Of a stretch of 64,000 bases of DNA, positions 1 through 64,000 are shown piece after piece. The notes beneath the pieces were generated by a model. It worked only from the letters and a program-made list of their open reading frames with translations. It did no database searches and was not told where the DNA came from. Position numbers and translations under genes: made by a program. The stretch's first letter is position 1, and every line of letters begins with the position of its first letter. The stretch comes from Podarcis muralis (taxonomy: Eukaryota). The DNA lies in NCBI RefSeq assembly GCF_964188315.1, contig NC_135662.1, forward strand, positions 24,242,001-24,306,000, given 5' to 3'.

Positions 1-2179
1 AGGATTTTTTTTGCCCTTTTTGAAGTGTTAGATTTTTAATTTTATACTATAGCTTTGCCTTCGTCCATTTGTCATTTATTCACACATTGAATGTAGTCCA
101 CAAACTGGAGAATAGTGGATTTCTCACAAAATCAGCATAATATGTCCCTGACTTGCAGCCCCCAAACCACAAACAAAGTCACCCCATTCTGGACCAGTCA
201 CAGTTTCTACACTGCCTTCAAGGCCAGCATATAATGGCTGTCAAGCTCAGAAGTTAACCACAGTAAATTTTTAGACCAGTTGTAACTGCATTTTAGACTG
301 CATTGTTTAGTAGAGTTTGTGTAACATTTCAGTCTCCTGTGGCTTTATTTTATAATGCAATGGAATCAGACAAGCCACTTCATCCAGGAGAGATCAGAGC
401 ATCCAATTTAGAAACGAAGCAAATACTTTTATCATAAACGTTTATACTACACACAAAATCTGGACTCAAACAAAAATATGAAAAGCTGTTTATTCCTAGG
501 TCTGTTTTCACAATGCCAAGGCTGTACTGTATTGTGTTACTGGACATTAAAACAAAAAGTTAGACATAACCTTTTCATGTGGCATTTTATCAAGGAGTAC
601 CAGATAAGTTAAAAGTCTGATTAAGAAATATATACTTTTAAAAAGCTTTATTGAGAGAAGAAAAATGACTGTAGTGAACCATCTACAAACTATGAAAGCC
701 TGAGAACCTTTTTGCAAGTGTAACCAAGTATGTTTACTTAAAAGTAGGTCCTACCATGTTAACTTAGGTTTGCTCACAGGGAAGTATACACAGAACAATA
801 ACCCAAACAATATACATCCTCAGTGTGCCTTGGGTGTAAACACTATTTGCTTATATGCAAATTTATACACAACTTATTCTCAGGCAAGTTATGTGGAGTT
901 TCAGCACAGCTTTTTTTTTTTGAAGCCTGGTTATAATTTATACTGGAGAGTTAATACCTCTTAACTCTTAGCAGTCCAGTTTAACACAGGTCTGTAGACT
1001 AGGTTATTAAAACAAAATATCTGCCAAACTTACATAACAATGACACAGCCATATGCAGTTTATCGGAAGTTACAAAATAGGCCCACAGCCCTATAATAGC
1101 TTATTTAGAAGTACAATTAAATGGACTAGCTCCTGCGGATCAGGATGAATATTGCCAGAATGGCAATTTTAGTACTAGAACAAGCCAAGATAAACTAAGG
1201 TGGGAAGTGGGCTCCCCCCACCGCAACTTTTTATTCTTTTGCTTACTTCCATTAGCCACAGAGAAAGTAAAAAGGAGGCATGGGGGTAGGCAAGAAAAGA
1301 GGGAGCAAATTTAGGGTTCTATTCAACTAATTGTTTCCTCAGAATAAACCCATTGAAATTAATGGACCTGAAATTAATTAGCCATGTTCATTATTTTCCA
1401 TGAGTCTTCTCTAAGTAGGACTAGTAGGGAATACTACCTTACAGATTATGGACCAGAGGTTAAAAGTATCTTCCCATCAGAAGATAGCAAGGAATGCAGA
1501 AAGGATAATCAAAGGAGGACTGGACCTGCCTCTTTACTGGATGTACAGAAGGAAACAGAACTTGAGCAATGCACCTTGTTATATAGGCTCGAGAAAAGCA
1601 GAATTCCCAACCCAAAAGAACAGGTGTGGCGACCCTAACAATAATAGGGCTCCAAACGGTTTTGAATCCTTCTTCCCTCCCCGCACCAGATTCAGCTCTT
1701 TTAACTGAGCGCCTCTTGCTACGAAAAGAATATTGCGACACCTTAAAAAAAACACACACACACACACACACACACAAACTTAACACACCGTATATTTCAA
1801 ACACACAGGATCCTGGGAACTGCGGTTTGCTACGGGTGCTGGGAAATGTAGCTCCGTGAGGGGAAAACCACATTTGTACCCCTTCCTTACAAACGTATTA
1901 CGGCTCGAGAGGCTTCCTTTGATGCACGACGCGCAAACCCCCGACTGAGCGGAACATATAATAAAAGTTTCACTGCCACATAGCTCCCAATAGTACAAAG
2001 GGAGCGAATATCAAGCGGGAATTAAATTAGGTGCTGCTTTTACCATTAATTACTACAGGTGTGCTGAGCCCGCGTCCCCTGCCTGCTCCGCTTGCCAGAG
2101 CAGCAGCAGCAGCAATTTCGTAAGGGCAGGATAGAAACTTTTTTTTAAAGGAGAAATAATAAATTGGTAGCAGCAGCAG

Positions 2180-2760
2180 GGAGCCTAAGGGGCGCTCACC
2201 GCATTTCTGCAGCCCGTTGGCGTCCGGAGACTTGGGAGCCGGCCGGCTGCAGTCCTTGACCTGGGTCTGAGCGCTGCTGGAGCACCCCATTTGCGCGGCG
2301 GGACCCCACTCCCCACACCGAGGGGCCGAGGCAAAGAAGCGGGTCTCCCGGGGCGGCTCCTCCGCGGGAAGCGAACCTGCCGCTCCGCTGCCGCCGAAGG
2401 GAATGCGCGCAGGTGTCTCCTCTCCCAGGCGCTAAAAAGCGGGGAAAGCGGGCGCCGCCGCCCCCCTGCTGAGCTGCGCGTGCCGAGGAACTTCCCTCTC
2501 ATAGGCTCCCGCCGGAGTGTTTATCGCTCGAGCTCGGTTGCCATGAGAACGGCGCGCGGCCAGGGGGAGCCGAACACGGGGCGCTCCAAACTTTGGGCAT
2601 TCTTCTTCGCACGGCGCAGGCGCGGCGGGACGGGAGCCTCGTGGCGGCTCGGCGGGGCAGAGCTCGGGAGGTCCAGTGAGGTGATGGTGACACAACGGGG
2701 ACGGGGCACGCCGCTGGTGTCGCTTTTTAAAATCGCAATTTAACGCGGCAATAGGGCCTA
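2180..2760. promoter_or_regulatory. CpG island / ERICH5 promoter region
   Basis: High GC and CpG density around and upstream of the ATG; GC boxes. Confidence 0.6.
2200..2290 (-). CDS. ERICH5: ERICH5 coding exon 1 (MGCSSSAQTQVKDCSRPAPKSPDANGLQKC); remaining exons lie left of the window
   Basis: ATG at 2288-2290 in a CpG island; MGCSSSA N-terminus as in human ERICH5; phase-1 donor G|GTGAGC at 2198-2199; head-to-head with RPL30 as in the human locus. Confidence 0.75.
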
Positions 2761-3640
2761 GTGGGCGGCTGCCCCCTCTGTTTGCTTTGGGCTTGCCTCC
2801 CCTGCGACCAATATAGATATTAAACAAGAGCAGGGAGATAAATCGGTGCTGGGGGCTGATGTCCGGGGCCCCTTCCAGCAGGGCTGGCTCCCCACAAATT
2901 TGAAATAAGCGATCCAATGAATATGATCCCCTAGAAGACGTGGTGGGCAGCCTTTGACCCTCCGGGTGTTGCCTCCCATTCCAAAGGGGGCATCGGTCAG
3001 CATCTTTATCTATATTTTCCTTTTTGTCTTTATATACAGATATGGTTCAAGCCTTGAAATAAAATTATTTGTCAGCATAACATTTGTGAAAATTATTTAT
3101 ATACTTACTTGCTTATAAGACTTCTGTTATCCCCAGGGTAAAAAAAAAAAGGGGGGGGCACATTATCTACCTGGCTCTGCAAGGCCCTGGGTGTTGCTGA
3201 ACTAAGACTCCCAGGCAAGCCTTGTTTGCTGGGGCTGGTAGGAGTTGTAGTTCAAGGACAGCAGTAGCGCCAAAGGCTCCCCACAGCTGAGCTATACAAA
3301 GAGATTCCCCCATGCCCTGTAAATCCTGAGTTTCAAATTACCAGTTGCACCCCTGCCTCTCAAAATGTGTGTGAAGCAGCTATAAGGCTCCCATGGTGGC
3401 TTTTGTTGTGGATTATATTCTGCAGTGCTGGAAAATAGCTGTTACGAGTGACATGTTTATCCCACCCTTTTGCCAAGGAAATCTGGTTGAGGTACATCAA
3501 GGGTGGTGTCCCCAGGTGGGAATGTACCTACCAGTACCTCCTATAAGGTCCACAAATAGTCTATTGAAAATGCCCAGTGCACCAGAGATGGTTTGTACTC
3601 AGTTCCTGTTTGCACGACTCATCCTCTTTTGCAATGAACC

Positions 3641-3780
3641 CATGGGCATAGCTGAAGGGGGGGGGGCAGAGGGCACCTGCTCCCCTAAATCAAATAAATA
3701 AATAAAAATAGTTAAGTAACTGACCAATCACAGATAGCTTGGTTATGCCCCCCCCAACATAAATCCTGGCTATGCCCATG
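3641..3780. mobile_element. MITE, possibly PIF/Harbinger-like
   Basis: 12-bp perfect terminal inverted repeat CATGGGCATAGC / GCTATGCCCATG around an AT-rich core. Confidence 0.45.
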
Positions 3781-5704
3781 ATTGAACCTCCCCACTTTAA
3801 ATATTTCCATATTTCATTGGAAGCCAGAATTCAACACCCATTCTCCCATCCCTTCTGAAGAGAGAAGAGGTACAAAGAGCTGCTTTCTGTATGTACCTTT
3901 TCCCACTTATCAATGGAGAGGTAGCATATGTTGCACCATTTTGTGGTCCTGCCTCTTTTTTATGGGGTAGGCATTTGGTGTTATGCTACCATTTTGTGAT
4001 TGTTGCCAGGGGATTTTTCTAAAAATTCCAAATGTGCCATCTGGCCCAAAGAGGTTGGCAACTCTTAATGGTAGGTGGTCCCTTCAGTCTCAATCCCCAC
4101 CTACCCAATTTCATCCGTACCACAACCCTTACATTTTAACCCTGTGAGGAAGAGATAATTGACTACCCCAAAGTCACCCAGTGAGAATCCTAAGTGGGGT
4201 CAAGGAGAAGGGGGTGGCAGACCCATTGGGACATCCCAAGATGGGAACGGGTCAGTGGTTTTGTCTAATTGTGCTACACCAGATCAGGCTCCTCAGGAGA
4301 TCTGTGGGGCTTCAGATCCAGCAGATTCAAATTTGCTGGTGCCTTGTCCCTTTTGGACGCTTTCTGTGTGAATGAAGGTAGGGCCTCCGCAACAGTACTG
4401 GCAGAGAAATAGCTATATGTCATCCAAATTCTGTCCCCACCTAAACACCAGGCAGTGGGGAAAGACCTGTTTCTTAGCCAGGATTCGACCTGGTGGTCAT
4501 AGTCACTGCATGTATGTACAGTATTTCAAATATTAATATCCTACTTTTCCTTGTACAATCCAATGTGACTAATATGAGAAACACGAAATACACTAAAAAT
4601 TGACAAAGGAACAAATAAGAACAGCTACACAACAAAATACATTGCATGTTTCCATTGTTTTAAATGGCTTCAGTATACACATCCTAATAGGCCTTGCTTA
4701 AATTCATGTATTTATTTAACAAGATTGTATGCCACCTAACCAAAACAACTCTAAGCAGTTTACATAAAGTTATGTAAAACATTCATAGGAGAATACCAAT
4801 AAAATAACAGACTTTAAAAACAAGTAATTATGGCCTTTTTATGCATTATATAACCAGTACTCATACTTGGTTGCTGTGAGGTTGCTGCTGCTTCCTGTGC
4901 ATTCCTGGTGGCTTCCTTGAGATTGGCATATTTTCCATGCCAGTCCACAAGGTATGCTGCTCTCATGAGCCCCTTCAACCAAGAAAGCATTTCTTGGCAG
5001 CCTCTTCATAGCGACTGTAATTATGAAACTATGGTAGATGATTTCATATGACAAACAACATAAACTGTGGCTCAACAAATAAATCAAACGGGTGTTTTCA
5101 GTGTAAAAGGAAAGTCTTTGAGGGGAGAATGTTATCAATTGTCTTATTTGTTTGGTAAAATACCTTCACAATAGATAAATTTATTTTCTGGGGATGATGT
5201 TCTTTGAGTCAGAGTCTTAAGCTGCATGAAGTCTCTCATGTAGGTGCTGGCTGGACCACTACCAGTTTAGTTTCAGCGAGATGATGGCCCTACATGCCTT
5301 CAACCCATAACCTTGATTGCACTTCTGTAGAATTAAATAAGAAGTTGCCACGCAAAACAATGCGAAAAAGAACTGACAGTGAACAAATAAGTTTTGAAAC
5401 CTAGGGGGCTTTTTGGGGAGGGGAGTTGCTTTACGAATTAAAGTTTAGTTAAATGAGGTTGCTCTCCTATAGACCCTTACCTGTAAGCCCCACTGAACGC
5501 AGTGAGGCATATTTCTGAGTTGAATTGTACAGGATTGCACTGCAAACGTTTCCTTCTGTGACTATCTCAAGGAATTGTTCTATCAGGTCAAAGAGCATGT
5601 GATGCTGGTCACTGTTTAACACCAAATGATGCAATAGTGGTGGCATTTGCAACATACCAGTGGATAGATATGAATTACTAAGGACACTGGTTAAATGAAA
5701 CAAC

Positions 5705-6287
5705 TGTCACGCTGCAGGGCATGCCCTCGGGGGGGCTATGGTCTTGAGCCAAAGTCTAGCACAGAGAATCAGGCTAGGTCCAAAATGTGATCAAAACTAC
5801 ACCCAAGTTCAACATCACAGTGAATTCAGCAAGGTGAGGGAACTGGAAGCAGGACTAAGGATCCCACAAACAAGAAGAGATATCTGTGTTGTTTCCTACA
5901 ACTAGAAGGCTAATGTGTGAGACTCATACATAACACCCTAACCCCAGCTGCTGGTAGTAAAGGAGTTCCAACAATTGCTTACCATGTACAACGTCTTGGT
6001 CTGTAGACCCATGCTAGGTCATTGCTCTTCAGTCTGTGCCCAGGCCAATTGGTGCCAGAGTTATTCAGGACTGAGGGCTGGCTCAGTCTCTTCCTCTGAC
6101 AGCTCAAAGGGTTCTTCAGACAGTTTCTCACCAGACAGCCTGTCAAGGGGATCCTCAGCATTCATTCCAGGCGATCCAGCATAGACCTCAAAGTCCTCCA
6201 CCTTTGGGGTGTTGGTTTCACCCCTTCAAGTACTTAGTGCCAGTTCAGGGCTAGACATGGCACCGGTTTGTGTAAAGCTGTAAGACA
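5705..6287 (-). mobile_element. Solo LTR (Gypsy-like), 583 bp
   Basis: TGTC...GACA termini; 4-bp TSD CAAC at 5701-5704 and 6288-6291; orientation tentative. Confidence 0.6.
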
Positions 6288-6698
6288 CAACAGCCGTTTA
6301 TGTTCTGCCAGAAACCTTTGACATGCAATGCAAACATAAGTGAACACAAAGTGCACAACTCTTTCACGTTTACTGTAGAAATTTAAAACCTTACTTACAT
6401 TAGCGAAAACAGTGCAAGCCCTCAAATGTCTTAAAATCCAACCACCATCAAATGTTATCAAAACGCATTATGTCAGAGTAATCGTATTGAAACCACAGCC
6501 CTAATCATGATCACATTTCTGTTGTCAGACTTCATGAATCTGTGCCGTAGACACCCATTAACTTCTGCAAATGAGAGGCTGTGTATCTAGTTGTTCTAAT
6601 TATTTACAATATTTGCAATAAAGAGACTTCTAGTATGGTTTTTTTAAAAAATGTCAAGCACATGTGAAACACATCTGATTCCTGTACTGATTGCAGCT

Positions 6699-6839
6699 TG
6701 TTCACAGAGCAGACCAGGGCAGGTGTATAATCTAAAAGCTGGGTGGGGAATCTCAGGCCTGGGGCAAAACACCACCTACAAGGCAGGAATGGAGAACTTG
6801 CTGACCTCTGCACACCTCCCCTGGTCTGCTCTGTGAACA
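6699..6839. mobile_element. Non-autonomous TG...CA element with long inverted repeats (Ginger-like?)
   Basis: 25-bp perfect inverted repeat 6695-6719 / 6819-6843, extended by 6 more bp after one mismatch; can be read as TGTTCAC...GTGAACA with a 4-bp AGCT TSD. Confidence 0.5.
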
Positions 6840-7056
6840 AGCTCTTATCATTCCTAAACATTGGCCATGATGGCTTAGACTGATGGGAGTTGAAGGACCA
6901 TGGGTTCCCCACCCCTATTATAAAGGAATCTCCTACAATTGGCCTTGAATTGTATGATGGAATAAGAGGATATGTTCATAATAATCTAAGCTGTGCATGC
7001 ACTATAACTTTAAAGCACTTTGGAAACACATTCTTTCTCTCAAAAAAACTGGGTAC

Positions 7057-7467
7057 TGTAGTTAACCTCTCACACAACTAACATCACCAGCAACCTTAAC
7101 AAACTACAATGCCCAGAATTTCATGGCTTTTTACAAGACTGCATTTCTTAGAAGTGCAACAGCAGGGATCATTCAGTTAGCAACCGAAGGGTTAATTGTT
7201 TAGTTAGCCAACCTAGAGCGGGTGGTGGTGTTGCCTAGCAACCAGTGAGATTGGCACAATCCTTGCTGTGGTAACTCAAGCTCTGATTGGCTGGTTACGT
7301 CCAAAGGTGTTTCCTCCTTTGTGTAATTGTATGCCTCCCTATGTACTAGATCTGAATTAAGAAACTTCTCTGTATATTTCTGTATAGTTCAGTTTCCCCT
7401 AGTAAAGTATTACCAATTTCTTTTCTCTCTGGACTCCATTTGTGTTATTCGAGTGACTCTTCTAACA
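7057..7467 (+). mobile_element. Probable solo LTR, 411 bp
   Basis: TGT...ACA termini; imperfect 4-bp TSD GTAC/GTAT; AGTAAA signal followed by a GT-rich tract near the 3' end. Confidence 0.4.
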
Positions 7468-8139
7468 GTATTACTCATGTTTAAACTGGGCATTGAATGT
7501 TTTTGGATATGCTCAAATTGACAATAAGCATCAGGATTTTCTCTGCCCTCCAGCGGACTTCATTCCTTTATCCATTTTTGTTCTGGAACTGTTTTTTGAT
7601 TGGATGGCTGAGTGACAAGAAATGTTGATGCTGATTCAGCAAATGCCAACCTTGTTAGTATCCCAAATTCCAGATTTGCTCACTTTGGAACAATGAGGCA
7701 TAGTTGTTTTCCTGACAATAAATGAATAGGACAGTGCATGAACCAGGGAAAATTGAATGAACATGTTTACACTTGCTTTAAATATGATCATTATCATAAA
7801 GCTCAGTCTGCCACTTTTAATACCCATAGAAAGAAAAGTAATTCGTGTGGGTGCCAGAATGGAATTCTAATAAAGCTTTCTCATTTGTCTGAGGGTGCAA
7901 ATGTACAAAAGCAATAAGTTTAATATCTGCCTGTTTATAGGGCATGTCAAAACAGCTCTGGCAGCTTTTAGAGTAATGCAAAGATTAGGATGTCCACACT
8001 GATAAAACACAGCTGGACTAGTAAGTCTAAAAGAAGCCAAATCAAATCCATGTGAGAGAAATATGCATTCTGTGTGGCATAAATTTAAGCACAAATTATC
8101 CCCAGGTTTGCCATCTTTGATAGCAATAGATTATAAAGA

Positions 8140-8584
8140 AAACAAGAGTGAGTCTTGTGGCACCTTAAAGACTAACAAATGCATTAAGATTTTATGGGCT
8201 ACAGTCCACGCCATCAAACGTATGAAGTGTTTTTCTGAGTGGCAGCTATATATACACATAGTGAAGGGAGTAGGGAATTGTAAACAGTGAGGTCAGAAGG
8301 AAAGGAAATGCAGAAAGTTGCGCTATTTTGCAGTGTCCAGAAACTGAACTGCTTGCAAAGACTGGCTTAGTCTTAGGTTGTTGGCACAGTGGAATTTGTT
8401 GAAGCCTTATAGAAACTGCATTAAGTGCCTCCTGTTCAGGTGATCAAGATGGAATCCATGTATCTTGGGTAGAAGTGAGACTTTTTGGAGACAGCAGCTA
8501 AGTGTTGTTCTAACCAGTCATGAAAATGTTGGCATACTGTGGAGTCATGTGGGAGCCCATGACAGGGCCATTGATTTGAATATA
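8140..8584 (-). mobile_element. Penelope-like retroelement relic, 3' part (RT fragment plus 3' tail with a degenerate hammerhead motif)
   Basis: Minus strand reads YIQINGPVMGSHMTPQYANIFM..LEQH..RYMDS..FNKFHCANNLRLSQSLQAVQFLDT, resembling PLE RT GTAMG/YANIFM/RYIDD/FLD motifs; tail ttagtctttaaggtgccacaagactc typical of sauropsid PLEs. Confidence 0.7.
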
Positions 8585-8855
8585 CAAAGGTACCTTGGTT
8601 CTCGAACTTAATCCGTTCGACTTCCAAAACATTTGAAAACCAAGGCGCACTTTCCCATAGAAAATAATGCAAAAAGGATTAATCTGTTCCAGACTTTTAA
8701 AAACAACCCCTAAAACAGAAATTTAACGTGAATTTTATTATCTAACGAGACCATTGATCCATAAAATGAAAGCAATAAACAATGTGCTGTACTGTAAAAT
8801 AAAACAGTATTGTAGATAAAAATGTATTTTTTTTTCTTACCTTCATGGATGATAG

Positions 8856-9932
8856 TCATTGTTTGGATGGAGGGTCAGGGTCCTCTTCTGGAATTGCAAT
8901 CGGTGACTCCTCTCCTGCCATTCCTTCCCTTGCTTTTCTTACACCACTGACACCTGGTTCAGACCCACTGATAATTTTCCTCACTATTTTTTTTTCAGTT
9001 GAGATTTGCTTTTGCTGATGTTTTAAAATTTGCCTAAAGTGAGACATAGCATTATCATTGAAAGTGTTGGCGGCATGACTTACAGCAGCTTTATCAGGGT
9101 GATATTTTTCAACAAAACTTTGCACTTCAGCCCATTTTGCACACATTTCTCTGATCAGTGCAGTAGATACAATTTCTCTGCTCTCCTCCTCTGAAGGTAG
9201 TTCCTCAGTTGCCGCCTGTTGCTGCTCCGTCAGAATGTTTTGTTCTTCTTCTGTGGCGAGCTCAGTCTTGTGGTCCTCCACTAACTCCTCCACATCACCA
9301 CTATTCACTTGCAATGATTTCTCCTCCTTTGTTATGTAGGTCCTCTTTGGCATTTTCTTCCGAAATAGGCCTGTCTCATCACAGTTGAAAACTTGTTGGG
9401 GAATGAAACCCTGTGACTCAACATAATCTTTAAAATCCAAAACAAATCGGTCAGCATCCAATTTGTTGGCACTGGCAGCTTCGCCATGTCTCACCACACT
9501 GTGTATGCCACTTCTCCTCTTAAAATTATCAAACCAACCTCTACTTGCCTTGAAAACCTCACCCTCAGCACTTGCTCCAGGGGTGTTTCTGATGAGTTCA
9601 GCATGCAAATGTAAAGCTTTTTCACAAATCATGCTCTCAGAAATGCTGTCACCGGCCAACTGTTTTTCTTTTATCCATGTTAAAAGCAGTTTTTCCACTT
9701 CTTCAATTGTCTGTGTCCGTTGCCTTGTGAGTGTTTTAACACCTTTTGCAACATTGGCACCTTTAATGGCTTCCTTATTTTTTAAGATGGTACAAATTGT
9801 AGATTTGGCCATACCAAACTGCGTTGCCAGGTCACTTACACGGACACCGCTTTCATGCTTGGAAATAATTTTCTTCTTCACCTCTATTGTTGCTCTGTTA
9901 ATGGTTCTCTTGCCTTTGCAACTTTTATCCAT
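8856..9932 (-). CDS. Tigger (TIGD1-like) transposase lacking most of the DDD core; 358 aa from the first ATG
   Basis: N-terminal HTH (TIEVKKKII...STICTILKNKE), CENP-B/Tc5 HTH (FKASRGWFDNFKRR), first catalytic motif QVFNCDETGLF, then a direct in-frame join EEKSL|QVNSGDVEELV into the C-terminal region; no stops. Confidence 0.85.
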   Translation of the reverse strand: MDKSCKGKRTINRATIEVKKKIISKHESGVRVSDLATQFGMAKSTICTILKNKEAIKGANVAKGVKTLTRQRTQTIEEVEKLLLTWIKEKQLAGDSISESMICEKALHLHAELIRNTPGASAEGEVFKASRGWFDNFKRRSGIHSVVRHGEAASANKLDADRFVLDFKDYVESQGFIPQQVFNCDETGLFRKKMPKRTYITKEEKSLQVNSGDVEELVEDHKTELATEEEQNILTEQQQAATEELPSEEESREIVSTALIREMCAKWAEVQSFVEKYHPDKAAVSHAANTFNDNAMSHFRQILKHQQKQISTEKKIVRKIISGSEPGVSGVRKAREGMAGEESPIAIPEEDPDPPSKQ

Positions 9933-10024
9933 TTTCGCACAGTCACACAATCAAATTGCAAGAGTGCTCCTGAAAATAACAGTAGCTGAACTGGGTTCCA
10001 CAGAGTCACAAAAAAAATATTAAC

Positions 10025-10135
10025 CAAAATACTCGCAGAAACAAAATCGCCAAATAAGTTGCAGAAACAAAATCGCCAAGTAAGTCGCTGAAACAAAATC
10101 GCCAAATAAATCGCAAAAAGAGAATTGCCAAATAT
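10025..10135. repeat. 26-bp subterminal tandem repeat, about 4 copies, inside the Tigger element
   Basis: caaaatcgccaaataagttgcagaaa / caaaatcgccaagtaagtcgctgaaa / caaaatcgccaaataaatcgcaaaaa plus partial flanking units. Confidence 0.8.
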
Positions 10136-10306
10136 AAGCTCCAAATATCACCAGCGTGTTGCACAGGTCCTCAGCGGAAGCACTCAGAATGGAAGCATTC
10201 AGCTTCCGAAAAAAGTTCACAAACCGGAACACTTACTTCCGGGTTTGTGGCATTCAGGTTCCGATTTGTTCGTCAACTAAGCCGTTCGAGAACCAAGGTT
10301 CCACTG

Positions 10307-10395
10307 TACATGTTCTCACCATAGCTGAAATCATTCTAGGTAAGTACAAAGCAGCAAAATTCAGTGGCCTGGTGTAGTTGTTGCCCCATCTACAC
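10307..10395 (-). mobile_element. Penelope RT relic, 5' part (continues across the Tigger insertion)
   Basis: Reads QATEFCCFVLT*NDFSYGENM and joins YIQINGPVMG in frame once the Tigger and one TA are removed. Confidence 0.7.
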
Positions 10396-10835
10396 TGAAA
10401 ATAGAATTTCAAGATTAAGTGCTAGTGCTGCTTTGCTTTGAATTAAGTCGTTTGTTTACTCCAGAGTAATATGCTTTACATTTTTTTTTAATTTAAGCAG
10501 CCATGTCTTTCTTCACAATACATTTTGACCATAGATCATATTAAGACGGAGGACTCCCCCCCCCCAACACCTGAATTATATGCCTTTTTATTTGAGCATA
10601 TCCTTTCAAGCACAAGTGCAGCCTAAGTTAACAGGCCATGCCCCGAGGATGGCTCGAGTCGCTCTCATTTACAGAGCTTGCTCTCTGCGGAGAGAAGCAA
10701 AGAGAGGGGGCTGCTCAGGCCAAGTGCGGCATAGAGATAGAAAAACGTAAAGACGCCGCCTTTCGTCTTCCAGAGCCTGGATGGAGGGAGCCGCCTCAAA
10801 CTCCTTTCAGAATGGCCGTTACAGTTCTTCTCTGT

Positions 10836-10936
10836 CAGCCTTCTCCAGACAAACCTTGGGTCCTACAACAGGGGATCAAGTATGATGGGGAGCGTAGTCC
10901 CAACACCGTTTGAGGCACCAAGGTTAAGAACGCCTG
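10836..10936. mobile_element. Degenerate hAT-type MITE
   Basis: Ends cagccttct... / ...ggttaagaacgcctg and internal gatgggagcgtagtcccaac resemble the palindromic hAT MITEs elsewhere in the window; no TSD seen. Confidence 0.4.
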
Positions 10937-11227
10937 TCATAAGCTTTTTTCTATCTCTATGGTACCATCTCGAGGCTTGTGCGCATGGTCCATGCAACGC
11001 ACTTCCCGTTTGGCCACGGCGAGTGGGCGGAAATTTCCCCCTCTCTCGAGCGGTTCTCGGCGGCCGGGCGAGAAAGCCTGTTATAGACTTTTTTCTATCT
11101 CTATGGTACCATCTTAAGGCTTGTGCGCATGCTCCACGCAAGGCACTTCCCGTTTGGGAAATTGGCCACGGGGAGTGGGCGGAAATTTCCCCCTCTCGCG
11201 AGCTTAGCCGTTCGCGGCGGCCGGGCG
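10927..11227 (+). promoter_or_regulatory. RPL30 proximal promoter, present as a two-copy tandem duplication (144 and 157 bp)
   Basis: Identical 27-bp (10944/11088) and 25-bp (11021/11173) blocks; NRF1-like TGCGCATG, ETS/GABP-like CACTTCCCG and GCGGAAAT, GC box. Confidence 0.8.
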
Positions 11228-11260
11228 CCGCGTGGTTTTGCGCGTTGCATTGCGGGAGCT

Positions 11261-11304
11261 CCTTCCTTTCCTCGCGGCCCGGCCATCTTGGAGGTGCCTC
11301 TCTG
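11261..11304 (+). promoter_or_regulatory. RPL30: RPL30 non-coding exon 1 with 5'TOP tract and YY1-like site
   Basis: CCTTCCTTTCCTC pyrimidine tract; GGCCATCTTG at 11281-11290; donor G|GTAAGC at 11305. Confidence 0.8.
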
Positions 11305-11483
11305 GTAAGCGGGTCTCCGCGGGGTTGGGTGAGGGGAGCCGGGTGAGGAAGGGAAAGCCGAGTTTACGCGGGGCGGGGGGCGCAGCAGCTGGGACTGGAT
11401 ACGGTGGGACGTTAATTCTCTTCTCCCCCCCCTCCCCGTTTTCTTTGGCGCAGGTAACGGCGGAGCCGACGTGAGCCGACAGG

Positions 11484-11504
11484 ATGGTGGCCGCCAAGAA
11501 GACG
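11484..11504 (+). CDS. RPL30: 60S ribosomal protein L30 (eL30), coding exon 1 (MVAAKKT)
   Basis: Acceptor CAG at 11451-11453, AGGATGG start context, donor GTGAGA at 11505. Confidence 0.95.
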
Positions 11505-12597
11505 GTGAGAGGAAGAGCCGGGCATGGGGGGCAGCAGGAGGGCGGAAGGGGCCTCATGTGGGGAAAGGCAGAAACGGGAGGAGAGGAGGGTGATCTTCGG
11601 GGCGAGGAGCCTGTGAAACTTGGGGCCAAACCTGGTTGTAGAGTCATTAATTTTTATTTAATCTTTGTCGGATTTTAATTTATAGATCGCGTTTTTTAAA
11701 ATATTGTCTTGTTTGAAAGCACAGCGTAATGTGATTTATTTTGCTTATTTGGTGGAGCGGTATGCATTTCATAAATTGTATGTTCTTGGTTCCTTGTAGC
11801 TCATAGGCCTTTGCCAATCCAGTACTTCAGTGTTAGTTTCCTAGGCTTTTGCTAGTAGACGTGTGTGCAAGGAGTACTGTGTTTTTCTTCTATACATAAG
11901 GAGCTGCCTGTGGCCTATTTGCACAATGGTGGCTTTATATGAATTTATCTCTCCGTGTGATGAGTTGAATATAAGGTTGCAGGAGAGTGGTGTTGCATGT
12001 GGCCTCAGCTTTTCTGCTTAATCAAATGGCAGTGAAGTTGGATTGTTTTCGAGAATGACAGGTGTATAAATTTTGGGTGAGGCATGCATTTTCTGTCAGC
12101 ATAAGGCTGCAGATTTCCCGTACTTTGTAAGAACCCAGGCCCACTGAGATTACCAGGTTCTTAAAGTAATTTTTAAAGACTTGGGTATAAAAGAGATAGA
12201 ATTCAGGAGTTTTCGTTTTAGAAAGCAGAGACAATAGTGTAAGGGCAGGAATGTGTTCAGAAGTGTCAGTAACTCTTACAGTTTAAGAGATATATCCTAT
12301 CAGCATGGCTATGTAAGTTGTATATTATAAGAAACAAGCAGTAACTATAAAATACTATTTTTAATTGGGGATGTTTTTCCCTTTTCTTCCTAAGACCCTG
12401 GTTTAAGAGCTAAAACACGTAGCTGTGTACAAATAACTCCTGTCTTGATTTTTTTTAAGAGGAGAAATTAAACAAAAAAAATCTAATAAGTTTTAACATT
12501 TAAGTTCATCATCATTATGCATTATTTGATGTGTTTTGTGTGATACATATTCTTAGATGAGTGCAGTAAGCCCAGACATGTGGAATATAGAACTTAA

Positions 12598-12801
<204 letters not shown>

Positions 12802-13535
12802 TAAGTTTGTATCTACAGCAGTTTCTCAACCTTTTTCTGACTTCTATTTTGTTCACTTCTCACTTCCCTCTGTAGCCCCCTAGTCTCGTGCTGTGGCCCT
12901 CCATTTATGTGACTTTCACCTGTGGCCTCCTTGGAATATCCTGATCCCTGGTTGGGAAATAGTGATGGACCCTGGTTGGGTAACAGTGATCTATAGTACT
13001 GAAAATTTGAGATTTTGTAAACAAATTGAGCATGTTGTTTAGATGGCCAGGGTTTAATAATAATAACAACCAAAAATTGTTTTAAGTGGGACTCTTGTGC
13101 ACACTTGCCTGGGGGCAAGCCCCATTGAACTAAGTTAGAATTACTTTTCAACAAGCATGCATAGTATTGTGCTGTTAATCTTAGGTGTAATCTCTCACTA
13201 AAATAATTTTATAAAATAAGTTGCTCCAAGTAATGATGAAGGTACGTATGTAGACTTGACCACATTTTCACCAGCATATTTTTGCTCTTGGTAAATGGGA
13301 GATAAATAAACCTTGACGCCATGACCCAAAATGTATTGGAAATACTGATTTAGCACTTAAACATGACTATTTTTGCTATGGCATAGTAATGTTCCATATC
13401 CCTTATAAAACAAAGATATCTTTATAGCTGCTAGACTCCCTATCTAGATAGTAGAAGGTTTCAGGGATAAATGATGAAGCCTTTCATGAGGAATAATGTT
13501 TAGTGTTCATGTGAAATTTTCAGCCTGTATTGTAG

Positions 13536-13886
<351 letters not shown>

Positions 13887-14098
13887 TAGTGAACTTCACC
13901 GAGCTTACATTATATTGTAGTCTGAATCAGTTAATTCTGGAGATACATAGGAAAGTGATCTACAGGTCCCTGAGAATATAAATCCAACCCACTCCAACAT
14001 CTTCAAAATATCTAGTTAGTTTAAGTAATATCTTACTGTATAAAAGCCATTACTCTCAAACTACTCCTTAAGGTATTGCATTTTGAACTTTTAAAGCA

Positions 14099-14232
14099 CT
14101 GCGAATATTCTCGCTGTCCTGATATTTCAGTGATCAGGGCAGGCTAGACATTCGCTATATTATAACTATGTAGTGTGTCCCCAGAGCTAGATTTGCCTCC
14201 CTAGCTCTGGTTTTTAACTGCAAGTAACATCT
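14099..14232 (+). ncRNA. SNORA72: H/ACA box snoRNA SNORA72 (U72)
   Basis: 5' CTGCGAATATTCTCGCTGT resembles U72; two hairpins; H box ATATTA at 14157-14162; ACA at 14227-14229; RPL30 is the known host gene. Confidence 0.88.
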
Positions 14233-14406
14233 TTAGAGTGTACTTCCCCATATAATTAAAAGTTTTGAATTTATGCTGGAAAATGTTCATATAAATGCAC
14301 ATCTAAAAGGAAGAATGGGTTGTTGGCATCTTGATACAAAGAATTAATTGTGCAGCACCATTTGCTATAGTGTTTGTTAAAATATGTCTTTTCTCCCTCT
14401 CAACAG

Positions 14407-14456
14407 GTGATTCTGACATCATCAGAAGCATGCCAGAGCAAACCAGTGAGAAGTAG
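14407..14456 (+). CDS. RPL30: RPL30 last coding exon (DSDIIRSMPEQTSEK*); spliced CDS 348 nt, 115 aa
   Basis: Acceptor CAG at 14404-14406; stop TAG at 14454-14456. Confidence 0.97.
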
Positions 14457-14482
14457 ATATTGCTGAACTTTACATTTTGTGT

Positions 14483-14488
14483 AATAAA
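14483..14488 (+). terminator. RPL30 polyadenylation signal AATAAA
   Basis: Canonical hexamer 27 nt after the stop codon. Confidence 0.8.
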
Positions 14489-15182
14489 ACTGGTTACAAA
14501 TCTACCATTGGCAGGAGCTTTCTTGAGTTGCATATATTCATAGTTGCAAAACATGAAGACCACAAGATTGGGGAAGCCAGGTCTAGGGTATGTTACCACA
14601 AACTCTGGAGCGCTGATGTGCTTTTGACTGCATCTTTAGTAGAAGTTGTACTACCTTATTCTCCACCCTCTAAAATGTAGTGCCTTGCAGCTGTGAAAGC
14701 AGAATGTTTTATCATACTTGGCTCAAAACTAGTTCAGGCAACAAAAATGTCAATACTCACTTAGTGAGAAAGGGAGGCAATTGCTTAACAGAATTTATAT
14801 TAATGGGAGTTTTGTGAATTTGGGTTGTCTACCATAATACCCTGCCCATTTCATCTGGTAACATTACTGGCTTTGCCACGCAAACCTGTGGCAAATAAGG
14901 TATGAATTTGCAAACAAGGGTGCTATCAATTGAAAATGATATAAGATTGTTACTATTTGCTTCCTTCCCTTCACCCTAAGGTGAAGTTTCAAAAATTAAA
15001 TAGAATTTAAAATTGGGCTTCTGGGTTCTGTATTCAAATAGGCAAGTGGTCTGGTTGCTGTTCTAAAATTCAAAAATAATGGAGATAATAATTATTATCA
15101 GCCTTTGGTCTGATAATCATAAGTGAAAATCAAATGTTTTCAGAAATATTCAGAGGTGGCTTCCAAGGGCTCTAGAAGAAGC

Positions 15183-15193
15183 TTTATTTTATT
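15183..15193 (-). terminator. Probable MATN2 polyadenylation signals (overlapping AATAAA pair)
   Basis: tttattttatt on plus, about 1 kb past the MATN2 stop; an ATTAAA at 15972-15977 is an alternative. Confidence 0.4.
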
Positions 15194-16190
15194 GTTGCAG
15201 CTCAACCAAAAGTATTTATATAAATTCTCAAATGATCAGAACATTAGTTTCAGGGGCACTTCTGTTTCTTACAATGCTGGGATAAAAATGTCTTATGACT
15301 TTTTAAGCTCCAGAAGCCAAAAGGTCTTGGAATCAGTAACGTTCTTTCTTGGCAGCAGAAAGGCGTCTGGGATAGTAGCTTGAGATAAAGCCACTAAAAA
15401 AACTAGATACTGGGAAGGAAACAAGACTGTTGGGACTTAGGCTTCACTTTTCACATAATTCAGAGTTGGAGCTGCCTGTATTTCTTAGACTATTAATGCT
15501 GAATTGTGCAGTTGTAACAATAACCCAAATGTGCATTCTGGCACAAAAGCCATTTTCTCAATGTACTAAGCACTCTTTTGCCCTATTGGCTGATATTTTT
15601 AGAGTGTACTTGCATCTAGTGCCATGTTCTTTAGGATAGCAAAGCTGAGATTCAGCTTTGGGGTAGTACTGCATGTTACAATACCACAGGTATCCCAAAC
15701 TTGGGTTTACTGGTTAACATGAGTGGGTTTTTTGTCAGGGGGAGGTGCATGTGTGTGCTTAAACTTGCTAGCCAAGGTTCTCCCACCAGTGCCTTGGACT
15801 ATTTTTCCCTTGAAGGTTAAAGCATATTTCCCCATATTGGTATTTTAGGACAAGCTTGGGAAGCTGCTTGGTAACATGTACATGTTTCCACTGTCTCAAT
15901 TAGAGCAAAGACTATATAATAGGGCCTTGTATGTCTCTAAACAATTTAAACTGTTCTTTTAAAAGCACCATTTTAATATTTCATAGCTTATCTCAATTGA
16001 TAAAAATATTACAATTGTATAAAAAATTAAATCTTGCCATTTTTTCTGCAGTCAATACAAAAATGCAGTCTTGAAGTACTGGAACCATAAATTCTTTCTT
16101 CCAGCAGGAGACTGGCTCTTTTACATAGCTTAGATTTGCTCTCTTCATATGTATAAATATCCAACTCAGCACATACTTTGGAGAACACCA

Positions 16191-16243
16191 TCAGTATCTT
16201 AATCGATTTTCCAGGGCTTCCATTCTTTTTGACATTTCTTCTA
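16191..16243 (-). CDS. MATN2: Matrilin-2 last coding exon, coiled coil (LEEMSKRMEALENRLRY*)
   Basis: Matches the matrilin-2 C-terminus; preceded by an AC acceptor. Confidence 0.93.
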
Positions 16244-17252
16244 GTAATCTTAAATTAAGGAAACACCTCTTCACTCTTATTTTATAATATTATAAAGTAT
16301 AGACTACAGCAGCACTGTATGAACGGTTAGAAATTTTCAACCAACTTGTACATAATGAGGATCCCACATAAGGCTGTTCAGTAGAAGTAACTTGTTCTGA
16401 TTCTGGTCTTCCCAGAGGCATGAGGATCAGCACAGTGTATAACAGTATATTGGTTTAGGTAGGCCTTTGGCAAGGGTAAGAGCAATAGGCCTGCTCCTGC
16501 TGTAATAGAGAGTACTGCTGTGCTGTTGCAAATACACTTCTAGGTATATCGGTGAGAGGAGATGAGTTAGCCTGTTTCCCACACTTCTTACCTGCGTGTT
16601 CTTGGCTGGATTGGGCTGCATTTGTACTCAAAGATCATCCAAGAATTTATCACTACATGAAATAACCGCATCACCCATTTGTAAAGTGCACATGTAAGCC
16701 CTACATAGGTGATGCACCTTTGTGGATTGAAGTAGCCTATGAGGCACAGGCCTAACTACCTATTTGATGTTGTGAATCTTGCTATGTTCTTTATTTTTCT
16801 GAATTGAAACTGCATTATATATTGGCCACAGTTCTGAATTTTGGTGTGGCCGCTAGAGGGAGCCTGTGTTCCACATTTATCACCACTAACATTCTTTCAG
16901 AAAGCCACCAGGTAAGCTAAAATTGCCAAGCTGCTTGTGCCTCTGATCTCAGCCACCCTGACACAGTTCAACAGGCTAAGGGGGTTCAGAGGAAAATTCC
17001 TTATATCATTAATGAAAAGCAGAGGTTCTAGTGGAATAGGAAAAGGTATGGATGCCCTTTCTCTTCCACCCCACTCCCCAAAATACTGTGGATGCTGGCT
17101 ATTTAGAGTAGATGGGATTGCAACCAGCAGGATTTGCATCCTATTAAAGACTAAATGTGATTTAACTATAAATCTGTGTGTCAATTGAGGATTTGCTGTA
17201 TTACTTTCTCAGAAGCTGAGAATTTATGAAATAGGTATATAAAAAAGGATAT
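16244..17252 (-). other. U12-type AT-AC intron of MATN2 (1009 nt)
   Basis: 5' site ATATCCTT; branch box TTCCTTAAT at 16254-16262; terminal AC at 16244-16245; frame restored (C+TA = Leu). Confidence 0.93.
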
Positions 17253-17351
17253 GTTGTCGTGTTAGTTTTTTAACTTCAGCATTTGCAAAATTCTGGAACG
17301 TCATAAAGTTTTCACATTTACATGGGTCTTTCTTGTCTTCTGAAGGATTTC
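17253..17351 (-). CDS. MATN2: MATN2 exon, start of coiled coil ([15 protein letters not shown]...KKLTRQ)
   Basis: 99 nt; CKC motif. Confidence 0.93.
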
Positions 17352-17919
17352 CTGAAAAACAGATGGGAGAGGTTTAGAAAACCGTACTGTAACACATTAA
17401 CAAAATAAATACAGATCCATGCTAGAAACATCACTCACTTGCATCTGTCCTATTTAACATAATGAAGGTCACCAACAAGAAACAATGAAGTACATAGGAA
17501 ACTTGTGAAGCTGGTTGAGAAAAACTTTTTGCTTGTCCATTTACTAGATTTATTCATGTTTGCTCTATGACTGAAAGTAATGCATTGATACTAAAGGGGC
17601 AATCCATGACAGATAAATCTTAGATCTGACATAAGAGTTGCTCCAGTTGGGGCAGAGAAAATACTTCCACCTTCAATGAGTTTGAGGACTTTAATCCAAG
17701 GAACCCTTAATCTCTTCCAAGAGGTGATCACTGACAGGGATACAAGCACCAATTTGTTCAGCAAGGAAGCTTGAGAAGCTGTCCCATAGTAGGATGGATT
17801 TATTCACCTATTTACATAATTTCTACTCTGCATTCAGTGTTATTAAAGTACACTGACGATTGACAGTTCTCCATGGTTGCAAGTATCTGCTATCTAATGC
17901 TCTTTAATGGAGATGACAA

Positions 17920-18080
17920 GATTTAAACATGAATCAGAATTGTAGTCATCTAGTCCAACCCCTCGCAATACAGGAATCTCAACTAAAACATCTGTGTCTC
18001 AGCTAAAGCATCTGTAACCTATGCTTAAAAACCTCCAAGGAAGAAGTGCCCACAACCTCCGGAGGGAGGTTTCCATGCCA
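17920..18080 (-). mobile_element. CR1 LINE 3' end fragment
   Basis: catctagtccaacccct...ctatgcttaaaaacctccaaggaag resembles the reverse complement of CR1 3' ends; boundaries approximate. Confidence 0.5.
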
Positions 18081-18544
18081 AAGCATGTGCTCTACAATTG
18101 AGATTATAGTCACTTTCATAGCAGTGCATCATGCAAAACCCAGGATCAAAACAGAAACTTGTATAATCCGTGTAACCCTTCTGAGGGTTGACAATCATGC
18201 AGGACAAGACGTGCATAGCCTGCTTGGGGGGGGGATCTCAGGATTGGGATTATTTGAAGTAAACAACATTTTTGCACTGACAGCATTGATAAAATTGAAT
18301 ACTTAATGCTTTCCCAATTCAGCACAAATCCAAGCTGACCCAGCAGAGCCCTCCTCTCCATTCAGATTCAGACTTGGCTGTGATGAATTACAGTAAATAG
18401 CCAATAAATAGGGTAAACAGAAGTGGTACGTGTGTGTCTGGAATGGACTACTTCAGTTGTAGGTGGGGATTGTAACTGAGGAGGGGTCCTCCTGTGTCGG
18501 AGGATAAATATCCATGCTAAAGTGCAGAATGGAAGTAGATTTAC

Positions 18545-18655
18545 CTGAAGCTACTTTTGGTCGCAGCTGTTTTTCTTCAAAGAGATACTTGTGATGCACT
18601 GCAAAATTGGAACAGGCAAGAACGTCTTTGATTGCTAGGGTAGCTGCTTCAGGTT
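18545..18655 (-). CDS. MATN2: MATN2 unique-region exon ([29 protein letters not shown]...)
   Basis: 111 nt; similar to human [28 protein letters not shown]. Confidence 0.9.
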
Positions 18656-19189
18656 CTGTAAGGAGCCATAAAGAACAGCACTGGTTTCAATATAGTAAGC
18701 CACGTTGTATCTTACATATTTTCTTGTTCCTTATTGCCATCTAGCTTTTTACTTTACAAGTTTTGTGTATTTGTGTGTTTATTTTAGTGAAAGAAGACTG
18801 AATACACTGTGCTAAAAAGATAATTCCTCAGTTTGCTTTTTATGTGAAGCTTTTAGATTAACCCAGATCTACAGAGATAATATATAACATGCATAGTATG
18901 TTTTCAAAACTAAAGAATGGATTTAGTTGAAATGTTATAATTTTAAAAATACTTGCCTGCGTGCCTGAACTTCTACATAAGGTTATGAAAACTGTACCAA
19001 GAGCATGTGTTGCATATGGATTTGCACTCATTTTATTTTGATACAAATATTTAAAAACTAGCTCGGCAACAGCATTACAATGAAAGTGGCCTAATATTAC
19101 TTTTTCAAGAAATGATTGAGAATGACAAATGCTTAGTGGAGAACTAGGTGAGCTGGAAATGGAAGATACACAGACTTAGAATCTCAAAC

Positions 19190-19252
19190 CTTGAGAATGT
19201 GAATCTTCTGAATAAAGGACGTTTGCTGGCAAATCCTGGTGGCCTTTCAGAC
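19190..19252 (-). CDS. MATN2: MATN2 unique-region exon (GLKGHQDLPANVLYSEDSHSQ)
   Basis: 63 nt, phase 1-1; GHQDLPA resembles human GRQDSPA; donor GTTTGA is weak, so the 3' boundary is less certain. Confidence 0.7.
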
Positions 19253-19554
19253 CTGGAAGAAATATTGTCAACATGAAATAAAACAGCATTTATTACAGAA
19301 ATCTGTAACATACTAATGATCTAGAATAAACCGGGAAGACTAATGATATTTCAGGGTGATTTAGATGGCTAGAATTGTTTTTGGACAACAGAAAATCATT
19401 CAACAGGATCATTTCAGTAGTTACTGCTTGTTCTTTGCTAAGTCATCATTGAATATATATGCATATGTGCTTGGGAGGTCATGGTCTTGCCTGCAGAAAC
19501 ATGTATTACTTCAGAGAGTATGAATAATGTTCCTCCTATTCCAGATGTTGCCAC

Positions 19555-19559
19555 AGATA

Positions 19560-19607
<48 letters not shown>

Positions 19608-19920
19608 TTATTATTTATACCCCGCCCATCTGGCTGAGTTTCCCCAGCCACTCTGGGCGGCTCCCAATCAGTGTTAAAAACAGTACAGCGTTACATATTA
19701 AAAACTTCCCTGAACAAGGCTGCCTTAAGATGTCTTCTGAATATCAGGTAATTATTTATCTCTTTGACATCTAATGGGAGGGCGTTCCACAGGGCGGGCG
19801 CCACTACCGAGAAGGCCCTCTGTCTGGTTCCCTGTAGCCTCACTTCTCGCAATGAGGGAACCGCCAGAAGGCCCTTGGCGCTGGATCTCAGTGTCCGGGC
19901 TGAATGATGGGGGTGGAGAC
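19555..19920 (-). mobile_element. L2 LINE 3' fragment with (TTA)n tail
   Basis: ORF2 C-terminus LRSSAKGLLAVP..RAFSVVAPALWNALP..FRRHLKAALF; 3' UTR; long trinucleotide tail. Confidence 0.8.
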
Positions 19921-20044
19921 AATTGTGAGTGTAGGGATAAAACACACACAAACAAAATATATAGGATACCTGAAGGTGATATGATGCAAAGTGGGTTATT
20001 TGTCAATTATATGGAGGTGCGTAGGGAAGCATCTTATACTCTAT

Positions 20045-20482
20045 TAAAGGTAAAGGGACCCTGACTGTTAGGTCCAGACGACGCTGGGCTTGTGGCGCTC
20101 ATCTTGCTTTACAGGCCGAAGGAGCCGGCGTTTGTCCACAGACAGCTTCCGGGTCATGTGGCCAGCATGATTAAGCTGCTTCTGGCGAAATCAGAGCAGC
20201 GCACGGAAACGCCACTTACCTTCCCACCTTCCGGGTCATGTGGCCAGCATGATTAAGCTGCTTCTGGCGAAATCAGAGCAGCGCACGGAAACGCCACTTA
20301 CCTTCCCACCAGAGTGGTACCTATTTATCTACTTGCACTTTGACGTGCTTTCGAACTGCTAGGTTGGCAGAAGCAGGGACCGAGCAACGGGCGCTCACCC
20401 CGTCATGGGGATTCGAACCGCCAACCTTCTGATTGGCAAGCCCTGGGCTCAGTGCTTTAGACCACAGTGCCACCCGCCTCCC
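20045..20482 (-). mobile_element. Sauria SINE with an internal 82-bp tandem duplication
   Basis: taaaggtaaaggg tail and tRNA-like head with ggattcgaacc; duplicated unit at 20146-20227 / 20228-20309. Confidence 0.9.
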
Positions 20483-20628
20483 AAAGAGGTTTGGACCTAA
20501 AAGTTCTCTGCCTCTGACAGAAGGAGCTTCCTAAGTAAGGAGGCTTTCTCTAATAGAAGTGCTCTTTTAGCTGACAGAAGGACTCCTTTCATTGGATCCA
20601 ACCCAAACTTCCTGAACTGAGGGATACA

Positions 20629-20870
20629 CAGTAGTACCTTGGTTCTCAAAGGGCTTAGTTGTTGAACAAATTGGCTCCCGAACACCACAAACCCGGAAGT
20701 AAGTGCTCTGGTTTGTGAACGCTTTTAGGAAGCCGAACATCTGACACGGCTTCCAATTGAGTGCAGGAAGCTCCTGCAGCCAATCGGAAGCCGCGTCTTG
20801 GTTTTCGAATGGTTTCAGGAGTCGAACGGACTCCCAGAACAGATTAAGTTTGAGAACCAAGGTACCACTG
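20629..20870. mobile_element. Tigger-derived MITE, family A (242 bp)
   Basis: CAGTAGTACCTTGG / CCAAGGTACCACTG TIRs, TA on the right; both ends homologous to the ends of the 8585-10306 element. Confidence 0.88.
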
Positions 20871-22017
20871 TACTTTGTTTTTAGATTACGCATTAATGTG
20901 TCATCTTAGAAGAAGGATTCTTACTTGGTGAGAGAAGAGAGGGGGCAACACCACTTTTAAAGATTGTGCTTGCAGTCTACAGTTTTTTAAAAGTATTGCA
21001 TTAAAATATTTTTAAAAACCCTCAATCTGCTGCCTAATTAATTGGGGACAGCTTTAGTTTTTAAAAAATGGTTTAATCGGTTACAATCCTGGTAAGAAGT
21101 AGAATTGTGTGTGCCAGGCAGCATGATAAGCACTTGGGTTTTCAAAACAGATGCAGCACTAGTTATCTCCAGCTCTTATTGGGACATTTTCATACATGGC
21201 ACTAAAAAGCGCAAGTGAGATTCTTTTGAGCATTTGTGTCATGTATGAATGCAAGTAATGAACGTGGGAGAGAATATGGAAGATAAATTGAATGCATCTC
21301 CTAGCCAGTGCAGGGTTTACATTCATGTTAGCAGCTGACCTGAGAGAATAGCGGCCGCCAGGAAGAAATTAAAATAAGCAATAGAAAGCCAGATCCATGG
21401 CTCAAAGAACTGGAATAAAATACTTCAAGCCTGGAGTCGTTCATTTCTGAATTTGTCTACTCATTTTTATTCTAAAAATCACTATGCCAAAGAATATGTT
21501 TTTACTGTGACTTCGTCCTTGTTGCACTCAGTGCTGCCTGTGTCCTTCCCCTGTATTCCATCATAATTCCCTCAGATGTGACTAATACTGACCAACAGGC
21601 CATCTTAACAGAAAACTATAAATTACCAAATATCCCCAAAGGGATGGATTGTGCATGGTGTAGTTGTTTTTTAGAACTACTGGTGATCTTTCTGCAGTAT
21701 ATAGGAAGGGGAGGGCGTTGCCAGTTCTCCTGGGTTTCTTGAGTTGTACATTTCATACATGACTTGTTAAAAGCTGGCAGAAGTAGTAGAAATGATTGTA
21801 TATGTCCCTGGCATTAGAATAAAGTCAAATATTCCCCGAGTGATAAACAGCTGAAATATTACTCTTCCCAGTGGCTCATTGGTCATTGTGTTTTACACGT
21901 ATCCCTCTGATTTCTGCAGATGTTCAAGACAAATGGTTAGATCGCTTCTGCCAGGCCACAAACTTCTGTCTGCATTAATTGCTCATACAAGTAAACTAAA
22001 TCTGGGACAATTATTAC

Positions 22018-22170
22018 CTTCACAGATTCGGTTTTGCAGCTTTTCACTAATCTCTTCCATGGCACTGAAATCCTCTGCGTAGAAAAGATGCTTGTCTGGA
22101 GGGTCGGAAGCGATTTCTCGTAATTCTTCCTCAATTGCTTTCCCTATTCCGATGGCATACATTGTGATTC
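22018..22170 (-). CDS. MATN2: MATN2 vWA2, second exon ([17 protein letters not shown]...NRICE)
   Basis: 153 nt, AG/GT flanks. Confidence 0.95.
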
Positions 22171-24374
22171 CTAAAAAAAAAAAAGTTGTTTATGGTCAAA
22201 CGATACTATGTTAAGGCACAGCATGGTCAATGGAAAGGAAAATGCTTCGGTGTTATCACATGACCCCTTACACCAATGCAAGATAATTCTGCAGGGATGG
22301 AGATCAGTGCTGATATTTAGGAAGGGTGTCCATGGGGACAGGACTTACATTCAGAAACTTGTCTTTTATTTAAAAAAACAACCCGAGCAGCAACAATACA
22401 TGCACTAGCTTAAGTGCCATTGAAATCAATGGGGCAAGTTAGTCCCATCAAATTGAAGCAGATTCTGTTGAAACATGATTTGTCTTTGACTGATGCCCAA
22501 ATGTAGTGGCTGCCATGTTCCTTATTGCAGGTGATGGCTCAGTTGGCTATATCTGACTAGTCATGTTTAAAATCTCTATTTATTCATTGCCCAGTATCAC
22601 TTCATTCAGATTCCAGAATCTCAACCAAAGGATTTCAGTATAACTGAACTAAAAATAAAATATTTTAAACATCTTAAAACAATTCTATAACCTCACAGCT
22701 AATAATTTCAAGGTTGCCATGAACATTATCTGTCAGACACCAAACATCTGGGTAAACAGGCATGTTTGAAAATTCCCTGTGAATATTAATAATGAGGGAC
22801 ATAGGCGCACCCCACCAGTGAGGGTATTCCACTGTTGCAGGTCAACACCAACCAGAGAGAAGCTCTTCCATTTGTGGAAGGCTAAAATTTTGTCCATTCC
22901 TATGGCATCAATCTGGGGCTTGAGTAACCCAGAAACACCACGGATAGCATACTTTTTTTTTTTTTTAAGGAACAATTATTACTTGTCCAGATTGCTCTGC
23001 GTTTGAAAAATCCTCTTAGGCACATCTGACTTATCAATAATGTTGGTGTTTTGTTTTTTTAAATAGATATCAAGTAGTTCCTTGTATTTAATTAATTTAA
23101 TTGTGGATTGCATAGCATATTCTTGAACAGAAGTAGATCCATGGTCATTCTTTAAATCAGCGATGGCTAACCTGTGACCCTCTTAAGAGTTTGCTGGACT
23201 ATAACTCCCATCCCTGAATTTCCTGCAAGGCAGGGGGTTGGACTAGATTACCATTGGGGTCCCTTGCAGCTCTACAATTCTACTGGCCATGCTGGCTGGG
23301 GCTAGTGGGAGCTGGAGTCCACATCTGGAGGACCATCTATTAGCTACCTCACTTTAAAGGATATCCTTGTTACTGAAGAAGTCTTCAGATATCAGAAAAG
23401 ATTGCTGCACTTGTCAGTTCTTATATTTCTGTGGAAGCCCCTGGGAACGGTGAGTACATCCAGCAACAACTTGCATGTCTACTACATTTTGTCACTGCTT
23501 CTGTTCCAGGGGGGAGGGCAATGTAAGTCCTCTCCATTTTGAATTCCTGCACCAATATCCCCTTAAACAGCCTTTCATCAGCCAGGAGGAAAAATATCAT
23601 TCCAAATTCTTGCTTTATTTTCATGAATGAACTATCCATGCTGGACTCTGTTCTTTAAAAGGTGGGATATCAACAATGAAACATTCCAGACCAAACTTCA
23701 TGCTGAGCACAACTCTTATTGGCTGCTCTGGGGCTGCACTGACTCATAGGGCTCATTTCTGGCAGAATCTTGGCATGTTTGTCAATGGGGAAAGCAGCAG
23801 CATGTGCCATTTTTGATGAATGACTTCACTGTATGTCTTTGGAAGTAAATCTAGGCCTGGATCATAAATGTCTCCTCTGCCTCAGAAGATAACTCACCAC
23901 AGGCCAATTCCTAGCAATGTATCAAATGTTTCGAGTCCCACAACTTGTGCAGCTCATCAATCTCAGGTTAGGTTACCGGGCTGAAAGCCAGAACAACAGG
24001 CATATACCTTTAAATCTGCTAATGAAGCAGGAGACAAGTCCAGATGTGGCTTCTTCCCAGCCTCCTCAGCTCATCTCTCTTCCCCAACTTGCTGTAAGTT
24101 ACCAGAACTCCAGGCACGCCAGGAATGGGATGTATAGCAGGGCTGAGGAAGGGGGGGGGAGTAGAACCTGTGGCTTGTCTCCTGTCATGTTGTAATGCTA
24201 AACTATAGCTTAGTACTACAGAAGCAAGCAATGATGAGATTTGGCCTCATGTGCTCCCCCCATCCCCTTCCCTTCTCTCACACAGCGAAGAGGAGATCAG
24301 TTTTTTCAACTGCCTTTAAATTAACTCAAGTTCCCCTTTACAACTGACAACTAGGAGCTTTGGTTAATTTAAGC

Positions 24375-24510
24375 CAGGCATAGGCAAACTCAGCCCTCCA
24401 GATGTTTTGGGACTACAACTCCCATGATCCCTAGCTAACAGGACCAGTGGTCAGGGATGATGGGAGTTGTAGTCCCAAAACATCTGGAGGGCTGAGTTTG
24501 ACTATGCCTG
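24375..24510. mobile_element. Palindromic hAT MITE
   Basis: Whole element is a hairpin; 8-bp TSD atttaagc/gtttaagc. Confidence 0.8.
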
Positions 24511-24657
24511 GTTTAAGCTATGGACAAACCATAGTTTGAATGAACCAGATTACTCCAAGTTTGCCGGCAATGAGGAATTGTGATTTAGTGCTATGTGCCA
24601 CTGAAAAATTGAAAGGCATATGCATATACACTGGCTTTCAATCTGGAAACTCTAGTC

Positions 24658-24793
24658 CAGGCATACCCAACCTTCGGCCCTCCAGATGTTTTGGACCACA
24701 ATTCCCTTCATCCCTGACCAATGGTCCTGTTAGCTAGGGATTATGGGAGTTGTAGGCCAAAAAATCTGGAGGGCCGCAGGTTGGGGATACCTG
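24658..24793. mobile_element. Palindromic hAT MITE
   Basis: Perfect 8-bp TSD ctctagtc. Confidence 0.85.
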
Positions 24794-25476
24794 CTCTAGT
24801 CTCAAGAACTCTGGCGTACAAAAATAATAATATCCATGGGTGCTTCCACATTTTCATTGCTTAAAGAAGCTTTTCTCAACCTTGGGTCCCTAGATGTTGT
24901 TGGACTACAACTCCCATCATCCCTAGTTAGCAGGACCAGTGGTCAGAGATAACCCTAAGACTTGGGGTGGAAGGATTCATCCATTTCAGTTCTCTCTCTT
25001 TCATTTTTCCTAATTATAAATTGTTATGAAAGTTCTTCTGCATACTGGTCACATTTCTCCTAGTAATTTTTTTTACAGGTGCGCATTTTTGCAAGCAATT
25101 TCCCCATATTTTTAATGTTATTTTTACCAATAACACTTTAATGCACACATGCAATTTTGTAAACTTTTGTTTGGTTGAAACACTGCATCACAAAATTCAG
25201 ATAAGTGCAAATTTTGAATGATCCCTGTGTTTCAGTTCTCATATTGTTTTGGAAAATGTGAATTTGGTAGATTGGCCTTTAAACTGTGAACTGAATCAAA
25301 GCTCTCCCCAGCCCCTATCTCAGACACTCTGCAGGATCCCCTCTTTGGTGCAAGCACACAATAAACTGTATATACAGGTAACAACCATTTTAGGTGCATT
25401 TAGGGCTCACAAATGCTCTGCCGGTGTGCACAGGGCTCAGGAATGCAACTCCCGGGCAAAGTGGTCATTGCCTATA

Positions 25477-25734
25477 CAGTGTTACCTCGGGTTACATATG
25501 CTTCAGGTTACATACGCTTCAGGTTACATACGCTGCAGGTTACAGACTCCACTAACCCAGAAATAGTGCTTCAGGTTAAGAACTTTGCTTCAGGATAAGA
25601 ACAGAAATCGTGCTCTGGTGGGGCGGTGGCAGCGGGAGGCCCCATTAGCTAAAGTGGTGCTTCAGGTTAAGAACAGTTTCAGGTTAAGAACGGACCTCCG
25701 GAATGAATTAAGTACTTAACCCGAGGTATCACTG
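25477..25734. mobile_element. Tigger-type MITE, family B (258 bp)
   Basis: TA TSDs; CAGTGTTACCTCGG / CCGAGGTATCACTG; internal CTTCAGGTTA repeats. Confidence 0.85.
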
Positions 25735-25761
25735 TATAGTTATGGTACAAATACACATGGG

Positions 25762-26094
25762 CAGGGGTCTGCAACCTTTAAGACAAAAAGAGCCACTTGG
25801 ACCCGTTTCCGAAGAAAAAACAAAACTGGGAGCCGCAAAACCATTGCAACATTTAAAACAAATATATCTCCGGAGCCGCGATCTGACAGCGGACGGGAAG
25901 GTGACGTCGGGACGGCGCGTGACTAACGCACACACCGCCCCCATGCGACGTCACAGCCAGTACAGCGCCCGCCACAGTGGGGAGTGTCGAGGCGCACAAT
26001 GCACCTCCTCCCCTCGCTAGTATCCGCCCCAGAGCCGCGGCAAAGGTGTAAAAGAGCCACATGCGGCTCCGGAGCTGCGGGTTGCAGACCCCTG
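25762..26094. mobile_element. CpG-rich non-autonomous hAT element (333 bp)
   Basis: Perfect 15-bp TIR CAGGGGTCTGCAACC; perfect 8-bp TSD cacatggg. Confidence 0.9.
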
Positions 26095-26158
26095 CACATG
26101 GGTAACTAGCACCTTCGCAGACTTCCTGCTTACAATTGTAAGTATACTCCCATCATAC

Positions 26159-26572
26159 CCTTTTGCTTTGCTTTAGCAGCCCATTCAGAAACTTCATCTT
26201 GGGCCCGTCCATCTGTAAACACAATAGACACTCGGGGAACTTTTGCTGACAAGCGTCTGGCGCCTTCTGCTTCTGTGAAGCTTCTCTCAACCATCTGCTT
26301 CAGGGCAAGTCCAGTCATGGAGCCCTTCCCCATATATTTAATTTGAGACACTGCTTTCTTCATGTCTTTGGCGGTGCTGAATTGTTTCAGTGTGAATTCG
26401 GTGCGAACCTGAGTAGAATATTGTATCAAACCAACTTGTGAAGCTTTGGGAGAGATGGTGAGAGTGTCCAAGATTCCCAAAACAAACTCTTTGACAATTT
26501 CAAAATTATTCTCTCCCAGACTTTTTGATCCATCTATCACAAACACAAGATCAACTGGGCCTTCAGTGCATC
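26159..26572 (-). CDS. MATN2: MATN2 vWA2, first exon ([17 protein letters not shown]...AKQK)
   Basis: 414 nt; MIDAS DGSKS, GSMTG and TDG motifs. Confidence 0.97.
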
Positions 26573-27805
26573 CTTTGGAAATAAAATGGGAAAGGAAGAA
26601 TTAATAAATAAAATAAAATCCAGGCGTTGTTGTTTTTTTGGAAACACAATGAATGAACATAAAACAGCAACATAAAAACAGCAGCACAGTGAAATAAACT
26701 CAGTGTATCACCTAAGGGTGAATAAAGACCTATTATTCCATTCTGAAAATCCCATACTGACAGCAAATAAATTAAAAGCTTTCCGTCATATTTCAGACAT
26801 AACTGAGAATGTTGTAAGAAACAAGGCTATTTGCAATTGAACACAGACAGGTTAAAATACAGGCAGCACAGTGTTCATGTGGGCACACTACTAGGATTTA
26901 TTTTTTGTAACCAATAAAGTTGGTTGCCATCTCCTCCAGAATTTGACATACATACATTCTGTCTAGACTAAAGAAGTGGATGGTAAAAGCAACTATCCAA
27001 ATCTGGTGCCTGAAATGTGCACATATATACTCCAGTTCACACGACACACATTGTGTTCCATATGAGCACAGACTATCCTGCCGTCCTTAATGTTAGGGAA
27101 CCCTCAATTTGTAATTGTGACTGATGGACTTGAGTCATATCTCTGGAGATCCTTCAGCCAAACAGGGCTGGGCGAAGTGTCAGCCAATCAAGATAGAACC
27201 TGTCAGTTTTCAAAGTCAGACAATACTTGACTAAGAGATTAGCTGGATGGTTAGGGATTTGCCAGGCAAGGTAAACCAGACTGGTTCCCTCAGCTCCTGT
27301 AGTATGAGAAGATTTCTGTTCCAAAAGCAGAAGAAAAAGAATCTTGTCCCACAAGTGGGTTAGGCAGAATGGTCCATAATAATCTAGTGAGGTTCAAGCT
27401 GAGTTGGGATTTGAACCAGGGTGTCTTCAGTCCTAACCCAATAGCCTATCCACTTTGCAACCCTACCAGCCTAACAAGGCACAACCCTGAATATGCAGGG
27501 TCACCTTTGTGCAGCATTAAGAGGACTGTCACTTTTTATACTGCAAAATATCCGAGTTGGAACAGTCCCATTCCCAGTGCTGCAAAAGAATTGTAGATGT
27601 TTATTGATTCCAAAGGAAGGCCACTTATTGTTTCCTCTTGTTGGCTCCTACTGTTAGTTCCTAGAATACTCTGTATTTTCTTAAACACATTTTCCAGCTT
27701 TCATGACCTCAGATTTTATAGCACTTTTACAGTGCTGGATTCTTTCCTTTAAGAATCAAAGGACATCTGAAGAACGAAACAAAGACTAAAGATCTGGTGA
27801 CTTAC

Positions 27806-27928
27806 TTCTGCATGTCTTCCCATTCTCTTCCAGTACGAATCCCTCATGGCATTTGCAGGAGTATGAATTGTTATTATTCATGCAAACATGTTCACAGCCA
27901 TGGTCGATGGTCTTGCAAAAGTCTTTGC
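27806..27928 (-). CDS. MATN2: MATN2 EGF exon 11 ([40 protein letters not shown])
   Basis: 123 nt, six Cys, phase 1-1, AG/GT. Confidence 0.93.
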
Positions 27929-28324
27929 CTGAAAACAAATTAGAATACTTAGTTGTTTATCAAAATATTATTGGTAAGTACAAAGATTGTAGAATAGTCA
28001 GGTCAGGTGCTTCACATATTTTAATCTTCGCAGCCTAGGGCCTCAAAGAAACAGGGAGATGAGCCTGGCTGGCTGGACTCATCTTCCTAACCTGATGCTT
28101 CTCTCATCTTCCTAACTCTATTTGACCTCCCAACCAGCATGTACCAAAGAGGCAGACTGAAAACATTCTTCCTGGTTTTAACTGCACTGTTTAAAGTGAA
28201 TTGTTAATGTCTGAACCATGATTGCATCATTTAAACTATGCTTTACTGGAACAAGCCAGAATCAGAAACCATACTTTAATATTGGCTTGTTTTAATACAC
28301 CATAGCTTAAACTAAAGACAGTTT

Positions 28325-28625
28325 GACCTCATCAGACATCACAGGGTCTTCTCTGTGGTGGGTATCCCTTTTGTGGAATGCCCTCCCTCGTTATTAACAT
28401 TCAAGGGGAAATTAAAAACATTTCTGTTCACCTAGCCATTTGAAACTGAAATCCTGGCAATCTTGAAATTATTGGTCGTGAAGGCATGTTTTTAAATGTT
28501 TTTAGGTGTTCTTAATGCTTTTAAATGTTTTTTTTTTATTTAAATGTATTGTTTTAACTGCTTGATGGTTTGCGCTCTGGGCTCATTTGGGAAGAAGAGC
28601 AGGACAGAAAAAAATAAAAAATAAA
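28325..28625 (+). mobile_element. Old L2 3' fragment
   Basis: RVFSVVG..LWNALP..KLKTFLF remnant followed by a 3' UTR and A-rich tail. Confidence 0.55.
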
Positions 28626-28648
28626 AATGTCAAACTATGGTTAGTATA

Positions 28649-28989
28649 AAGGTAAAGGTCCATTAGGTCCAGTTGTGGCCGACTCTGGGGTTGCGGTGCT
28701 CATCTCGCTTTATTGGCCGAGGGAGCCGGTGTACAGCTTCCGGGTCATGTGGCCAGCATGACTAAGCCGCTTTTGGCGAACCAGAGCAGCGTAAGAAAAC
28801 GCCGTTTACCTTCCCGCCGGAGCAGTACCTATTTATCTACTTGCATTTTGATATGCTTTTGAACTGCTAGGTTGGCAGGAGCAGGGACCAAACAACAGGA
28901 GCTCACCCTGTCGCGGGGATTCGAACCGCTGACCTTCTGATCGGCAAGTCCTAGGCTCTGTGGTTTAACCCACAGTGCCACCCACGTCG
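28649..28989 (-). mobile_element. Sauria SINE
   Basis: Full length; 14-bp TSD ctatggttagtata. Confidence 0.92.
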
Positions 28990-29151
28990 CTATGGTTAGT
29001 ATAGCCCAGAAGCAAATGCCTCCAATCTCTTCTTGTGTGTGCTGGAGTAGCAGCAGGGTTGCATGTGAACTGGGCCCGTGTTTCTACAAGTAAAACAACA
29101 ACTTTAAAAAACAGCAATTCATTTGATAGGAGGAATAATCAAATTACTTAC

Positions 29152-29274
29152 TTCCACACATTTTCCCATCTTGCTTTAGTAGAAATCCCTCATGGCACTT
29201 GCAGGTATACGAATCCCCATTACTAACACAGACATGCTCGCATCCATGGTCAACAGATTTGCAGACATCTTGAT
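29152..29274 (-). CDS. MATN2: MATN2 EGF exon 10 ([40 protein letters not shown])
   Basis: 123 nt, six Cys, AG/GT. Confidence 0.9.
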
Positions 29275-29358
29275 CTGAGTATAGTTAAGAGTTTGCTGAT
29301 TAAAACAGATGGAACAGATTTACAATAACTATCATTTGATCAAGACTGAGGTGCTTAC

Positions 29359-29481
29359 TTCTGCATGTCTTCCCATCATCTCTTAATACAAATCCATCGT
29401 GGCACTTGCAGGCATAGGAGTATCCACTGTTGACACACAGGTGCTCACAACCATGATCAACCGATTTACAGAGGTCTTTAC
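29359..29481 (-). CDS. MATN2: MATN2 EGF exon 9 ([40 protein letters not shown])
   Basis: 123 nt, six Cys, TAG/GT; only 84 nt of intron to the next exon. Confidence 0.9.
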
Positions 29482-30384
29482 CTAATGATAATTTTCATAA
29501 TTAATAAGTTTTCCAGATGAAATAAATGCAAAGGTAGAATGACCAATATTTCAAAGATGAAATAAAACTCAGATCATGTCCTGCTTCCGCACAATTGTCA
29601 AAATGAATTCACATGACAATTATAAGCCCACTTTTCACTGTGTAATTGGTTCAGATTTTCACATCCTCCTTTAGTCTGCATGCTTCCTAGTATTACAGAT
29701 ATAAGTGATGCTGTATTTATTAGCACAAACACAGCCACAGCCAATTGATTTGAGGACATATTTCTCAATGGAGACTTTAGATTAGAAACAGTGAACTGGT
29801 AGACCATCATCTAGCAGAATCCTGCCTACAAGCTTCCAAGTGAGCTCTCCACGACCTCCCCAGCTCTATTAGGGGGCTGCAAGCCTGCTTCAGAAGTAGC
29901 ATGCAACTAGCCATGTGCTAGTCAGAGGTGCTCTTTGAGACACAATCTCAAATTTGCTGAGGACTTCATTGCATGTCACAAGAAATTTGGGGAAATAATA
30001 TGTGCAAGTGTACTCACATTTCCACTTTCTGCAGCCTCTTATAAAATACAAAAAGGAAACCCATGCATTTCCCCTGTGGAAAGATGTGCAAGCTCCAGCA
30101 AGACAGCAGAAGCATGAGACCACTCTCATCACGCCTAAGGAGGCCTAGAGATCAGGGCTATTTGCCCTTGGATGCCCATGGATTCAACATGAGATAGCAG
30201 CAGGAACTATCTCTACAGCCCTCACTGGTCCTCCACCTGCCACACCCAGTTAGTTCAGTAGACAAAGATGAGCTCTAGCATAGCACACACCTGAGCTGCA
30301 GGGAGGGAAGCGCTGAAACAGCACTCCCAGCCTCTGAAAGCAGAGCCTTCAGAATGAATAGCCCATTAAGGAGTGCTTGCTTAC

Positions 30385-30507
30385 TTCTGCAGGTCTTCCT
30401 ATCTTCGCTCAGTATGAATTCCTCGTGGCACTTGCAGGCATAGGAAATGCCATCACTCACACAAAGGTGCTCACATCCATGGTCGACAGATCTACAGACA
30501 TCTCTAC
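30385..30507 (-). CDS. MATN2: MATN2 EGF exon 8 ([40 protein letters not shown])
   Basis: 123 nt, six Cys, AG/GT. Confidence 0.92.
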
Positions 30508-30795
30508 CTGAAAACAGACAATTCGTTTCTTTTGTAACACCACATGATCGCCCCATGAGTCAACATGAAGACTATAAAACCTTTGGCTCTGCTTCCCCAA
30601 GCTCCCTCTCATAATCACTCATTTTAACTTTGGTTAGAGCTCAACAATCATCATAATACACAATACTGCTTAAATCTACTAGTGTCTGAAAACAACCCCC
30701 CCCCCACGGGTAATTCTGTAACTATGTTATTCACAGTAATAACAACTGGCAATTTTTATTTATCTGTTAACATATATATTAACTATATATATATA

Positions 30796-31205
30796 GTTGT
30801 TGTTGTTGTTTAGTCGTGTCCGACTCTTTGTGACCCCATGGACCAGAGAACGCCAGGCACTCCTGTCTTCCACTGCCTCCCGCAGTTTGGTCAAACTTAT
30901 GCTGGTAGCTCTGAGAACACTGTCCAAACATCTCGTCCTCTGTCGTCCCCTTCTCCTTGTGCCCTCCATCTTTCCCAACATCAGGGTCTTTTCCAGGGAG
31001 TCCTCTCTTCTCATGAGGTGGTCAAAGTATTGGAGCCTCAGCTTCACGATCTGTCCTTCCAGTGAGCACTCAGGGCTGATTTCCTTAAGAATGGATAGGT
31101 TTGATCTTCTTGCAGTCCATGGGACTCTCAAGAGTCTCCTCCGGCACCATAATTCAAAAGCATCAATTCTTTGGCGATCAGCCTTCTTTATGGTCCAGCT
31201 CTCAC

Positions 31206-31207
<2 letters not shown>
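30796..31207 (-). mobile_element. BovB (RTE) LINE, 5'-truncated 3' end
   Basis: ORF C-terminus SWTIKKADRQRIDAFELWC..RWL-like..VHGVTKSRTRL; (CAA)n tail. Confidence 0.9.

Positions 31208-31250
<43 letters not shown>
31208..31250. repeat. (CA)n microsatellite
   Basis: Direct reading; abuts the BovB 5' truncation point. Confidence 0.95.
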
Positions 31251-31255
<5 letters not shown>

Positions 31256-31294
31256 GAGAAAATAAGTGAACTAGGTTGGGGAAAACAAACTTAC

Positions 31295-31417
31295 GTTTGC
31301 AAGTTCTCCCATCCCCACGCAGCACATATCCTTCAAAGCACTGGCAGGCGTAAGATCTTTCACTATTTACACACAAATGTTCACAGTTGTGGTCATTCAG
31401 CAAACAATAGTCCACTC
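31295..31417 (-). CDS. MATN2: MATN2 EGF exon 7 ([40 protein letters not shown])
   Basis: 123 nt, six Cys, AG/GT. Confidence 0.94.
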
Positions 31418-32854
31418 CTGGGAATAAAATTTGCAATTATTATTATGTATTTGCGAAGAAGAGTCCCGACACCCAGGGAACTTGAAAACAGACAAAGGAA
31501 ACAACAAAGGAAGTGGAGGGAAATGAAGTCAGGGCAAACAGGATGATAACCGAGGAAGTTTCTAAAGAGTTGATAGATTTAGTCTCCTGTGCACAGAATT
31601 AAAGTAAACACCCCTTGCCCAATCTTTTTTTTTGGGTGGGGTGTGTGCCGGGGGGTGGGGGTGAAAGGACATAGGCACTTTCACTTAGTGCCACACCACC
31701 AAGAGCAGACCAATGGACCCTATGACTCTAGTTTGTGTACTCCAATGTGTATCTGGAGTTCCTGTGCATTTAAAGCGGGGAGAATTGACAATGTGGAGTC
31801 ATCCAGAGGATACTGGACCACAGCTCCCTTCAGCCAGCATGGCCATTCTTCAGGAAGTTGCAGTCCAACAATATCTGGTGGGCACTACATTGGCTCCCTG
31901 TGATTGAAAGTACCCCTTGGTAATTAGACCAATCAATCGTTTTATTTGTATGGCACTTTCCCAAAGTTAAAGCCACGCTGAAGGTGGCTTACAACCTGTT
32001 TTTAAAAAAAGATACATAACTAAAAACATAACAGAAATTTGTTGGCATCTGTCTCTCTTGGGAGACAATGGTGGGTCACAAAAAGGCTAATTTGCCCCCG
32101 ATGCTGAATAATTCTTTGCTTGCACAAGGGGTTATAGCCACTTATTTCTCAAGTGCTTTGTATTAGAACTAGAATGAGTGTGTCGGGCTCTTTCCTCTGC
32201 TGTTGATTTAAGCAATTGTTAAACTTCAGGTCAATTGAGTAATATAACCCATGAGATTTCCTAGCAGCACAAAAGAAGTATTGCCTGTTTCTAAATAATA
32301 AGCAAGGCAAATTGGGAAGTAAGAAGCTCCAGAAGGAAAAGCCATAAAATGAGAACTTTACACACAGGAGTTGAGTAGCGAATATAAAATTTTAGAGCTT
32401 TTGATGGAAATCCCAAGTGCTGCCCGGAGGAAAATAAAACTCTATAAAGGATAAACATTTCTCCTGTTACCCAGGAAAGAACTCTTTCCATTGGTAGGTT
32501 GATAAAACTATTTCAAAAAGCCTGTTTGCTTTTTTGGCTACTCTGGATTCAAACAGACACCCAGGGCTGGGTTAGAATAGCTAGTACTAAAGTGTTATTC
32601 CCCTTAATTTTCAGTTTTTCCTTTCAAGCCACAGCATCCAAGTTTCTGTTTTAACTACTCAACCACAGGGTGTTGTCATATGATTACATACATACCAGGT
32701 AGTTATCTTAAAACTACATATTTCTGCTAACCCTCATCAAGTACCAGTAGTACCATAATCATGAATGGCTGCTTAACACTGTTGTTGTGCCGATGGTCAC
32801 ATTCCTTGATTTTACTTTTATGTAGGAAAAAGACTGGCTGAAATTAAACTGTTT

Positions 32855-33160
32855 TACTCAGAGAGAGTAGACCCATCGAAGCTAATGAACATAACTAAGG
32901 ATTTAGCCACACTTCCTGTTGTCTTGCTGCTTTCCTACCTGGGGAAAACTGCTCTTTGGTGCTCAATCAGAGCAAATAGCAAATGGGTTTTCCATGTCTT
33001 GCTGTTTGTTCTGATTTAGAGCTAAAGAGCAGGTTTTCCCTGGGAATGGAGTGGGCCAAGGGGAAAACCACTCAGCCCCGTGCTTTCTAGGCACAGCTCA
33101 AGCGGAAGTGTGGGCAAGCCCTTAGTTAGGTCCATCAATTTCAATGGTCTACTCTAAGTA
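32855..33160. repeat. Nested inverted-repeat cassette (probable MITE within MITE)
   Basis: Outer arms about 32855-32900 / 33120-33160; middle ccacacttcc/ggaagtgtgg; inner arms of about 41 bp at 32942-32982 / 32999-33040. Confidence 0.6.
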
Positions 33161-33974
33161 AAACATAGTTGAATACCACCCAAAGATCCTCAAAATTAAC
33201 TGAGTGGGGAAAGGGAAGTTATTATCACTCATTACTAGTGATATGGGGAATTGTTAAGGAATGGGCCCTCCCCCCTTTTAAAATTTAGGCTGTGTACACA
33301 CCAAAGTGTTAATGCACATATAAGTTGTGCATATTTGTTTTTTCCTTGTGCAAGTTCATCCACACATGAGCACTTTCAACTGAATTCCGTCTCATTTCCC
33401 CCTATCCACACAGGTAGGGTTTGCTTGATGGGGTATATTTACACTGTGTGCTGTTTCCCCTTCCCCTCAATTAGTACTAACCCACCCACCCTGAGTTCCA
33501 CAAACCTGGGATCCATTGTGGGCATACAGGCAGGTGTTGTTTACCTTTGCATGCATGCTTTTGGTTTTTTTTAAAGATACAAGTCTTCCAATACATCGGA
33601 CTCGGATAAAACAGTGGGTTATAACAAAAACAAAAAGGTGTATTATGCCTGGCCCCACTAGAAGCCCACTGAGGAATGCCTAACTAACAGATGTAAAGGG
33701 TGGTGTGATATGGCACACATGAAAATAACAGGGAATGTCACTATCAATTTTAAAGGGCTAGCTTGGACTATGGGACTATGAAGCTTTGTTTCTGTTTATT
33801 GGCTCAAGATTCCAATCTGTCTGCTTTAATTATGCATTCCCAAAAAACCTGAGTGCATGCTATAATCGCGAGTTCTCCTCAAAATTGCCTTTCAGAACAA
33901 AATAAAAAAAATCAGCACTTTAACCCACCTTGTTTTTCTCTAATTATATGCAATAACCAAATCAAGTGACTTAC

Positions 33975-34097
33975 GTGAACAGGTCTTTAGATCCTCATTA
34001 ATGATGAAACCTTCAGAACACTGGCAAATGTAAGAGTCCTTGGTGTTCAGGCACAGATGCTCACAGCCATGGTTGGACTCTGCACAGTGGTCTTTTC
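33975..34097 (-). CDS. MATN2: MATN2 EGF exon 6 ([40 protein letters not shown])
   Basis: 123 nt; close to human EGF6. Confidence 0.95.
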
Positions 34098-34330
34098 CTG
34101 GATTGTTATGTATCAGCAATGGCAAAGAATGCATTGGAATGTTAAAGCATTTTTAAAGTGAAAAATATGCAAGTAACAACCATCAGCAAAGCCCACCATT
34201 GTAAACTGTGACTTTGTTAAAACTTTGCACAGAATGGACAGACTGTATTTCATTGTCACAGACTGCATTTCATTGTCACGTGATCCCATTGTTTTACACC
34301 TGCACCCATATATATATATATACATACATA

Positions 34331-34553
34331 CAGTCGTACCTTGGAAGTCAAGTGGAATCCGTTCCAGAAGTCTATTTGACTTCAAAATGTTCAGAAACCA
34401 AAGCGCGGGCTTCTGATTGGCTGCAGGAAGGTCCTGCCGCATCGGACGTTCGACTTCCAAAAAAACATTCAAAAACTGGAACACTCACATTTTTGATCGT
34501 TCAGGAGCCTAAATGTTTGGCAACTAAACCGTTCGAGATCCGAGGTACAACTG
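34331..34553. mobile_element. Tigger-derived MITE, family A (223 bp)
   Basis: TA TSDs; CAGTCGTACCTTGG / CCGAGGTACAACTG; shared core GATTGGCTGCAGGA. Confidence 0.85.
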
Positions 34554-35839
34554 TATACCTGAAAACTGAGGGAACATCTGATCAAGTGTACTCTATTATA
34601 TTAACAAAGCAATCCAAACCTCCCTTACACTGGGTGGATGGTGGACTGGACTACTGTTTACATTTTTTGAGTAGAAGTCATACTTGGTAAAGTCACTACA
34701 ATGTGACATTCACAGTGAAATCTTCAGGATTAACTGCGTAGCAGAATTATAATTTAATCATATGAAATGAGGAAACCTAACATCACCATTTTGCAAATTA
34801 GCGTGACTGCTCAGCTGTTGCAGGAGCACTTCCTAACAGAGGAGAGAGAATGCCAGATATGCATGCAACAGAGTATTTGTTAAGGTTTAAAGCCTGGACT
34901 GTTTGTTTCTCATGCGAAGGAACAACTGGGAGGTGCAGCTGATACGTGCTTTTATGAATGTACATTTCTCTCTATGCTGGCTCTGGAAGTACAGAGCAAA
35001 ACACTTTTTTTTTCCTGGGGGGAAAATAGATCCAAGAGAGAGAGGGAGGGAGAGAGAGAAGGGAAGAAATCCCCCTTTCAAACAAACTCCTCTATTAACT
35101 TTCTGCTAGCAGACATTCTTTGCTATTTTTATAGCTCACTCTTAGAACCATTTCAAATAGGCAAACAGTCTGCACAATCCCTCCAGACTGTGCCTAAGTA
35201 TAGGAATGGGATGGAAAAGTGCATTATATGACATGCAAAGGAACACCCTCTTTGATTTCTATGACTATAGTAGAGGCTATTCACTTGCATGACCTGACTT
35301 TTCAGGGCCAAACCGGAAAGGACACCAGGGGATCTGTGATCAGTTTTCTTGCGTTTTTAGTGGTAAATAAAGCCACAAGAAGGAGATTGTGGTTTGACAT
35401 GTACCTAGTGTTGAGGAGAGGTTTTTTTGGTGTGTTTTTTTTAAAAAAAACAAACCCTGCTTCTGTGTACCATTTTCTCAATATGAATTGCCTCCCTGAA
35501 GCTTCAGTTGGTTCAGGGTGGAAACTTGTGGTACCATGGAGGAACCTATAGGTTTTCTCCTGCAGAGCAGATAGTAGTCTGGGGGGGGCAGATTTTGCAT
35601 CAGGAAAATGTTACAGGGAGAAAGGATTAAAAATCTCATCCTTAGTGCCATAGTCCTGATCCTAATCCTACCCCTCCTGCAGCTGCATTTACCATTTTTT
35701 TTAAAAAGAGACTTTTGGACAGATGATAGATATCCTGATTTCAGAGGCGCTGAGTTTCGTGTGACATGGGGGGGAGGGGCTCGTCGCATGCGTGTGACAT
35801 CACACATGTGACACAGACGTACGACATCACAGACGTCAG

Positions 35840-36366
35840 GAGGCGGCCCTGCTGGATCAGGCCAAGGCCCATCTAGTTCAACATCCTGTTCTCACACTGG
35901 CCAATCAGATGCCCAGTGGAAGCTCAAAAGCAGAACCTGATTGCAACAGAGCACTCTCCACTTGTGATTCTTAGCAGCTTGGCAGTCCAAATCTTATTGC
36001 CACTTACAGCAGAGACAGAATACAGTGGTACCTCGGAACTTAATTCGTTCTGGAGGTCTGTTCTTAACCTGAAACTGTTCTTAACCTGAAGAACCACTTT
36101 AGCTAATGGGGTCTCTTGCTGCCGCCGCACCGCCGGAGCACGATTTCTGTTCTCATCCTGAAGCAAAGTTCTTAACCCGAGGTAATATTTCTGGGTTAGC
36201 GGAGTCTGTAACCTGAAGCGTATGGAACCCGAGGTACCACTGTACAGCCTTCATGGCGAACAGCAACTGATAATCTTATTCTCCATGAATTTGTCTAATT
36301 CCCTTTTAAAGCTATCCAAGCTGGTAGCCATCATTACTTCTAGTGGGAGTGAATTCCATAGTTTAA
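35840..36366 (-). mobile_element. CR1 LINE 3' fragment interrupted by a MITE
   Basis: ggccctgctggatcaggccaaggcccatctag and catgaatttgtctaattcccttttaaagc resemble squamate CR1 3' ends; boundaries approximate. Confidence 0.6.
36023..36242. mobile_element. Tigger-type MITE, family B (220 bp), opposite orientation to the 25477 copy
   Basis: TA TSDs; perfect TIR CAGTGGTACCTCGG. Confidence 0.88.
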
Positions 36367-36774
36367 GTGCCATGTGGACAACTACTTAATATGTGGAGTT
36401 GCAAAAATAAATCAACAACTCATTTTTTTGCGTAAGAGATGCCTAAAGCAAGGAAGCAGAGAGGCCCAGAACCAGTAACAAAACACACACACTGTGTGCT
36501 CTCATTGTTTTAGTTATTATCTGCACTTTCTAAGATAAGGACCTGAAATACATCCAGCAGTAAGCTATTCCTCTTTCTAGAACTTTGCAGCAAGTTTGTT
36601 TGTTAAAGAAATATATTTAAATCACATGCTGGCATTATCTCAGCTTGTGTTGAATCTTGCTAGCTTTACAAAAGCCCATATTTATAAAAGCCTGAGGAGA
36701 TCTGTAGTATAAGTTTGCTTAAGATCTCTGTCCAGTATACAGATTAACTCCACCAGAATGTCTGACATACTCAC

Positions 36775-36897
36775 TTCTGCATGTTTTGCGGTCACGGTTC
36801 AGAGTGTATCCGGCTCGACATCTGCAAGTATACCCGTCTTCTGTGTTAACACATTCATGTTCACAGCCATGTTTTCCCAAAGCACAGACATTTATTC
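36775..36897 (-). CDS. MATN2: MATN2 EGF exon 5 ([40 protein letters not shown])
   Basis: 123 nt, six Cys, AG/GT. Confidence 0.94.
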
Positions 36898-37769
36898 CTG
36901 TGGGAGGGAAAGGAAAACATGTAATGTAACAATGCTGGAACATAACTGTTTAAAAATAATACTTAAGAACCATCACGTAAAACCATTAAAAACACCTCAC
37001 CTTCCAGTTTGGTGCTAGACACCAAAAGCAAAATTAAGAATTCACTAGGACTGTTTGCATATGCAAGAGACAGTATCAGGAGGACAAGACCTTTCAAAAT
37101 ATTTGGCTATTGCAGAGAATATCTGTGTGTATTGCACTTGATATGGTTTGTTTATGTAGAGTTCTTGGCTGATTTTAGCAGGTCCAGCATCACTGCTTAG
37201 CATACCCAGCAGAACACCTGTTGAAACCCAATGATGCCATTAGTGATGACATTGCCTACTGGGGCCTCCACTGCACCTGCCATCTTATTTTTCCCAAAAT
37301 GCAATGCTCTACAAAATTTCATTTTTGACATGGTGCATTGTGGGGGGAAGGTGACAAACCATGGTTTGCCAAAAACAAACAAACAATGGGACTGCCATGC
37401 TCGTTTGTTCTACTTGTGCAGGAATGATTTGAATTGCATTTCATTTTGGGAAAACTAAGACAGGGCCTGCAACTTTAACTGTTGGCAGTAGTGGATGGTG
37501 TGATGGGGCTACAGTGTTCATCTGACCTCCCATCTGTCATGCTGCTGCTGCTGCTTACAGGCAAGGTGGCAGTAGGGAAGGCATGGTACAAACACACAAA
37601 TAGGAGTGCCAGATAGGCTCCACCACACCAACCTCTCCCTTCCCCCGCTACCTCTCAGTAAGCAGCAGTAGCAATGTTGCTGACTGGAGGTCAGGTGAGT
37701 GCTGCCTTGTCTCCATGATGTATGCTGCTGGCTCTTGGAGTTCCATTTGGCTGCCCACTACCAAGAGCC

Positions 37770-38207
37770 TGTTAGAATTCCTGCTCCATGACGGCAGTCA
37801 TGGGATTGTTGTCTATCTCATGGACGGTATATGTTTTGACTCCACAGAGTGGGAAGTGACGGAGAAGGATGTTTGTGTTACTGTGTTCCGTGAAGTGGGA
37901 CTATTGTCCTTTGTCCCTTTGCTGTCTGATGCTAGAGAGAGGGAGCCATATTGCAGTGCTCTGTGTGTGTTTCTATGTAAATAAAGTAGATTAGCCAACA
38001 TGCTGAGTTGCTGAGGTCTGTCATGCAAGCTGCGAACACTCTGCGGATTGCTAAGTGTGCCAATGTCTGTTGGCATCAGTCGCTGTGATGTTCAGGCTGA
38101 AGAAAGCTTTTGAAGCTCCCAAACGATCGACCAGGAGGGAGAGAACATGCCAATCGGGCATGTGTCTCTACCAGGGTCCTACTCGAGTGTAGGACAAGCT
38201 CCTGACA
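37770..38207 (+). mobile_element. Solo LTR, 438 bp
   Basis: TGTTAG...CTGACA termini; perfect 5-bp TSD GAGCC; internal AATAAA near 37980. Confidence 0.8.
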
Positions 38208-38715
38208 GAGCCTACCATTCAACCCTAGATGCAATTCTGCCTCTTAGGGTGGTTTCATCAGTTTCTTTGAGTTAGTGTTGTTCTCCAAAATGCATGGCTC
38301 TGGCTGTTTGTGGGAATATAGTCAAATAAACTTTGCACTATTGTAATATATAAACATAAGGTTAAAAAGGTAACATGCAAAATCCTCAATGCAAACCAGC
38401 CACCAAAAGTCAGTGCAACTTCTAAGTTTCATACTGGTTTTTAAAGAGGCTTAGGGATGGTGTTTTGGAAGAACGTCGTGGGACCGCTTTCTTAATGCAC
38501 ATGTGCTGCTTTAAGTTGGCACAGAGATATTTCTATGTGCCTGGGGGATTGGTTGGTTGATTTTAGGAATTATAATGAAGACATAAGGAGGTGGTTTTTA
38601 TAGGCATGTTCAAAAGTTACACCTCAAAACGGCAAAAAGGAACAAAAAAAAGCTGTGACGGTGATGTTGAGAAGTAAAAACAGATGAACTTACTATACAC
38701 TTTAGGACAACATAC

Positions 38716-38838
38716 TTTTGCACGTTCTCTTATCTGGATTGAGAGTAAAGCCTTGCTGGCATCGGCAGTAATAGGATTCATCTGTATTGACACACTCCTG
38801 CTGGCAGCCATGATTTTGCATTGCACAGTAGTCTGGTC
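38716..38838 (-). CDS. MATN2: MATN2 EGF exon 4 ([40 protein letters not shown])
   Basis: 123 nt, six Cys, AG/GT. Confidence 0.94.
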
Positions 38839-39724
38839 CTGAAGATTGGGAGGGGGAGGAATTATTATTATTTAAGTAACAGGAGTAGTACACAAAGTGA
38901 GCAGACTGTAATCAAAAATAAAGGCTTCAGCCAGAGATGTGACTATAAGAAGAGCATTAGCTTTTCACAGAAAAATTGAAGAAAATCTTTATAAATCTGG
39001 GGACAGAAGCAAACCGCAGGCCAGACTGACACTCCCAAAGCTGCATCTACAACTTGTTGAGCTCAGTGCTGCAGTGCTGCCCTCTCAATAACTGGCAGCA
39101 ACATGAGGTGTTAGGAGGTCCAGAAATAAAGAATAATAATAATAATTTATTTATACCCCGCCCTTCCCGGTTCAAAAACTGGGCTCAGGGCAGCTAACAA
39201 CAAATTTAAAATACTTAATTATAAAGGCAGCATAAAATACAGTATAAAAACATGAATAACAATAAAATTCAAAAATCAAAAATCAATTAGATAATCCCCA
39301 GGGCTAGCGGGCTGAATTGGTCCTACTTGGGCCAGCGAGGAGACCAGGGGAGAATTAGCTGTGGGGTCTCAGAGTGGGTGATCTTCATAAAAGGGGAGGG
39401 GGAGGGAAGGGAAGAGAAATAAAAGATACAGCCCCACCCATGCAACCCTGCCAGCCACTAATGGGAACAGAATACATCTAATTGGTCTTGTTGGACCCAT
39501 AACCCCAACATTCCGCAGATGAAAATAGGGACCTTCTAGTCTACATCAGTATCACTGCCAGGAGGGGCTCTTTTTTTGTTTTTTTGCACATTAATATTTT
39601 TATTAAAGTTTTCCATGATACAGACAACCCCTCCCTGAAGCTCCAATGCCCACCTATGACTCCCATAATCTCCTTGCCCCTGCTACCCCGTAAACTCCAG
39701 CCCCCCACTGGCTGGCCTGCACCC

Positions 39725-39850
39725 CACCAGCTGGTCCCCAGATGATGTTGGACTACAACTCCCATCATTCCTAGCCAGCATGATCAGTGGTCAGGGATGA
39801 TGGGAGTTGTAGTCCAACAACATCTGGGGACCCACAGGTTGAGAACGCTG
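39725..39850. mobile_element. Palindromic hAT MITE
   Basis: ggactacaactcccatcat / atgatgggagttgtagtcc arms. Confidence 0.7.
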
Positions 39851-40522
39851 AGCTACACCCTTCAGGGCCTGCTCCTGCCCAGGGTCTCCTCCAGCCGCTG
39901 TCTTCTCTTCAGGCCTGACCTAGCTCACTTTCTTCTTGTTTTTATTTGGCATGGCCAGCTGGATGGGTGGCTATGGGTCTGCCAGCCTGGAGAGTCGCAA
40001 CCTCCCATGGCAAGGATGGCAGTGGTAGTGGCCCTGTTCCCCCTTCCTCATCTTCCTCTTCCTGATGCTGCTGCTACTCCACCGGCCGTCCAGCTGGTCA
40101 GCCTGGCTTGCTTTCTTGGACCCAGCACAAGACTCTTCTCCCTTCCTTCCACCCTGCTTTCTTTTGACTGCCAGGAGCGGTGGCAAAGGAGGAGGCTCAG
40201 TTGGGCAACACTCTCTTCCCCCTATTTCCCCCAACATGAAACCATGCTTTCTGCCACCTGTATCATATAGGCACATGTACTAAAGTGTGTTGTTAATTGT
40301 ACATTACGACAGTACTTCATCTAGGCCAGGTCACCTACTAGGAATGGCCCTTCTAGAATATCTGCAACCTGAGATCCTTTTCATTGGAGATGCCATGGAC
40401 TGTAGCCAGGACCTCCTGCATGCAAAACAGATGGTGGAACTGTGGCGCTTCCCCTTACAACAGACTGTATGCACCTGTGTGCTACTATCTGAAAGAACTG
40501 AGCATAGATGTGGAAAACTTAC

Positions 40523-40645
40523 GCCTGCAGGTTTTTTTATCCGGATTGAGAATGAACCCTTTGCGGCATTGACAGTAGTAGGAGTCTTCAGTATTAATGC
40601 ATTCATGTTGACAGCCTTGGTTATTCAAAGCACAGTAATTTACAA
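40523..40645 (-). CDS. MATN2: MATN2 EGF exon 3 ([40 protein letters not shown])
   Basis: 123 nt, six Cys, AG/GT. Confidence 0.94.
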
Positions 40646-40717
40646 CTGAAAAACAAACAAGAACCACAAGCTCACTCAGGGACAGAACTTGACAAATTAA
40701 CATTTGCAACGTTGGTG

Positions 40718-40895
40718 GTGGGCAGGTAGCCCATCTAGGAGATGGAGAACTCTGATCCTAAACCTCCATAGCCTTGCGGGATATCTTCTGGAGAAGAAAA
40801 CCCTACACAAATCTGGAGTGGAGTCCCTAAGATGACTGGATGGTGCCTTGTACACTTCCTGCCGGCAACTAAGCTAAGCTGCTAACAAAGGTATA
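40718..40895 (+). mobile_element. Probable RTE-clade LINE 5' UTR fragment
   Basis: gggcaggtagcccatctagg..ctctgatcctaaacctcc..ggagtggagtccctaag resembles squamate RTE 5' ends (recognised from memory). Confidence 0.4.
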
Positions 40896-41476
40896 ACTCT
40901 GCTTTGTTTTGGCCCACATCAGCAAGGCCAAAGGGGTGTGTATGTGTGTGTTGTCATCTGGGCAGCCCAGGACCTCCATACACACTGCCCAGGCTTGCAC
41001 CCTGAGGAAGTCACTTTGGTGTTGCTAACACAGCAGCTTGACTTCATCCCTGGGGGCTCACTCCACTGTTTCTCAAGACAGACGGATGCCAACATGACAG
41101 CAACTTATCAACTAAGGCCCTTAGTCAGGTGCTGCTGAAAGAAGTGGACAATGTGTGTGTGGTTTTCCATCTAGATTCAATTTGGACTGCAGTGACATGA
41201 AGAGCATAGCACATGTTTAAACTGACCTTCCCATCACATTGTTGCTATAATCCTGTTGGAGCAGCTGACATGATCTTCATTCTAAGGCATGATCTTCCAT
41301 ACCTTGTGTTCATGGGAAAGGGAAGCGAGGTGTTCTTGGGAAAGGGAAGAATTCCATCACCCCCTGAAGATGCTGGAAGCCAACTGTGTGAACTACACAG
41401 TGGACAATTTTCCTGTGCAAGTCAGCTGTGGGTTGGTAAGGGGCCAGTGATAACTTAAACCACGGGTAAGGAACAT

Positions 41477-41849
41477 ATTGGAGGGACGCGGGTGGCACTG
41501 TGGTCTAAACCACTGAGCCTAGGGCTTGCCGATCAGAAGGTCAGCGGTTCTAATCCTCATGACGAGATGAGCTCCCGTTGTTCAGTCCCAGCTCCTACCA
41601 ACCTATCAGTTCGAAAGCACATCAAAGTGTGAGTAGATAAATAGGTACCGCTCCAGCGGGAAGGTAAATGGCGTTTCCGTGCACTGCTCTGGTTTCGCCA
41701 GAAGCGGCTTAGTCATGCTGGCCACATGACCCAGAAGCTGTCTGTGGACAAACGTCGGCCCCCTCAGCAGTAAAGCGAGATGAGTGCCGCAACCCCAGAG
41801 TTGTCTGCCACTGGACTTAACTGTCAGGGGTCCTTTACCTTTACCTTTT
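41477..41849 (+). mobile_element. Sauria SINE
   Basis: Full length; 10-bp TSD taaggaacat. Confidence 0.92.
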
Positions 41850-43337
41850 TAAGGAACATGTTTAGCCTAAGGGCCACATTCCAATCTGGGTAAACTTCAG
41901 GGGGCCACACATCTGTGGAGGGCAGGGTCAGAGGCAAAGGGGGGGAAAGCAACAAATGTGAATTTCACCTTTCTGCAGTAGGCTACTTTCTACACACAGA
42001 CACCCTCCCTACCCTCCATCCCTTTTCATTTTTTCATTTCACTTTTAATTTGTATATCGCCTTTCTATATTACTATACACAAGGTGGTTTACAACCTGAA
42101 GAAACAACAAAATAGACAGCAAAGATCACACACCTCATAACAATCTGATCCAATACCAGAAAAAGTCACAATAACTTTAAAATAAACAACTTATATCAAA
42201 TAAAGCACTATTCAACAATGCATTAGAATATAATAGTGAACAGTAAAATTAAATAGCAAATAATAATTAAACAGTTTTCACACTTATCAATTACAATAAA
42301 AATTGTTTTTACTAAACTAATCAGTAAAAATAACAGCAAGTCACAATGCATTAAATACCACAAAACCATGTAAAAGGATCAAATTGAGAAACAAGGACAC
42401 ACAACTTATAAAATTGATATATATATCTCCCCAAGCTCCTCTTCTCTCTTCCCTGCTGCTTTTGCAGTTCTCAAAGACATGGTCTGGGGAAGACTCCTAA
42501 GGTTGGGGCAAGGCAGGTGGAAAAAGCCACTGCCTGATGAACAGGAGCAGACAAGCCAGAGGCATTATCAGAGTCCAAAGACACATTGCAGCCAGGCAAA
42601 GACATTCAGGTGGGTTAGCAGAGCCAGTGAGGGGTATGGTTTAGGGAGAGGGTAGATGGCCTGCAGAGAGTTCTGAGGGCCAGATGGGGGGACCTGGAAG
42701 GTTGCATTTGGCCCTGTGATCTGAGATTCCCTATTTGGTTTAAGCACGCCATATATCTGGACTGCAGAGTCTGGAGGAATGGAAGTAACGTTCACAATCC
42801 TTGAAATTAAAGTTGCCTTCATAGACCCTCAGGTGGGACAAAGCACGTGGGTGTAGAAATGGTGCTGTACTCAGTCTGACACATACCAAACTCTGTGCTA
42901 GCTGTTCTAATAGACATCTGAGCACTGATGCTCAACAACAATCCGTTCTCTTTCTTGACTATCACAGTGCAGCCAAAATAAACTTGACTCTGACTGCTCG
43001 AGGTTAAACACGAAAGTTTCCTTTGTCATCGCCTAGAAAAATTTACAGTTTGGAAAAAACCTAGGGTGTTACTTAAAATGTGGTGAGTACGGAACAATAT
43101 TCAGGGACTGGATCCTTTGGGAAGCAGTGATTTGGTTAGAACTGGTCTCTCTCTTCCAGTGCTATTTTTCCAGAAGAAAAAGGTGCTGCAACTCACCATG
43201 AACACCTCACTCGTTCTCTTAGAATGACAATGAAGCCCACCTGAGAGGTGCTAGAACTGAGTTCCAGTGAGTTCAGGCTGAAAAAAAGCCCTGCTCTCGC
43301 CATACAACACTGAAGGAAGAATTCCACATTCGGCAGG

Positions 43338-43461
43338 ATATCAATGAAACAAACAAATTGACCCAGGGATGCCATTTTTGGTAGACGCTCCGTGTTGGGT
43401 ACAACATGGAGCGTCTACCAAAAATGGCATCCCTGGGTCAATTTGTTTGTTATATTGATAT
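43338..43461. repeat. 124-bp near-perfect palindrome
   Basis: 60-bp arms (57/60 complementary) with a 4-nt loop GGTA. Confidence 0.95.
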
Positions 43462-46400
43462 ACTCCATTTCCTCCAAGGAGCGAAAGGAGTGAGAGACTG
43501 TGACTGGGCCAGGGTCCCCCACTGAGTTTCATAGCTGAGCAGGGATTTGAACTCAGGTCTTCCATATTCCAGTCTATACTATACACTGTACCACACTGAC
43601 TCTCCTTCTCTCCTGTAGAACCAGTTTATTGTGTTGTGATATCAATTCATTGTGAATTTTCCAATTCCCACCGGGGGCAGCTAATTATGTGGATAAATGG
43701 TAAAGAAATATGATGTCACCCCTTTAAACCCTCTGAGAAAGGGTGTAGCCTCTACGCTTCACCCCTTGTTTTCCCTCACCTGTTCTCCCCATCAAGAGGA
43801 CCTTATCTGAGCACCACCATGGCAAATGGTGGAGGACATAAGCGGGCATGGTTGAACACAGCAGCAGCATCCTCTCTCCCTTAAAAAAGCATTTAAAGGA
43901 ATGAGCAATTTGTGGATCTGGCAACTGTCCAATGAAGCCACTTAATGTTCTACAAACTAGTTTTGTCCCTCTGTGTTACCAAGCTTATGATGTAAACCCT
44001 GGCCTCATAGTTCACTATGACTTGTTTACTTACATTATTATCCCATTCTTCCTCCAAGAAGCTGAAAGATGCATGGTATTCTCCATCCCCTATTCCCCCT
44101 TACAACAACCTTATAAATTAGGCAACTTAGCCTCAGGGCCTCCCATTGAGCTTCACAGCTATTTGAACTTGGGCCTTCCCAGCCAGCCCTCTAGCCATTA
44201 CACCATACTGGGCTTGTATTGCTCTTTGACAGCAAGAAGCATTGTTGTAGTCATTTTGGTAATTTATATTCACTAAATATAAACAGGACGTAATATTTAT
44301 CTACAAAGCGCTAGGCAAGATGCCAAAACTAAACTAATTTGTGAAAGTGGTTGTGAAATGGTGTAAGCTATACCCTGAAAATACTAAACATTGTATATCT
44401 GTCATTGTGCAAACTCCCATTACCCAAAATTTCTGCTTTTTAGAATATATTTGTGCCCTTCTCAAATGCCTTCTATTTGCCTAAATGTAAACCTGTTAAT
44501 CAAACCCTCTTTCAGAACATTCTAAATTGTTTGGAATGCTCTGCAGATTTTGGATAGATGAAGCTGAACTGTATTTATCTCTGTGGAGCTTGTGTCAGTT
44601 TTTAAAGAATTATTCTAAACAAAGGATAAACATAATCAAATCACAAAGTGGTTTCTTAGATCATTTGGACTAATAAAAAGAACAAAGTTTCCATTTTTTG
44701 CCCTTGAAATAATGTCATGTTTCATATAAATTTTACCAAGTACAGCATTCCCAACAGTGCCAACTAAGCCATTATGAACTAGCTGCTAGATCCTGTTATA
44801 TTTCTTTTTTACGTTCCAAAATCATATTACTTTTAAAAAAAATTTTTTTAATGTCCATTTGTTTGGATTAATGCATTCTCCCCAAATCCCACAACTGTAA
44901 CACTGCCATAATTTAGGCAACCTTGGGAAAACAGAACAAAAAGCAGCTGATAATATTCTTTCACATTATGGGAGTTTCTGCTTTGCTGACTTAAAGAAAT
45001 TGGGCAGAGTCCAAACAATTTAGACTTTCCGTCATGTAGGATGTGTAACCACTTTCCTGGCAAACACCTTCCTTGTTCCAGGCCGAAGACAGTCATATGG
45101 AACATTTCTTGAAAATTAAAGCAATAATCAGCTTCCCCTTAAAAATCTCAAGCGCAATTTTTCAGCAGCCTCGTGAGACAAAATTATAGTAACAGCAATC
45201 TACTCTAACCACAGTACATTTCAGGATATAATTTACTTATTTATACTAATGAAGTCCCAATCAATGGGAAAACATATATTACAAAGTTAATTTGAAACTA
45301 CAAAAGTAGTCAGCGACTAGTGCCTTTGTCGAATAGATGAGTAATAGGGTTGGATCCCTTACTCAGAGTAGACCCATTGAAATTCATGGATATTAGTTGT
45401 GTCCATTAATTTCAGTGGGTCTGCTCTGAGCAGGACTAGCATTGGCTACAACCAGCATTCAGCTTCCTGAGAACAGTTTCTTTCTATCCACTTTCTCGAC
45501 ATCATGCATGATGTTATAAATCTCTTGCCTTTTTTCTAAACTAAAAAAGTCCCAATTATTACACACACACATCATCATCACCTTATTATTATTATTATTA
45601 GTAGTAGTAGTAGTAGTAGTAGTACCCTGCCCATCTGATTAGGTTGCCCCAGCCACTCTGGGAAGCTTCCAGCATATACAAAAACATAATAAGTCTTTTG
45701 CAGCTCTACAATATCCACTTTGAAATGAGGCAATATGAATTGTAAACATACTGAACTTATAGGACAGCATATAGACCAACTATTTATAACATTTATCTGA
45801 CTAGCATTTATAGGAATATCTAGCAAAGAAGAGCATTTAAGATTATATTTTATTAGACCAACTTCTATCAGTGTAAAGTAGGCAAAACTTTCCATTAGAC
45901 CATTATGAATGAATGAATGAATGAATGGCAGTTTGGTTCTTCTTATACTTTACATGTGAATTTGCTTTATAGCTAATTCCCAGCAAGGTAGTTGACAGAC
46001 GTATATCTTAAAGTCACTTCAGCTAGTCTGCTGTATTGCAGGAGAGAGAATATATGCATAGGTTGTTGTTGTTACTAGGGATATTGGCCATTGGCGTGGA
46101 AAAAACCTGACTACAATTCTCCCATCTGTTTTTTGTTGTTGTTCCTTTCCCCTGAAAACATGTTTATCTGCTTCTGATTACTACTTTTGTTAAATATTTC
46201 ACATTGTTTGAAAGCCAGAAGGGTGTGGAGGGTACTGAACATATTGCCTTCTATGGTCTGGTCCCAAACATATGTACATTGCAATGGATTCCAACGAAGA
46301 GTTGCAAGAAAGAAATTGTAGTATCCTGATGAGGGTCAGTCATCTCTAATATTAAGTGTGAAGGGCACACAATTTTATCTGGTGAGGGATAATGTACGCA

Positions 46401-48713
46401 CACAAAACACCACATATGCAACATCTTTTGTGTGTTTTCACATACACATATGTGCTGTGTTGCCATATTACTTCAGTTCTATCAAAACATCGGTTCTTGA
46501 TGTTTAAACTGTTTAGTTTTTTTCTGTCCTATAGATTCAATTATTAAGCGCCACACAGAATTCAGAATAGCTGGGCTCTGATTCAACTGTAATTTACTCT
46601 TTATTCCTGGGGTAAAGTTGATATGTTCAGACAACATGACTATTCTAGGTTTTTGAAACTAATAGTTATCTGGCACATATCATCTACTCTTGAGAAAAGT
46701 AGTAGTATTTCATTTGCCACATATAATCCACTCTTGAGAAAGCACTTTTGTCTTCTCCAAAACTTGAACCTGCTGACACCTCTCCCTTGTGCTCAGGTGG
46801 TAAAGTTTTAGCTACTTAAGCAACAACACTCATGCCTGACCACTGGAAATGTAAGGGAACAGTATTCCCGTGAGCCACTGCAAATTGTATCTTAAAAGTT
46901 CAAGGTGTAGAAGAAACTAAAATGGAGTGTACAAAAGGACCACAACCTTAAGCACTGTTAGATGGATAAAGGTCCGCTGAAATCAATGATAATTAAATCT
47001 AAGTAAATATGGCTAGGGTAAGGGCATTCATTAAAAAAAATAAATTATGATTTTTCAGCACACAATTGGAAGTTAGTCCCACTGTGCTCATTTAGATTTA
47101 CTCATTTGGAAGGTACATAGGACTTCAGACTAAGCTGCCTATAAGCTGCACATACTGTATTATGGAGTTCCTCCAAGCTAAATGTAGAGAAGCCACACCT
47201 CTGTAGAATTAGGTCAAGAGGAAAGGAAAATACATAACATGAATATGAGAATAGACATGTTTTGAGAGTGAGAAGAGGACTCATCATTCCATAAGCCACT
47301 AATAAGCTCCTGCTAAATTATCCAATGAGCCTAGAATATATTTAAGTCTTAGTAGAGAAGCTTATACCATGGTTGAAATTGCATGGAAATGCTTTTTTTA
47401 AACCCTTGTGTCCCTGAAGTGCCAGAAGCTGCCAGGGCTAGAACTGGGTTCCATTCTCTGTGTAGGAACAAGTTCCTTGGAACAAGTTCCTCCTAGTGAA
47501 ATGTTCTCAGGCTCTGGATTAGTCCCTCCCCTCTCCCCAAGTTGGCCATTGGGCCCTTCTGGATAGAAAAGGCTGTAAAAGTCTTCCTATCAGTCTCTTT
47601 AGTCTGTTTCAGCTTCTGGCTGACCTGAGAGCTGCCTATAGCTCAGCCCTAGCTTAAAGAAAAAGAGAAGTATCATGGCACTTAAGCTAGATATTTGGGC
47701 TATGAGAACTCTCTAGGGGAAAGGAGTTGCACAGTTACAGAAGAGCTAGTGTGTCTATGTGCCCCTGGAGAAATTAACAAATACTATACAAAAGAAGATG
47801 GCTTTGATTTTTAGGGATCTCAGTAGGGCATAGGACAGGAGGTATTCAAACAAATGAAAATACTTAAATAAACAAAAAGAGAACATAGTGCATGTAAATG
47901 GAAATGCATCCGATTTATATATAATAAGTTTAAGTATTCAGCAATCAGAAAGTAAAGTATTCATTAGAACAAAGAACAACCCATTCCTCATGCAAAGTAG
48001 TAACATAAAACAGCTGTTATTTGAAAAGCAATAAGTTTTATGGGTTTCAGAGTGAAGTTTGCTAGAGAGAATGTACAGCTGTGGGAAGCTGTTTTGCTTA
48101 CAAAGTATTGGGGTGTGACTGTGTTTATGGGCCTAAGAAAACTTGAACATATGATGGAATCCGTATGCTTTCACATATTTTTTTAGCAAGCTTTTAAAAA
48201 CTGGAGCCTGAGAAAGACAGTTGTTTAGCATCAAGGAACACTCTTTAATGAAATGTGGAGGTGTTCCCTTCCAGCTCCAGAAAAGGGAAGTCCACACTGT
48301 GGGAAACAGCAGATCAATCATAACATTAGGAACAACTCACAAAGAGCTTGTGCCCTTAAACTTATTAGTTTGTTGTTGTGTCTGATAATTTTCCTGCCAT
48401 CGCTGGAGTTCTCCTGCTTAGAGAAATTTCTACAGTGGCACCACATGAATTCTTCCTTCCCTTCATCCTATTCCCATATTAGTTCTGCAAGATTTTATCT
48501 TACGGCTTCGCAGCCAGCAGAACCTTCCATTCCCCACAAGCAATGGAACGTGTGAGCTGACAGCTTAAGGGTCTCAGCCACCCTGTCATCCCTGATACTC
48601 CAAACTGAATATAGGAGACTACAGATATCCAAGACAGTTATCACAATAAAAGCAGCCTCTTTTTCCTTGCTTTCCTTTTTTAAGTATAAGAACAATAGGA
48701 AGCAGATACATAC

Positions 48714-48836
48714 TGAAGCATTTCTTTCCATCTTCCTCAAGTTCATAACCATCATAACACTGGCAAACATAGGATCCGGGTGTATTCACGCATATCTGTT
48801 CGCAATCATGCTTTTCGACTTCGCATAGGTCCTGGG
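48714..48836 (-). CDS. MATN2: MATN2 EGF exon 2 ([40 protein letters not shown]); missed by the ORF track
   Basis: 123 nt, six Cys, CAG / GTATGT; similar to human EGF2 QDLC... Confidence 0.94.
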
Positions 48837-49344
48837 CTGCAAAATATAAAAATTACACCACAATCTTAAAAAGAACTGGGATTGCAGCCTGTGCCATCTT
48901 CAGTTCTACCTTTTCTTTTTGTCTAGGTCCTGCAATCTTTCATATCATATAGTGTCTGCATGCAGAGAGGACAGTAATATTAGAGATGTTTGTGAACATA
49001 TAGATATGCTTTGTTACCTTACCCAAAATTATCTCTTGGATGCAGAACTAATCTACAGGAACAGCAAATGTTACAATCAGATCATCAGCTGGCTTAAAAC
49101 CAAGCACTTTGGCTAAAATTGTATCAGAACCTTCCATTACCACATGGACAGAAATGGGAGAACTTCTGGAAGATTTACTTGAAATGAGATTGAATAGCAC
49201 TGAATTGCAAACCTATGCAGATTTCCTGATAATTAGTCCACAACATATGGAGGGCTCCACAATGGCTACCACCAGTCTATGCCATAATAAATGCTGTGTT
49301 GCAAGACTCTGCTGTTGCTTTTGTTGCAGAAGACTAACACAGCT

Positions 49345-49703
49345 GGACGCGGGTGGCGCTGTGGGTAAAACCTCAGCGCCTAGGACTTGCCGATCGCATG
49401 GTCGGCGGTTCGAATCCCCGCGGCGGGGTGCGCTCCCGTCGTTCGGTCCCAGGGCCTGCCAACCTAGCAGTTCGAAAGCACCCCCGGGTGCAAGTAGATA
49501 AATAGGGACCGCTTACCAGCGGGAAGGTAAATGGCATTCCGTGTGCTGCGCTGGCTCGCCAGATGCAGCTTTGTCACGCTGGCCACGTGACCCAGAAATG
49601 TCTGCGGACAGCGCTGGCTCCCGGCCTATAGAGTGAGATGAGCGCACAACCCTAGAGTCTGGCAAGACTGGCCCGTACGGGCAGGGGTACCTTTACCTTT
49701 TAC
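49345..49703 (+). mobile_element. Sauria SINE, different subfamily
   Basis: 11-bp TSD ctaacacagct; 3' half diverges from the other copies. Confidence 0.9.
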
Positions 49704-49763
49704 CTAACACAGCTACCTCTCTCAGTTTGTGCAGAGTGAAACGGGGGTCAACAAAGTGTGACC

Positions 49764-50381
49764 TGTGGGATGGGTTTTAATAGGTAAGAGAAGATATACT
49801 AATTGCAGTTCATTTCTCTAGGCTCCCACATGTGTGGGTTGAACAGAGTTTCAAAATCCCAACCTCGGCAGCAAAACCAGGAGCATAGGAATTAGGCTGC
49901 AAAGCCTCCTTTTGAGCAAATCCAGCTAACAAAGTAAGCTCGCTTCCCCCTTCTTACCCCGCTTAACAAAGAATCAGGCAACAGCTTGTAAGGTAAGTAA
50001 AAAATATATATATAATTTACTTATAATATTGCACTGATTCACAGAAGTGGCAGCAGTAAAAACTATGCAGGCAAAATACTTAGTATATTTACAATATAAC
50101 CAGCTTCAGCCATGTGCCTAAAAGCTGCAGCAAGCAGAGGCATATCTGCATCCAACACTAGTCAAAGGAACAGAGAGAGGAACAGGAAGTACTATACGCT
50201 CCTTCCTCTCTAGGAGAGGACGGGAAATGAGGTCACACACAGCCCTCTCTACCAATTGTATGGTCTGAGTATCTGCCTATCAGCAGATACTCTGTGGACA
50301 GATAGCTCTGTGGACTTAGGCCCTTCTCATGCTAACTAGCAAGAATATGCATTTGTTAGGTTTGGCTGGTAATCTCCTACA
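49764..50381. mobile_element. Probable solo LTR, 618 bp
   Basis: TGTGGGA...CTCCTACA termini; imperfect 5-bp TSD TGACC/TGAAC. Confidence 0.5.
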
Positions 50382-51776
50382 TGAACTATGCTCTGTGTGA
50401 GTTGAGTGGGTGCCTTAAAACATGTCTCTATCTTCTGCAATGCAGAGGGGTCCCATCCCAAAGCCAATATATAGCCAACCAGCAGATTTGGTAGCAGTAT
50501 AAATATGCTTTTAGTTTAAAATTCTGAAATATCTTTTAAGCTAGAAAGATCTCCCTCAAGAAATAGGGTTCAAGCAATTAAAAAAGAAAATACTTTGCAG
50601 TATTGCTTTTTAAAAACCAGTATCAGGTCACTAATTGCCTAGAAACTAAATATCCACAATCAGTATTACTTAAGTGATTTAAAGTCACCCTTGCTTATTC
50701 AGATTGTTTTTCCTACCTCCAGAATTTATGACCAGGGAGATTTGGATGTATTTAAAGATAAATGTGAGAAAGAGATTAAAATAAGCAAGTCACGTTTAAC
50801 ACAAGCCCATGATATATAAACAACTTCATAAAAAAACAAAACATTCTAAAACAAAGTGTCAAAACTGATATGTGATACTGATACTTTAAAAACCTAGACA
50901 TAATTCTGAAAATATAGATTAAATATTTGGTAAAAGAAGCAACTGTTTACTTATACAATCTGTGCTCATTGTGACAAATACATGCATGCTTTCCCAGAGA
51001 ATGGCATGCTTACTTTTTCCCCAGTCAAGACTTGCTACAAACTGGATACGCTATACCTAGTCTCTTCAAAGTTCCCTCTATGCCTGACACATTTTGTTTC
51101 CTCTCAAAAAGGAAATCTTAATTGCCCAAATGTGAGAATAAACAAAACATTATTTAAATGGTGCAACTATTTAGAAACCAACAACACAAACAAAAGAAGG
51201 GTAGTATAACTAAGGATAGCCATGTTAGTCTGTTGCAGAAAAAAACCCCAATGGGGCTGTTGGGGCTGCATCACTGCTGCTTACCAGGACACAAACACAC
51301 CAGCAGAGCCAGTCTGATGCCTTCCCTGGTGTGCCTGAGCCAGTCCAACTTCACTGCCATCCTTTTTCAGCCGCTGTCCTTGTAAGCAGCAAAAAAACCC
51401 AATGCCAAGAGGCTGGTTTCCATGGCAGTGACCCCACTGACTGCTCCTGATCTTGACACTAAAAATAAATGGAACTCTCATCTGTTTGATGAACCAATTC
51501 TGTTTAGCAAGCAGAATGGTTTCAATTGATTTTAAGAAGCCTTCCAAAATCCTCCCCCCCCCCCTTTCAAATTCTCTTTAAAATAGGAAGGGATAAGTTG
51601 TTGCAGGCTGCTCTGTGTGGGGAATTCCAGACTTGTGATATCAATCAAGTACCTTTGATTCAGTCTCTAATTCAGTCTCTAACTTCGGGCTTTTCTTGCT
51701 ACAGGCAACCACACTCAACATCTGGATATTGTGTGTAGGGAAGCCATCTAACACAGGGGCACATTTCCTGTACGCA

Positions 51777-51950
51777 TTATTGGTATGAGCTTTTGTGTGC
51801 ACGCACACTTCTTCAGATACATCTGAAGACAATATTTGAAGAAGTGTGAAGATATCTGAAGAAGTGTGCGTGCACACAAAAGCTCATACCAATAACAAAC
51901 TTAGTTGGTCTCTAAGGTGCTACTGGAAGGAATTTTTTTTTATTTTGTTT
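51777..51950. mobile_element. Penelope-type terminal fragment with an inverted duplication; two mutated hammerhead ribozyme motifs
   Basis: Perfect 43-bp inverted repeat 51777-51819 / 51853-51895; CTGAAGA-stem II (GTGTGC/GCACAC)-AAAAGCTC; tail ttagttggtctctaaggtgctactgg. Confidence 0.75.
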
Positions 51951-53049
51951 GTCCTAAATCAGTACTTTATAAGAGAAGGCAATAAGCTGTATGTCATAAA
52001 CTGGTGGTGTAGGGGCACCTTCTATTTAATTATGCCCATGCTATTTGTAATTTTTATCACTTTGCTGTACATAACGTGAACTAAGTTATCATAGGAAGGC
52101 AGGCCACTTAGAATTCAAAAAAAGCCATGTGCTACTATATAATGTAGATTTTGAGACCCAAGTGGAGGAAAAACATAATGATTTGCCTCTGAGGGAAATC
52201 TTCACTGTGAAGAAGTCTATAAAGCATCTGGTGCCACAATGCCACGTTGATCTTCTGGACAAGATTACTGCAGCTAATTATTTTTTCAACATGTTACAGG
52301 GTGACATAAACAGGAGAGAAGTCCTAGTCTAAGACTCCTGATCTTAGATAAAACATTTATATTTTAAATGTATTCTACACTATAGCAAGCAATAACCATG
52401 ACAAGATCTGAGACTAGATATCACGCACTGTTTTGGCAAGGAAAGTGAAGAAATCTTTGGCAAAGAGGAAAAAGAAAATGTGAGATAAAATGGAAATACA
52501 AAGTGTTTTTAAAAAGTTTTCCTACTATTAAAATTATGGGAGAATTGAAAGGGGAAAGACATAGGCAAGAGGTACAGATACTACCAACTATATAGCAATG
52601 TTGGTGTTCCTATCGGCAGAACCACAAAAAACATGGATCTGTTGCTGAAAATGTTAGCAATTCCCCCCTCAAAGATGTTTCCCCATTATGCATAGTGCAT
52701 AATATCCTGGGTGCTGTTATGCTGAGAATTGTCCAGTTCCCACCAGAAGCAGCTAATGATATGCAGCAAAGGAAAGTACAGCCTTACATTTACATCAGAA
52801 ACTGCACTATGTTGTACTAGAAAAACTTAACATGTAGCTTTCTTAGAATATGTTTATACACACACCAAAAAAACCATTCCACCATTTTACCTTATAAAAA
52901 AAAGTTATCAGGACTGGATATATTGATTTTCCAAGGAAGTAATGTCAAATGTTTTCAGGCACTTGAGACCACAACAGCTTTGCAATTTTACACCAAAGAC
53001 TGTATTTATGAGTTGGTAAGATATAAGAGAGATACAATAGAAAACTCAC

Positions 53050-53172
53050 TATTGCAAGTCCTCTGGTCTGAGTTCAGAATATACCCTTGTTTGCATTTAC
53101 ATACATAAGATCCAGGAGTGTTGATGCAGAAATGATCACAGCCATGTTCAGTCACACTGCACATGTGTTGGA
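53050..53172 (-). CDS. MATN2: MATN2 EGF exon 1 ([40 protein letters not shown]); missed by the ORF track
   Basis: 123 nt; close to human EGF1. Confidence 0.95.
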
Positions 53173-53856
53173 CTGAAAAATAGAAAGGTAATTAAACAAA
53201 ACTACTTCTGCTAAAGACTTAATATACAAAATGACTAGGTAAGAGGTGTAAAAACCTAGATAAGAGGTTTTTCTTTCAACGGACAAAGAGAACATCCATA
53301 TTAAAGGAATGAAATGAGCACCAAAATAGTCTTTCCTGCTCAAAATGGTTTGTAACCATCCACAGTTTTCCATTCTGTCTGAACATGGGAAACTCTTTGT
53401 ACAAACCATAGTTAATTAACAAACCAGGATATTAAACTATTGTTTGATTCTGGCATGTACAGGTGAATGACCTATGGCAGCTTACCCTATTCAGAGAAAA
53501 CAGGAAGATGCAATTAATTACCAACTGCAATCAGAAGTTTTACATTTCCTCCCTTCGCATGCGAAGAAAGAAAGGGAAAGTGTGTGAGTCCAAGGTTCAC
53601 TGTGGCTCATGCACATAATGGAAAACTGTTTTTTTTTTGTTGTTGTTGTTGCATCTCAACACAGTCTTAAATAATTATTTGTGGTGCTTCTCAAAAAACC
53701 TGTCTATTCATCAAACACACTGCAATTTGTCTTTCATGATAAGGAGCCCATGGTTCTGGCATGCACCTGTTTCTTTTAAAAACAAGAGGGAGGGAGGGAG
53801 GCACCTTTAAAAGACTTTTCAACAAAACTTTCAAAATCTGCGTTTAAGAGCCTTAC

Positions 53857-54426
53857 CACAAAGTTTAGTCTGGAACACAGAAGTCAGCGTTTCAATCTGG
53901 CTAAAATTTGCAACCAAAAACACATGGTCTTCATAAGGTTCACTCCCAATGGACTTGAGGGTATTCATATCTACTTTTCCCACGCCAATAGCAAAAATCA
54001 GAATTCCCGAATTCCTGGCTTTTGCGGCAACATCTGCGACAGGATCCTGAGGCCTCCCATCTGTCACTATCATGATCACTCTAGGCACATTCTGTCGGAG
54101 TGGCCGAGCCCCTTCAGATTCTGAAAATGCGATGTTCACTGCATACTGAATGGCTAATCCCGTCATGGTACCTGTAGCCAGGTACAACATTCTTTTCACT
54201 GCTCTCTCCACATCCTGTTTCCTCCTAAAGGTCTTCAGGGAAAATTCCTGTTTGACCGTGCTGGCGTATTGAATGAGTCCCACTCTAGTGGCATCCGGGC
54301 CAATGTCCAAAAACTGCAAGATGGTTAAGATGAATTCTTTCACTTTCTCAAAGTCATAAGGGCGAACACTGCGAGAACTGTCGATGATGAACACAAGGTC
54401 CAGCCGTTTGTTATTGCAAAAGTTTT
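53857..54426 (-). CDS. MATN2: MATN2 vWA1 exon ([19 protein letters not shown]...QTKLC)
   Basis: 570 nt; MIDAS DSSRS, GTMTG and TDG motifs; AG/GT. Confidence 0.98.
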
Positions 54427-54581
54427 CTGAAAAAGGAGGGGGGAAAGCAGATATATAAAACAAACAATTCCCCGAAGTGAGTATGATGGGTCAGGTAGAG
54501 TGCTTATAATTTGAATTAAGAACTAGGAAGCAAATGAAATTTAATTTACAACCCATAGACACTCAATCTACTAATATTTTT

Positions 54582-54789
54582 AGTGTTCTGGTTAGAGTGC
54601 TGGACTAGGACCTGGGAGACCGATGTTCAAATCCCCACTTGGTCATGAAGCTCAGTGGATGACCTTGCTACAGTCACCATCTTTCAGCCTTGCCTACCTC
54701 ACAGGGTTGTTGTAAGGCTGGAAGGGGAGGGGCGAGTAACATATATACCAGTCTCACCTCTTTGGAGGAAAGGTGGAGTATAAACATGC
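54582..54789 (+). mobile_element. tRNA-derived squamate SINE (Squam3-like)
   Basis: ggttagagtgctggactaggacctgggagacc..gttcaaatcccc head; cctacctcacagggttgttg body. Confidence 0.7.
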
Positions 54790-54791
54790 TA

Positions 54792-55031
54792 CAGTCAAAC
54801 CTTGGTAGTTGAATGTAATCCATTCCGGAAGCCCAATCGGCTTCTGAAATGTTCAACAACTGAGGCGCGGCTTCCGATTGGTTGCAGGAGCTTCCTGCAC
54901 CCAAGTGGAAGCTGCATCGGACGTTCGGCTTTCGAAAAACATTCAAAAACCAGAACATTTACTTCTGTATTTTTGGCGTTCAGGAGCCGAAATGTTCCAA
55001 AACGGAGGCGTTCGGATCCGAGGTTTGACTG
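54792..55031. mobile_element. Tigger-derived MITE, family A variant (240 bp)
   Basis: TA TSDs; TIR CAGTCAAACC / GGTTTGACTG; shared family A core. Confidence 0.85.
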
Positions 55032-57198
55032 TACTAATAATACTAAAACAAGAATTGTGAATTGGCATAAAAGATGTAGGCAACAACCAAATTTTAGCTA
55101 GTGGTAAGCACCTAACATTATGGGCTCCTATCCCGAGTCTACATATTCTATAGTCACTGAAGCAACATTCCATCTTGGGGAGATACAAAATCAAAATACG
55201 TTTTTTTTGGGGGGGTTGTACTGTTGTCTATTGTTGCCTGCTTAAGCAAATAGTTCAAGGATAAACACTGAAAACATGTTTCTGCAATGTATTAAGGGAA
55301 ATGGCCATATTTCCCTCTGGTTCATTTGGTCTTTTGTCAGCAACAAGAAACATTTGTGGGCACAGAACAACAACGTTATTTGTGGTCTATGAAGTAACTA
55401 TGTTTTATTCATTTGGGGGCTACAGTCAAGGTTTCTTCAGAAAGTCATAGAAAGGTTGCTAACGCATTCAGAACCAAAGGTTGCTGAACATCCTCCAAAA
55501 TGAGCAAAAATGGCATTCCAGTTCTAATGAGATGCAGAAATGCTGGCGTATTTATTAGTTTTCCACATTATTACCTCACTCTTGTATGCAGTTATTTCTC
55601 TCTCTTTTTTCTAGCGTAGAAGAAAACACTAATAATTATGGTATAATAATTGTACATGGATAACACGCGAGGGATATTTGCAGGAATGAAGTCAGAAAGA
55701 AAGAAATTAAAATAGAGTTGGAAGGGCTGAACTTAAGTTTGGTCACCACTGGAGACCAAACTAGGAAGTCTGGACCTCAATCTGAGGAGTTGGATCCAGT
55801 TCATTGTTTCTCTTCCAATTATGCCGTAAGCTGGAATTATCTGTGTTGATTCAAATGTAGTTGAAAAAAGTCGGGGAGGGGGGGGAATCACACTCGAAAG
55901 ATGCTTATCATTTCAAGTAAAAAAATTAAGTGTTCTATTTTCAGTGTAACTTTTCAGACTCAAGTATATGAAGGAATGGAGCCAAAAAGCCAACACAGTC
56001 TTCTCCATGGGCCCTGTCAGTTGTCACAGGGCTCTTACTTGAATGCCATGTGTAGGTTCCTCCTTCCCAGGACATTGTTTTGGCACCAGTTTTAGAAGTA
56101 GTGTTGCAGTTTTGGAATACTAATAGTCAGAGGGCAAGTGTTAGTAACTAAAGCTGTGGATTTTGCATATGTTCCATAATTAACTAATCAGAAATAAGAA
56201 GAAATTGGGTCAACGCAGCACTCTAGCAAAGGCAAATTTTGGAATCTTTGCAAACATCACATGGAAATGAAAAGTTCTGGCTTTGTTTAACCATGCCCAC
56301 AATTCTGGCTCTGATTTACAATTAATGTAATCCAAAAAGGAAAGGACAGGATAGGATATATACCCCTCATGGAACTTTCTGACGCAATTCTAACAATAGA
56401 TAACCATACTAAGCAGCAAGGATTAAAACAAGAACTGTGAACGTACAACTTTAATTTTTGTGATTTTGATCCCTAACCTCTTATTTGGAATCCAGTGTTT
56501 ATGACACATTCATAAGCAATGGAAATATAAAATGTGCATTAGGTCATCTAGTTGAGCTTCAAGCAAAATAGATTTACTGTACTAGTTTATTCCAGGCACT
56601 TCAAGCAATAGGGTATAATTCATATAATTGATGCTATTAATACCAACAATTTCCCCAACATGTACGTGCCATTTTAAGTGTCGAACTAGACATTTATGAA
56701 TGTAATCATCAACCCACCAGGCCTTTTTAAGCAGTAAAAGCTACTTCCAGAAAGGAACAGGCACTAGAGAGGCAGTGAAGAGAAGGGAGTGCTTGACTAT
56801 TTTCTTGCTCACTGTTTCTTGCTGCAAATTACTCCAGAGAAGCTATCTCTCTGCCCTCCCCCCCCATAAAATCATGGCAGTTTTGTAATCTTATAAAGGA
56901 AACAGCAGGCAAGGAAAAGGTTATGCAAGCCTCTCTCTGCCACTTCACCAGGTTCTTTGGTCCATCCAGAAGGAGTGTTGCCTGTTTAAAAAGACCACTC
57001 ATCATAATGGTATATACATCTTCCCAAACTGTTCTACTTCTCCCCATCCCTATCCTATTTCTAGTGTTGTGGCTTCCATAATAATCATCCCCTCCAAAAG
57101 AGCAGAGCAGCGCAGTCCCCACTGCTTACAATCTACAAGCGTTAGGAAGTCCTAAACTGTATGCAGGTGTTGTTTGATATTGCCAACTTGCAACTCAC

Positions 57199-57313
57199 CA
57201 AGTAAAGAAACATCATTTCTTTGACTTAAAAGTGTCCCTGGAAAGTGTCTCTCTCTGGCCAAGGCAGGGAAAAGTCCAACCAGCAAAAGGAAGCATGAGA
57301 TCATTTTCTTCAT
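57199..57313 (-). CDS. MATN2: MATN2 first coding exon, signal peptide (MKKMISCFLLLVGLFPALARERHFPGTLLSQRNDVSLL); exon spans 57199-57363
   Basis: Hydrophobic leader similar to human MEKMLAGCFLLILG..ARER; donor G|GTGAGT; acceptor tttcctcttgtcacag at 57364-57366. Confidence 0.9.
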
Positions 57314-57549
57314 TTTTCAGAAAGAACAAAGAATGGAGCAAGATGGATAATCAGGGCACTTCACTGTGACAAGAGGAAATGAGATTAAGTTTTATTGTCA
57401 GGCAATCACTGCCAGAACCTTTCTTTTAATGCTGCTTCTTTCTGAATATACATGCAACAATTATTATTGTTATTGTTAATATATTTACTTATATCCCACC
57501 CTTTCCCCAATCCAGGACTCAAGGCAGCTTATACAGATAAAATAAAAAT

Positions 57550-57665
57550 AGGTTGGCAGGAACTGGGACCAAACAACAGGAGCTCACCCCGTTACGGGGA
57601 TTCGAACCACAGTCCTTCTGATCGGCAAGCCCTAGGCTTAGTGGTTTAGACCACAGCACCACCCA
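57550..57665 (-). mobile_element. Truncated Sauria SINE (5' part)
   Basis: ggattcgaacc B-box region and head only. Confidence 0.75.
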
Positions 57666-58371
57666 TTTTATCTATATAGATAAAATAGAAAAAGCTAAAA
57701 AACATAGACAATGCCATCATTAACAATCCTATATAAAAAGATGAACAACATTTGTAAAAGACTTTAGATGGTGCTGTAAAACATCTTCCAGTGATTTGAT
57801 TCATTTGTATTCTGCCCTTCTTCCAAGGATGTTCACTCCTCAAAACAATCATGTGTGGGGCAGGCTACACAGAAGAGGTTGATTCACATATTGCAACAGG
57901 AAGCATACATAGAGCAAAGATTTTGCACCTGGATCTCCTAGGGTGAAGCCTAACACTTCACACCACAACAGGTGTTTCTGTGCCACACTAACTTGCTTAC
58001 TTGCTGTGATTTGAGATTATGAATTCCGTGCATATATTTTCACTTCTTTTTGTACTGTGATATGGGCAGTTTAAGGCTGCAATTCTGCACAACACTTACT
58101 TGCGGTGGGGATAAAATGGGAAAGGGGGGGAACTGTGTCTGCCATCTTGAGCTCGTAGAGGAAAAGTGGGTTAACAATGTAATAATAAATAAATAAGTAA
58201 TCCATCGAATTCAATGGGGTTTAGTTCTGAGTAAACATTCCTAGGGCTTTAGCATTGGAGAAAGGCAAGATGTTAAGTTTTTCAACATATAAATGCAAAT
58301 GTAAAACAAAGAAAAGGCCACATATTTACAAACACTCACAATATTATGCAGCCCAGTGGGTTAGCATACAG

Positions 58372-58698
58372 TAAAGGTAAAGGGACCCCTGACCATTAGG
58401 TCCAGTCGTGACCGACTCTCGCTTTATTGGCCGAGGGAGCCGGAGTACAGCTTCCGGGTCATGTGGCCAGCATGACTAAGCTGCTTCTGGCAAACCAGAG
58501 CAGCGCATGGAAACGCTGTTTACCTTCCCACCGGAGCGGTACCTATTTATCTACTTGCACTTTGACATGCTTTTGAACTGCTAGGTTGGCAGGAGCAGGG
58601 ACCGAGGAATGGGAGCTCACACCGTCGCAGGGATTTGAACCGCCGACCTTCTGATCGGCAAGTCCTAGGCTCTGTGGTTTAACCCACAGTGCCACCCG
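58372..58698 (-). mobile_element. Sauria SINE
   Basis: taaaggtaaagggacccctgaccattagg...cacagtgccaccc. Confidence 0.9.
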
Positions 58699-61435
58699 TA
58701 GCTTATTTATTTACTCAGATTTAGTTTGGGTTAAGCACTCCCTTCCCCTCTGTTCCTTCCCTCCTTCAAAGCACCCCTTTCTTTTTCAAAGAAGATGCCA
58801 TCTGGGCTCTCTTACACGTGGCTCGCAGTATCATTTGCTCCAGAGGGTACAGTCCAAATGGACGACACCCAATTAAACCAGGCAATACCCATTTAAAAAT
58901 ACACATAAAGTATCCAAATTAAAATAGCATTAAATCAGCTAAAGCTCAACAGTACTTAAAAACCTTAGGCACATTCTACTGAGGAAAAAAAATTATTACT
59001 TCATTACTGTGTTCCATTAAAAGACAAATGGATGCAAGAAAACTCTGTCATTGTCATTGTCATTGTTGGCATCTGCCTGTCTCAACAATGGAAGCGTGCG
59101 CCAATGGAAGAGTGTGCTATTGGGGCTAAAGTCAAACCATTGGAGAATTTCAGCGCCAGCTGTGGCTGAAGAGATCAAATAGGAGAGACATCTTCTATTG
59201 CAGTTGGGCCAGACAAAGGCATCCATATCGCTGTTACAGATGCACCATGGCGTTTCTTCTATCAGCACTCGTTTCTTCTCTGATCACTGCTGTGGATTTA
59301 AAGCATACTCAACTCCTCCCAAATAATCCCGGGAACTGTAGTTTGTTGAGGGCACTGGGAGATGTAGGGGTAAACTGCAGTTCCCAATACCCTTTGATGG
59401 AAGTAACATGCTTCAAATGTGCTTCAGTTGTATGGTGTGTAGACAGTGTCAGTCTCTAGGGACATAGAGCAATCCTAATTCCAGTTTGGGTGGAAGATGA
59501 AGGGGCAGGCAAAGCCCTGTTCTCTGATACAGCAGCCTGGAGCTGGCAGTGAATCAGGTCCAAAGCCATCAAGTGATGGCAGTGGGCCAGCCTTGGAGCC
59601 AGTGGATCCCGGACTGGCTCACCCCTCCCTGTTACTGTTTTGAGTCTTTCTGTGGGCTGCTGCCAGTGGGAATCCCACTGGCTGTGTCTCCGACCACCTG
59701 CACTTTTGCCAGGCGAAATGGGGATCTCCATGCGAGAGGGAGGCCAATGAAGCTGTTTTGGACTGGGCCAAAGAAGATCTCCAACCCATCCAAGACCCAC
59801 CCACCTTCAGTGCAAGAGTTGGGGGTTTGGATCTCTGTCTTATTTGCTTATTATATTTATATCCTAGCTTTATTTATTATGGAACTCAAGGTGGCATACC
59901 TAGGGTTTCCAAGAAGGCTCCAGTCTAGGCAATAACTAGGCCCAGACCTGCTTAGCTGCAGTAATTTTGCTGCATCACATGTCTTCATACTATGCTCCAG
60001 TGTCAAGGAACAAAATAAGAAAAAAGGGAGTTGTGTTACTGTTTACTTGGGATATTTTGGGCACTGTCCAATAGGTGCTCATGAGAACACATGCAGATGT
60101 AGTCCACAAAGCACTTACAGTTATGCTACTGTAACGGGAATTTCAGTTCCTTAGAGAAACATTTGGAATATTGGTACAAAAAGGGTTGGGATACAATTGT
60201 GATTGAAACATTGACAAATAACATAAAATTGGCTCGGTTGTCAAAAAAAGAATAATGGTTTTGGATCACAGTGGTTTGATATTTGTAATGTACGTAAATA
60301 AGCAAGCAGTAATGTAATGCCGCCGTCTTAGGATGATACTTTGTGGAACTTATTTTTTTATTTTTACTGTAGTAACATTAAGAATAATAGCAACATTTAT
60401 TTGAAGAAAGATGTTTGGCTCCCCTACAGCAATCAAGTGATGGGATCTCTTTTTCTTCCTTAAAATACCTGGAAAAGTTCTCATTCACTGCTGCAACATT
60501 TCTTGTCAGTAGTCAATCCATACTGAGAAAGCTAAAAGTTATGCTCTATTATCTTAAATTGCATATGGAGCCACTGGGATCTCTGCAGCTAACATTTTCT
60601 AGTTTAATAAAGGCAACTATGAAGAAGCATATAGTGATATTTGAAACAGTAATCCCATGGTTTGGTCAGCTTTGCATAATTTCCACTGGATGTGGGGAAG
60701 CAAGATTTACTGAGGAAGATTTTTGTAATGATGTTGGTCTCCTAGTTGAGTTATGTTCAACTGCTCTACAGACAAAGTATCTTTTCATCAAATTGATTCT
60801 TTGGGGACAGCTCATTTGATCTCTTTGAATTGAATCTGTCATATTTTCCACAAAATACTTAAGATTAATAGTTCCATGGAGTTGGCAGAGTTAGGTTATG
60901 TGTTTTATGTGGTGGAACAGATTTGATTTCTTAAGATTCAGAACTTATGGGACTGAGATTCCAGTGTTGTATTGACCACAAGTCATCAGCACTGAAACTC
61001 ATATAGATAAATTTTTCAAAGTGCTTCCATGTGAAAATGTACACGGAGCATGTATTCTACCAGCAGATGTATGTATGCACATCTTCTTTGATTTTTGTTT
61101 TGTACTGCTCATGTTTAAAGATTTGAAAAAGCTGCGTGGATACCTAGTTCCCAATGCAACATTTCCACATTAAGAGGTCCAGCAGTGACTTTGGAAATGG
61201 CAAATCATATACAGTACATACAAGAAATTTAGCTTTCTTTGCTCCATGTTACTTTCATTTGTCCTTCCTCCGTTCATGCCCTTGCACTAATTAAGCTATT
61301 ATTTAGCCACTAGATATTGTGGGAAAAGGTTGACTGCCTGTTGTTGAGAAAAGGGGGGGGGGGCAAGATGTATATAATTGCATTTAAAAGAGAGCAGGTG
61401 GGGTTAGAAAAGGAAAAATGCAATTTGCTGAAATA

Positions 61436-61436
61436 A

Positions 61437-61503
<67 letters not shown>

Positions 61504-61600
61504 TTATTTATACCCCACCCATCTGGCTGAGTTTCCCCAGCCACTCTGGGCAGCTCCCAATCAAGTGTTAAAAACAATACAAATATTAAAAAACTTCCCT
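61436..61600 (-). mobile_element. L2 3' UTR with compound (TAG)n(TAA)n tail
   Basis: Same 3' UTR sequence as the 19555 copy. Confidence 0.7.
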
Positions 61601-61612
61601 CAAAGGTCTACC

Positions 61613-61785
61613 ATGTGGTTAGAGTGTTGGACAAGGACCTGGGAGAAGAGGGTTCGAATCCCCACTCAGCCCTTACCATCTCTTCAGCCCAACCTACCTC
61701 ACAAGGTTGTTGTGAGGATGAAAAGGGCAGGAAGAGAACCATGTGCACCACCTTGAGAGAAAAGTGATATATAAATAAAATAAAT
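61613..61785 (+). mobile_element. tRNA-derived squamate SINE (Squam3-like)
   Basis: ggttagagtgttggac..ggttcgaatcccc..cctacctcacaaggttgttgtgagg. Confidence 0.65.
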
Positions 61786-62013
61786 ACATCAATAAGTGGG
61801 CGCTCCCTTAAAATACTTCCCGCTCCCCTCCCCATGGTCCCTTTGCTTTCCGACACAGATAAGTATTAGGATTCTGTGAAAGCCTTGCTCCCCTACTAAT
61901 GCTGATTCTATTGCATTCTCCTAAAGCAGTTCCACACCCCACACCCCCCGCCATTGACGCCTGAGGTCCGGCGCCAAAAGTAAAGGCAGCCCTCCTCAGG
62001 CGACGCCTCTTAC

Positions 62014-62400
62014 CTGACTCCCTTCCCAGGCGCGGCGGCGGCGGCTCCAGCCCCGAAAGCCCGGAGAGCAGCAGAGAAGCGGGCAAGGAGGCAGCAGGCG
62101 GCGCGCGTCCGGAGGAGGAGGAGGAGGAGAAGGGGGCCTCCTGGCAGCGCGGCTCCGGCTCGGCAGCCAAGGAGGACGGAAGGGGGAAGCCGGCGGTGCA
62201 GTCGCCTCCCCGTCCCATCCCGGAGAGGGCGCTGAGCGGGGAAGGGGAGGAGACGGCGAGAGAGTCCAGTCCGGCCGCGCTGCCGGGCGGTGGGGAAGGG
62301 AAGGCGGCGGGCGAGCGCTGGATGCTCCCGCTCTGGCGACTGGTGGTCCGGAAAGCGGAGGTCGTAGTCTCCCCTCTCTTTCTGTGGCGCCGGATTACCC
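62014..62400 (-). promoter_or_regulatory. MATN2: MATN2 CpG-island promoter and non-coding exon 1 (TSS not determined)
   Basis: GC-rich island; strong donor CAG|GTAAGA at 62012-62013; no coding exon needed upstream of 57313. Confidence 0.7.
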
Positions 62401-62829
62401 CTTTGGACTCCTCCTCAGAGACTCATAATTCCAATTTTCTCGATTATGCAACTGAAAAGGAGCAGGACCTTTGAAATCAGTAGTTTTGGTTGTGAACAGA
62501 AAGAAGTAAACATTGCTGTGCTGGCCCATTAAAAAGGCCAAAATCCACATATTATAAGGCAATATTGTTATTTTTATATTTGTATAGCATCTTTCTGGCC
62601 AAAGAAGGCCAATGTGGCGCACAACATCTTGAACATGCAACCGTTTATATACAGTAATTGAAGCAATGTTACAAAACTCAACACAATGGCATAGGATATG
62701 TGTTGGCTCAGCCAGGGCAGTCCTAGATCCCAGAGTAAATATATATCTGAAATGCCTGGGGAAACAGAAATGTACTGAAGTGACAACTAAAAATGGGAAG
62801 TGTGGAGGACAACTGCACTTCCCGGCAGG

Positions 62830-63000
62830 GGTGTGTGTGGGTGTGCCACAATTGAGGGGCCACCACCGAGAAGGCCCCGTCTTGAGTTGCCTGTTGATGG
62901 GATGAAGAGCTGGGCATCCCCTTCTCACCTTGGAATACACATTGGAAGGCATGTAGGGCTTTGTACACCAGTACCAACACCTTGAATTGGGCTTGGCACC
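62830..63000 (-). mobile_element. Old L2 ORF2 fragment
   Basis: FKVLVLVYKALH...AFSVVAPQLW remnant. Confidence 0.6.
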
Positions 63001-64000
63001 TTTATTAGGCAAATCAAAATATCGTCAAATAGCATGCAAGCTTTTCAGTTCACCTGATATCTTCATCAGCCCTAAGTCTTAGGACCTTTCCCCAAGAGAC
63101 ACTGAACGTTGTTTCCACAAATCAGTGTTTGCTTTTCGTGCGTCGTTAATTCAGATGACAAATCTAAAACGGCTTGGATGATAAGTTGCTGCTCTGTTTA
63201 CCTAAGGAGGGGCACCATTTCCATAAATGCCCCCTAGTAGTCCCCTTCACCAAACCCCACATCATTTCCAAGGGTCCTCAACCCTCAGGAGCATACCATC
63301 AGGGAGTGAAAGGTTGGTTTTCACAAATAATGGATCATTGGGTTTGGGGATATTCAGACAATCTGCATGTGTGAAAGATCTCTCACTAAATGGTTTAGGG
63401 AGCACTCATATGCACATGAAACCGGCATAAAGCTGAAGTTAAGCCAGAGTAAATTACACCAGATCCAAATCCTGTTCAGTGGCACTGCTGCTCTGCCTAA
63501 GCTTGGCAAAGGGATAATAAGTGTTTAAAATGATGTTCTATGCTGTACTTCCAGGTCAAGTAACCAAGCTGAATGGGTTTATGATCCAGTGTGGTCCCGC
63601 CACTGCCCCATCCCTGAATGCCTCTTTTTGGAGACTTTACACCAATCTCAGCTCAGCCAGCTTCAACTGAACCCTAGATGAAAGAACAAGTTACACTGGG
63701 GTATCTTAGGCTGAGATGAGGTTGGAGATTTAACACCAGGCTGCTCCTAGATATTGTTGGGATTCCATTCCTTCGTTGCAGGATGTGTGATTGTTTTCAT
63801 CACATGTCTGTGTTGACATTCCATACTGTTGGAGTCATGAGAATGGAAGTTCAGTTACACTGTTCCGTTATGTTGTCCTATTGATTTTAGTCTGGTCTCT
63901 CTCGAAGAAGGAGAAGGAGAGAGGAGCCATGTTCCTTTGTTCTGTAACACTTGTATATAATAAAGTAGCTTAGATTCCACACCTCAAATGCCTAGCTTCT

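Follow-up and report, generated by a model that had tools for sequence, protein, structure and literature searches.

A DDE-less Tigger-derived gene between RPL30 and ERICH5 in lacertid lizards, probably encoding a non-catalytic DNA-binding protein

An internally deleted Tigger element at the RPL30–ERICH5 locus

The window analysed here is a 64,000-nucleotide stretch of the Podarcis muralis genome (NC_135662.1, positions 24,242,001 to 24,306,000), and all coordinates refer to it. An element bearing the hallmarks of the pogo/Tigger group, short terminal inverted repeats (TIRs) and a flanking TA duplication, lies between RPL30, whose exon 1 begins on the plus strand near 11261, and ERICH5, which starts at 2290. 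Its open reading frame (ORF) is oriented away from RPL30 and has the same orientation as ERICH5, which lies 6.5 kb downstream of the gene. The original prediction, made from the letters of the sequence, had placed the element about 1 kb upstream of RPL30 and pointing away from it; the measured distance is ~955 bp and the ORF is on the minus strand, in agreement with that description. The features are:

8585–10306, minus strand: the whole Tigger/pogo-derived element (1,722 bp), delimited by its inverted-repeat pair and by the identical insertion in orthologous flanks
8583–8584 and 10307–10308: TA target-site duplications of the Tigger element
10284–10306, minus strand: 5' TIR, 23 nt (CAGTGGAACCTTGGTTCTCGAAC), nearly invariant across four orthologues
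8585–8607, minus strand: 3' TIR, 23 nt, with 3 differences from the 5' TIR
10033–10134, minus strand: 26-bp tandem repeat, 3.9 copies, in the 5' leader of the element; copy number differs among orthologues
8856–9932, minus strand: ORF of 358 aa including the stop codon (8856–8858), with its ATG at 9930–9932 in a good Kozak context (AAAATGG)
9510–9893, minus strand: CENP-B-like bipartite helix-turn-helix (HTH) DNA-binding domain, aa 14–141 (Pfam, 1HLV, Foldseek)
9306–9395, minus strand: remnant of the start of DDE_1, aa 180–209, with the first Asp motif NCDETG; predicted to be disordered
9308–9314, minus strand: deletion junction with TTG microhomology, at which 690 bp (230 codons) of the DDE core were lost
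8967–9164, minus strand: C-terminal two-helix hairpin, aa 257–322 (invariant columns in alignments; pLDDT ~95)
20631–20872, plus strand: 242-bp MITE with the ends of the Tigger family (sequence comparison)

The three substitutions separating the TIRs had been claimed at the outset and were recovered here; comparison with the orthologues places two of them in the window's own lineage. The TIRs still match at 20–22 of 23 positions, so that recognition in trans is possible in principle. Such preserved TIRs are unusual in an old domesticated gene.

Both HTH domains had been described as kept, and this holds: HTH_Tnp_Tc5 is detected in the ORF by Pfam (E=1e-13), and the DNA-binding domain of CENP-B (1HLV) matches aa 14–141 across both HTHs (E=6e-11). 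The Pfam match to CENP-B_N is weak (18.3 bits, under the cut-off of 21.2). The DNA-binding domain is predicted with pLDDT mostly above 85, and the best Foldseek match of the predicted fold is again 1hlv; it was the only domain matched, the C-terminal hairpin having no significant match in the PDB by Foldseek. This hairpin is kept in all Tigger1-like transposases aligned. The in-frame loss of the catalytic core after EEKSL, the retained NCDETG and the change of GLFWKK to GLFRKK were likewise all seen in the ORF as first reported. Alignment to full-length lacertid Tigger transposases puts ~230 absent residues between EEKSL and (G)LEV, the deletion took with it the second and third acidic residues of the catalytic triad (its 690 bp being measured at the DNA level against a full-length Zootoca element), and no DDE_1 domain was found in the ORF by the Pfam scan. 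Splicing was considered as the source of the DDE loss and rejected because the junction sits in the genomic DNA of four lizards and the full-length relative has no GT/AG where the deletion begins and ends. An upstream TTG start would extend the ORF to 364 aa. An NCBIfam scan of the ORF gave noise only, an exact-sequence lookup did not find the 358-aa product in the gene-call collection, and a homologue search returned nothing identical to the window's ORF. The nearest full-length relatives of the protein are lacertid and bat Tigger transposases.

An insertion shared by three lacertid genera

Podarcis lilfordi, Lacerta agilis and Zootoca vivipara carry the identical insertion between RPL30 and ERICH5, with the deletion junction also the same; the gene order MATN2–RPL30–ORF–ERICH5, the collinear flanks and a common TA site establish synteny across four lacertids in three genera. 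The orthologous ORFs have the same length and are 94, 92 and 89% identical to that of the window, and each annotated lacertid proteome holds just one protein with this junction. RefSeq names the orthologous product TIGD1-like, a label that is automatic. The insertion is thus older than the separation of Podarcis, Lacerta and Zootoca. The youth implied for this copy when it was first described is therefore not upheld, the insertion being old and orthologous in four species; disabling mutations, which had been put forward as the mark of a dead copy, are absent from the orthologous ORFs of the three other lacertids.

A spliced sense transcript

RNA reads and contigs define a transcript on the strand of the ORF:

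8841–10460, minus strand: exon 1, its 5' end at ~10460 in host DNA ~155 bp outside the 5' TIR (read depth and contigs)
6278–8840, minus strand: GT..AG intron, joint 6277|8841, with near-zero depth in intron bins
4700–6277, minus strand: exon 2, non-coding 3' UTR with an approximate end (cover at 5300–6277; contig beyond)

The joint 6277|8841 was found in runs X1, X2 and X24, from three studies, and the unique interior of the ORF is covered by first-mate-on-plus reads only in two stranded RNA runs. Expression, whose absence had been named as evidence for a dead copy, is thus documented by spliced sense RNA, at low depth (1–4.5, with ~12% of reads sampled). The exon 1 donor (GAAG|GTAAG) sits 15 nt past the stop codon and is conserved in four species, and P. 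lilfordi and L. agilis share the acceptor; because the donor lies so close to the stop codon, the latter should escape nonsense-mediated decay. Within exon 2, a 1,597-nt contig extends ~530 nt past 5300, and AATAAA signals occur on the minus strand at 5180–5185 and 4711–4716. If the transcript starts at ~10460, as many as six short upstream ORFs precede the main ORF. A predicted acceptor at ~9969 (TTTTCAG|G) is not used, since a unique 422-nt contig spans 9793–10214. The bidirectional promoter of RPL30 was considered as the driver and rejected, as four runs gave no RNA cover at 10474–11240 (RPL30 exons were excluded from the stretch used in read mapping).

RNA contigs show unique-level depth in the ORF interior, and the ends of the element are 10–600 times deeper. 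Very deep cover on both strands, together with 8789|9980-type joints in the RNA runs, indicates that many copies of MITEs like that in the window lie elsewhere in the genome.

Purifying selection on the DNA-binding half and protection of the frame

Codon maximum likelihood over the four orthologues, a dataset of few species and short branches, gave an omega of 0.25 for aa 1–205 (LRT 13.05, p=3e-4) and of 0.23 for aa 1–150 (p=5e-4). Neutral dN/dS, the third sign of a dead copy named originally, is therefore not what the DNA-binding half displays. For the whole ORF omega was 0.60, with modest significance (p=0.023); for the C-terminal half it was about 1.0, and for the linker (aa 206–250) about 3, which is non-significant (p=0.07). 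Pairwise dS (0.06–0.12) is about equal to non-coding divergence (0.045–0.12). The non-coding flanks carry 28 indel blocks in 1,042 columns, 21 of them not a multiple of 3; the ORF has a single 3-bp in-frame block in 1,077 columns, where the flank rate would predict ~22 frame-breaking indels, ~9 of them in the C-terminal half. In simulations, the probability that three lineages would all remain free of stops was 0.015. Among within-species RNA variants, 3 in the DNA-binding half are synonymous and the C-terminal half has 5 non-synonymous and 3 synonymous; a further cluster at codons 84–85 (2 non-synonymous, 1 synonymous), seen close to the end of a contig from run X2, may be derived from a paralogue. 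Purifying selection acts on the DNA-binding half, and the frame as a whole is shielded from indels and stops. In the C-terminal half only the reading frame is constrained, the residues not demonstrably so.

A probable non-catalytic host gene and its alternatives

We consider it likely that this locus carries a selected, expressed, non-catalytic DNA-binding host gene. The reading that we prefer, with a probability of a little under 0.8, is that this gene is specific to lacertids, derives from one Tigger insertion and encodes a DNA-binding protein without catalysis. Of the two options first offered, a repressor or a domesticated DNA-binding protein, domestication is supported because neutral dN/dS, lesions in orthologues and lack of expression each failed to appear. 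A microhomology-mediated deletion of 690 bp cut the DDE core out in frame and left a CENP-B-like double HTH, followed by an acidic linker and, at the C terminus, the conserved helical hairpin. Sense transcription appears to begin in host DNA just beyond the 5' TIR, and the transcript is spliced 15 nt past the stop into a 3' UTR exon 2.5 kb downstream. The resulting protein is predicted to bind DNA sequence-specifically and to be unable to cut it. Its likeliest targets would be the termini of the Tigger family from which it came and those of the abundant MITEs derived from that family, and the hairpin probably mediates association between copies of the protein or with full-length Tigger transposases. 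The function may be either a lowering of Tigger/MITE mobilisation or regulation at sites dispersed by MITEs, with roughly even odds.

An alternative interpretation is that the element is a neutral relic, a dead deletion derivative with an ORF open by chance and transcribed by read-through or as noise. A third of random deletions fall in frame, the TIRs and target-site duplications can still be recognised, omega is about 1 in the C-terminal half and expression is low; but we consider this interpretation extremely unlikely given four intact orthologous ORFs at a non-coding divergence at which ~22 frame-breakers are expected, the low probability of three stop-free lineages, the omega of 0.25 in the DNA-binding half and a spliced, strand-specific transcript with conserved splice sites. 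Selection might instead act on the RNA or the locus, for example on a non-coding transcript or an upstream ORF regulating ERICH5 or RPL30, the main ORF being merely tolerated. Earlier RefSeq records for Zootoca (XP_034981426.1 and XP_034981427.1) named the product 'glutamate-rich protein 5 isoform X1' (the.2 versions read tigger transposable element-derived protein 1-like), a hint that the transcript had been tied to ERICH5 in one annotation build, and the gene is positioned 6.5 kb upstream of the ERICH5 start in the same orientation. However, the transcript in the window's species seems to stop far short of ERICH5, near the poly(A) signals at 5185 and 4716, and the rate at synonymous sites is the neutral one, with non-synonymous change depressed in the DNA-binding half, which argues for constraint at the level of the protein and makes selection on RNA or locus very improbable.

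KP, a P element that has lost an internal segment, encodes a protein that binds DNA but lacks catalysis, and a third alternative is that the 358-aa protein is a repressor of this type, occupying Tigger/MITE ends or poisoning multimers of full-length transposase and so damping a family that is still active. Consistent with this, the internal deletion retains the DNA-binding domain and the C-terminal hairpin, MITEs with the element's ends are abundant in transcripts, with one in the window, and lacertid genomes contain intact full-length Tigger transposases with DDE_1, 75–80% identical; two relatives examined have one TIR-like end each, with 3 and 5 mismatches to the element's TIR. The fast linker is what conflict might produce, although its omega above 1 is non-significant. 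We caution, however, that cross-recognition of TIRs by the 358-aa protein is uncertain because the closest intact transposases differ by 12–18% in DNA and their TIRs at 3–5 of 23 positions, and that the gene is a single fixed locus, unlike the spreading KP. Repression of this kind is thus a possibility against which we lean. The long-standing idea that proteins of this sort start out as repressors of transposition is directly testable here because related intact Tigger transposases and abundant MITEs coexist in these genomes. As in KP, an internal deletion keeps N-terminal DNA-binding and oligomerisation parts and removes catalysis, and competition for ends is plausible; but KP is mobile, multicopy and recent, whereas the lizard locus is single, fixed through the divergence of Podarcis, Lacerta and Zootoca, and has a host-type transcript.

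Relation to known transposase-derived genes

The pogo/Tigger-derived genes catalogued in vertebrates (CENPB, TIGD2–7, JRK, JRKL, POGK and POGZ; Gao et al. 2020, PMC7386202) all fully retain the DDE domain (PMC7386202). The lizard gene shares with them a Tigger/pogo origin, a CENP-B_N plus HTH_Tnp_Tc5 module, a fixed locus, purifying selection and expression, but it is much younger (Lacertini only so far) and its DDE core is deleted, which breaks the published rule. It is not a member of the known TIGD/CENP-B/JRK set: DDE_1 is absent, and its best full-length relatives are lacertid Tigger transposases (~80% aa identity), not a TIGD orthologue. DNA-binding modules of Tc1/mariner elements have been co-opted in Drosophila (CG4570, cag, toy and a recent gene of the obscura group; Guseva et al. 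2026, PMC13548663), where, as here, the module is kept and catalysis lost, and where a lineage-restricted gene under mild purifying selection is included; the lizard gene differs in belonging to the pogo/Tigger branch and to a squamate, in keeping the post-DDE hairpin and in its visible TIRs and duplications. A literature search found no publication mentioning both Tigger and Podarcis, and the only one to mention domesticated pogo and Tigger elements together with lizards was a general review.

Closer parallels are DDE-less Tigger genes in the rodents Cavia porcellus (XP_005003688) and Octodon degus (XP_023575288), with an omega of 0.24 (p=4e-12), and DDE-less proteins in bichirs. Like the lizard protein, these have the DNA-binding domain, a first-Asp remnant, a deletion right after EEK(A/S)LP and the C-terminal hairpin. 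In the rodents, the Trp of GLFWKK has likewise become Arg, a single genomic exon contains the junction (shown in Octodon) and the RNA has a splice joint immediately ahead of the stop codon; different right-hand breakpoints and only ~50% identity to the lizard protein mark them as independent. The bichir proteins, similar in layout, carry an extra 230-aa N-terminal extension and represent an event separate from that in lizards. We tentatively propose that DDE-less Tigger proteins may be a recurrent, uncatalogued class of host gene, arisen independently in lacertids, hystricognath rodents and bichirs through genomic deletions that begin immediately behind the first catalytic Asp, and perhaps retained for binding Tigger/MITE ends as anti-transposon repressors or regulators. 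These parallels suggest a repeatable path by which KP-like deletion derivatives become host genes. The lacertid locus would show domestication at an early stage, with TIRs, duplications and deletion scar still readable, yet with the transcript structure of a host gene and with selection on the DNA-binding domain.

An internally deleted Tigger element at a shared locus in four lacertid lizards

A gene between RPL30 and ERICH5, derived from a Tigger/pogo element, is fixed, expressed and under selection, and its predicted product is a non-catalytic protein with a CENP-B-type DNA-binding domain. The element has the following parts (window positions).

8585–10306, minus strand: Tigger/pogo element, 1722 bp
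8585–8607 and 10284–10306: terminal inverted repeats (TIRs), 23 nt each, TA flanking both sides
8856–9932, minus strand: longest ORF of the element, 358 aa counted from the ATG
10033–10134: 26-bp tandem repeat in the 5′ leader of the element, 3.9 units

Pfam identified HTH_Tnp_Tc5 (E = 1e-13) in the ORF, with CENP-B_N below threshold and no match to DDE_1; residues 14–141 resemble 1HLV, the DNA-binding domain of CENP-B (E = 6e-11). Alignment with full-length lacertid, bat and snake Tigger transposases revealed a single clean gap of ~230 residues, from directly past ...ITKEEKSL to directly ahead of (G)LEVSGDDVEEL; the first Asp motif, NCDETG, is retained, and the deletion removes the second and third catalytic residues. 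With a full-length Zootoca element (L003; 85–88% DNA identity) as reference, the deletion at 9308–9314 measures exactly 690 bp and shows TTG microhomology. The Pfam, 1HLV, transposase and L003 comparisons bear out the original prediction, which had described a Tigger ORF left open after in-frame loss of its catalytic core. The leader repeat, with ~3 units in Podarcis lilfordi and ~2 in Lacerta agilis, could represent candidate subterminal transposase-binding sites.

By word-index protein search, three proteins of equal length and full coverage were recovered, from P. lilfordi (94% identical), L. agilis (92%) and Zootoca vivipara (89%). At all three loci the gene order is MATN2, RPL30 (opposite strand), the ORF and ERICH5, and the window is collinear with them across ~20 kb at 89–95% identity. 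Because base-level alignments place the same insertion point, target-site duplication and deletion junction in all four species, both insertion and deletion are older than the split of Podarcis, Lacerta and Zootoca. Automatic annotation (RefSeq for two of the orthologues, GenBank for the third) calls them ‘tigger transposable element-derived protein 1-like’, and an earlier version of the Zootoca record named its protein an ERICH5 isoform; an exact-sequence search of the gene-call collection did not find the 358-aa product of the window.

Directly upstream of RPL30 exon 1 (10927–11203) lies a tandem duplication (unit ~144–152 bp, 90–95% identical), each copy bearing the motif GGGCGGAAATTTCC, with a copy structure that differs among orthologues. 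Beside the 3′ TIR, 125 bp of intronic sequence (8460–8584) show only 1–2 differences among the window, P. lilfordi and L. agilis, where ~6–11 would be expected from adjacent DNA; their translation presumably resembles a reverse-transcriptase fragment (..NGPVMGSHMTPQYANIFM..RYMDS..).

The ORF is transcribed and spliced

Raw reads of X23 and X24, both stranded RNA runs, were mapped to 5300–11240 together with X1 and X2, contig sets that behave as RNA. The unique ORF interior (8882–9876) was covered in all four, at a low expression level, and in X23 and X24 by first-mate-on-plus pairs only, which given usual library chemistry indicates minus-strand RNA, sense to the ORF. A joint at 6277|8841, present in X1, X2 and X24 (three studies), reads CT..AC on the plus strand and hence GT..AG on the minus strand, and bins inside this intron have zero or nearly zero cover. 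All four species share the same donor, GAAG|GTAAG, 15 nt past the stop codon, and the acceptor is conserved in both orthologues examined. Read cover defines the following exon.

From 6277 to past 5300, minus strand: exon 2, 3′ UTR

AATAAA signals occur at 5185 and 4716, and a 1597-nt contig extends to roughly 4770. The stop codon is so near the last junction that, by the 50-nt rule, nonsense-mediated decay is not expected. At the 5′ side, cover ends between 10473 and 10474, which places the transcript start in host DNA ~155 bp beyond the 5′ TIR, and not at the promoter of RPL30, whose first exon starts near 11261. A few short upstream ORFs occur in the leader, and the context of the main ATG is good.

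Selection on the reading frame

Pairwise dS of the ORF (0.06–0.12, Nei–Gojobori) is the same as non-coding divergence within and beside the element (0.045–0.12). A GY94-type codon likelihood (F3x4 frequencies) was used to estimate omega for the four species, whose branches are short, assuming the topology ((window, P. lilfordi),(Lacerta, Zootoca)).

Omega by region of the lizard ORF (P against omega = 1)
aa 1–205: 0.25, P = 3e-4 (LRT 13.05)
aa 1–150, two HTH units: 0.23, P = 5e-4
aa 206–358: 1.01, not significant
aa 206–250, acidic linker: ~3, P = 0.07
Whole ORF: 0.60, P = 0.023

Given these regional values, amino-acid constraint is clear only in the DNA-binding half. Despite the C-terminal omega of ~1, the whole reading frame is protected: in the four-way alignment, non-coding sequence has 28 indel blocks in 1042 columns, of which 21 have lengths not divisible by three, and the ORF has one 3-bp block in 1077 columns, where the non-coding rate predicts ~22 frame-breaking indels, ~9 of them in the C-terminal half alone. 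Zero stop codons across three lineages had P = 0.015 in neutral simulation. Same-species RNA-read variants match the pattern of the two halves, with three synonymous changes in the DNA-binding half (X23, X24, X2) and five non-synonymous and three synonymous changes in the C-terminal half; a cluster of two non-synonymous changes and one synonymous change at codons 84–85, found only in X2 and close to a contig end, may derive from a paralogue. The original prediction had raised domestication of this ORF as a possibility, and the data agree with it: the ORF is expressed (cover in four runs, in sense orientation in both stranded runs, and a spliced joint in three), and dN/dS among orthologues is non-neutral in aa 1–205, with the C-terminal half at 1.01.

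Predicted structure and relation to Tigger relatives

AlphaFold2, run on the 358-aa protein with a 78-sequence alignment, predicted the following.

Helices 16–58 and 74–141: two HTH units, confident
aa 157–174: further helix
aa 180–209: DDE remnant, disordered
Acidic stretch: low confidence
aa 257–322: two-helix hairpin, very confident (pLDDT ~95)
C-terminal tail: disordered

The sole significant Foldseek match of the model was CENP-B(1–129) bound to DNA. Hairpin residues fall within invariant columns of all aligned Tigger1-like transposases, and the hairpin may mediate self-association or association with transposase. The protein would bind the ends of Tigger elements of its own family and of MITEs derived from them, and could then act as a competitor or poison subunit limiting mobilisation, or as a regulator through sites dispersed by MITEs.

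Intact full-length Tigger transposases with DDE_1 occur in lacertid genomes at 75–80% protein identity to the ORF; each of two relatives examined yielded one TIR-like end, and these ends differ from the 23-nt TIR of the element at 3 and 5 positions. In the RNA runs, the element ends (8484–8881 and 9877–10274) are covered on both strands at 10–600 times interior depth, with joints such as 8789|9980 enclosing foreign letters, a pattern produced by numerous short MITEs at other sites that share these ends. One such copy lies in the window.

20631–20872: 242-bp MITE copy sharing the ends of the element

Just downstream of the element, P. lilfordi has a lineage-specific ~300 bp insertion (its locus L001, ~11480–11790, near window 8458) bearing a different Tigger-like end (CAGTGGTGCCTCGCAAGACGA...), which suggests recent MITE activity in Podarcis. 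Bat Tigger transposases from Miniopterus, Molossus and Myotis (P0010, P0011, P0013) are 70–74% identical over shared parts and nearer to the lizard ORF than most other reptile matches, a closeness that may reflect horizontal transfer of this Tigger lineage.

Comparison with known and parallel genes

All vertebrate pogo-derived genes in a published catalogue retain the DDE domain, and most come from complete transposases (PMC7386202). Our literature search found no paper on a lacertid DDE-less Tigger gene. The classical deletion-derivative analogue, KP of the P element, is a repressor that is mobile and multicopy.

Guinea pig and degu share a DDE-less Tigger ORF of 363/364 aa (Cavia contig L006, 1103–2194; Octodon genome L009, 8001–9077), with the junction EEKALPG|(H/Q)SEQQ inside one genomic exon in Octodon. 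In Cavia transcript contigs, a splice ~20 nt ahead of the stop codon bridges the equivalent of a 54-kb intron, leaving the last seven codons in exon 2. Constraint extends to both halves of the rodent ORF; between the two species omega is 0.24 (P = 4e-12), with a dN of 0.072 and a dS of 0.30. In the bichirs, proteins P0048 (Erpetoichthys) and P0082 (Polypterus), ~575 aa and 84% identical in A3, our protein alignment of Tigger relatives, join an N-terminal extension of ~230 aa to a DDE-less Tigger (EEKAMP|PVVDEI) and, judged by sequence, are a candidate host-transposase fusion outside tetrapods. Left breakpoints cluster directly after ...EEK(A/S)LP... in lizards, rodents and bichirs; right breakpoints differ and identity is ~50%, so the deletions look independent. 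In A3, the Trp of GLFWKK (codon 192, 9357–9359) gives way to Arg in the rodent genes and three lacertid orthologues, to Gln in Zootoca and to Gly in Polypterus; with the RNase-H fold gone, a buried residue may have been lost convergently.
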